DNA from: Sinorhizobium meliloti
GTDB taxonomy: Bacteria > Pseudomonadota > Alphaproteobacteria > Rhizobiales > Rhizobiaceae
Direction: 5' to 3'
NCBI RefSeq assembly: GCF_017876815.1
Contig: NZ_JAGIOS010000001.1
Location: forward strand, 3,510,001-3,542,000
DNA length: 32,000 nt
The notes beneath the pieces are model-generated. The model was given only the letters and a program-made list of their open reading frames with translations. It did no database searches and had not been told where the DNA came from. How positions within the stretch are numbered: position 1 is the stretch's first letter; the number at the start of each line of letters is the position of its first letter. Shown piece by piece: positions 1-32,000 of the stretch. The translations under genes and the position numbers were made by a program.

Positions 1-68
1 CCAAGGACGCTCGCGGAATTGCGCAGCGGCCGATGTTCTTCAAGGTGTGGGTGAACCGGTTCCCTGAC

Positions 69-100
69 GGAGGCGGCGCAGTCGCAGCGCCTCCGTTTTT
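69..100 (+). terminator. Intrinsic terminator-like hairpin for an upstream + strand transcript
   Basis: GGAGGCG (69-75) pairs with CGCCTCC (88-94) across a 12-nt loop, followed by G-TTTTT (95-100). The T-run is on the + side only. Coding status of 1-67 is ambiguous (see rejected list). Confidence 0.55.
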
Positions 101-150
101 GCCGTGCGAGCCGGCGCCGCCGTTTGGCTCGCAATGGAATTGGCCGCGCA

Positions 151-260
151 GAGGTGACACTCACCTCGGGAGGTGACACTCACCTCGGGAGGTGACACTC
201 ACCTCGGAGGCGGCGATCACCTTGGAGGTGACGATCACCTCGGAGGTGACGATCACCTCG
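151..260. repeat. Tandem array of six 18/19-nt self-complementary units (GAGGTGA-N3-TCACCTC-GG)
   Basis: Read directly. There are two 19-nt units and one 18-nt unit of GAGGTGACACTCACCTCG(G) at 151-206. One degenerate unit GAGGCGGCGATCACCTTG follows at 207-224, then two units GAGGTGACGATCACCTCG at 225-260. Each unit is a 7-bp stem with a 3-nt loop palindrome. Confidence 0.9.
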
Positions 261-369
261 GCGGGACGAGACCTTGATAGTAATCCCCGTCACCGCCGAC
301 CACCCGGTCCCCGGTGTGCGAGCACGCCGCCAGCGTGGCGAGTGCGAGCAACAACACGATCTTGCGCAT
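253..369 (-). CDS. Micro-lipoprotein paralog 1 (38 aa): MRKIVLLLALATLAACSHTGDRVVGGDGDYYQGLVPPR
   Basis: ATG at 369 and TGA at 255-253, hand-translated (below the ORF-track length cutoff). Lipobox LAAC after a hydrophobic h-region. AAAAGG sits about 11 nt upstream. Shares the G-[DE]-G-x-YY-x-G-[LV]-[VI]-PP tail with two paralogs. Confidence 0.55.
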   Translation of the reverse strand: MRKIVLLLALATLAACSHTGDRVVGGDGDYYQGLVPPR

Positions 370-404
370 AGGCCCCCGTACCTTTTCTAACAGTTTGACG
401 GCCA

Positions 405-433
405 TTGATATTCTGCCATTCGCGCAGGATCAA
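405..433 (-). promoter_or_regulatory. Candidate sigma70-type promoter for micro-lipoprotein 1
   Basis: On the minus strand, TTGATC (433-428), a 17-nt spacer, then TATCAA (410-405), about 35 nt upstream of the ATG at 369. Pattern match only. Confidence 0.35.
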
Positions 434-554
434 TTCCCAACCGCGCAATCCACACGGTCCTGCGGCAGCGCTTCTTACACCATCCGGGCTCCTACATCGG
501 TCCCGAGAAATCGGAACCGATTGTCGGAGGCGCGATGCCGCATGCAACGTCTCA

Positions 555-686
555 TCAGCGCTTCGGGGGTATCAAGCCGGGATAGTATTGCCCGTCCCCT
601 CCATAATACCGTTCGGCGCTGGGCGTCGCCGTTTGTGAGCACGCGCTGAGAACGAAGACCGCCACCAACATTCCGATTGCCCGCAT
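555..686 (-). CDS. Micro-lipoprotein paralog 2 (43 aa): MRAIGMLVAVFVLSACSQTATPSAERYYGGDGQYYPGLIPPKR
   Basis: Internal ATG (686) of track ORF 555..782. GAAAGGA lies 8-9 nt upstream. Lipobox LSAC. DNA and protein are both similar to paralog 3, and a CTATAT -10-like box sits about 20 nt upstream. Confidence 0.6.
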   Translation of the reverse strand: MRAIGMLVAVFVLSACSQTATPSAERYYGGDGQYYPGLIPPKR

Positions 687-879
687 AGAGTATGTCCTTT
701 CGCATATAGATTTCCGCAACCGGGTCGCGCCGACGCGCTGCATCGGCTCTCCGTTGCACCTGCAATTGTATATGCGATTCAACCGCCGATGAACACGATT
801 CCGTGATCTCTACCATCAAGTGCAGCTCCCGTATTCCCCCAACCGGCCCACTTGGGTGTCGAACCGGTCAGGTACCGCA

Positions 880-956
880 AGCCGGTCGCTATGATGGCTG
901 CGCCCGGAGTGAGCGTTGCCGCAGCGGTGCCGACCGCCAGGACGTCACGGGCACGG
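880..956 (-). pseudogene. Decayed duplicate of the 3' end of the PCu(A)C gene (compare 1878-1990)
   Basis: 880-943 aligns by eye with 1878-1943 at about 85-90% identity (..GATGGCTG..CCGGAGTGAGCGTTGCC..GCGGTGCCGACCG.CAGGAC). It has a 1-nt deletion that shifts frame and a 34-nt deletion before the shared GTCACGGGCACGG. No intact ORF corresponds to it. Confidence 0.45.
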
Positions 957-1090
957 TGCGCGGGCGCCTCTCGTGAGGCATGCAGCGACAGCCCTCTTGC
1001 GATGCGACGGAAGCGGGTTCGTGCGCCGCATTTGGGGCTTCGATTGATGCGTGTCGTTCTTAAAGCCGCTATAGACCTGAGCGACATGCT

Positions 1091-1225
1091 TCAGAGAGGC
1101 GTCGGGGGTACGACGCCGCTATAGTATTGGCCTTCTCCCGTATAGTACCGTTCGGCGCTGGGCCTTCCTGTTTGCGAGCACGCGCTGAGAGCAAAGATCG
1201 CCAACAACAATACGATCGCGCGCAT
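1091..1225 (-). CDS. Micro-lipoprotein paralog 3 (44 aa): MRAIVLLLAIFALSACSQTGRPSAERYYTGEGQYYSGVVPPTPL
   Basis: ATG at 1225 and TGA at 1093-1091, hand-translated (not in the ORF track). GAAAGGA lies 8-9 nt upstream. Lipobox LSAC. The SAERYY..G.GQYY..PP tail is nearly identical to paralog 2. Confidence 0.6.
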   Translation of the reverse strand: MRAIVLLLAIFALSACSQTGRPSAERYYTGEGQYYSGVVPPTPL

Positions 1226-1485
1226 AGACTTACGTCCTTTCGTGAGTGAACTTCTTCAATATGACTTTTATGAACTAGATTTTTTCCGGCGCAGAAGCCG
1301 CGCCGGTTCTCGGTTACGGCTGCGATTGTACATGCCGTTCAACCGACGGTACACAAAATTGCGCAATGTTCAGCCCCGCAGCCCTCGAATCGTTACGATT
1401 TTCCTAAAATCCGATCACCCGATTTCACCTGCTCGCAAGCGCAGTCTGGCACAGGAAAGGATTATCATGCCCGAGGACTGACAGG

Positions 1486-1857
1486 ATGACCCAGGTCGTT
1501 ACCATCTCCGCGACGACGGCGGCCTATGCGGCGGATGCATTGAAGCCGCCCACGCGCTTGCGTGGCGATGGACCTGCCGACGAGGCAATCACACTGCTTT
1601 GCGCGCGCGGCCAAGAGCAGGCGCCGGTCCCGAAGGTCAGAAGCGCGCTGCCGCTGCACCTCATGCTGATCGCTGCAGAGCGCCGTCTGCCGCAACAGAC
1701 GCAGGCCGAAACGCTGCGCCGCTATCTCGAAAACGCCGAGAACGAGGACGAGGACGGGGGCGGAGGCGATCGCCGGCGGGAAGACAAGCCTGCCGGCGAT
1801 GAACAGGAACTGGACGAAATCACCGAAATGCTCGACCGGCTCGTTCAGGGATCCTGA
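1486..1857 (+). CDS. Hypothetical protein (123 aa) with a strongly acidic C-terminal half
   Basis: ATG is preceded by GAGGA 8 nt upstream. Third codon positions are G/C-rich throughout. No recognisable domain by eye. Convergent with the copper chaperone gene. Confidence 0.55.
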   Translation: MTQVVTISATTAAYAADALKPPTRLRGDGPADEAITLLCARGQEQAPVPKVRSALPLHLMLIAAERRLPQQTQAETLRRYLENAENEDEDGGGGDRRREDKPAGDEQELDEITEMLDRLVQGS

Positions 1858-1886
1858 GCCGGTCGACGCGCTTTCCTGTCAGTGTT

Positions 1887-2867
1887 CTATTGATGGCTGT
1901 GGCCGGAGTGAGCGTTGCCCGCGGCGGTGCCGACCGGCAGGACATAGTCGACCTCCCCCGCCTTCTCGAAGGTGAGCGTCACGGGCACGGCATCGCCTTC
2001 GGCAAAGGGCTTCTTCACCTCCATGAACATGAGATGCAGGCCGCCGCTCTTCAGCTCGACGGTTCCGCCGGCGGGAACGGCAATGCCGTCCTCGAGCTTG
2101 CGCATTTTCATGACGTCGTTCTCCATCGTCATTTCATGGAGTTCGACCCGGCCCGCGGCCGGGCTCTCGACGGCAAGCAGCCGGTCGTCGGCACTGCCGC
2201 CGTTCCTGACCACGAATCCGCCGCCGCCGACCTTGGCGCCGGGCAGCATGGCCTTCACGGCTCCGCCCGAGATCTCGAGATCGCCGAGCCTCACCGTTTT
2301 GGGCGCGGACTGATGATGCCCTCCGTGACCGGAATGCTCGTCGCCCGCCGCCATGGTGACGGTGATCGTCGGCGCCGGATGCTCGAGGGAATGGGCGTCC
2401 TCGCCCTCCGCCGCCACCTGATCCCAGACCACCTTGCCGTCGGCGCCGCAAAGCTGCGTCGTCGGAAAGGCAAGCACGGTCTCCTTGTCGAAGCCCGCGA
2501 GTTTTCCGCGCACGACGAAGGTGTCGTAATGTTCGTCGGGAAGGTTGCCGCCTTTCCAGCGAATTTCCAAGGGACCGGAGGAAACCTTGGTGCCGTGATC
2601 GTCATAGGTTTTCCGGTAGTCGCCCTTGATGATCTCCAGCTCCCAGCCGGGCTTAGGCTGGGGCTTGGCAAAGACGAATCCCTCCGGCAGCTGCACCCGC
2701 ACTTCGGTCGTCGCCTTGCCGTCGCAGCCATGCGGCACCTGAAGCGTGGCGTTGACGGTCGTTTCGGCCGGCGCGCTGCCCGTCTCGAATGTCGCATGCG
2801 CATGGGCGAGCCCTGTGGCGGCGAATGTGAGGCCGGTGGCAAGCAAGGAAAGTCTGATCGTGTTCAT
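1887..2867 (-). CDS. Periplasmic copper-binding fusion protein: YcnI (DUF1775) N-domain plus PCu(A)C (DUF461) C-domain
   Basis: Signal peptide ends ..GLAHA followed by HATFE (N-terminal His typical of YcnI). The C-half carries the H-x-M..M..H-x-M pattern (ELHEMTMENDVMKM ... GGLHLMF) typical of PCu(A)C. His-rich linker and tail (HSGHGGHH, HSGHSHQ). Confidence 0.85.
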   Translation of the reverse strand: MNTIRLSLLATGLTFAATGLAHAHATFETGSAPAETTVNATLQVPHGCDGKATTEVRVQLPEGFVFAKPQPKPGWELEIIKGDYRKTYDDHGTKVSSGPLEIRWKGGNLPDEHYDTFVVRGKLAGFDKETVLAFPTTQLCGADGKVVWDQVAAEGEDAHSLEHPAPTITVTMAAGDEHSGHGGHHQSAPKTVRLGDLEISGGAVKAMLPGAKVGGGGFVVRNGGSADDRLLAVESPAAGRVELHEMTMENDVMKMRKLEDGIAVPAGGTVELKSGGLHLMFMEVKKPFAEGDAVPVTLTFEKAGEVDYVLPVGTAAGNAHSGHSHQ

Positions 2868-2959
2868 GTCGTAATCTCCGAACCACGTGCCGGAACGCGG
2901 CCTTCGTGGGTCAATGCCGCATAGCGGCGCAAGAAATTCTGGGTTGGATTCGAGGAGAT

Positions 2960-3355
2960 TTACGGCTGGGCCGGCGGGCCGCGCGGTGGCGGCAGCAGGC
3001 GCAGGGGCAGAAGCACCGCCTCGGCGGCGACGATCGGCGTTCCGGCAGTCCAGTCGCCGTTTTCGGCCGGCAGGCTTTCATCGGGCGCCGCCGGCAGGAG
3101 CACGGAGGCGGCGAGCCGGCAGGCTTCGCAAACGGGAGCAGATGACGACGACTTGCCGTGGCCGGCGTCATGATCGACGCCGCCCGTGCCGAAGCAGATA
3201 TCGGCGAAGGTGCCGTCGGGGAGAAGATATTCGCCGGAAATCGCCGGGCCGGCCGCTTTCGCAAGGGCTGGCTTATGGGCGAAGGACAGGAATAGGAGTG
3301 CGAAGGCTGCGAGCAGCCGCATCGCAATTCCCCATTTCCGCTCGCGCCCTGTCAT
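2960..3355 (-). CDS. Small secreted Cys/His protein, possibly DUF2946-like, upstream partner of the YcnI-PCu(A)C gene
   Basis: Signal peptide MRLLAAFALLFLSFAHKPALA. The mature part has DHDAGHG and a CEAC motif. Start is ATG 3355 (AGGTGG upstream) or ATG 3322 (GGGGA upstream). Same strand as the copper chaperone gene and 92 nt upstream of it. Confidence 0.5.
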   Translation of the reverse strand: MTGRERKWGIAMRLLAAFALLFLSFAHKPALAKAAGPAISGEYLLPDGTFADICFGTGGVDHDAGHGKSSSSAPVCEACRLAASVLLPAAPDESLPAENGDWTAGTPIVAAEAVLLPLRLLPPPRGPPAQP

Positions 3356-3477
3356 GGCCACCTCTCTTCGGTCTTCCCTATCCGCTGCCCAAAGAAATTG
3401 CAAAGGCCGATTTTGCCGCACTTGTCGCGGAGGATGAAGTCAGGGCGACAAAAATATGTTTGGTCGCGACATAGGCC

Positions 3478-3506
3478 CTTGCCAAAATCCGGCCTTCGCC
3501 GTTATC
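3478..3506 (+). promoter_or_regulatory. Candidate gcv promoter (CTTGCC-N17-GTTATC)
   Basis: Resembles the rhizobial CTTGAC-N17-CTATAT consensus. It places the transcription start about 7 nt downstream, just before the first riboswitch aptamer. Pattern match only. Confidence 0.35.
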
Positions 3507-3514
3507 TGGATTCG

Positions 3515-3670
3515 ACCTCGTTGGGAGAAACCGGTTCGATCCGGTGCCGAAGGAGCAACCGCCCCGGAAACTCTCAGGCCAAAGGACCAGCAAGGTGCCG
3601 GTAGGACTCTGGAGAGAAGCGTTCGCGCTCGCCGAAGGGATAACAATCTCAGGCAAAGGGACAGAGGGGG
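3515..3670 (+). promoter_or_regulatory. Tandem glycine riboswitch (two aptamers) controlling gcvTHP
   Basis: Aptamer 1: GGGAGAAACCGG..CCGGUGCCGAAGGAGCAACCGCC..CUCAGGCCAAAGGACCAGC. Aptamer 2: CUCUGGAGAGAAGCG..CGCUCGCCGAAGGGAUAACAAUCUCAGGCAAAGGGACAGAGG. Both match the GGAGA..CCGAAGG.GCAA..CUCAGGCAAAGGAC core, and the position upstream of gcvT is canonical. Confidence 0.88.
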
Positions 3671-3741
3671 CTCGAATTTGTCGGCGCATGACGCCGGTAT
3701 TGTGAGCCGGCGCGAAAACGCGCCAGACCTGGAGGCCGGAC

Positions 3742-4881
3742 TTGGAAGACGTTTCCACCTTGAAACACACGCCTTTGCACGCGCTGCACCTTTCGCTCGG
3801 TGCACGCATGGTGCCCTTCGCCGGTTACGACATGCCGGTCCAATACCCGGAAGGCGTATTGAAGGAGCACCTGCATACCCGCGCCGCCGCCGGCCTCTTC
3901 GACGTGTCCCACATGGGACAGATCGTCGTGCGGCCGAAATCGGGAAAAATCGAGGACGCGGCGCTGGCGCTGGAAAAGCTCGTGCCGGCGGATGTTCTCG
4001 GCCTCGCGGAAGGCCGACAGCGCTACGGCCTCTTCACCAATGCCGCAGGCGGCATTCTCGACGACCTGATGATCGTCAATCGCGGCGATCATCTCTTCCT
4101 CGTCGTCAACGCGGCCTGCAAGGATGCCGATCTTGCGCATCTCAAGGACGGTCTCGGCAGCGTCTGCGACGTGACCATGCTGACCGACCGTGCCCTGATC
4201 GCCCTTCAGGGACCCCGGGCCGGAGCGGTCCTCTGCGAACTCTGGGCGGACGTCTCGTCGATGCGCTTCATGGATGTCACCGAAGCCGACCTTCACGATG
4301 TGAGCTGCATCATCTCCCGCTCCGGCTACACCGGCGAGGATGGCTTCGAGATATCCATTCCCGCGGAAGCGGCTGTGGATGTGACGCAGCGCCTGCTCGA
4401 ACATCCCGACGTTCTGCCCATCGGGCTCGGCGCGCGCGACTCGCTCCGCCTCGAAGCGGGGCTTTGTCTCTATGGCAACGATATCGACACGAATACGAGC
4501 CCCATCGAAGCAGGCCTCGAATGGGCGATCCAGAAAAGCCGCCGCGCCGGCGGTGAGCGCGCCGGCGGCTTTCCGGGCGCCGGCCGGATACTGGCCGAGC
4601 TAACCGACGGAGTTTCCAGGCGGCGTGTCGGCCTGAGGCCCGAAGGCCGGGCGCCGGTCCGCGGCAATGCCAATCTCTTCGCCGATGAGGAGGGCAGAAC
4701 GGCGGCAGGAACCGTCACCTCCGGCGGCTTCGGTCCAAGCGTGGATGGACCGGTCGCCATGGGCTATGTCGACGCCGAGCACGCCGAAGTCGGCACCAGA
4801 CTGTTCGCAGAGGTGCGCGGCAAATACCTGCCCATCGCCGTCACTGCCCTGCCCTTCATCAAACAAACCTACAAACGCTGA
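3742..4881 (+). CDS. gcvT: Glycine cleavage system aminomethyltransferase (T protein)
   Basis: 379 aa. TTG start with GGAGG 6 nt upstream. Typical GcvT sequence ([48 protein letters not shown]) and gcvTHP context. Confidence 0.93.
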
Positions 4882-4897
4882 TCAGGAGAACCTGCGT

Positions 4898-5260
4898 ATG
4901 CTGAAATTCACCGAGGAACACGAATGGCTGAAGATCGATGGCGACGTCGCGACCGTCGGCATCACGGAGCATGCCGCTGGCCAGCTCGGCGATCTTGTCT
5001 TCGTGGAACTGCCGGAAGCGGGTGCCAGCTTCTCCAAGGGCGACTCGGCCGCGACGGTCGAGTCCGTCAAGGCGGCTTCGGACGTCTATTGTCCGCTTGA
5101 TGGAGAAATCGTCGAGGTCAATCAGGCGATCGTCGACGATCCGTCGCTCGTCAACAGCGATCCGCAAGGCGCGGCCTGGTTCTTCAAGCTGAAGCTCGCC
5201 GATCCGGACGCTGCCAATGCGCTCCTGGACGAAGCGGCCTACAAGGAGTTCGTCGCCTGA
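4898..5260 (+). CDS. gcvH: Glycine cleavage system H protein (lipoyl carrier)
   Basis: 120 aa starting [11 protein letters not shown]. Lipoyl-lysine motif ESVKAAS. AGGAGA upstream. In frame within track ORF 4667..5260. Confidence 0.93.
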
Positions 5261-8124
5261 TGAGCATGCCCAAGGACTTTACCTTCACCGATTACAAGCC
5301 TTACGACTTCGCCAATCGACGTCACATCGGCCCTTCGCCGGCCGAGATGGACGAGATGCTGAAGGTCGTCGGCTATCCGAGCCTCGACGCGCTCATAGAC
5401 GACACCGTGCCGCCGTCGATCCGCCAGCGGACGCCGCTTGCCTGGGGCGCGCCGATGACCGAGCGCGAGGCACTCGACAAGCTGCGCGAGACGGCGAACC
5501 GCAACCGGAAGCTCGTCTCCCTGATCGGTCAGGGCTACTACGGGACCATCACCCCGCCGGTCATCCAGCGCAATATCCTCGAGAATCCGGCCTGGTACAC
5601 CGCCTATACGCCCTATCAGCCGGAAATCAGCCAGGGGCGGCTGGAAGCCCTGCTCAACTACCAGACCATGGTTTGCGATTTGACCGGCCTGGACGTCGCG
5701 AACGCCTCGTTGCTCGACGAGGCGACGGCGGCAGCCGAAGCAATGGCCATTGCCGAGCGCGTCGCAAAGTCCAAGGCGAAGGCGTTTTTCATCGATGAGA
5801 ACTGCCATCCCCAGACGATTGCGCTCCTGAAGACCCGGGCGGAGCCGCTCGGCTGGCAGATCGTCCTCGGCGATCCGTTCGAGGATCTGGACGCTGCCGG
5901 CGTCTTCGGCGCGATTTTCCAGTACCCCGGTACCTACGGCCATGTCCGCGACTTCTCGGGCCTGATCGCCAAACTCCATGGGCAGGGGGCAATCGCCGCC
6001 GTAGCAGCCGATCCGCTGGCGCTGGCGCTTCTGAAGTCTCCGGGTGAAATGGGCGCCGACATCGCGATCGGTTCGACCCAGCGCTTCGGCGTTCCGGTCG
6101 GCTACGGCGGACCGCACGCCGCCTATATGGCGGTCAAGGATGCCTATAAGCGCTCCATGCCCGGCCGCCTCGTGGGCGTGTCGGTCGATGCGCGGGGCAA
6201 CCGCGCCTACCGGCTGTCGCTCCAGACCCGTGAACAGCATATCCGGCGCGAAAAGGCGACATCGAACATCTGTACCGCGCAGGTGCTGCTTGCCGTCATG
6301 GCCTCCATGTATGCGGTCTTCCACGGTCCGGACGGAATAAAGGCGATCGCCCAGAGCGTGCACCAGAAGACGGTCCGGCTTGCCATGGGATTGGAGAAGC
6401 TCGGCTATACCGTCGAGCCGGATGTCTTCTTCGATACGATCACCGTCGAAGTCGGCAAGCTGCAAGGCATCATCCTCAAAGCCGCCGTGGCCGAGGAGGT
6501 AAACCTTCGCAAGATCGGCACGACCAGGATCGGCATCAGTCTCGACGAGCGTTCGAGGCCGGTCACGCTCGAGGCCGTCTGGCGCGCCTTCGGGGGCGAT
6601 TTCAAGGTCGAGGAGTTCGAGCCGGACTACCGCCTGCCGCAGGAACTGCTGCGCACCAGCGCCTATCTCACCCATCCGATCTTCCATATGAACCGCGCCG
6701 AGAGCGAGATGACGCGTTACATGCGCCGCCTCGCCGATCGCGATCTTGCGCTCGACCGCGCGATGATCCCGCTCGGCTCCTGCACGATGAAGCTCAACGC
6801 GACCGCGGAGATGCTGCCGATCACCTGGCCGGAGTTCTCGGAAATCCATCCCTTCGTGCCGGCCGACCAGGCACTCGGCTATCAGCATCTCATCGAAGAC
6901 CTGTCGCAAAAGCTCTGCGCGATCACCGGCTACGATGCGATCTCGATGCAGCCGAACTCGGGTGCCCAGGGTGAATATGCCGGTCTGCTCGCGATCCGCG
7001 CCTACCATATCGCCAACGGCAACGAGCATCGCGACGTCTGCCTGATACCGACCTCGGCGCACGGCACCAACCCGGCCTCGGCGCAGATGGCCGGCATGAA
7101 GGTGGTGGTCGTCAAGGTGAGCGACGCCGGCGAGATCGATATGGACGATTTCCGCGCCAAAGCGGAGCAGTATGCGGACACCCTCTCCTGCTGCATGATC
7201 ACCTATCCCTCGACGCACGGCGTGTTCGAGGAGAACGTCCGCGAAGTCTGCGAGGTCGTGCATAAGCACGGTGGCCAGGTCTATCTGGACGGCGCCAACA
7301 TGAATGCGATGGTTGGCCTTTCCCGCCCTGGCGACATCGGCTCGGATGTCAGCCATTTGAACCTGCACAAGACCTTCTGCATTCCGCATGGCGGCGGCGG
7401 TCCCGGCATGGGCCCGATCGGCGTCAAGTCGCATCTCGCCCCCTTCCTTCCGGGACACCCGCAGACCGACGGGCACGAGGGCGCCGTATCCGCCGCACCG
7501 TTCGGGTCGGCCTCGATCCTGCCGATCTCCTGGAGCTACTGCCTGATGATGGGCGGCGAAGGCCTGACGCAAGCGACCAAGGTGGCGATCCTCAACGCCA
7601 ATTACGTCGCCGCCCGGCTGAAGGGTGCCTATGACGTGCTCTACAAGTCGGCGAAAGGCCGGGTCGCGCATGAATGCATCATCGATACCCGTCCGCTCGC
7701 CGAAAGCGCCGGCGTCACGGTCGATGACGTCGCCAAGCGCCTGATCGACTGCGGCTTCCATGCACCGACGATGAGCTGGCCGGTCGCGGGCACACTGATG
7801 ATCGAACCCACGGAATCGGAAACGAAGGCCGAGCTCGACCGCTTCTGCGACGCCATGCTGGCAATCCGCGAAGAGGCCCGCGCCATCGAGGACGGCCGGA
7901 TGGACAAGGTCAACAATCCGCTGAAGAACGCGCCGCATACGGTCGAGGACCTCGTCGGCGACTGGGACCGGCCCTATTCGCGCGAGCAGGCCTGCTTCCC
8001 ACCGGGCGCCTTCCGCGTGGACAAATACTGGTCGCCGGTCAACCGTGTCGACAATGTCTATGGCGACCGCAATCTCGTCTGCACCTGCCCGCCGATCGAG
8101 AGCTACGCGGAAGCGGCGGAATGA
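5260..8124 (+). CDS. gcvP: Glycine dehydrogenase (decarboxylating), single-chain P protein
   Basis: 954 aa. The start overlaps the gcvH stop (TGATG). Conserved P-protein blocks are present ([34 protein letters not shown]). Confidence 0.95.
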
Positions 8125-8183
8125 TGACGTGATCCGATCGGGCGCGGTTCAAGCGCCGCGCCTGCCTGCCACGTCCTGAAAGC

Positions 8184-8210
8184 AAAAAGCCCGGCTCCTA
8201 AGCCGGGCTT
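8184..8210 (-). terminator. Intrinsic terminator oriented for the minus strand, 150 nt beyond the tig terminator
   Basis: AAGCCCGGCT-CCTA-AGCCGGGCTT is a perfect 10-bp stem. On the minus strand it is followed by UUUUU. On the + strand only UU follows, so it could also weakly serve gcvP. Confidence 0.6.
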
Positions 8211-8216
8211 GGCCTA

Positions 8217-8360
8217 CTGCATGTCTCCTTTAATCGTATCCGATTAAAGGACAAAAACATGCAGCAGATCAAAGTGCTGCAGCGACCTTTGCGCGTCTGA
8301 TAAGACGCGCGGCGCTGTAAGCACTTCCCGGAGAAGTGCGGAGCAGCTTTCCCTCTGCAG
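8217..8360 (-). other. Palindrome-rich intergenic element: candidate minus-strand sRNA or RIME-like repeat
   Basis: Four consecutive hairpins. 8217-8264: CTGCATGT..CCTTTAATCG-TAT-CGATTAAAGG..ACATGCAG. 8261-8280: GCAGCA-N8-TGCTGC. 8291-8310: GCGCGTCT-GATA-AGACGCGC. 8321-8339: GCACTTC-CCGGA-GAAGTGC. Bounded by two minus-strand terminators. Confidence 0.4.
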
Positions 8361-8386
8361 AAAAGAAAAAGCCGCCCGGAGGCGGC
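8361..8386 (-). terminator. tig intrinsic terminator
   Basis: GCCGCC-CGGA-GGCGGC hairpin 25 nt after the tig stop, followed on the minus strand by UUUUUCUUUU. Confidence 0.75.
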
Positions 8387-8410
8387 CTCTTCGTGTCCTG
8401 AGAGATGCGG

Positions 8411-9886
8411 TTACTCGGCGCTCTCGTCCGCAGCCTTCTTCTTGGCCGGGGCCTTCTTCTTCGGCGCGGCGGCTTCTTCGCCCTCGCCGGCTTCGGCCTT
8501 GGCGGCTGCCTTCTTCTTGGAGGCCGTCTTCTTGGCCGGCTTTTCGTCGCCCTCGTCGTCAGCCGTCAGCTCTTCCTTCGAGACCTTCTTGTCGGTCACC
8601 GAAACCTCGGTGAGCAGGTGGTCGACAACCTTCTCTTCGAAAAGCGGTGCGCGCAGCGAGGCGGCAGCACCGGGCGTGTTGCGGAAATATTCGAGGATTT
8701 CCTTTTCCTGGCCGGGGAACTGGCGCAGCTGCTCGAACAGCGAACGCTGCATCTCGTCATCGCTGACCTGAACGCCGGCCTTTTCGCCGATCTCGGAGAG
8801 AACCAGACCGAGGCGGACGCGACGCTCGGCGAGCTTGCGATATTCGGCTCGCGCTTCCTCTTCCGTCGTGTCTTCATCGGCGAAGGTCTTGCCGGCCTGC
8901 TGCAGGTCGGTGTTGATCTGGCGCCAGATGTTCTCGAACTCGGCATCGACGAGGCGCTCGGGTGTATCGAACTGATAGAGTTCGTCGAGCTGGTCGAGAA
9001 GCTGACGCTTGACCTTCTGGCGGGTGATCGAGCCGAACTGGCTTTCGATCTGGCCGCGGACGATTTCCTTCAGCTTGTCGACGGATTCGAGGCCGAGCTT
9101 CGTTGCGAGCTCGTCGTTGATCTCGATCGGGGCAGCGGCAGCGACGTCCTTGACGGTGATGTCGAAGGTCGCTTCCTTGCCGGCAAGGTTGGCTGCCGGA
9201 TAATCCGCCGGGAACGTGACCGTGATGGTCTTTTCATCGCCGGCCTTTACGCCGACAAGCTGCTCCTCGAAGCCCGGGATGAAGCGGTTGGACCCGAGCA
9301 CGAGCTCAGCATCTTCGTCCTTGCCGCCGTCGAAGGCTTCGCCGTCGACCTTGCCGAGATAGTCGACCGTGACGCGGTCGCCATTGGCAGCCTTGCCCTT
9401 CTTCGATTCGTAGGTGCGGGCGCTCTCGGCGATGCGCTGGATCTGCTCGTTGACTTCATCCTCGCTGACGTCGACGACCTCACGGGTGACCTTGATGCCG
9501 CTTGCATCCTTGAGTTCGATCGGCGGAATGATTTCGTAGGCGACCGTGAATTCGAAATCGGCTTGGGCGTTCAGGATCTTGTCGGCTTCCGCCTCGTCCT
9601 CGGTCATCGCGATTTCGGGCTGGGTTGCCGACTTCTCGCCGCGGCTCGTGAGGATTTCCGTCGGCTTTTCACGAACGATCTCGTTGACGAGATCGGCCAT
9701 GATCGACTTGCCGTAAACCTTCTTCAGGTGCGCAACCGGCACCTTGCCGGGACGGAAGCCATTGATGCGGACACGATCCTTCACCTCGACGAGGCGCTCG
9801 TTCATCCGAGCCTGCATTTCGTCGGCCGGGATAACGACCTTGAGTTCGCGCTTCAGCCCTTGAGCGAGCGTTTCGATAACCTGCAT
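8411..9886 (-). CDS. tig: Trigger factor (ribosome-associated peptidyl-prolyl isomerase)
   Basis: 491 aa starting [27 protein letters not shown]-like middle region ([19 protein letters not shown]). Lys/Ala-rich acidic tail. Confidence 0.93.
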
Positions 9887-10060
9887 GTTAAAACCTTCAC
9901 TTCACGTTGACAGTGCTCTTCCCTTGAAAGGCTAGGCGAGCACGTGAGCCGATCCATTTGCCGGGAGTGGCTTTACGCAATTCCGACCGCTTTGCAAGCA
10001 AAATGGCGCCTTGCCGGCCCTCCTCAGCGCCGAATACCGACGCGTGACTGCTATATCGTC

Positions 10061-10145
<85 letters not shown>

Positions 10146-10520
10146 CGTTCAGACGATCGCACCGCCCAAATCGCATTCCTCACAAGATTTCATCAGCGGA
10201 ATGCCGCGGATATTCTTGGGCCATGCGAAAGGTTCAGGGCTCCCGAGCGCGGCGTCTCTATAACACTCGTTTTCAACGGATCAAAGGGAAAATGCTCGCG
10301 CCCATTGCCCGCTCGCAGCCCGCGCTTCGAACGGCAAGCTTGAGGCTCCTTAGCAGAGGATGCCGGCAGAAACGTGATGCCGCGTCCCGACGCGTAACAG
10401 CCACTGGATCCGCGCCATCCATTGTCGGGACGGCGGACGGCCATCCGCGTTGCGCAATCCGCATATCTTCCATGTGGACATTGCACTGCACAAATCGATT
10501 TGAGGCCACTATATTCCAAT

Positions 10521-10737
10521 CATCGAGGCGCCGCGGTGATAGCCGGCCGGGCGCCGGCGGGAATGATCGCCCGCAGCGGGAAGTCCCGCAAAGATCCGGG
10601 CTTAAGCTCGACAGAATTCGAAGCAGCGCACTCCTCCTCCCATCGCCGCTTCGATGGATTGGCAACACTCCTCCTCCCGGTTGCCAATCGCCTTTATGAC
10701 GCCCGCCGGTCCTCCTCCCCCGACGGGCGTCATTTTC
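10521..10737 (+). ncRNA. CCUCCUCCC-motif sRNA, copy A (cuckoo / alpha-r14, NfeR1-like family), long form
   Basis: Three stem-loops each display CCTCCTCCC in the loop (10633-10641, 10670-10678, 10711-10719). The last is a GC stem followed by ATTTT. A CTATAT box lies at 10509-10514. The 5' end is estimated, and the core is 10620-10737. Confidence 0.75.
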
Positions 10738-10889
10738 CCTCAGATATCCCGGCGCATTTTGTATAACGATCCACTTGCCCATTATTTCGGCATTCTGTGA
10801 TCATTCGGCGCCTGAGCCATGCATCACTTGCATAGGTGCCATTCGCGGCAGCCCCTGGTAAAATCCGGGGGTTCGGCCTATATTCCAAT

Positions 10890-11018
10890 CATCGATCGGG
10901 CAGCGCACTCCTCCTCCCAGCGCGCCCGATACGGATTGGCGACACTCCTCCTCCCGGTTGCCAATCAGATCAAGCAACGCCCGCTGGACCTCCTCCCCCA
11001 GCGGGCGTTGTTTATTTC
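10890..11018 (+). ncRNA. CCUCCUCCC-motif sRNA, copy B (cuckoo / alpha-r14, NfeR1-like family)
   Basis: Same three-hairpin architecture, with CCTCCTCCC at 10910-10918, 10947-10955 and 10989-10997. Terminator AACGCCCGCTGG..CCAGCGGGCGTT followed by GTTTATTT. CTATAT lies at 10878-10883, and TATATTCCAATCATCGA is shared with copy A. About 129 nt. Confidence 0.8.
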
Positions 11019-11074
11019 TGCCTCCCCCCATCGCAGTGAAACCGAGAACCGCACGGCGGCGCGCCGCGTTCTAA

Positions 11075-11259
11075 GGTCTGTTGAGATTCGGGATACCCGG
11101 GGCGGCTTGTTTGATTCCCTCATCCCTGTGCTCGTCACAGGGATCCAGCCAGACCAAGTCCTTGGGCTGAAACAACGCTTCCCGCGCCGCAGACGCGGCG
11201 CTGCTGGATCTCTGTGACAAGCACAGAGATGAGGAGAGGAGAGATTGCAGACCTCCGAT
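11075..11259 (+). repeat. Dispersed ~187-bp three-hairpin intergenic repeat, copy A
   Basis: About 90% identical by eye to the reverse complement of 21631-21817. Internal hairpins are CCCTGTG-CTCGT-CACAGGG, GCGCCGC-AGAC-GCGGCGC and CTCTGTG-ACAAG-CACAGAG. ORFs across it look like translation artefacts (..LIPVLVTGIQ..). Confidence 0.85.
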
Positions 11260-11625
11260 ACGTTGTTTCCTGGGCCATGCAGTCGGCAATCTTGTCCGCA
11301 CCGCCCTGAACGCCGACAAACCCACGAGAGCCTCAACGCCATCATCTATCTCGCAGCAGCCGTCATAAACTCCAGATGAAATCTCAACAGGCCCTAAAAG
11401 ACCGCCACGGTCCTTGGAACGGTCTGGAAATGCGCAGGAAGCCCGCATCGGCACCAAAAGGTTAAGCCGCGGTTAACGCCGTTGAAAAGCTTTGCACGTC
11501 GCGCATGGGTGCGATGCAGCATTATCTCTGTAATCCCGGCTCAAACCGATTATATTCCGGTTCATAAGATGATGGCCAGCAAGAGAGATAGAGCGCTGGC
11601 GAACGACCTAGAAAGGAATAGGATC

Positions 11626-11769
11626 ATGAACCTCGCACGTTCTTTCAACAACTGGCGCAAGTATCGTCAGACCTGCAACGAACTCGGCCGCATGAGCGAC
11701 CGTGAGCTGACCGATCTCGGCATCGGCCGCGCAGACATCCCCTACGTTGCCCGTCAGGCAATCAAGTAA
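11626..11769 (+). CDS. DUF1127 domain small protein (47 aa)
   Basis: MNLARSFNNWRKYRQTCNELGRMSDRELTDLGIGRADIPYVARQAIK has the DUF1127 hallmark (W..YR.T..EL..LSDReL.DiGi.R.dI). AAGGAATAGGA RBS. Internal ATG of track ORF 11482..11769. Confidence 0.85.
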   Translation: MNLARSFNNWRKYRQTCNELGRMSDRELTDLGIGRADIPYVARQAIK

Positions 11770-11803
11770 GCATCAAAGCTTTCGCCAGATTGTGGCCTTT
11801 CAA

Positions 11804-11837
11804 ACGCCTTCCGGCTCCGCCGGTGGGCGTTTTTTTA
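11804..11837 (+). terminator. Intrinsic terminator after DUF1127 gene 1
   Basis: ACGCC..CCGG-CTCCG-CCGG..GGCGT hairpin followed by TTTTTTT. Confidence 0.75.
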
Positions 11838-12075
11838 TTCTGCTGGGCCGTTCTGATCTCGTGCAGTAGTCCCTGAGAAAGCAACTTAACCGATACTTGA
11901 TCGATGGCGCATTTTCGAGCCGGGCGAAATGCATGCTCACGAAATGATCGATGCACTGCACAAATGCATAGCAGATGCATCTACTTTGCACTCCATCTCC
12001 CAGTTAGACAAGCGTATAAGAACCTCAACGACGCAGACAATCACTGTCGCGAGCGATCTTCTTGAGGAAACGACC

Positions 12076-12219
12076 ATGAACCCGATTCGCATTGCAAAAA
12101 GCTGGATCAACTACCGCCGTACCGTTGCCGAGCTGGGCAGCCTTTCCAACCACGCTCTGAACGATATCGGCATTACCCGCTACGACATCCGCAACATCGC
12201 GGCTCGCTCCTTCCGCTAG
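12076..12219 (+). CDS. DUF1127 domain small protein (47 aa), paralog 2
   Basis: [52 protein letters not shown] lies 8 nt upstream. Internal ATG of track ORF 11929..12219. Confidence 0.85.
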
Positions 12220-12246
12220 TCGGATCGAGTATTGCTTGGCTTGAAG

Positions 12247-12276
12247 ACGGCGCCCTCGGGCGCCGTTTTCGTTTCT
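12247..12276 (+). terminator. Intrinsic terminator after DUF1127 gene 2
   Basis: ACGGCGCC-CTCG-GGCGCCGT is a perfect 8-bp stem followed by TTTCGTTTC. Confidence 0.8.
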
Positions 12277-12311
12277 TGGAAGCGACGGATGCCTGTGGTA
12301 GGAAGCCGCCC

Positions 12312-13730
12312 ATGAACAAAACGACGTCCTCCCATTCGCCCATCCACGTCATCGGCGGCGGCCTCGCCGGGTCGGAAGCCGCCTGGCAGATCGCCGAAGC
12401 GGGCGTGCCGGTCATCCTGCATGAAATGCGCGGCGTGCGTGGCACCGATGCGCACAAGACCGAGAGCCTCGCCGAACTCGTCTGCTCAAATTCTTTCCGC
12501 TCCGACGATGCGACCAGCAATGCCGTCGGCGTGCTCCATGCGGAGATGCGTCTTGCGGGCTCCCTCATCATGCGATGCGCCGATCTCAACCAGGTGCCTG
12601 CAGGCGGTGCGCTCGCGGTCGACCGCGAAGGCTTTGCCGAGGCAGTCAGCGCAGCGATCGCAGACCATCCGCTGATCACGGTTCTTCGGGAAGAGATCCG
12701 GGGCCTGCCGCCGAAGGACTGGGATCTCGCCATCATTGCGACGGGCCCGCTGACAGCACCGGACCTCGCCGAGGCGATCCGCGCGGAGACCGGCGCCGAT
12801 GCCCTCGCCTTCTTCGACGCCATCGCACCGATCGTCCATGCCGACACGATCGACATGGATATCTGCTGGCACCAGTCGCGCTACGACAAGGTCGGCCCGG
12901 GCGGCACGGGCAAGGATTATATCAACTGCCCGCTCACACAGGAGCAGTATGACGCCTTCGTCGATGCGCTCATTGCCGGCGACAAGGCCGGCTTCAAGGA
13001 ATGGGAAGGCACGCCCTATTTCGACGGCTGCCTTCCGATCGAAGTGATGGCAGAGCGCGGCCGAGAGACCCTGCGTCACGGGCCGATGAAGCCGATGGGC
13101 CTCACCAATGCCCATAATCCGTCGGTCAAGCCCTATGCAGTAGTGCAGCTTAGGCAGGACAACGCGCTCGGCACGCTCTACAACATGGTCGGCTTCCAGA
13201 CGAAACTGAAATACGGCGCGCAAGGCGAAGTCTTCCGGATGATTCCGGGGCTCCAGAATGCCGAGTTTGCGAGGCTCGGCGGCCTGCACCGCAACACCTA
13301 TATCAACTCACCGACGCTCCTCGATCATTCGCTGACGCTCAAGTCACGTCCGGGACTGCGCTTTGCCGGCCAGATAACCGGCTGCGAGGGCTATGTGGAA
13401 AGCGCGAGCATCGGCCTCCTGGCGGGCCGCTTCGCCGCGGCGGAACGCAAAGGCGTGTCTCCCGTGCTACCGCCGGTGACCACGGCCTTCGGTGCTCTCC
13501 TCGATCACATCACCGGCGGCCACATCGTCTCCGACGACGAACCGGGCAAGCGCTCGTTCCAGCCGATGAATATCAATTTCGGGCTGTTTCCGCCGCTCGA
13601 GCCGGGCGCCCTGACAAGGCCGGAGGGTGCCAAACGCTTCCGGGGCAAGGAGAAGGCGCTCGCCAAGAAGCAGGCGATGGCATCGCGCGCGCTGAGCGAT
13701 TGCGCAAGCTGGCTCGACCAAGCCGTCTGA
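12312..13730 (+). CDS. trmFO: Methylenetetrahydrofolate--tRNA-(uracil54-C5)-methyltransferase TrmFO (Gid)
   Basis: 472 aa from ATG 12312 (AGGAAG upstream). The track start at 12276 lies inside the preceding terminator. FAD fold motif [14 protein letters not shown]. TrmFO-typical blocks ([24 protein letters not shown]). Confidence 0.9.
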
Positions 13731-13759
13731 CGAGAGATGAGAACTCCGGTTTCAACCGG

Positions 13760-14215
13760 TCACTCCAGACCCTGCGCCGCGTCACCCGCTACTTCCAACT
13801 CCGATTTCGGACTGAAAGTGCCGAGCAGCCAGAGCGAAACCTCGGCTGCCTCGGCGGCCGTCCGAAACTCGAAAGCATTGTCCAGATAGGCGAAATCCGG
13901 GAAGTGGACGATTAGCCCCCGCCCACTCTCGGACGTGTTGACCCGCACCTTGCCGGGCTGAATGACGTGGCAGACATAATGCGTGCCGTGCGATTGTATG
14001 AACCCGGCCTTGCCATCGTGCAGCCGCAGGAAGATCGCCGTTCTGTCGACGGTCGAATGCAGCGCCCGGATCGCTTCGTCGGGGAATGCCCGGCCGAATT
14101 CCACGATCGCCGACCCGGCATCCGGATTGTCGGCATCGCGCTCTGCACGTGCGTTCATCCGAATATAGAACAGGCAGACGGCGGCGATCGCCACCAGGAG
14201 CAGTAACCAAAGCAT
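13760..14215 (-). CDS. Hypothetical membrane-anchored protein (151 aa)
   Basis: N-terminal TM helix MLWLLLLVAIAAVCLFYI. AGGGA RBS about 9 nt upstream. Consistent coding look. No domain recognised by eye. Confidence 0.55.
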   Translation of the reverse strand: MLWLLLLVAIAAVCLFYIRMNARAERDADNPDAGSAIVEFGRAFPDEAIRALHSTVDRTAIFLRLHDGKAGFIQSHGTHYVCHVIQPGKVRVNTSESGRGLIVHFPDFAYLDNAFEFRTAAEAAEVSLWLLGTFSPKSELEVAGDAAQGLE

Positions 14216-14309
14216 TGCGTGGGTCCCTTGATAGCGACGGGATTCCGATTGAGGAGGGTCATATCCCGCGAGACTTGCGCCAGCGTGACGGCCGGGCGGC
14301 TAGCGAACG

Positions 14310-15152
14310 CTAAAACTCCCGGCGCCGGCTCGCCCGCCACATCCGCCATTGCCGCTGCCATTGCGGCGGCTGCAGTGACTGACGAAGGATTCGTGCTCCG
14401 GCGGCCTCCGCGCGATCGAACACCGGTTCGGCGAGGGCAACGGGAATGAACGCCGAGAAATTCCGGCCCGAGATCGCGCCTGCGCCTTCACGTGCCTTGG
14501 CGAGATGATCGCGGCCGAGGCCGCAGAAGGCGCGAACGGCCCTTTCGATCGCACTCTCGTCGGTCCCGGCAAGAAGCGTTTCCCTGTCGAGGCCCGTTGC
14601 GCTCAAAAGCTCGGCAGGAAGATAGACCTGGCCACGCCCGACATGAACCGGCAGAAGCAGCAGGAGACCGGCAACCGTCTGAGCAACCCCGGCATGGCCG
14701 GCTGCGTCTGCAGACCTCGCTGCGTTGTCGGGGTCCAGGATGAGAGATGAAAGCTGAATGAGTGCCGATGCGGTTTCGCCGGCATAACCCTCCAGCGCCG
14801 CCCTGTCCTGCATCGGGTCGTCGTAAAGATCGAAAATGCGTGCATCGATCATGTCCTGAAGGACGCGAACCGGAAGGTGATGCTCGCGAATGCAACGCAG
14901 GAGCGCTTCGGCCAGCGGATGCCCCGCGCCGTCGGACTGCTCGTTTTCGAGAGTGTCACGCCACCATTGCAGCCGGATCTCGCCCGGGAGCGGCTCCTTG
15001 ACCATGTCGCGGACACGGGCGATTTCCGCGTAAAAGGCATAGAGCGCCGCGAGCGAGTGGCGCTTCTCTGCCGGAGAAAGCAGACAGGCCAGGTAGCGAT
15101 CGCGGTCGGTGTCCCGCAAGGTTGCGAGAATCTGATCATCGGACTGTTGCAC
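14310..15152 (-). CDS. Squalene/phytoene synthase family protein (NDUFAF6-like)
   Basis: 280 aa. DRDRYLACLL..ALYAFYAEIARVRD..LQWWRD resembles the SQS/PSY fold signature of the short alphaproteobacterial members. Confidence 0.7.
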   Translation of the reverse strand: MQQSDDQILATLRDTDRDRYLACLLSPAEKRHSLAALYAFYAEIARVRDMVKEPLPGEIRLQWWRDTLENEQSDGAGHPLAEALLRCIREHHLPVRVLQDMIDARIFDLYDDPMQDRAALEGYAGETASALIQLSSLILDPDNAARSADAAGHAGVAQTVAGLLLLLPVHVGRGQVYLPAELLSATGLDRETLLAGTDESAIERAVRAFCGLGRDHLAKAREGAGAISGRNFSAFIPVALAEPVFDRAEAAGARILRQSLQPPQWQRQWRMWRASRRREF

Positions 15153-15173
15153 GCCGAGCTTCCTTCGAACGCC

Positions 15174-15560
15174 TCACACCGCGATCAATGCCGCGGCGAC
15201 GGCGCGCGATTCCGCCAGCATCACGTTATAGGTCCGCACCGCCGCCCCGGTGCTCATCGGATCGGACGAGATGTTGGCGGCCCTGAGCGCTTCCTTCAGG
15301 TCTCCCGGCAAGGGACGGATTTCCCGGCCGGTGCCGACGAGCAGCACCTCGACGTCACGCGCCTCATCGAAGATGCGCTGGAATTTCGCGACCGCGAGCA
15401 CGTCGCCTTCGGCAACGTCCCAGGCGTATATGCCGGAAGGCAGCATCAGAACCGACCCGCGATGCGACATATCGGCGAAGCGGAAGCCGCCATTGCCGTA
15501 GGCGTCGACAGGTGCGCGTCCTGGAAAGTGCGCTTCGCGCATTTCGATCCCTTTTGCCAT
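15174..15560 (-). CDS. Mth938-like domain protein (DUF498, NDUFAF3-like)
   Basis: About 128 aa from ATG 15560; the alternative GTG at 15566 overlaps the secDF stop. Pattern ..GGFRFADMSHRGSVLMLPSG..W......VEVLLVGTG...RPLP..L...L....I..D.M.T.AA.RTYN.L..E.R.VAAALI. Confidence 0.75.
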   Translation of the reverse strand: MAKGIEMREAHFPGRAPVDAYGNGGFRFADMSHRGSVLMLPSGIYAWDVAEGDVLAVAKFQRIFDEARDVEVLLVGTGREIRPLPGDLKEALRAANISSDPMSTGAAVRTYNVMLAESRAVAAALIAV

Positions 15561-15562
15561 GA

Positions 15563-18139
15563 TCACACCGCACCCTTTGCTTCCGTCTCCGACGACGCAT
15601 CCGGCTCCGCCGGGTCCTGCGTGCCTCCAAGACGATTGTTTCGGCGATTGAAGAGGATGAGCAGCGGTCCCGCGACATAGATCGAGGACACGGTGCCCAC
15701 AAGCACACCGAATATGAGTGTCGCGCTGAAGGATTGGACGAGACCACTGCCTCCGAACAGATACAGCGCAACGAGAGCAAGGAGCGTCGTCACGGCGGTC
15801 AGGACGGTCCGCGACAGGGTCTGGTTGATCGACGTGTCGATCAGGACAGAGAGCGGCATTCTTCGATAGCGCACCAGATTCTCCCGGACTCGATCATAAA
15901 TCACCATGGTGTCGCTCAGCGAGTAGCACACGATCGTCAGCAGCGCTGCGATGCTGGCGAGATTGAATTCGATGCCGGTCAGAACGAGGAACCCGAGCGT
16001 CAGCAGCACATCGTGCAACGTCGCGACGATGGCTCCGACGGCAAATCGCCGGCCGAACCGAAGCCACACGTAAAGCAGAACGGCCAGCACGGCTGCGGCA
16101 ACGGCGAGCGACCCTGCCCGCGTCAACTCTCCGGAAACACCGGGGCCAACCACCTCGACACGCCGGAAGACATATTGATCCTCAAGTTCGGAGCGAACCA
16201 GCCCGACGGCCGTCTGCTCGGCATTGTCGCCGGCTTCCTGCGACGGGATACGGACGAGAACGTCTCGCGCCGATCCAAGTTCCTCGACTTGAACGTCTCC
16301 GAGGTTCAATTCGTCGAGACGGGCACGGATGTCGGCACCATCGGCGACGCCGGTCCGTGCTCTCAATTCGATGACGGAGCCGCCCCTGAAATCTGCTCCC
16401 ATGTTGAGCCCGAGGCTCGTCAGGAGAACCAGCGAAGCAAGCGACAATGCTGTCATAAGAATAAAGACCGGATTGCGGATCGCCATGAAACGGAAATCCG
16501 CCCGGCTGAAAAATCCGGTCCGAATGCCGCGCGGCAGACGCTGCGGCAGCCGGCGGCGATACCATCCGCGAATAAGGCGGCGTGTCAGGCTGTGCGCCGT
16601 CAGAATGGTGGTGACGCTGCCGATGGCAAGCGTAACCGCAAAACCCCGAATAGCGCCCGACCCAAGATAGAGGAGGATGGCGCCGGCAATGAATATCGTC
16701 AGATTCGCGTCGACGATGCTCCTCAAGACGCGCTCGAATCCGTCGTCCAGCGCCCTTCGCAAGGGTTTGCCGCTGGTGCGCGCTTCTTCCCTGAGCCGCT
16801 CGTAGATGAGCACGTTCGAGTCGACCGCAATTCCGATCGTGAGGATGATCCCGGCAATTCCGGGCAGCGTCAGCGTGGCGCCGGTGACGGACAGGACCGC
16901 GATGATCAGCACGACGTTGACGATGACGGCAATGACGGCCACGACACCGAAGAAGCCGTAGAAGCCAATCATACAGGCTGCTACGGCAATGGCCGCGATC
17001 AGGCCCGCCGTGAGGCCGTTTGCAACGGCGTCAGCCCCGTCCTCGGGACCGACGGTGCGCTCCTCGATGACCGTCAGCGAAACGGGAAGCGGGCCGGCCC
17101 GCATCAGGGCGGCAAGATCGTTCGCCCCGTCCTCCGAGAGATTTCCGGAAATCCGGACGGCATCACCGGAAAGCGCGCCATCCAGAACGGACGTCGAGAT
17201 AACCTGTCCGTCGAGCACGATCGCGAACTGCTTCCGCGGATCCGACTGCAGGAACGGCGCGACCCGCGCGGCAGCCCCGGCTGCAATCCTTGCATTGACG
17301 ACAGGTTCGCTCGTTGCCGGATCGAAGCCCGGCTGTGCCTCGACGAAGTCCGGCGCCGCAGCAAAGGCGCGTCTCTCGACGAGGTAGGGTATCGGCGGAT
17401 CGTCCAGCGAATAGAGGACCTCGGACCCCGCAGGCGGCCTCGTATCGACGGCCTGTTGTGCTGGCATCGAGGAATCCAGCCACTTCAGGGCGACATCTCC
17501 TCGCTGCCCGAGGAGATCCTTCAATCTTTGCGGCTCGTCCAGACCGGGGACCTGCACGCTCAGCCGGTCACCGCCGCGACGCTCTATGATCGGCACGACC
17601 GCGATGACTTCGCCGACACGCCGGCGTACGACCTCGATGGACTGGGCGACGGCATCTGAGACCCTCAGATCTATGCCCTCGTCCGTCAGGCGAAGCCGAA
17701 GCGTGTCGCTGGTCGCGCTTTCCTCGTAGACCAGTTCCTGGATGGAATTCCCGAAAAGCCCGCCCTGTCGAACGGGGGCGACCAACGCCTTCAGCGCGTC
17801 ACGCGCCGCTGGTGCTTTCGTTGCATCGCGGAGACGAAACTGCAGACCCTGCCCGCTTCCGGACAGCCCCGTATAGCGGATATCCGCCTGTCTCAGCGCA
17901 TCGGCGATCGTGTCGATGGTCGATTGCAGGCGCTCCGCGACGATGTCTTCGCGGCTGACCTTGAGGACGATATGGGAACCGCCCCTGAGATCGAGCCCGA
18001 GCGGCACCTGCCGATGCGGCAGCCAGGTCGGCCAGTCCGCGAGCTGCTCTCTGGAAAGGAGATTCGGCAGTGCGAAGGCGAGGCCCGCAAGGACGACCAG
18101 CCAGATGAGAATATTCTTGAACGGCGACAACCTGGGCAT
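15563..18139 (-). CDS. secDF: Fused protein-export membrane protein SecD/SecF
   Basis: 858 aa. N-terminal TM helix, a large periplasmic domain, then two 6-TM blocks (..TLPGIAGIILTIGIAVDSNVLIYERLREE.. and ..SDTMVIYDRVRENL..). Confidence 0.92.
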   Translation of the reverse strand: MPRLSPFKNILIWLVVLAGLAFALPNLLSREQLADWPTWLPHRQVPLGLDLRGGSHIVLKVSREDIVAERLQSTIDTIADALRQADIRYTGLSGSGQGLQFRLRDATKAPAARDALKALVAPVRQGGLFGNSIQELVYEESATSDTLRLRLTDEGIDLRVSDAVAQSIEVVRRRVGEVIAVVPIIERRGGDRLSVQVPGLDEPQRLKDLLGQRGDVALKWLDSSMPAQQAVDTRPPAGSEVLYSLDDPPIPYLVERRAFAAAPDFVEAQPGFDPATSEPVVNARIAAGAAARVAPFLQSDPRKQFAIVLDGQVISTSVLDGALSGDAVRISGNLSEDGANDLAALMRAGPLPVSLTVIEERTVGPEDGADAVANGLTAGLIAAIAVAACMIGFYGFFGVVAVIAVIVNVVLIIAVLSVTGATLTLPGIAGIILTIGIAVDSNVLIYERLREEARTSGKPLRRALDDGFERVLRSIVDANLTIFIAGAILLYLGSGAIRGFAVTLAIGSVTTILTAHSLTRRLIRGWYRRRLPQRLPRGIRTGFFSRADFRFMAIRNPVFILMTALSLASLVLLTSLGLNMGADFRGGSVIELRARTGVADGADIRARLDELNLGDVQVEELGSARDVLVRIPSQEAGDNAEQTAVGLVRSELEDQYVFRRVEVVGPGVSGELTRAGSLAVAAAVLAVLLYVWLRFGRRFAVGAIVATLHDVLLTLGFLVLTGIEFNLASIAALLTIVCYSLSDTMVIYDRVRENLVRYRRMPLSVLIDTSINQTLSRTVLTAVTTLLALVALYLFGGSGLVQSFSATLIFGVLVGTVSSIYVAGPLLILFNRRNNRLGGTQDPAEPDASSETEAKGAV

Positions 18140-18304
18140 ATTTCGAAATGCTCCATCCGCCGGTCTCTGCCGGTCGCGGCCCTTGCCCTAACCACGGTGA
18201 TTTTGGCCTCGCGTCGCTCCAAAATCAAACCGTGATCAATGCCGATCGAAGGCGCGGTATGCGGGCGAAAACCGCGCACGCTTCTTCAAGTACCCGCGCC
18301 GGGG

Positions 18305-18637
18305 TTACTCCTTGACGGGCTCGCCCTTCACACGAACCTCGGAGACGCCGCTGCGCACGACGCGGACCTTGATGCCCTCGGCGATCTCCACTTCGAGCTC
18401 CGTATCGTCGACGACCTTGGTCACCTTGCCGACAATGCCGCCGCCGGTGACGACCTGGTCGCCGCGCCGGATGTTCTTCAGGAGCTCTTCGCGGCGCTTC
18501 ATCTGCGCACGCTGCGGCCGGATGATCAGGAAATACATCACCACGAAGATCAGCAGGAATGGCAGGATGGACATCAGAATGTCGGCGCCGCCGCCCCCAG
18601 GGGCCGCCGTCTGCGCGAAAGCTTCGGTAATAAACAT
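18305..18637 (-). CDS. yajC: Preprotein translocase subunit YajC
   Basis: 110 aa. ILPFLLIFVVMYFLIIRPQRAQMKRREELL..GDQVVTGGGIVGKVTKV is the canonical YajC core. Lies immediately upstream of secDF. Confidence 0.92.
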   Translation of the reverse strand: MFITEAFAQTAAPGGGGADILMSILPFLLIFVVMYFLIIRPQRAQMKRREELLKNIRRGDQVVTGGGIVGKVTKVVDDTELEVEIAEGIKVRVVRSGVSEVRVKGEPVKE

Positions 18638-18975
18638 CGATCACTCCTTGAGTTCAAATTGCGCGCTTGCCCCCGCGGCAAACCTGCCGGAATATAGGCA
18701 AGCCGTCCCGTAACACAAATCGTCGGTACACTTCCCCGTTTCTCCTGCCTCTGGCACAAATTCCGCAGCAGGAGAACCCCCTGGTTGCAGGCTGCCGGTC
18801 TTTTCCAGCGCAAACCGCCGTGCTACCGAGAAAAACGCCGCCGGCGGCAGCTTCAACGGATTCGACCGGAGGATGAACGTCGCGGCGATTCAAGGATTTG
18901 GGTGGGCTGACGCACGCCCGTTATCGCGCGGGTCGGCCGCCCAGTTCGAAATTCAGCCTGCCGGAGATACATGAA

Positions 18976-19851
18976 ATGCCCGAAAGCAAGATCGACGTCC
19001 TGCTCAACGAAATACAGAAGCTTTCGGCCGCGATGGAGCGCATCGCCGGACCGGCATATGCCGTCAACAATTGGCATGAGGCGGAGTGTTTCGTCTGGGC
19101 ACCGGCCACGCGCCACCTGCAGCCCGTCCCGAGGCCGAATCGCATCGACCTCGCGCTCATCGCCGGCGTCGACCATGTCCGCGACATTCTCTTCGACAAC
19201 ACGCTCCGCTTCGCCGAAGGCTATCCGGCGAACAACGTGCTCCTGTGGGGCGCCCGCGGCATGGGCAAATCGTCACTGGTCAAGGCGGTCCACGCAAAGG
19301 TCGCCCACGACACCGGCAGCGCAATCAAGCTTGTCGAAGTACACCGGGAGGATATCGCCACCCTGCCCGTGCTGATGGAAATCCTGAAGGCGGCGCCGAT
19401 GCCCGTGATCGTCTTCTGCGATGATCTCTCCTTCGATCACGACGATACCTCCTACAAGTCGCTGAAGGCGGTTCTCGACGGCGGCGTCGAGGGGCGCCCG
19501 GCAAACGTTCTGCTCTATGCGACGTCCAACCGCAGACACCTGCTTCCCCGCAACATGATGGAAAATGAACAATCCACCGCCATTAACCCCTCGGAGGCCG
19601 TCGAGGAAAAAGTGTCGCTATCCGACCGCTTCGGGCTATGGCTGGGTTTCTACAAGTGCAGCCAGGACGACTATCTGGCGATGGTCGACGGGTATGCGCA
19701 GTACTTCAAATTGCCTCTCGAGCCCGAAGCGCTGCATGCCGAGGCTCTTGAATGGGCGACGACGCGAGGATCGAGGTCCGGCCGCGTCGCCTGGCAATTC
19801 ATTCAGGATCTGGCCGGTCGTCTGCGCAGACAGCTCGACACTCCTGCGTAA
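18976..19851 (+). CDS. AAA-type ATP-binding protein, DUF815 family
   Basis: 291 aa from ATG 18976 (GGAGA 8 nt upstream). Walker A LLWGARGMGKSSLVKA, Walker B VIVFCDDLSF. The ATSNRRHLLP block is typical of DUF815. Confidence 0.8.
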   Translation: MPESKIDVLLNEIQKLSAAMERIAGPAYAVNNWHEAECFVWAPATRHLQPVPRPNRIDLALIAGVDHVRDILFDNTLRFAEGYPANNVLLWGARGMGKSSLVKAVHAKVAHDTGSAIKLVEVHREDIATLPVLMEILKAAPMPVIVFCDDLSFDHDDTSYKSLKAVLDGGVEGRPANVLLYATSNRRHLLPRNMMENEQSTAINPSEAVEEKVSLSDRFGLWLGFYKCSQDDYLAMVDGYAQYFKLPLEPEALHAEALEWATTRGSRSGRVAWQFIQDLAGRLRRQLDTPA

Positions 19852-19883
19852 TAGCACCTGCCGCCAGGTGGCGTGATCGCACA

Positions 19884-19923
19884 AGCGCCGCGCGTCTTGC
19901 CAGACACGCGGCGCTTTCGATTT
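19884..19923 (+). terminator. Intrinsic terminator after the DUF815 ATPase gene
   Basis: AGCGCCGCGCGTCT-TGCC-AGACACGCGGCGCT (14-bp stem with one mismatch) followed by TTCGATTT. It sits between convergent genes. Confidence 0.7.
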
Positions 19924-19955
19924 GCCTACCAGCCGGACACAGCCGGTGCCATGGC

Positions 19956-21494
19956 TTATTCCAGATAGGTCGCAGGGTTGACCGGGGTCGCATTCTTGCG
20001 CACCTCGAAGTGAACTTGTGGCCGGGTCGCTCTGCCTGTCATGCCGGAGGATGCGAGCGTCTGGCCGCGCTGGACTTTCTGACCGCGTTGGACCTTGAGT
20101 TCGGCAGCGTTGCCGTAAACCGTCACCGTACCGTCGTCGTGGCGCACCAGAACGGCATTGCCGAGTTCTTTCAGGCTGCTGCCCGAGTAGATCACGACGC
20201 CGTTCTCGGCTGCCTTGATGGGGGTCCCCTCCGGCACCGAGATGTTGATGCCATCGTTTCGGTTGCCGTCGACATTGGCGCCATAGGCCGCGACGACCGC
20301 GCCACGGACCGGCCAACGGTACTTTCCGATGCCGGTCGATTTCGGAAGATCCTCGTTACCATCCGACCGGATGGCAACCTCCGACACGCTTTCCTTGGCG
20401 GCAGGCGCCTTGGTTTCAGTCAGCTTGCCCTGCTCCGTCGAAGCCGCCTGGGCCTCGTTCTTCTTGGCCGAAACAGAAGCCGTGACCACCGCATCGGTCG
20501 CCGGTGTTTTCGCCGAGGCACTCGGGATGTTGAGTTTTTGCCCGATGCGGATGGCTTCTGTCGAAAGCCCGTTTGCCTGCTTCAGGGCAGCGACCGAAAC
20601 GCCGTTCGCCTTCGCGATACGGTTGAGCGAGTCGCCCGGCTTGACCGTATAGGCACCATTTCCACCGCCCTCGCCGGCGCTGTTGAGCTTGCCCGCCGCG
20701 ACATCGCTGCGGCTTTCGCTCTTTTCACGCGATTGGGACTGGCCGGGGAGGATCGCCACCTCGCGCTGATCGGTCGGCAGCGGAGACGGACGCTTCTTGC
20801 CGCCCTCCACGTCGGCGATCGAACCCGATGCAGCCGCTTTCGCGGCGCTGCCTGCGGTACCGAATGTCGGAATAACGAGGCGTTGGCCCGGCTCTACCTG
20901 GCTTGCCGATTTTAGGCCATTCGCCTTCAGTATCTCCTTCTCGGGGACGCCGAACCGTCTGGCGAGGACCGTAACCGTGTCGCCTTGACGGACCATGATC
21001 GTCGGCGCGTTGGAGGCGCTCCAGCCCCCCTTGCCCGACATATCCTTGGCAGCCCCCGCCAGCGGCTCCGCCTTCGGGAGGGCCGCAGCCTGCGATTCGA
21101 GGGAAGCGGTCTGAACCTGCGGCTGCCGGGATGCGGCCGACGGCTCATCGAGGCTCGTTCGCTGAACGCTCATCGGCGTCGATGCGACACGGGCGCTGGA
21201 TACCGGCGCGGCCGCCGTATTGTAGCCTCCGTTGCCGTCGCCGGAGGGATAGGATTGACCGAGCGCTGCGCTGTTCCCGTAGGAGGGCGCCGCACCGCCG
21301 CTCGCGACATCGCCTCGCGGTACCGTACTCGAGCCCTGCGGGATCGAACCCGTCATTATGTCGTCGGACCGCGAAAAGAGCCCGCCGAAGCGGCTGGCGT
21401 CAGAACTGCAACCGGTCGCTACACCCGCAAGCAGGATCGCCGCACAGAGACGGATCACGGACTTGCCTGCCTGGGGAGATACAAATTTACGCAT
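19956..21494 (-). CDS. LysM-domain M23 family murein endopeptidase lipoprotein (NlpD-like)
   Basis: 512 aa. Lipobox VATGC. Two LysM repeats (VRQGDTVTVLARRFGVPEKEILKANGL and YTVKPGDSLNRIAKANGVSVAALKQANGL). C-terminal M23 signature (GINISVPEGTPI.., HFEVRKNATPVNP). Confidence 0.88.
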   Translation of the reverse strand: MRKFVSPQAGKSVIRLCAAILLAGVATGCSSDASRFGGLFSRSDDIMTGSIPQGSSTVPRGDVASGGAAPSYGNSAALGQSYPSGDGNGGYNTAAAPVSSARVASTPMSVQRTSLDEPSAASRQPQVQTASLESQAAALPKAEPLAGAAKDMSGKGGWSASNAPTIMVRQGDTVTVLARRFGVPEKEILKANGLKSASQVEPGQRLVIPTFGTAGSAAKAAASGSIADVEGGKKRPSPLPTDQREVAILPGQSQSREKSESRSDVAAGKLNSAGEGGGNGAYTVKPGDSLNRIAKANGVSVAALKQANGLSTEAIRIGQKLNIPSASAKTPATDAVVTASVSAKKNEAQAASTEQGKLTETKAPAAKESVSEVAIRSDGNEDLPKSTGIGKYRWPVRGAVVAAYGANVDGNRNDGINISVPEGTPIKAAENGVVIYSGSSLKELGNAVLVRHDDGTVTVYGNAAELKVQRGQKVQRGQTLASSGMTGRATRPQVHFEVRKNATPVNPATYLE

Positions 21495-21630
21495 GACGCT
21501 TTACCCACTCCGAACGCAACTCGCTGTAGAATGATTAAAGCGCATTAGAGTTACCGCCCGGTTAAAGGCGGCACCGTTTTGGCGAAATGCTAACCATAGC
21601 CGCGCCGGAGCGGGCGTTCTCCGGTCATAC

Positions 21631-21817
21631 ATCGGAGGTCTGCAAACTCTCCGCACCTCATCTCTGTGCTTGTCACAGAGATGAGAGCAGCGCCGCGTCT
21701 GCGGCGCGGGGAAGCGTTCTTTCAGCCCAAGGACTTGGCCTGACTGGATCCCTGTGACGAGCACAGGGATGAGGAGATCAAACAAGCCGCGGCGGGTATC
21801 CCGGATCTCAACAGGCC
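21631..21817 (-). repeat. Dispersed ~187-bp three-hairpin intergenic repeat, copy B (inverted relative to copy A)
   Basis: The reverse complement aligns with 11075-11259 at about 90% by eye. It abuts the stop codon (21818-21820) of the upstream hypothetical gene and lies in the NlpD-like promoter region. Confidence 0.85.
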
Positions 21818-22471
21818 CTATAGCAGCTCGGAATAAAGCCGTTCGATTTCGGTCATCGGTCTCGGCTCGGGCGCATCTACCTCATAGCTGATGTTGGACG
21901 CATCCCAGGCGAAAAAGGCGCGCTCTGCCGGCGACATCGTGGTTGTGGCCGGCGAAGGGGCAATCTTGTCTTCCTCGAGAAAGACGCTGACCAGGTTCTC
22001 GAATTCGGCATCCATGTCGAGGCCGCTGTCGGCATCATAATCGAGCGACCGCAGGCCCGCGACCGCCGCTTCGCGCGTCCCGAAATAGCGCAGGCTGTTC
22101 TGATCCTCCGGGCGAAGGCCGTCATAATAGTCGATGAAGGCCCGGTAATATGCCCTGTAGTCACCGGTTTCGGCGAGCCTGCCGAACGCCTGGTGTTCGC
22201 GTGCCGCTAGTTGCGGCGAAAGACGATTGTTCCACTCGTCCTTCGTGAGAGGCGGCAATTTCTCAGGCGTTCTTTTGGCCCGGCCGAGATAGAGCAGCGC
22301 GTCGGCGGAAAGCGAAATGCGCGGTGTCGGATCGACGAAGCCCGTAGGCGGAACCGGCACCCCGCTCTCGCCCTTGTCTGCGGCACCGGTCGGGTCAGCC
22401 GAACGCCCGGCAAGATTGCCCAAGCCGTCGCCTGACGCAGCGGCAGCGTTCAACCTGTTCTCGATCTGCAT
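21818..22471 (-). CDS. Hypothetical acidic cytoplasmic protein (217 aa)
   Basis: ATG 22471 with GGAGA 7 nt upstream (the track start at 22522 is less likely). No signal peptide or recognisable domain. Tyr/Asp-rich core (DYRAYYRAFIDYYDGLRPED). Confidence 0.5.
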   Translation of the reverse strand: MQIENRLNAAAASGDGLGNLAGRSADPTGAADKGESGVPVPPTGFVDPTPRISLSADALLYLGRAKRTPEKLPPLTKDEWNNRLSPQLAAREHQAFGRLAETGDYRAYYRAFIDYYDGLRPEDQNSLRYFGTREAAVAGLRSLDYDADSGLDMDAEFENLVSVFLEEDKIAPSPATTTMSPAERAFFAWDASNISYEVDAPEPRPMTEIERLYSELL

Positions 22472-22642
22472 ATGCCGTCTCCGTCTATCGCACGACGACC
22501 GCGATGCGGAGCAAATGCACACTCCGCGCCATGTTCATGCTGTCCCGGCCTGGATCACGATGATTTCAGGTCGGGTACCTAAAGCGGGAAGCTTGCACGG
22601 GGCTGGAGCGGGTTAAAATTGTCTTAACGCACTCATCCCGCC

Positions 22643-23296
22643 CTAAAGGAACGACGCTACCTGTGGGACGATCGGGAGGTAAGGCGCGTCGAACAGATCT
22701 TCCCGGTCGAAGCGGCTACCGGTACGGTTGACGCGAACGATGCGGCAATGCGTTTCGCTCATCATGATCGGCACCAGCAGGGTGCCGCCCGAAACGAGAT
22801 GATCGGAGAACGTCCGGGGAAGGCTGTTGAATGCGGCGGTAATGAGAATCCGGTCGAAGGTGCCCTCGCCCGGCACTCCTGCGCTGCCATCGGCCTGGCG
22901 GACGACGACGTTGCGCAGGCCCGCCTTCTCCAGGTTTTTCTGCGCCGATGCGACGAGTGTCTGATACCTGTCGATCGTCAGCACGCGCTCGGCGATCCGC
23001 CCCATCACGGCCGCGGTAAAGCCGCTGCCGGTTCCGACCTCGAGTATGCGCTGGCCAGGCTTGAGATTGAGACAGTGCAGGAGCCGGACGGCCATGTCGC
23101 AGCCCTCCATGAAGGAACCGCACTCGAGCGGAATGAGCCGTTTGGAGTAGACCTCGTCCTGGTATTGCGGCGGAGCGAAGAGCGTCCGCGGCGTCTGCTC
23201 CACAGCCTTCAGCAGCTCATGATTGACGATGCCGCCCGAGCGAAGCCGCAGCGCCATCGCTGCAAACCCCTCCTGCTGCGAAATTCGTCCGTTCAA
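22643..23296 (-). CDS. pcm: Protein-L-isoaspartate O-methyltransferase
   Basis: SAM-binding motif [14 protein letters not shown] plus downstream Pcm blocks ([16 protein letters not shown]). The TTG start at 23296 overlaps the surE stop. An alternative ATG lies at 23257. Confidence 0.88.
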
Positions 23297-24063
23297 GCGA
23301 CACTTCCTTCCCGCAATGCCTGCGCGATGCGTTCCTGAGCGGCATGATCGGTCATGTCCAGTTTAAGCGGGGTTACCGAAATCCTGTTGTCGCGGAGAGC
23401 CCTGATGTCGGTGCCTGAACGGAAATCGCCGGCACGCTCGCCGAAACGGAGCCAGAAATAGGGAAAGCCGCGTCCGTCCGTGCGCTCGTCGATGCTGAGA
23501 CCGAATTCGAGCTTGCCCTGCGATGTGACTTCAACGCCCGCAACGGCATCGACGGCGCAGTTCGGAAAGTTCAGGTTGATGAGCGTTCCGTCCGGCAAGT
23601 CGACACCCATCAATGTGCGGATGAGCGCCGGTGCGTGCGTCTCGGCTACATCCCAGGGAACGTCGCGGCCGACGGCATGTTGATAGGCCTGGCTGAGCGC
23701 GATCGAACGAATGCCCTGCAGCGTTCCCTCGATGGCGCCGGCCACCGTTCCGGAATAAGTGACATCGTCAGCAAGATTGGCGCCGACATTGACGCCGGAA
23801 AGGACGAGGTCGGGCTTGCGATCAAGGATCTTCTTGACCGCCATGATCACGCAATCGGTCGGCGTGCCCCGGAGCGCGAACCGCCGTTCGGAAACCGGGC
23901 GCAGACGCAGCGGCTCCGAAAGCGTCAGAGAATGAGCAAGCCCGCTCTGGTCCACTTCCGGCGCCACCACCCAGACGTCGTCCGATATCGTCCGGGCGAT
24001 CCGTTCCAGCACGGAGAGGCCCTCGGCGTGAATGCCATCGTCATTCGTCAGCAGGATGCGCAT
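23293..24063 (-). CDS. surE: 5'/3'-nucleotidase SurE
   Basis: 256 aa. N-terminus [16 protein letters not shown] is the SurE signature. surE-pcm synteny. Confidence 0.93.
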
Positions 24064-24090
24064 TGCCGGTCTTCTTCCGCTTCTTCGTGC

Positions 24091-25374
24091 TTAGGCCGAT
24101 TTCTCGATCCGCCGCAGGCCGCCCATATAGGGCACAAGGACGTCCGGCACCGTGATCGAGCCGTCATCATTCAGGTAATTCTCGATCACGGCAATCAGCG
24201 CCCGGCCGAGGGCGACGCCGGATCCGTTGAGCGTGTGGACGAACTTCGTCCCCTTCTCTTCTTTCCCGCGGTAACGTGCGTTCATCCGGCGGGCCTGGAA
24301 ATCGCCGCAGACGGAGCAGGAGGAAATTTCGCGATAGGCGTCCTGGCCCGGCAGCCAGACCTCGAGATCATAGGTCTTGCGCGCGCCGAACCCCATATCG
24401 CCGGTGCAGAGCGTCATGACGCGGTAGTGCAGGCCGAGGCGCTTCAGCACCTCCTCGGCACAAGCGGTCATCCGCTCGTGCTCGTCTATCGAACTTTCGG
24501 CGTCGGTGATCGACACCAGTTCGACCTTGTTGAACTGATGCTGGCGCAACATGCCGCGGGTGTCACGACCTGCGGAACCGGCCTCGGAGCGGAAGCACGG
24601 GGTCAGCGCAGTGAAGCGCAACGGTAGTTTTTCACCGTCGAGAATCTGCTCCCGCACCATGTTCGTCAGCGGGACTTCCGCGGTCGGGATCAGCCAGCGC
24701 CCGTCGGTCGTACGGAAGAGATCGTCGGAGAATTTCGGCAACTGTCCGGTGCCGTACATCGCATCGTCGCGGACGAGCAATGGAGGCTGAACCTCGATGT
24801 AGCCATGCTCCCCGGTGTGCAGATCAAGCATGAACTGGCCGAGTGCCCGCTCGAGGCGTGCAAGCTGGCCCTTCAGGATGGTGAAGCGCGAGCCGGCAAT
24901 CCGGGCCGCTCCTTCGAAGTCCATCAGTCCCAGCGCCTCGCCGATCTCGAAATGCTCGAGAGGCTTGTGGTTCCAGCCGGGCTTGGCGCCGACGACCCGG
25001 GTCACGACATTTGCGCTTTCGTCCGCACCGACGGGCACGTCGGCGAGCGGCGTGTTGGGGATGCGCGACAGCGCATCCGAGAGCTCGGCCTCGATCCGGC
25101 GGCTTTCCTCTTCGGCCGCCGGCAACGCATTCTTGAGGTCGGCGACTTCGGCCTTGAGCCTGTCGGCCAGCTCGCTGTTCTTCTGGGCCATCGCCGCGCC
25201 GATCTCCTTCGACGCAGCATTGCGCCGCGACTGCATGTCCTGCAACGACTGGAGGACTGCGCGGCGGCGTTCGTCAAGTGCGATCAGGGACGCCGACAAT
25301 GGCTCCGCACCCCGTTTCGCCAGGGCTTCATCGAGCGCGTCTGCATTCTCACGGATCCATTTGATATCGAGCAT
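24091..25374 (-). CDS. serS: Seryl-tRNA synthetase
   Basis: 427 aa from ATG 25374 ([14 protein letters not shown]). Coiled-coil N-arm and class II motifs ([37 protein letters not shown]). The track extension to 25656 is Arg-rich and discarded. Confidence 0.92.
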
Positions 25375-25510
25375 AGTCGTTCCACGCGTTGGTTGCTGCA
25401 TGACATCGGAGCCGTTGACGACGAAATCCTGCAGCGATTCAGAATGCCACAGCGCCCCTCGCGCGTCCGAAGAGCGCGGGCGCTGCAGTAACGGCGCAAG
25501 AACTCCGCGG

Positions 25511-26353
25511 TCAGCCCTTGGCGGGGTCAGCCGTCTCGGACGAACTTTCCTGCTCGGAGGCAGCCTCGCGCTCGAGGGCCTCGGCAGCCCTTCGCCTTTC
25601 GACGATTCGCGCCGTGTAGATTGAAATTTCGTAGAGAAGGATGGCTGGCAGCGCAAGGCCGATCTGGGAAACCGGATCCGGCGGCGTCAGAACCGCTGCG
25701 ACCACGAAGGCGATCACGATCGCGTATTTGCGCTTTTCGGCAAGCCCCTGGGAGGTGACGAAGCCGACACGCGCGAGGAGCGTCGTGATGACCGGCAACT
25801 GGAACACCAGACCGAAGGCGAAGACCAGAGACATGATGAGGCTGAGATACTCGGACACCTTCGGCAGGAGCTGGATGGCGACCTGCCCTTCGCCGCCGCC
25901 CTGTTCCATGGCGAGGAAGAACCACATGACCATCGGCGTGAAGAAGAAATAGACCAGCGCGCCGCCAAGCAGGAACAGGAGTGGCGAAGCGACGAGGAAC
26001 GGCAGGAAGGCAGCGCGTTCGTTCTTGTAAAGGCCGGGTGCAACGAACCTGTAGACCTGCGACGCGATGACCGGAAATGCGATCACCAGCGCACCGAACA
26101 TCGCGACTTTGATCTGCGTGAAGAAGAACTCCTGCGGCGCCGTGTAGATGAGCTCGACGTTGCGGTGGCTGAGCCCGGCCCAGCTCACGGCCCACTTGAA
26201 CGGCAGAACAAGAAGGTTGAACAGCTGCTTGGCAAAATAGAAGCAGACGAGGAACGCCACGAAGAATGCGCCCACCGCCCACATCAACCGCGTGCGCAGT
26301 TCGATCAGATGCTCGATAAGCGGCTGCGGCCGGTCCTCGATATCGCGGCTCAT
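25511..26353 (-). CDS. tatC: Twin-arginine translocase subunit TatC
   Basis: 280 aa. [12 protein letters not shown] start and 6-TM pattern. The start overlaps the tatB stop (ATGA). Confidence 0.92.
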
Positions 26354-26997
26354 GCATCACCTTTCTTGCGCGAAGCCGCGCGCGTCTTCGACTTATTCGC
26401 AGCCGGCGCTTCGCCCGGCGCCTTGCGCGCCGGCGACTTCTTCGGCGCCGTTTCGCCCGCGGCCTTCTTCGTGACGGAAGTGCCTGGCTTCTTCGACTGC
26501 GCTCTGGGCTTGGGCGCAGGTTTCGGTTCGCTCGCCTTCGGCACGTCGGCGGCACGGTCCATCTGCCTCGATGCCGAGCTCACCGCTGCCGCCGCCACCT
26601 TTTCCGTGGCTTTTGCCGCCGTTTCGCCGACGGCGTCGGTATTGACCGGTTCGACCAGTGGTTCGGGCGTTGCGGAGGCTGGCGGTCTGTCGGGCGTGGT
26701 CGCCTTTTGCAGATCGGATTTGATCTCGTTTCCGAGCTGCCGCAGCGGGTTCATCGCATCCCGCAATGCCGCGGTCGGATTGAGACTTTGCGCATCGCTG
26801 ATCGTCTTGCGCACGTCGTCGAGATCGGCTTCGCGCAGCGCCTCGTCGAACTGCCGCCGAAAATCGGACGCCATTCCGCGCATCTTGGACGTCATCCGTC
26901 CAAACGCGCGCAGCATCGGCGGCAGGTCCTTCGGACCGACGACGATGATCAAGACGATTGCGATAACAACAAGCTCGGTCCAGCCGATATCAAGCAT
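26350..26997 (-). CDS. tatB: Twin-arginine translocase subunit TatB
   Basis: 215 aa. MLDIGWTELVVIAIVLIIVVGPKDLP N-terminus followed by an amphipathic helix and a low-complexity Ala/Pro/Lys tail. Confidence 0.9.
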   Translation of the reverse strand: MLDIGWTELVVIAIVLIIVVGPKDLPPMLRAFGRMTSKMRGMASDFRRQFDEALREADLDDVRKTISDAQSLNPTAALRDAMNPLRQLGNEIKSDLQKATTPDRPPASATPEPLVEPVNTDAVGETAAKATEKVAAAAVSSASRQMDRAADVPKASEPKPAPKPRAQSKKPGTSVTKKAAGETAPKKSPARKAPGEAPAANKSKTRAASRKKGDA

Positions 26998-27070
26998 CCG
27001 ACGCGCCCTAAAAACCCGTGATGCGGGCTACCGGGTGCCTGTCGCACCCAGCCCCGTCAGCTTCCGACCG

Positions 27071-27277
27071 TCAGCGGACTTCGTCAGATTTGTGGTCGAC
27101 GGTCTTGCCGTCGATCGATTTGTCGGCCGAAGCGACCTCGTCGTCGCCCATGCCCTTCTTGAAGTTCTTGATGCCTTTGGCAACGTCGCCCATCAACTCG
27201 GGGATCTTGCCGCGGCCGAACAGCAGCAGAACCACCGCCAGAACGATCAGCCAATGCCAGATACTAAAGGAACCCAT
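27071..27277 (-). CDS. tatA: Twin-arginine translocase subunit TatA
   Basis: 68 aa from ATG 27277 (GGGAG RBS). [42 protein letters not shown] is canonical TatA. Confidence 0.9.
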
Positions 27278-27371
27278 CCACTTACTCCCTCGAGACCCTA
27301 AACAGATTAGAGCCCAGCACGTTGTCATTTTTCAGGCGCACCCCTCAGGGGACGCCTCCTCTTGGCGGACC

Positions 27372-28481
27372 CTAAGGTGTTGATGCGTCTTTTTCAAACA
27401 CCAATATGTCGCGCTCGTTAACGGAAAGCGTGACGTCACGCAATCCTTGCGGCAGCAAATCGGCGCGGATGCGGGCGCGAACCGTGCGTTCGGACTGCGG
27501 CACGGCGAGTTCCAAAAGCTCCACGACGCCCAGGAAGCGCCGGGACACGATGCGCGCCGGAATTTCTCCACCGGTCTCGTCGAGCCGGATGCCGGAAAGA
27601 CGCACGGCTACGCTCAGTGGCTGCCCCTCCGTATATTGCCCGGTTGCCACAACCCCCAGCGGCGTTTCGACATGACCGTCCCGCACGCGCGCATCGAAGA
27701 CGTTTATTTCGGAGAAGAAGCCGGCAGTGAAGAGATCGCAGGGCCGGCGATAGAGCTCGTCCGCCGTGCCGACCTGCACCAGGCGGCCGTCCTTCAGGAG
27801 GGCGATCCGGTCAGCCATACGCATCGCCTCCTCGGCGTCGTGCGTTACGACGATGGCGGTCGCGCGCGTCTCGCGCAGTATGGCCAGCGTGTCGGCGCGG
27901 ATAGAATCCTTCAGGCGGGAATCGAGGCCGGAAAAAGGCTCGTCCATCAGCAGCACCGCCGGCCGCGGCGCAAGTGCACGGGCCAGCGCCACGCGCTGCT
28001 GCTCGCCGCCGGAGAGCACATGCGGATACCGCTCGGCATAATGCAGAAGGCCGACCCGCTCCAGCGCGGCATCGGCCTGCAGCAATGCCTTCTTCTTCGG
28101 CAATTCGGTCAAGCCGAAACAGACGTTCTCACGGATGGTCATATGAGGAAAAAGGGCGAAGTCCTGGAACATCAGGCCGACGCCGCGTTGCTCGGGCGGA
28201 ACGAAGATGGAAGGGCCGGATATTTCCTGTCCGTTCAGCAGAAGGCGCCCGCCCGTCTGCTTCTCGATGCCCGCGGCGATACGCAACAGCGTTGTCTTGC
28301 CGGAGCCGGACGGTCCGAGCAGGCAGAGCACTTCGCCGGCTTCGGCCTTGAGCGTTACGCCCTTGATCGTATCCTTGGAATGGTAACGATGGCTGATATT
28401 CTCGAATGCCAGGTTCGCTGCGAACGACACACCCGAGCGCCTCGTCATCGCGACGGCGCCGTTACGCGCATCTGAAACCAT
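27372..28481 (-). CDS. ABC transporter ATP-binding protein (PotA/FbpC-like, with C-terminal TOBE-like domain)
   Basis: 369 aa. GAGGA RBS. Walker A GPSGSGKT, signature LSGGEQQR, Walker B LLMDEPFS, H-loop VTHD. No permease or binding-protein gene lies within the window. Confidence 0.85.
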   Translation of the reverse strand: MVSDARNGAVAMTRRSGVSFAANLAFENISHRYHSKDTIKGVTLKAEAGEVLCLLGPSGSGKTTLLRIAAGIEKQTGGRLLLNGQEISGPSIFVPPEQRGVGLMFQDFALFPHMTIRENVCFGLTELPKKKALLQADAALERVGLLHYAERYPHVLSGGEQQRVALARALAPRPAVLLMDEPFSGLDSRLKDSIRADTLAILRETRATAIVVTHDAEEAMRMADRIALLKDGRLVQVGTADELYRRPCDLFTAGFFSEINVFDARVRDGHVETPLGVVATGQYTEGQPLSVAVRLSGIRLDETGGEIPARIVSRRFLGVVELLELAVPQSERTVRARIRADLLPQGLRDVTLSVNERDILVFEKDASTP

Positions 28482-28545
28482 GCTTGCATTCCTCGACCCG
28501 AAGATCCCGTTCTATACCTAAAGCCGATATCCATACTCAGGATTT

Positions 28546-29265
28546 TTAATCGTCTTCTTCAGGCTTCGGTGTCAAGAGGCCCAGTTCTTCGAGGTCCATC
28601 TGGGTGATGGGATCCTCGTTTTCGGCAAACTCATCGTCGCCGATCGGAACCGGAATGTTCAGATGGGAAGGGACACGCCCGGACAGCAGGCCGGCCCCCT
28701 TCAGTTCCTCGATGCCGGGAAGATCGCGGATCTCTTCGAGGCCGAAATGATCGAGGAAGTCTCTCGTCGTGCCGAACGTCACCGGACGCCCGGGCGTGCG
28801 CCTGCGACCGCGGAACCGCACCCATCCTGCCTCCATGAGCACGTCGAGGGTACCCTTCGAAGTCTGGACGCCGCGGATATCCTCGATCTCTGCCCGTGTC
28901 ACCGGCTGGTGATAGGCGATGATCGCCAGCACCTCCAGCGCCGCGCGCGACAGTTTGCGGACCTCCTGCTCGTCCGTATTGACGACGAAGGACAGATCCG
29001 CGGCAGTGCGGAAGGCCCAATGGTCGGCGACCTGAACAAGGTTGACGCCGCTGCCCGCATAACGGTTCTTGAGCCTCGCCATCACGCTTCCGACGTCCAC
29101 ACCGCGCGGCAGGCGCCCGGCGATATAGGCTTCTGAAACCGGTTGGGCGGAGGCAAATACGAGGGCCTCGGCGATCCGCTCGGCTTCCTGCTCGAGCCTC
29201 GGATCGAAAGAAAATTCTTCCTCGTAATCCTCGTCACCGGGCAGGAATTTCTGGGCTTCAGCCAC
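28546..29265 (-). CDS. scpB: Segregation and condensation protein B
   Basis: About 239 aa from GTG 29265, which overlaps the scpA stop (GTGGCTGA). ScpB winged-helix blocks (IAEALVFASAQPVS, LSRAALEVLAIIAYHQPVTRAEIEDIRGV). The track N-extension is Arg/Trp-rich out-of-frame scpA sequence. Confidence 0.82.
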   Translation of the reverse strand: MAEAQKFLPGDEDYEEEFSFDPRLEQEAERIAEALVFASAQPVSEAYIAGRLPRGVDVGSVMARLKNRYAGSGVNLVQVADHWAFRTAADLSFVVNTDEQEVRKLSRAALEVLAIIAYHQPVTRAEIEDIRGVQTSKGTLDVLMEAGWVRFRGRRRTPGRPVTFGTTRDFLDHFGLEEIRDLPGIEELKGAGLLSGRVPSHLNIPVPIGDDEFAENEDPITQMDLEELGLLTPKPEEDD

Positions 29266-30124
29266 GCGCCGCCTCCATCTCCGCCAAGGTTGCCGCATCG
29301 AACGGATTTGGCCCGCGCCGCAGATAGATCGGCGTGAAGGCCCCTTCCTGACGGATTTCCAACCGCCCTTCGCGCACCATTTCGAGTGACGCCGCAAAGG
29401 AGCTCGCAATCGCCGTCGCGCGCTCCTTCGGGCTTGTCATGTAGCGGATCAGGAAATGGTCGAGCGCCGTCCAGTCGTCAAGGCTCCCGACCATTCTCGC
29501 CAGGATCAAACGCGCATCGCCGAGCGACCAGACATGCCGCTTCTCGATCGTCACCTGGGTTATCGCCTGACGCTGCCTGAGCGTCGCATAAGCTGTCAGC
29601 AGGTCGTAGAGCGAGGCGTCATAATCGGACTTCCTCTCCGTGACGATGTGCTCGGGCGCACCGCGCACGAAGATGTCCCGGCCGAGGCGGTTCCTGTTCA
29701 CGAGTTTCATCGCGGCGTCGCGCATCGCCTCCAGACGTTTCAGGCGGAACGCAAGCGCCGAGGCCATCTCCTCGCCCGATGGGCCTTCATCCTTTGCCGG
29801 CTGAGGGATGAGCAGGCGCGACTTGAGATAGGCCAGCCACGCCGCCATGACGAGATAGTCGGCTGCAAGCTCAATACGGATAGACCGTGCCCGCTCGACG
29901 AAGGCGATATATTGTTCCGCGAGCGCCAGCACCGAAATGCGGGAAAGATCGACGCGCTGGCTGCGCGCAAGGTGCAGCAGGAGGTCCAGCGGACCTTCGA
30001 AGCCGGCGATGTCAACGACGAGCTCGTCCTCGTGCAATCCGCGACGGGCAGACTCGTCCTGCCACAAAGGCTCCATCGGCGCCTTCGCGGAAGGCATTTC
30101 CTGCCTTTCGTCCGATTTGCTCAC
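29258..30124 (-). CDS. scpA: Segregation and condensation protein A (kleisin)
   Basis: 288 aa. FEGPLDLLLHLARSQRVDLSRISVLALAEQY is the ScpA N-terminal signature. Confidence 0.88.
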   Translation of the reverse strand: MSKSDERQEMPSAKAPMEPLWQDESARRGLHEDELVVDIAGFEGPLDLLLHLARSQRVDLSRISVLALAEQYIAFVERARSIRIELAADYLVMAAWLAYLKSRLLIPQPAKDEGPSGEEMASALAFRLKRLEAMRDAAMKLVNRNRLGRDIFVRGAPEHIVTERKSDYDASLYDLLTAYATLRQRQAITQVTIEKRHVWSLGDARLILARMVGSLDDWTALDHFLIRYMTSPKERATAIASSFAASLEMVREGRLEIRQEGAFTPIYLRRGPNPFDAATLAEMEAARG

Positions 30125-30169
30125 GACCCTGCCCTTTCAGCAACGGACCCGCCCGCCAGGCTCAAGAGC

Positions 30170-31204
30170 CTAGGCGAGCGCAAACATTGCGTTGAACTCC
30201 GCGCGCAGTGCAGCTTCGACTGCGTCGTCCGGTTCCCGGAAAGCGGCCTCGGCAGCCCTCGCCCGGCGGAGCCTCTCCCCGGAGAGAACCGGAACGACAT
30301 CTGCCACGGCCTTCATTTCTTCCATAATGCCGTGACAATGCAAGACGAGATCAAGACCGGCGGCGATTATTCCGCCGGCACGTGCCGTCATGTCGCCGGC
30401 AAGCGCATTCATGGAGACGTCATCGGACATCAGCAGACCGTCGAAGCCGATGTGGCCCCGGATGATCTCGCGCACGACTTTCGCAGAGGTCGTCGCCGGG
30501 TTGTCCGGGTCGATAGCAGTGAAGACCATGTGCGCCGACATGGCCATCGCTTCGTCCTTCATTGCCGCGAAGGGCAGAAAATCGCTGCTCTTCAATTCAT
30601 CGAGACCGGCGCTGACGACCGGCAGGTTGTGATGCGAGTCGACGAAGGTCCGGCCGTGACCGGGCATGTGCTTCATCACCGGCAGCATGCCGCCCGCCTT
30701 CAAACCTTCGCTCATCGCGCGACCGATCGCGGTTACCGTCGCCGGGTCATGCCCGTAGGCACGATTGCCGATCACGTCATGGCTGCCGGGTACCGGCACA
30801 TCGAGTACCGGCAGGCAATCGACCGTAATGCCGAAGCGCATCAGGTCGAAGGCATGCAGACGCCCCATGAGCCATGCGGCACGCAGGCCGAGTTCCCTGT
30901 CCCGCCGATAGATTTCACCGATGGCCGCGCCGTTCGGATATTGCTGCACGAGCGGCGGGCGTATGCGCTGAACGCGACCGCCCTCCTGATCGATCAATAC
31001 CGGGGCCCGGGGGCTGCCGATGCTGTCACGCAGGCTCGCCACCAGGTCGCGGATCTGCTCTTCCTCGCCGATATTGCGTCCGAACAGTATGAAGCCCCAT
31101 GGGCGCTCGCCCGCAAAGAAGTCGCGTTCTTCCTGCGTCAGCGTGAGGCCCTTGCAGCCGGATATGAATGCTTTTGATTCGCTCATGCGAAAAGCATACT
31201 GCAT
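30170..31204 (-). CDS. nagZ: Beta-N-acetylhexosaminidase (GH3, peptidoglycan recycling)
   Basis: LIDQEGGRVQR and KHMPGHG motifs. The start is ambiguous (ATG 31204 or ATG 31186), and neither has a strong SD. Confidence 0.85.
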   Translation of the reverse strand: MQYAFRMSESKAFISGCKGLTLTQEERDFFAGERPWGFILFGRNIGEEEQIRDLVASLRDSIGSPRAPVLIDQEGGRVQRIRPPLVQQYPNGAAIGEIYRRDRELGLRAAWLMGRLHAFDLMRFGITVDCLPVLDVPVPGSHDVIGNRAYGHDPATVTAIGRAMSEGLKAGGMLPVMKHMPGHGRTFVDSHHNLPVVSAGLDELKSSDFLPFAAMKDEAMAMSAHMVFTAIDPDNPATTSAKVVREIIRGHIGFDGLLMSDDVSMNALAGDMTARAGGIIAAGLDLVLHCHGIMEEMKAVADVVPVLSGERLRRARAAEAAFREPDDAVEAALRAEFNAMFALA

Positions 31205-31266
31205 GTTTCCCGGAGCGGGAAAAGTGTGTGCGGTTTCCGCTCACTTCCCGCTCCAGCCCTTTGCAC

Positions 31267-31308
31267 AACGAGAACGGGCGCGGCATCCCTGCCGCGCCCG
31301 TTCTCGTT
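31267..31308. other. Perfect 18-bp inverted repeat between the SPOR gene and nagZ
   Basis: AACGAGAACGGGCGCGGC-ATCCCT-GCCGCGCCCGTTCTCGTT, 17 nt after the SPOR gene stop. There is no U-run on the minus strand, so it is not a classical terminator. Confidence 0.6.
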
Positions 31309-31324
31309 TCGGACTTTGCCGTGT

Positions 31325-32000
31325 TTATTTCGTTACCAGGCAGCTTCCGCCGGCGCTTTTGTAGCGAGAGCAAAGCGAATTGGCCTCCTCGCGCGAACCG
31401 ACGGGGATCCTGACCCGGTAATACGTGCCCTTGCCGGCGATCTCTGCCTTGCGGATGTCCACCCCGCGACCGCCGATCACGCTCGCGAACTTCGAGGAGA
31501 GATTGTTGTAGCTCTTCTGCGCCTCGGCCTCCGAAGGCAGAGAGGCAATCTGGATCACGTAGCTGCCGGCGGGAACCGAAGCCGTCGCCAGCGGTGCGGC
31601 TGCCGTTTCGGTTGCCGGCTGGCTTTCCGCGGGGGCCGCGGCGGGAGCAGCCGCCTCCGGCTGAGCGGCCGGGCGTGCCTGCGGCAGCGCGGTCGTCTTT
31701 ACGCTTCGAACGGGAGTGACTCCTTCGGACGCTGCAGCGAGCTGATCCGGCGGCGCGGCAGCGGTTGCTTCGGCTTGTGAACCGGCGGCAACCGCTTCAC
31801 CGGACGCACGGGCCGGGATCGGCGCCGCACCGCCGGCTGCTACCGCCGCGCTTTCCGGTTGCGGAGCCGGTTCCTCACGGGGGACAAGCGTACCGTCCGG
31901 CTTGACGATCATGGTGCGGACCTTGCGCGGTGCAACGGCGGGAACCGCTTCCTCTTCATCAGTCGCATTGCCGGCATCAGCCCCCGGCAGCAAGCGGGCG
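31325..32000 (-). CDS. SPOR domain-containing protein (C-terminal part; the 5' end lies beyond the window)
   Basis: C-terminal SPOR fold pattern (YVIQIASLPSEAEAQKSYNNLSSKF..GKGTYYRVRIPVGSREEANSLCSRYKSAGGSCLV) preceded by a low-complexity Ala/Pro region. The frame stays open to the window edge. Confidence 0.8.
   Translation of the reverse strand, partial: ARLLPGADAGNATDEEEAVPAVAPRKVRTMIVKPDGTLVPREEPAPQPESAAVAAGGAAPIPARASGEAVAAGSQAEATAAAPPDQLAAASEGVTPVRSVKTTALPQARPAAQPEAAAPAAAPAESQPATETAAAPLATASVPAGSYVIQIASLPSEAEAQKSYNNLSSKFASVIGGRGVDIRKAEIAGKGTYYRVRIPVGSREEANSLCSRYKSAGGSCLVTK

Follow-up and report, generated by a model that had tools for sequence, protein, structure and literature searches.

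Our analysis of a 32,000-nucleotide stretch of Sinorhizobium meliloti DNA (the window) points to three small paralogous genes, P1, P2 and P3, which are probably separately transcribed and would each encode a lipid-tethered linear motif that binds a shared, genus-specific envelope partner. Purifying selection acts on the peptides, and the genes are truly coding. The first-pass annotation had described three paralogous minus-strand ORFs of 38-44 aa, and their coordinates and translations were reproduced:

253-369, minus strand: P1, type A micro-lipoprotein gene, 38 aa, MRKIVLLLALATLAACSHTGDRVVGGDGDYYQGLVPPR
555-686, minus strand: P2, type B-derived extra copy, 43 aa, MRAIGMLVAVFVLSACSQTATPSAERYYGGDGQYYPGLIPPKR
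1091-1225, minus strand: P3, type B micro-lipoprotein gene, 44 aa, MRAIVLLLAIFALSACSQTGRPSAERYYTGEGQYYSGVVPPTPL

The alignment of the three peptides has 18 invariant columns. Because P2 and P3 are 80% identical at the nucleotide level (130 nt) and 100 shuffles gave an expectation of 0 for their common RBS string, which the window contains twice, we conclude that the similarity of P1-P3 is not due to chance. The mature form of P1 has 23 aa with the tail ...GDGDYYQGLVPPR, that of P3 has 29 aa (tail ...GEGQYYSGVVPPTPL), and P2 ends in ...PGLIPPKR. The tryptic peptide of P1 is VVGGDGDYYQGLVPPR, and the peptides of P2 and P3 from after Arg-26 are YYGGDGQYYPGLIPPK and YYTGEGQYYSGVVPPTPL, respectively. 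The maximal ORFs measure 50, 75 and 44 aa, so that two of the three do escape a 60-aa cutoff, as had been noted. The genes had also been called unannotated, which proved only partly correct, as several S. meliloti strains carry an annotation for P1, either as a hypothetical protein or as a lipoprotein (e.g. SinmeB_1186, UniRef H0G0H3). The exact P1, P2 and P3 peptides are all present in public gene-call collections, with P1 in S. meliloti strains and P2 on 94 contigs.

Family members were found in Ensifer/Sinorhizobium only, and the set used here comprises 51 genes from ~33 genomes of this genus (33 type A and 18 type B). A profile search of 1.84 billion representative proteins returned 15 matches at E <= 0.001, with ~13 clusters of genuine family; two of the 15 were eukaryotic-type repeat proteins (Sushi; Tudor/ankyrin) and were rejected as chance multi-repeat matches. 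The pN/pS ratio was 0.30 for type A (33 orthologs) and 0.38 for type B (18 genes), third codon positions held an excess of substitutions (differences by codon position 4473/2348/9593 for type A and 1548/927/2758 for type B), and every indel among the 51 genes was in-frame. These results bear out the earlier suggestion of selection on the peptide, with reading frames kept in relatives. Across comparisons pN/pS ranged from 0.08 to 0.49: close orthologs gave 0.08-0.26, P3 gave 0.14 against its counterpart in the relative L001, and P2 gave 0.45-0.49 (0.45 against P3). P2 is thus evolving faster than the other copies and may be drifting. Judging from the genomes compared, a pair of genes in the order B then A, each with its own promoter, appears to be conserved throughout the genus, and this arrangement seems new.

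The mature peptide opens with a conserved C-S-Q/H-T, followed by a spacer that varies in length and is rich in Gly, Pro, Ser and Thr and then by a conserved motif of ~16 residues, (R)-Y-x-G-[DE]-G-x-Y-Y-x-G-[ILV]-[VI]-P-P, that is predicted to be disordered; the tail common to P1-P3 reads G-x-G-x-YY-x-G-[ILV]-[VI]-P-P. As the first-pass annotation had it, the mature part belongs to no named family: it had no match in Pfam, NCBIfam or the PDB, where Pfam and NCBIfam searches with the three peptides gave sub-threshold matches to lipoprotein signals only and PDB profile searches gave signal-peptide matches only. The C-terminal 20 columns of the family did, however, align with a larger secreted family from the same genus (hhalign probability 98.1%, E = 9e-14, 70% identity). 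The 20-residue tail is therefore homologous to the C-terminus of secreted proteins of 100-136 aa encoded at a second locus, a relation that also seems new. Examples of these larger proteins, all labelled 'hypothetical', are:

UniRef H0G9V8_RHIML: larger motif protein
Locus L026, 3099-3482 and 3758-4060: larger motif proteins

Like the micro-lipoproteins, the larger proteins are restricted to the genus and predicted to be disordered; in AlphaFold2 models a confident helix was obtained for the micro-lipoprotein signal only (residues 2-19, one helix), and the mature parts of both groups were coil (pLDDT 50-61) with no fold. They differ in having a Sec/signal peptidase I signal (A-x-A) instead of a lipobox, and their mature N-terminus bears a second motif, YYxGI(D)P..PP, with (V)DxMPTGSIY repeats in the interior. 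Their genes lie at another locus, where MCP and CheW genes precede them. A Pfam search with two of them and with the 123-aa neighbour described below detected no domain.

Since Sec-secreted, disordered proteins of the same genus also terminate in this motif, we read the conserved tail as a modular short linear motif that would dock onto a shared, genus-specific envelope partner, with the micro-lipoproteins as its membrane-tethered, monovalent form. Lipidation, localisation and partner binding are properties that we infer, and for partner binding the argument draws on modular reuse, disorder and conservation. A bolder version, which we regard as unlikely, would make YY-x-G-I-V-P-P a genus-specific envelope 'address' motif, displayed once by the micro-proteins and at both ends (through the related N-terminal copy) by the soluble secreted proteins, in a hitherto undescribed tether-and-bridge system of the Sinorhizobium/Ensifer envelope with one receptor or cell-wall component and possibly Tyr modification or a plant-facing role.

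The surroundings of the genes bear on a second possibility. The adjoining genes are gcvTHP, a copper-chaperone gene and one hypothetical gene, with no T4SS or Lpt genes adjacent:

1887..2867, minus strand: YcnI (DUF1775)-PCuAC periplasmic copper-chaperone fusion gene (Pfam E 2e-41, 5e-39)
1486..1857, plus strand: SM2011_c01241 / smc01241, divergent gene for a 123-aa hypothetical protein, genus-conserved, no Pfam domain
892..943, minus strand: YcnI-PCuAC 3'-end remnant, non-coding, upstream of P2 (direct repeats D3, D4)

P1-P3 might assist YcnI-PCuAC as accessory factors, with a part in copper handling or in the maturation of cytochrome oxidase. Such a link to the copper response is suggested by synteny: YcnI-PCuAC lies upstream in 30 loci across the genus, and the duplication that produced P2 took along a piece of the PCuAC gene. 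We nevertheless hold this to be quite improbable, as the conserved motif lacks His, Met and Cys, each gene has its own conserved promoter, an opposite-strand gene separates the micro-lipoprotein genes from the chaperone gene, and the distance to it is ~2.8 kb in the E. adhaerens clade. In addition, the larger motif proteins adjoin MCP-CheW genes rather than copper genes, and YcnI-PCuAC is widespread whereas the micro-lipoprotein family is confined to one genus.

The remnant at 892-943 is 92-93% identical to 1891-1943 over 52 nt. Because this YcnI-PCuAC fragment and the promoter block were copied together with the P3 unit, P2 is a segmental duplicate, confined to S. meliloti as far as the compared genomes indicate, and this too seems new. 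The closest relatives, L001 and L002, lack P2. A comparison of coordinates indicates that the P2-P1 interval is ~1.35 kb longer in S. meliloti 2011 than in the window.

We found the following elements around the three genes:

405..433, minus strand: P1 promoter-like element, TTGATC (433-428), 17-nt spacer, TATCAA (410-405); putative promoter
1325..1345, minus strand: P3 upstream block CGGTTGAACGGCATGTACAAT, with TACAAT (1330-1325) invariant in 18 type B upstream regions; putative promoter block
765..785, minus strand: P2 upstream block CGGTTGAATCGCATATACAAT, counterpart of the P3 block
1276..1296, minus strand: P3 5' UTR hairpin CCGGCGC-GGCTTCT-GCGCCGG, from sequence and alignment
1221..1241, minus strand: P3 Shine-Dalgarno context and start codon (GAAAGGACGTAAGTCTATGCG); P2 equivalent at 682-701
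151..269, minus strand: 6.6 tandem copies (TRF) of an 18-nt palindrome, GAGGTGA-NNN(N)-TCACCTC

Across Sinorhizobium species, type A genes are preceded by an almost invariant block, AATTGATCC...GAATATCAATG. The in-frame ATG (405) upstream of P1 lies inside the putative -10 hexamer, and we therefore favour the 38-aa start over the 50-aa annotation. For P3, the position of the upstream block at 1325-1345 would imply a 5' UTR of roughly 90-100 nt. An RBS context shared by P2 and P3 had been proposed; the two do have it in common, but only if a 1-nt indel is allowed (P2 GAAAGGACATACTCTATGCG, P3 GAAAGGACGTAAGTCTATGCG). The accompanying claim that similarity is confined to the RBS and coding sequence did not hold, as P2 and P3 also share the promoter block CGGTTGAA-N-GCAT-N-TACAAT. 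A simple sigma-70 and terminator scan missed the conserved promoter blocks, the P1 element included, and returned no terminator for the three genes. RpoE2-type and RpoH-type promoters, checked by eye, gave no convincing fit upstream of type B genes. The box recognised by the cAMP regulator Clr has the consensus HGTYHCNNNNGRWACA. This box was tried because the neighbour smc01241, given as the left neighbour of SEP_39 (PMC10117765), has been reported to be Clr-activated (PMC5498481); no site was found near 1226-1485, and the count in the window was at chance level.

Translation of all three ORFs has already been reported in a Ribo-seq study of S. meliloti 2011 (Hadjeras et al. 2023, PMC10117765) and is not a new discovery. 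There, P1 is sORF33/SEP_33 on transcript SMc06505, P3 is sORF39/SEP_39 on transcript SMc06502, and P2 is an unnumbered call of 62 aa that begins at an ATG further upstream (window 743). All three peptide sequences are identical to entries in Tables S7 and S8 of that study. The first-pass annotation had named ribosome occupancy as a check, and the published data supply it: translation efficiencies (TE) are 3.2 for P1, 7.4 for P2 and 10.3 for P3, with DeepRibo calls in both replicates and ribosome footprint (RPF) RPKM values of 1352/1136 for P1 and 156/115 for P2 (PMC10117765). The same source states that the sORFs have no entry in the GenBank 2014 annotation, and the best functional hints from Phyre2, 'RbsD-like' and 'Transferase', are weak (PMC10117765). 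The sORFs are handled there as unrelated singles, whereas here they form one paralogous family. In the portions of the text and tables of PMC10117765 that were available we found no mention of the paralogy, of the genus-wide A/B pair, of the shorter P2 start or of the motif common to the larger secreted proteins, and the locus tags of the latter matched none of the Ribo-seq table entries listed. A literature search for functions of SMc06502, SMc06505 or S. meliloti small lipoproteins yielded nothing beyond the 2023 paper.

Both transcripts had been annotated as ncRNAs by Sallet et al. 2013 (via PMC10117765), and the term 'dual-function sRNA' has been raised for SMc06505 (Hadjeras et al., PMC10117765). 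The functional products might then be the small RNAs SMc06502 and SMc06505 as riboregulators, with the ORFs incidental or part of dual-function sRNAs. The structures at both transcripts fit such a role. The 18-nt array begins inside P1, in its final codons and stop codon, and folds into one long, unusually stable stem-loop at the 3' end of the transcript (-81.7 kcal/mol, z = -9.45); the L001 array has 4.2 copies, S. medicae has no such array, and other species have single hairpins across the stop codon. The hairpin in the P3 5' UTR is conserved, and a palindrome, GCGCAG..CTGCGC, occupies its position in other species as well. However, the codon-position pattern, the low pN/pS and the exclusively in-frame indels show selection on the protein, the TE values above 3 reflect ribosome occupancy, and the lipobox is conserved in all 51 genes, for which there is no RNA-level explanation. 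Rfam, moreover, gave no family over window positions 1-3500, which contain the three genes; a search of positions 1-4200 identified only the glycine riboswitch upstream of gcvT and nothing over the sORF transcripts. We therefore give little credence to RNA as the functional product, but an additional RNA role may exist beside the peptide.

Turning to the lipid anchor of the preferred reading, the signals of P1-P3 comprise an MR N-terminus, a hydrophobic core of ~11 residues and a lipobox L-[AS]-A-C. We applied a PROSITE PS51257-like rule (Lys/Arg in the first 7 residues, then an uncharged hydrophobic stretch and the lipobox [LIVMFWSTAG](2)-[LIVMFYSTAGCQ]-[AGS]-C with Cys at position 15-35), and all 51 family members passed, P1-P3 included, in agreement with the lipoprotein signal claimed earlier. 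Lipoboxes in the family are LAAC, LSAC, LCAC, LTAC, LAGC and LGAC, and residues +2 to +4 read SQT in 38 of the 51. The similarities of the peptides to PDB and NCBIfam entries were to signal peptides of other lipoproteins only, and Pfam LPAM_1 stayed sub-threshold (E 0.06-0.19). According to the mechanism that we propose, each ORF would give a pre-lipoprotein whose Cys is lipidated and whose signal is removed by the standard Lgt/LspA/Lnt pathway. What remains would be a peptide of 23-29 residues, tethered to an envelope membrane by its acyl chains and exposed to the periplasm. By the E. coli rule Ser at +2 would direct it to the outer membrane, a rule that may not hold in Alphaproteobacteria.

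The peptides could instead be exported without lipidation, either as small secreted products of signal peptidase I cleavage or as single-pass membrane micro-proteins with an uncleaved N-terminal helix. The homologous larger family has ordinary Sec/signal peptidase I signals, residues 2-19 form a single helix in the AlphaFold models, and Table S4 of PMC10117765 lists 'Ribo-seq' as the only evidence for these sORFs. We consider this very unlikely, however, because all 51 genes keep the Cys and the L-x-[AG]-C box even though the rest of the hydrophobic region varies, and because the matches of the profile include the signal peptides of proven lipoproteins. LipoP, furthermore, predicted signal-peptidase-II sites in two of 48 novel S. 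meliloti small proteins, which are unnamed in PMC10117765 but are presumably sORF33 and sORF39.

Entericidin genes occur as tandem paralogs with separate promoters, and the mature part of their products is a Gly/Ala-rich amphipathic helix. Entericidins A/B (EcnA/EcnB, PF08085; Atu8019 of Agrobacterium) are likewise very small proteobacterial lipoproteins with mature parts of ~20-30 residues, but the mature part of the micro-lipoproteins is Tyr-, Gly- and Pro-rich and predicted to be coil. The statement that the peptides do not resemble entericidins stood up to searches of Pfam and NCBIfam, which gave no entericidin match even at E <= 10, and S. meliloti has a separate annotated entericidin homologue of 52 aa (PMC10117765). 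LptM/YifL and VirB7/LvhB7 have the same layout, a lipid anchor with a short Pro-rich unstructured peptide, and work by binding a larger envelope protein; by analogy, they might be the closest model for micro-lipoprotein action. Membership was rejected for both: LptM/YifL (NCBIfam NF047847) scored 10.6-11.3 bits against a cutoff of 27.7 (E 0.27-0.46) over signal residues 1-16 only, and LvhB7 reached 12.4 bits where the cutoff is 70 (E 0.095), again over the signal only and with no virB linkage. The RTX consensus GGxGxDxUx has Asp at position 6 and occurs in tandem repeats. GGDGDYYQG, by contrast, has Tyr at this position and is present as a single copy, so an RTX repeat was rejected, and GGDGD failed the consensus for an RTX or EF-hand-like calcium loop.

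A last candidate role is that of precursors of tyrosine-modified (e.g. sulfated) plant-acting peptides, surface- or vesicle-borne and loosely like RaxX/PSY. The acidic G-[DE]-G-[DE]-Y-Y followed by G-[IV]-[IV]-P-P recalls AtPSY1 (DYGDPSANPKHDPGVPPS), which also has Asp-Tyr in an acidic Gly-rich context and G-V/I-P-P near its C-terminus; the motif presumably resembles RaxX21 as well, and plant symbionts dominate the genus. We judge this role highly improbable, since D-Y is present but the 13-residue core (DY..P.ANPKH.P, also given as DY.DP.ANPKH.P) is absent from all 51 sequences, the E. adhaerens clade members also have the motif, the Sec/lipoprotein route offers no obvious access to a cytoplasmic sulfotransferase (RaxX is exported by a leader peptide and a peptidase-containing ABC transporter), and both transcripts are less abundant in nodules than in cultures at stationary phase (PMC10117765). 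Relative to exponential culture, the P1 transcript is lower in nodules and the P3 transcript is unchanged (PMC10117765).

Altogether, with genes and translation already on record, the value added by this analysis is organisational, and as it stands the finding bears on no long-standing open question. Small lipoproteins are often missed by annotation, and several are key accessory subunits of envelope machines. What were three catalogue sORFs become one orphan, single-genus family with a conserved two-gene layout, and its conserved tail appears as a reusable module that is also found at the end of larger secreted proteins. For a model symbiont this would provide a unit open to testing, in which a single motif has at least five carriers and probably a single partner.

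The first-pass annotation had proposed three short paralogous micro-lipoprotein genes, and translation of the minus strand recovered them exactly where it had placed them:

253-369, minus strand: P1, ORF of 38 aa
555-686, minus strand: P2, ORF of 43 aa
1091-1225, minus strand: P3, ORF of 44 aa

All three begin with M-R-x-I, followed by a hydrophobic stretch, L-[AS]-A-C and S-[QH]-T, and they share the C-terminal tail G-[DE]-G-x-Y-Y-x-G-[LV]-[VI]-P-P, with 18 invariant columns in their alignment. Since the maximal ORFs are 50, 75 and 44 aa for P1, P2 and P3, respectively, two of the three genes indeed fall below a 60-aa ORF cutoff. P2 and P3 are 80% identical at the nucleotide level across 130 nt. 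The RBS string ascribed to both is real (two occurrences in the window, none in 100 shuffles), although the pattern originally drawn for it missed a 1-nt indel.

The exact P1, P2 and P3 peptides are present in Sinorhizobium meliloti assemblies. They had been described as unannotated, which does not hold for P1, annotated in several strains as a hypothetical protein or lipoprotein (SinmeB_1186, UniRef H0G0H3); P2 and P3 do appear mostly without a name in gene-call collections. Hadjeras et al. 2023 (Microlife, PMC10117765) list all three sequences in their supplementary tables, where the ribosome-profiling entries provide the ribosome occupancy that the first-pass annotation had proposed to look for:

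P1: sORF33 / SEP_33, CP004140.1 1679191-1679307, transcript SMc06505 'ncRNA', TE 3.2, RPF RPKM 1352/1136
P2: unnumbered 62-aa call, CP004140.1 1677469-1677657, no transcript given, TE 7.4, RPF RPKM 156/115
P3: sORF39 / SEP_39, CP004140.1 1676987-1677121, transcript SMc06502, TE 10.3, RPF RPKM 523/390

The evidence class given there for these sORFs is Ribo-seq only, with no mass spectrometry or Western blot. The same study lists LipoP signal-peptidase-II sites for 2 of its 48 novel small proteins, and we infer that these two are sORF33 and sORF39. Its preprint displayed SMc06505 as a possible dual-function sRNA. An RNA-only function of the transcripts is the less likely reading, and P1-P3 are separately transcribed, translated genes. 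A literature search returned no functional study on SMc06502, SMc06505 or S. meliloti small lipoproteins. Because the genes, their translation and probably also the lipoprotein prediction have been published, P1-P3 must be regarded as already known.

When one genome per species was scanned with the pattern, 54 loci were obtained, all of them in Ensifer/Sinorhizobium, and from these and the window 51 micro-lipoprotein genes were extracted. They fall into two types. Type A, to which P1 belongs, comprises 36-38 aa in Sinorhizobium and ends in PPR, and type B, which includes P3, comprises 44-51 aa and ends in PPTPF or PPTQF. Sinorhizobium carries the two as a pair, type A lying 170-800 nt downstream of type B; the E. 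adhaerens clade has one A-like gene only (40-46 aa). P2 is an additional B-like copy found in S. meliloti only and missing in the two closest relatives (loci L001 and L002). The selection on the peptide proposed earlier was borne out: pairwise differences at codon positions 1/2/3 were 4473/2348/9593 in type A genes and 1548/927/2758 in type B genes, highest at the third position, all indels were in frame, and pN/pS was 0.30 and 0.38, respectively, with pS near saturation. Against the closest relatives, P1 and P3 gave pN/pS values of 0.08-0.26, and P2 gave 0.26-0.49. Selection on the peptide is thus strong, above all on the lipobox, CSQT and the C-terminal 14-16 residues.

At the aligned Cys, 51/51 sequences satisfied a PROSITE-PS51257-like rule, residues +2 to +4 were SQT in 38/51, and mature lengths ranged from 21 to 36 residues; peptides that escape lipidation are less likely. 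The first-pass annotation had recognised no named family in the mature peptide, and none was matched: in Pfam, NCBIfam and PDB searches only the signal region resembled other lipoproteins, below threshold, and no entericidin match was obtained. Small accessory lipoproteins such as LptM or VirB7 are the best functional analogies, but the peptides did not prove to be members of either family. The family is a tiny orphan, with ~12 clusters in 5.8 billion proteins and ~13 when 1.84 billion representatives were scanned exhaustively with HMMER; the remaining matches of that scan were eukaryotic repeat proteins, which we rejected as chance matches.

A TTGATC-N17-TATCAA element stands almost unchanged in front of type A genes (433-405, minus strand, for P1). 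Because the -10 hexamer takes in the other possible start codon, an upstream ATG at 405, this arrangement favours a P1 product of 38 aa rather than the 50 aa of annotations. Type B genes, including P2, share a block CGGTTGA(A/G)C...TACAAT ~100-130 nt upstream, and their leaders a small GCGCAG/CTGCGC hairpin.

Across the genus the locus is syntenic with the Pfam-identified YcnI-PCuAC copper-chaperone gene and a conserved opposite-strand 123-aa hypothetical gene, with spacing widened to ~2.8 kb in the E. adhaerens clade; a copper accessory role for the peptides is nevertheless less likely. Upstream of P2 lies a 52-nt non-coding remnant of the YcnI-PCuAC 3' end (892-943 versus 1891-1943, 92-93% identical), and P2 therefore arose by a segmental duplication of the PCuAC-end-to-P3 unit followed by loss of the region between. 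This duplicated end contradicts the view that P2/P3 similarity is confined to RBS and CDS, although conservation is still highest in the CDS. The P2-P1 gap is 1533 nt in S. meliloti 2011 (CP004140.1 1677657-1679191) versus 185 nt in the window (369-555), and therefore strain 2011 has ~1.35 kb of extra DNA or the window strain a deletion; SM2011_c01240 and/or SM2011_c01253 are annotated near this extra DNA, which could be a mobile element.

Neighbouring elements in the window were as follows:

151-269: tandem array, 6.6 copies of the 18-nt palindrome GAGGTGA-NNN-TCACCTC, beginning in the last codons and stop of P1
1486-1857, plus strand: 123-aa ORF with acidic C-terminal half, 50-89% identity across the genus
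3378-3809, minus strand: 143-aa ORF, first 121 residues 98% identical in translation to L001
3506-3668, plus strand: glycine riboswitch aptamer (Rfam RF03166 glycine-GGAnGA, 73.8 bits, E = 1e-14, below the gathering score of 110)

The array folds as a single long stem (-81.7 kcal/mol, z = -9.45). The closest relative, L001, carries 4.2 copies and S. medicae lacks the array; in other species one hairpin across the stop codon is common. The array may serve the 3' end or the stability of the transcript and have expanded as a variable-number repeat. The 123-aa ORF, without a Pfam domain, corresponds to smc01241, which a transcriptome study (PMC5498481) lists as activated by Clr, the cAMP regulator; no Clr box was found upstream of it. 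The aptamer precedes glycine cleavage genes (gcvH and gcvP Pfam-confirmed, gcvT assigned from position only). The 143-aa ORF has no Pfam match and runs antisense across the riboswitch and the start of gcvT, so that its conservation probably reflects these rather than a gene.

The same pattern scan revealed a second locus per genome, with the motif at the end of larger ORFs. These proteins (97-136 aa) carry standard Sec signals (…APAFA/DSYYQGIDPNNPPGTQ…), contain (V)DxMPTGSIY repeats in their interior and terminate in …ERYxxGEGDYYRGIVPPxP; all are annotated 'hypothetical', none has a Pfam domain, and all are from Ensifer/Sinorhizobium except one record labelled Bradyrhizobium. Profile-profile comparison of the last 20 columns of both families gave a probability of 98.1% (E = 9e-14, 70% identity). 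In our reading of the alignment, the larger proteins appear to bear a second, looser motif copy at their mature N-terminus (DSYYQGIDP..PPG). The larger proteins form a tandem pair of 111-136 aa and then ~100 aa (L026 3099-4060; likewise L027, L031, L047 and others). Because this pair sits directly downstream of an MCP gene and a cheW-like gene, named from sequence features only (L026 287-2832), a link to motility or chemotaxis is hinted at. The longer paralog of S. terangae (L033 3054-3389) has an in-frame stop inside the motif (GDYY*GIMPP) and may be a pseudogene or sequencing error.

For both families AlphaFold2 predicted only the signal helix, the mature parts having pLDDT 50-61. The mature micro-lipoprotein combines a variable-length spacer and predicted disorder with a tail reused on soluble secreted proteins. 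Processing by Lgt, LspA and Lnt would yield an acylated peptide of 23-29 residues, presumably targeted to the outer membrane since the +2 residue is Ser (an E. coli rule), and the tail may act as a short linear motif binding a shared, genus-specific envelope partner. A modified plant-facing peptide is less likely. Altogether, the original observation of three paralogous lipoprotein genes is confirmed and its interpretation supported. The new content is modest and lies in the family view: an A/B pair kept across the genus, the duplication that gave rise to P2, a 43-aa start for P2, and a module common to micro-lipoproteins and larger secreted proteins.

Follow-up and report, generated by a model that had tools for sequence, protein, structure and literature searches.

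The neighbourhood termed CIN1 was described as a cuckoo RNA, or a cluster of such RNAs, flanked by OG1, a DUF1127 gene, and bordered in Rhizobiaceae by a tRNA-Leu and a tRNA methyltransferase (Reinkensmeier & Giegerich 2015, PMC4615179). The same study showed that the association of these sRNAs with DUF1127 genes reaches Rhodobacteraceae, Brucellaceae, and Phyllobacteriaceae. That Sinorhizobium has a second DUF1127 gene and the opposite order was already covered in that work and in that of Grützner et al. 2021 (PMC8034643), in which the S. meliloti locus was drawn with one RpoH promoter and its sRNAs were taken as apparently 5′ UTR-derived. RpoH1/2 responsiveness was reported for both DUF1127 proteins. 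The DUF1127 domain is very widespread among small proteins, and its action is debated between RNA binding and sensor-kinase binding. The proteins are adaptors rich in arginine, and their known partners in relatives are RNA (for CcaF1) and the sensor kinase PhoR (for the Agrobacterium SDPs).

Among the S. meliloti sRNAs, NfeR1 (SmelC397/SmrC14/Smr14C2) was published with a size of 123 nt and a mapped start site, and it is described as currently the only known rhizobial sRNA that broadly influences symbiosis. LsrB activates NfeR1 and NtrC represses it, with the LsrB site of PnfeR1 at -72 to -57 and the NtrC site at -116 to -100, and a review lists the sRNA as RpoD-dependent. Northern blots reportedly failed to detect the tandem copies of NfeR1 reliably. 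VtlR, in turn, directly activates atu1667 in A. tumefaciens and bab1_0914 and bab2_0512 in Brucella (PMC7486931).

Identity of the locus

The window analysed here, a 32,000-nt stretch of S. meliloti DNA, was collinear with strain 1021, and the region was 99.9% identical to S. meliloti chromosomes (CP136301.1) and 98% identical to CP021812.1, which amounts to strain-level differences only. Strain 1021 coordinates (c) were converted to window positions (w) by c = 1678504 - w, which placed NfeR1 (1667613-1667492) on the second sRNA of the window (sRNA B); as a cross-check, the published PhaR site at 1667000 fell at w = 11504. The annotated S. meliloti context reads tig, DUF1127, DUF1127, trmFO. 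In the window, tig (8411-9886, - strand) lay to the left of a tRNA-Leu with anticodon TAG (10062..10146, - strand; ARAGORN and Rfam tRNA), which forms the left CIN1 flank, the first DUF1127 gene began at 11626, and trmFO (12313-13730, + strand) followed the terminator of the second. This arrangement was identical in 52/52 of the closest loci.

The locus is thus the already known S. meliloti CIN1 neighbourhood, comprising NfeR1, its tandem sRNA copy, and two DUF1127 mini-protein genes, and its full order would be tRNA-Leu, Smr14C1, NfeR1, a MITE-like repeat, SMc02051, SMc02052, trmFO. As the neighbourhood was published between 2015 and 2021, the arrangement itself adds no new biology. What the present analysis adds is modest: separate transcripts, a similar box at equal spacing in all four units, and a PhaR-like core in three of them. 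In the published accounts of the locus that were consulted, a box-to--10 architecture common to all four units was not found described.

The two ar14 sRNAs

The preliminary description had placed five items on the + strand, namely two cuckoo-type sRNAs, a dispersed repeat, and two DUF1127 genes, and Rfam, Pfam, repeat comparison, and folding recovered all of them at or near the positions given there. Both sRNAs matched the Rfam ar14 family (RF02344) over its full length (model 1-123), with 109.2 bits for the body of sRNA A (10613..10735, + strand) and 107.8 bits for sRNA B (10891..11013, + strand) against a gathering score of 58.8. Both formed three hairpins, each loop of which carried CCUCCUCC(C); in full, the loops read CUCCUCCUCCC, CUCCUCCUCCC, and CCUCCUCCCCC, that is, anti-SD. 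An ar14 RNA is recognised by two to four hairpins, unpaired CCUCCUCCC anti-SD loops, and a last hairpin that acts as terminator with a U-run, and these traits were present in both sRNAs. The window sRNA B is NfeR1, since the 123-nt length, the mapped coordinates, and the positions of the LsrB- and NtrC-type boxes agree (TGCA-N6-GCAT at -71 to -58 and TGC-N11-GCA at -115 to -99). We infer that sRNA A is Smr14C1, the tandem copy of NfeR1.

A 5′ leader of 91 nt was predicted for sRNA A (10522..10612, + strand), with a start inferred from the -10 at 10510-15, which the start proposed earlier, 10521, also fits. Including this leader, which folds into four small hairpins, the sRNA A transcript would be ca. 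215 nt long. The leader was absent in S. medicae and S. kostiense, but most loci of Ensifer, Pararhizobium, and Shinella had one, with a length of 91-135 nt; its covariation was modest, with compensatory changes in 2/15 predicted pairs.

With three CCUCCUCCC loops each, the sRNAs block the ribosome-binding sites of many mRNAs. No special pairing of the anti-SD loops with the DUF1127 ribosome-binding sites was found, as the duplex energies of -9.1 and -9.6 kcal/mol ranked 18th and 16th of the 23 ribosome-binding regions in the window. The DUF1127 mRNAs were dropped as targets of the loops because these energies were unremarkable.

The DUF1127 genes and the dispersed repeat

The two 47-aa DUF1127 genes named in the preliminary description were upheld by Pfam PF06568, against a gathering cut-off of 23.3 bits, and by the S. 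meliloti annotation. Gene 1 (11626..11769, + strand; E = 9.5e-17, 60.9 bits) is SMc02051, the putative CcaF1-type member, and gene 2 (12076..12219, + strand; E = 1.3e-15, 57.2 bits) is SMc02052, whose protein was 40% identical to that of gene 1. Differences from orthologues fell mainly on codon position 3 in both genes, with counts for positions 1, 2, and 3 of 148/181/611 in 52 orthologues of gene 1 and 67/94/581 in 39 orthologues of gene 2, and with 0 internal stops in either. The SMc02051 protein was detected by proteomics (PMC12542648) and groups with the RSP_6037-type CIN1 DUF1127 proteins, and SMc02052 belongs to a separate cluster (PMC8034643). NCBIfam gave only sub-threshold, irrelevant matches, and a PDB profile search returned no solved DUF1127 relative. 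The repeat and the sRNAs are also overlapped, on either strand, by open reading frames of 126-251 aa; these had no Pfam match and were rejected as spurious.

A dispersed repeat of ca. 376 nt (11023..11398, no strand assigned) occupies part of the 613 nt that separate NfeR1 from SMc02051, lying after the terminator of the former and before the promoter of the latter. Its MITE-like character was evident from terminal inverted repeats of 20 nt (11069-88 and 11380-99), from its many dispersed copies, and from orthologous sites that carry it in some genomes and lack it in others. A second, inverted copy lay at 21631-21820 of the window; pSymB records had copies at 19-23 places each, and a 3.7-Mb S. 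meliloti chromosome-sized record had them at 40 places or more. The repeat was missing from S. medicae and from a 93-95% identical relative (L082). The empty repeat site in this relative aligned uncleanly.

Promoter boxes of the four units

A TGCR-N5/6-GCAT box stood 58-59 nt upstream of the -10 at all four units, and did so across species. In the sRNA A promoter (10451..10515, + strand), TGCG-N6-GCAT (10451-10464) was followed by the 14-mer TGCACTGCACAAAT, which includes a PhaR-like core over the -35 (10482-10495), and by the -10 TATATT (10510-10515); TGCG here replaces TGCA, with the spacing unchanged at 59 nt. The NfeR1 promoter (10776..10884, + strand) carried an NtrC-type TGC-N11-GCA (10776-10792), an LsrB-type TGCA-N6-GCAT (10820-10833), overlapping it the VtlR box GCAT-N3-TG-N3-T (10830-10842), and the -10 TATATT (10879-10884). 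In the gene 1 promoter (11493..11556, + strand), TGCA-N6-GCAT (11493-11506) overlapped the VtlR box GCATGGGTGCGAT (11503-11515) and the published PhaR site CATGGGTGCGATGCAGCATTA (11504-11524), with the -10 TATATT at 11551-11556. The gene 2 promoter (11952..12020, + strand) contained the same 14-mer TGCACTGCACAAAT (11952-11965), TGCA-N5-GCAT (11957-11969), and the -10-like TATAAG (12015-12020). The combined pattern TGCA-N5-6-GCAT-N42-46-TATAWK occurred in the 32 kb only at the NfeR1, gene 1, and gene 2 promoters, with 0.00 matches expected. In other species, the box was found at sRNA A in 40/52 loci and at gene 2, with the 58-nt spacing, in 52/53.

The preliminary description had noted TATATTCC at gene 1 and at both sRNA promoters and had argued from it for a shared regulon rather than co-transcription. 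The positions (10510, 10879, 11551) were as described, and the window held 4 copies against 0.14 expected by chance. However, the fourth copy precedes an unrelated yajC-like ORF that lacks an upstream box, and at sRNA B the element was unconserved between species, with only TAT.TT kept. The sigma-70 -10 consensus of S. meliloti is CTATAT. We rejected TATATTCC as a regulon-specific element, as it looks like an ordinary -10 box, so that it carries little weight for a regulon; the shared regulon itself was instead favoured by the common TGCR-N5/6-GCAT box and by the separate promoters and terminators.

TGCR-N5/6-GCAT is the type of box bound by LsrB/VtlR, a redox-responsive LysR regulator, and for this reason common LsrB activation of the four units would be the most likely logic. 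The VtlR box was present at gene 1 in 53/53 loci and at sRNA B in 36/53, against 2% of random 96-nt windows. In its strict form it was exact at NfeR1 and SMc02051 only, being one base off at sRNA A (GCATATCTTCCAT) and found on the - strand only at gene 2 (11955-11967). LsrB may control all four units, with gene 2 and sRNA A as the weakest step of this argument because there the strict box is reversed-only or absent, or one base off.

Possible PhaR control

SMc02051 is listed with two PhaR-like sites, TTATATTCCGGTTCATAAGAT is listed as a PhaR site, and the SMc02051 protein was up 4.6-fold in the absence of PhaR; PhaR binding at the locus is marked NE, which we read as not examined (PMC12542648). 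The PhaR core YGCRNYGCR occurred in 48/52 loci at sRNA A, 45/53 at gene 1, and 49/53 at gene 2, compared with 8% of random windows, and in 3/53 at sRNA B. The full 21-nt consensus WNWD2NYGCRNYGCRNH2WNW had no exact match in the window, and with two or fewer mismatches it gave 27 matches against 28.8 expected, showing no enrichment; both copies of the 14-mer TGCACTGCACAAAT, at sRNA A and gene 2, differ from it by 3 mismatches each when their flanks are included. Because the relaxed consensus was uninformative, PhaR control was argued from the 9-nt core and the 14-mer only, and these motifs provide a lead that PhaR might control Smr14C1 and SMc02052. The PhaR-like core at the three units other than NfeR1 offers a concrete hypothesis for when the undetected Smr14C1 is expressed. 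The unit-specific inputs would then be NtrC at NfeR1, PhaR at SMc02051, and probably PhaR at Smr14C1 and SMc02052.

Probable separate transcription units

Every unit ended in a strong predicted terminator, a stem-loop followed by a U-run, in agreement with the earlier proposal that each unit has its own. Folding energies were -22.3 kcal/mol for sRNA A (z -6.1), -30.2 for NfeR1, -21.6 for gene 1 (11802..11839, + strand; z -4.6, then UUUUUUU), and -27.1 for gene 2 (12242..12281, + strand), with z-scores of -4.4 to -8.2 overall. A simple consensus scan caught 1/4 of these, that of gene 2, and folding revealed the remaining ones. The promoter block of every unit was conserved across species. Co-regulation was favoured over a single transcript because each unit has its own terminator and its own conserved promoter; the locus would thus consist of four short same-strand transcription units rather than one operon, each with a sigma-70-type -10, an upstream box, and a terminator. 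We consider it probable that four separate units share an LsrB/VtlR-type box, with unit-specific regulators layered on top.

A single transcript, from which the sRNAs are cut out of a long 5′ UTR of the SMc02051(-SMc02052) mRNA made from one RpoH-type promoter, would be the mirror image of Rhodobacter ccaF1-CcsR. The units do share one strand, and some terminator read-through is always possible, but such a transcript would have to pass the terminators of -22 and -30 kcal/mol with U-runs that close the two sRNAs, and NfeR1 has a mapped start, a 123-nt size, and an LsrB-dependent promoter. The spacer repeat is inserted in some genomes only, the SMc02051 promoter block is kept in 53/53 loci, and loci of the opposite order have a DUF1127 terminator along with a box and -10 of their own for the sRNA. 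By a published table, SMc02051 would also have a transcription start of its own, 37 nt before its ATG (PMC12542648). That start (window ca. 11589) is off from the one predicted from TATATT (ca. 11563), which indicates either two 5′ ends or that TATATT is part of an operator. By eye, no convincing or conserved RpoH-type -35/-10 was seen at gene 1 or gene 2. We regard the single transcript as very unlikely, and the separate units argue against the published suggestion of 5′ UTR-derived sRNAs. Equally slight is the chance that the common promoter features are a leftover of the duplication that gave the tandem sRNAs rather than a sign of common regulation. The sRNAs are 84-87% identical and share the exact 18-mer CTATATTCCAATCATCGA at their -10/start region, and sRNA A was reported as not detectably expressed. 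Duplication of the sRNAs, however, does not account for an equal box and spacing before two protein genes with promoters that otherwise have nothing in common with those of the sRNAs, nor for blocks that are each conserved over about 50 species, nor for a PhaR core that is frequent at sRNA A and rare at sRNA B (48/52 vs 3/53 loci).

Linkage in relatives

Related loci (n = 80) were gathered from an alignment of orthologues. In 75/80, an ar14 sRNA lay within ca. 1 kb of a DUF1127 gene on the same strand, which supports the earlier view of a conserved co-oriented module; the sRNAs were upstream in 66 loci, downstream in 9, and lacking in 5. All 133 of the 133 strong ar14 matches in 816 kb were on the DUF1127 strand and within ca. 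1 kb. The five loci lacking ar14, including two tig-linked Agrobacterium loci, retained the DUF1127 gene and the VtlR box.

This linkage raises the possibility that the proteins act on the sRNAs, and the conserved neighbourhood is a natural test site for such functional coupling. Loci of either gene order show the association (75/80 in all), as do Rhodobacteraceae, Brucellaceae, and Phyllobacteriaceae, and the CcaF1 protein of Rhodobacter binds CcsR1 and promotes the maturation of this sRNA. The same genes could also be neighbours by descent under a common regulator, with proteins that act elsewhere, for instance on PhoR, and leave the sRNAs unaffected. In Agrobacterium, PhoR is a binding partner of the short DUF1127 proteins, whose loss is complemented by a DUF1127 protein from S. 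meliloti; plasmid-borne cuckoo copies are weakly associated with DUF1127 genes; and both the five ar14-free loci and the unremarkable pairing of the anti-SD loops with the DUF1127 ribosome-binding sites point the same way. Set against the association across orders and families, this explanation appears possible but on the unlikely side.

An extended reading would join the locus into one regulatory unit, in which four LsrB/VtlR-type promoters have differing second inputs, NtrC at NfeR1 and PhaR cores at Smr14C1 and both DUF1127 genes that would be released on PHB accumulation, a Smr14C1 of ca. 215 nt bears a conserved hairpinned 5′ domain, and the proteins act on the co-induced sRNAs as CcaF1 does. 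Taken as a whole, this is a tentative proposal that we would not expect to hold in all its parts.

Comparison with known systems

The S. meliloti 1021 CIN1 (PMC4615179; PMC8034643; García-Tomsig et al. 2023, PMC10746234) is the same locus as that in the window. Gene order and spacing agree, with coordinates that map one-to-one, and so do the flanking tRNA-Leu, tig, and trmFO genes, the length of NfeR1 (123 nt), the placement of its LsrB and NtrC boxes, and both DUF1127 ORFs of 47 aa.

A related promoter logic is known from the VtlR/LsrB regulon of A. tumefaciens and B. abortus (abcR1/2, vrsA, atu1667, bab1_0914, bab2_0512; PMC7486931), where GCAT-N3-TG-N3-T precedes a small DUF1127 gene and sRNA genes, as it does here. 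Binding in that regulon was shown in other species and at other promoters, and gene 2 and sRNA A of the window are off the strict box. In Agrobacterium, the orthologues linked to tig (L053, L063) have the VtlR box at the same 58-nt spacing but lack an ar14 sRNA. For the PhaR (AniA) regulon, TGCACTGCACAAAT is the core of one listed phaP1 promoter site, and the phaP1 promoter bound PhaR efficiently (PMC12542648).

The ccaF1 (RSP_6037)-CcsR1-4 locus of Rhodobacter sphaeroides resembles the window in placing a DUF1127 gene beside clustered CCUCCUCCC sRNAs of the same orientation in a stress-responsive locus, and the orthologous group of CIN1 includes the RSP_6037 protein as well (PMC8034643). There, however, one transcript driven by RpoHI/HII yields the sRNAs, which lie downstream, carry two hairpins apiece, and are released from its 3′ UTR by RNase E; the protein has 71 aa. 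In the window the order is reversed, as the preliminary description had recognised: the sRNAs come first, are built of three hairpins, and are served by promoters and terminators of their own, and the protein of 47 aa is followed by a second DUF1127 gene.

Identity and Content of the Locus

Over positions 9800-12400, two S. meliloti-type chromosomes matched the window at 99.9% identity and two others at 98%, and the order tig, DUF1127, DUF1127, trmFO also occurred in an annotated S. meliloti record. Under the strain 1021 mapping c = 1678504 - w (c, strain 1021 coordinate; w, window position), the published NfeR1/SmelC397 (1667613-1667492) fell at 10891-11012, and the SMc02051 PhaR site published at 1667000 fell at 11504, where its exact sequence was present. 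This coordinate map, along with the chromosome match, identified the second of two ar14 sRNAs, sRNA B (10891-11013, + strand), as NfeR1 (SmrC14, 123 nt). We infer that the first, sRNA A (10613-10735, +), is Smr14C1, a tandem copy of NfeR1. Both were full-length Rfam RF02344 matches (109.2 bits for sRNA A and 107.8 bits for sRNA B; gathering score 58.8) with three hairpins each and CCUCCUCC(C) in each loop, and the exact 18-mer common to the two was best explained by tandem duplication.

The two DUF1127 genes, each encoding 47 aa, are SMc02051 (gene 1; 11626-11769, +; Pfam E = 9.5e-17) and SMc02052 (gene 2; 12076-12219, +; Pfam E = 1.3e-15), and their proteins were 40% identical. Differences by codon position numbered 148/181/611 against 52 orthologues of gene 1 and 67/94/581 against 39 orthologues of gene 2, mostly at position 3, and no internal stop occurred in any of these orthologues; therefore, both are real coding genes. 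All four units ended in a stable stem-loop followed by a U-run (folding dG of -22.3, -30.2, -21.6 and -27.1 kcal/mol), and none of the shuffled sequences matched their stability. A preliminary description had listed these features and a dispersed repeat as one co-oriented module; all were confirmed on the + strand, and the interpretation is supported.

The repeat (11023-11398) had inverted ends of 20 nt and was missing in a 93-95% identical relative and in S. medicae; some S. meliloti-type genomes carry this MITE-like element in the interval from NfeR1 to SMc02051. An inverted second copy was present at 21631-21820, and the element had 19-23 sites in each pSymB record and at least 40 in an S. 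meliloti record of 3.7 Mb. Public gene calls at two related loci (L083 and L086, 1864-2307; about window 10937-11380) placed a 147-aa ORF across NfeR1 and the repeat, probably a spurious annotation, as the overlapping window ORFs had no Pfam match.

The locus was flanked by tig (-), tRNA-Leu(TAG) (-) and trmFO (+). By tblastn, TrmFO (12313-13730) was 69-70% identical to S. medicae (L001 5676-6722; L081 3237-4079) over 281-349 of 472 residues, while in the same comparison Tig was 96-97% and the DNA about 87% identical; S. medicae trmFO was called at 409 aa, and a frameshift or faster evolution are possible causes of the low identity. Elsewhere in the window were a glycine riboswitch aptamer (3512-3599, +; Rfam RF00504, 62.3 bits) upstream of an ORF at 3742-4881, five tandem GGAGGTGACACTCACCTC-like units of 18-19 nt (150-259), and a 130-nt direct repeat pair of 80% identity (560-689 and 1099-1228).

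Linkage in Related Genomes

A search with an alignment of gene 1 orthologues yielded 80 loci, each from a different species, among them members of Sinorhizobium/Ensifer, Pararhizobium, Shinella, Rhizobium, Ciceribacter and Agrobacterium. With sRNAs A and B as the basis of a covariance model, 816 kb of sequence gave 133 strong matches, all on the same strand as a DUF1127 gene and within about 1 kb of it. One to three sRNAs preceded the gene at 66 of the 80 loci; at nine, the sRNA came about 365 nt after the start of the gene, and five had no sRNA. The proposed sRNA/DUF1127 linkage was thus kept in related genomes. Among the 52 closest loci, a second DUF1127 gene followed at 430-650 nt (about 2 kb in one exception), and tig lay upstream in nearly all.

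At five downstream-sRNA loci of Agrobacterium or Rhizobium type (L059, L068, L071, L073 and L075; about 5139-5375), the DUF1127 gene had its own terminator and the sRNA its own TGCA-N6-GCAT-N3-TG box, TGCACTGCA core and -10 box. Here too, the arrangement suggests separate units and not sRNAs derived from a 3' UTR.

Promoter Architecture and Regulation

Alignments across loci revealed conserved blocks upstream of each unit. A TGCR-N5/6-GCAT box started 58-59 nt upstream of the -10 hexamer at all four; gene 2 has the hexamer TATAAG, and the other three units have TATATT. The pattern TGCA-N5-6-GCAT-N42-46-TATAWK occurred three times in the 32-kb window (0.00 expected), only at the promoters of NfeR1, gene 1 and gene 2; the sRNA A box, equally spaced, had TGCG rather than TGCA. 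When measured across species, the box-to-hexamer spacing was 59 nt for sRNA A, 59-61 nt for NfeR1, 58-59 nt for gene 1 and 57-60 nt for gene 2.

At NfeR1, the box (-71 to -58) and a TGC-N11-GCA motif (-115 to -99) occupied the published LsrB and NtrC binding places, respectively. The box known for this LysR regulator (VtlR/LsrB) from Brucella and Agrobacterium, GCAT-N3-TG-N3-T (PMC7486931), was exact at NfeR1 and gene 1 (kept in 36/53 and 53/53 loci; 2% of random windows), one base off at sRNA A, and present in reverse orientation only at gene 2. The PhaR operator core YGCRNYGCR was found at sRNA A, where it sat over the -35 region, in 48/52 loci, at gene 1 in 45/53 and at gene 2 in 49/53, but at NfeR1 in only 3/53; among random windows, 8% had it. 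The region had exactly two copies of the 14-mer TGCACTGCACAAAT, one at sRNA A and the other at gene 2; this sequence equals the core of a site listed for the phaP1 promoter, to which PhaR bound efficiently, and SMc02051 is a PhaR-repressed protein with two listed sites (PMC12542648). The full 21-nt PhaR consensus showed no enrichment in the window, so PhaR control at sRNA A and gene 2 should be read as a lead rather than a result.

The preliminary description had taken the element TATATTCC (10510, 10879 and 11551, positions that held) as a sign of a shared regulon rather than co-transcription. That conclusion was right, but TATATTCC is not the evidence for it. The element, with four copies in the window against 0.14 expected, spans the -10 box, for which CTATAT is the S. 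meliloti sigma-70 consensus. Only TAT.TT was conserved within it among NfeR1 orthologues, and NfeR1 is listed as RpoD-dependent in a published review. The fourth copy (GCCTATATTCCGG; 18689-18696, -) preceded a yajC-like ORF (18644-18225, -) by about 45 nt, with no TGCA..GCAT box at its -58.

The best-supported reading is one of four separately transcribed, co-oriented units that would have a common LsrB-type activator and unit-specific overlays, by NtrC at NfeR1 and by PhaR at SMc02051 and probably also at Smr14C1 and SMc02052. Derivation of the Sinorhizobium sRNAs from the SMc02051 5' UTR, as suggested in PMC8034643, agrees poorly with the sequence: the sRNAs are separated from SMc02051 by two strong terminators and a 613-nt spacer, with a repeat found in some genomes only, a conserved promoter lies directly upstream of this gene, and a published table (PMC12542648) implies a separate start for it. 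That start (window ~11589) is inconsistent with the one predicted from TATATT, being 25 nt downstream; a second 5' end or RNA processing might account for the difference. The published start is 37 nt before the ATG and falls within the loop of a conserved hairpin (GGCCAGC...GCUGGC) in the 5' UTR.

The promoter of sRNA A was 91 nt upstream of the ar14 body, leaving a predicted leader (10522-10612), and so the tandem NfeR1 copy would be an RNA of ~215 nt, not 123 nt. The leader measured 91-135 nt in most Ensifer, Pararhizobium and Shinella loci, was lost in S. medicae and S. kostiense, and folded into small hairpins with modest covariation.

Comparison with Known Systems

NfeR1-type sRNAs block translation via three anti-SD loops, according to a published review; the DUF1127 mRNAs of this locus gave no sign of being sRNA targets. 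By analogy with the Rhodobacter DUF1127 protein CcaF1, which binds CcsR1 (an sRNA from the ccaF1 operon) and other RNAs and aids sRNA maturation (PMC8034643), the proteins encoded here may act on sRNAs. Alternatively, they may act via PhoR, like the short DUF1127 proteins of Agrobacterium; these are PhoR-binding proteins, and homologues from S. meliloti and Rhodobacter can take their place. Responsiveness to RpoH1/2 has been published for both the SMc02051 and SMc02052 proteins. Direct activation by VtlR is known for the A. tumefaciens DUF1127 gene atu1667 and, in Brucella, for bab1_0914 and bab2_0512 (PMC7486931), and tig-linked Agrobacterium orthologues carried the VtlR/LsrB box at the same spacing as here.

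The locus is CIN1, the published conserved neighborhood of cuckoo (ar14) RNAs, which in Rhizobiaceae has tRNA-Leu and tRNA methyltransferase flanks and often two three-hairpin cuckoo RNAs (PMC4615179). Since Grützner et al. 2021 (PMC8034643) explicitly described the Sinorhizobium version, in which the sRNAs are 5' of SMc02051 and the second DUF1127 ORF, which comes after SMc02051, belongs to a separate clade, the arrangement was already known from the literature. Two points of interest beyond it are the box architecture that the four units have in common and the PhaR-like cores, which distinguish Smr14C1 and both proteins from NfeR1.
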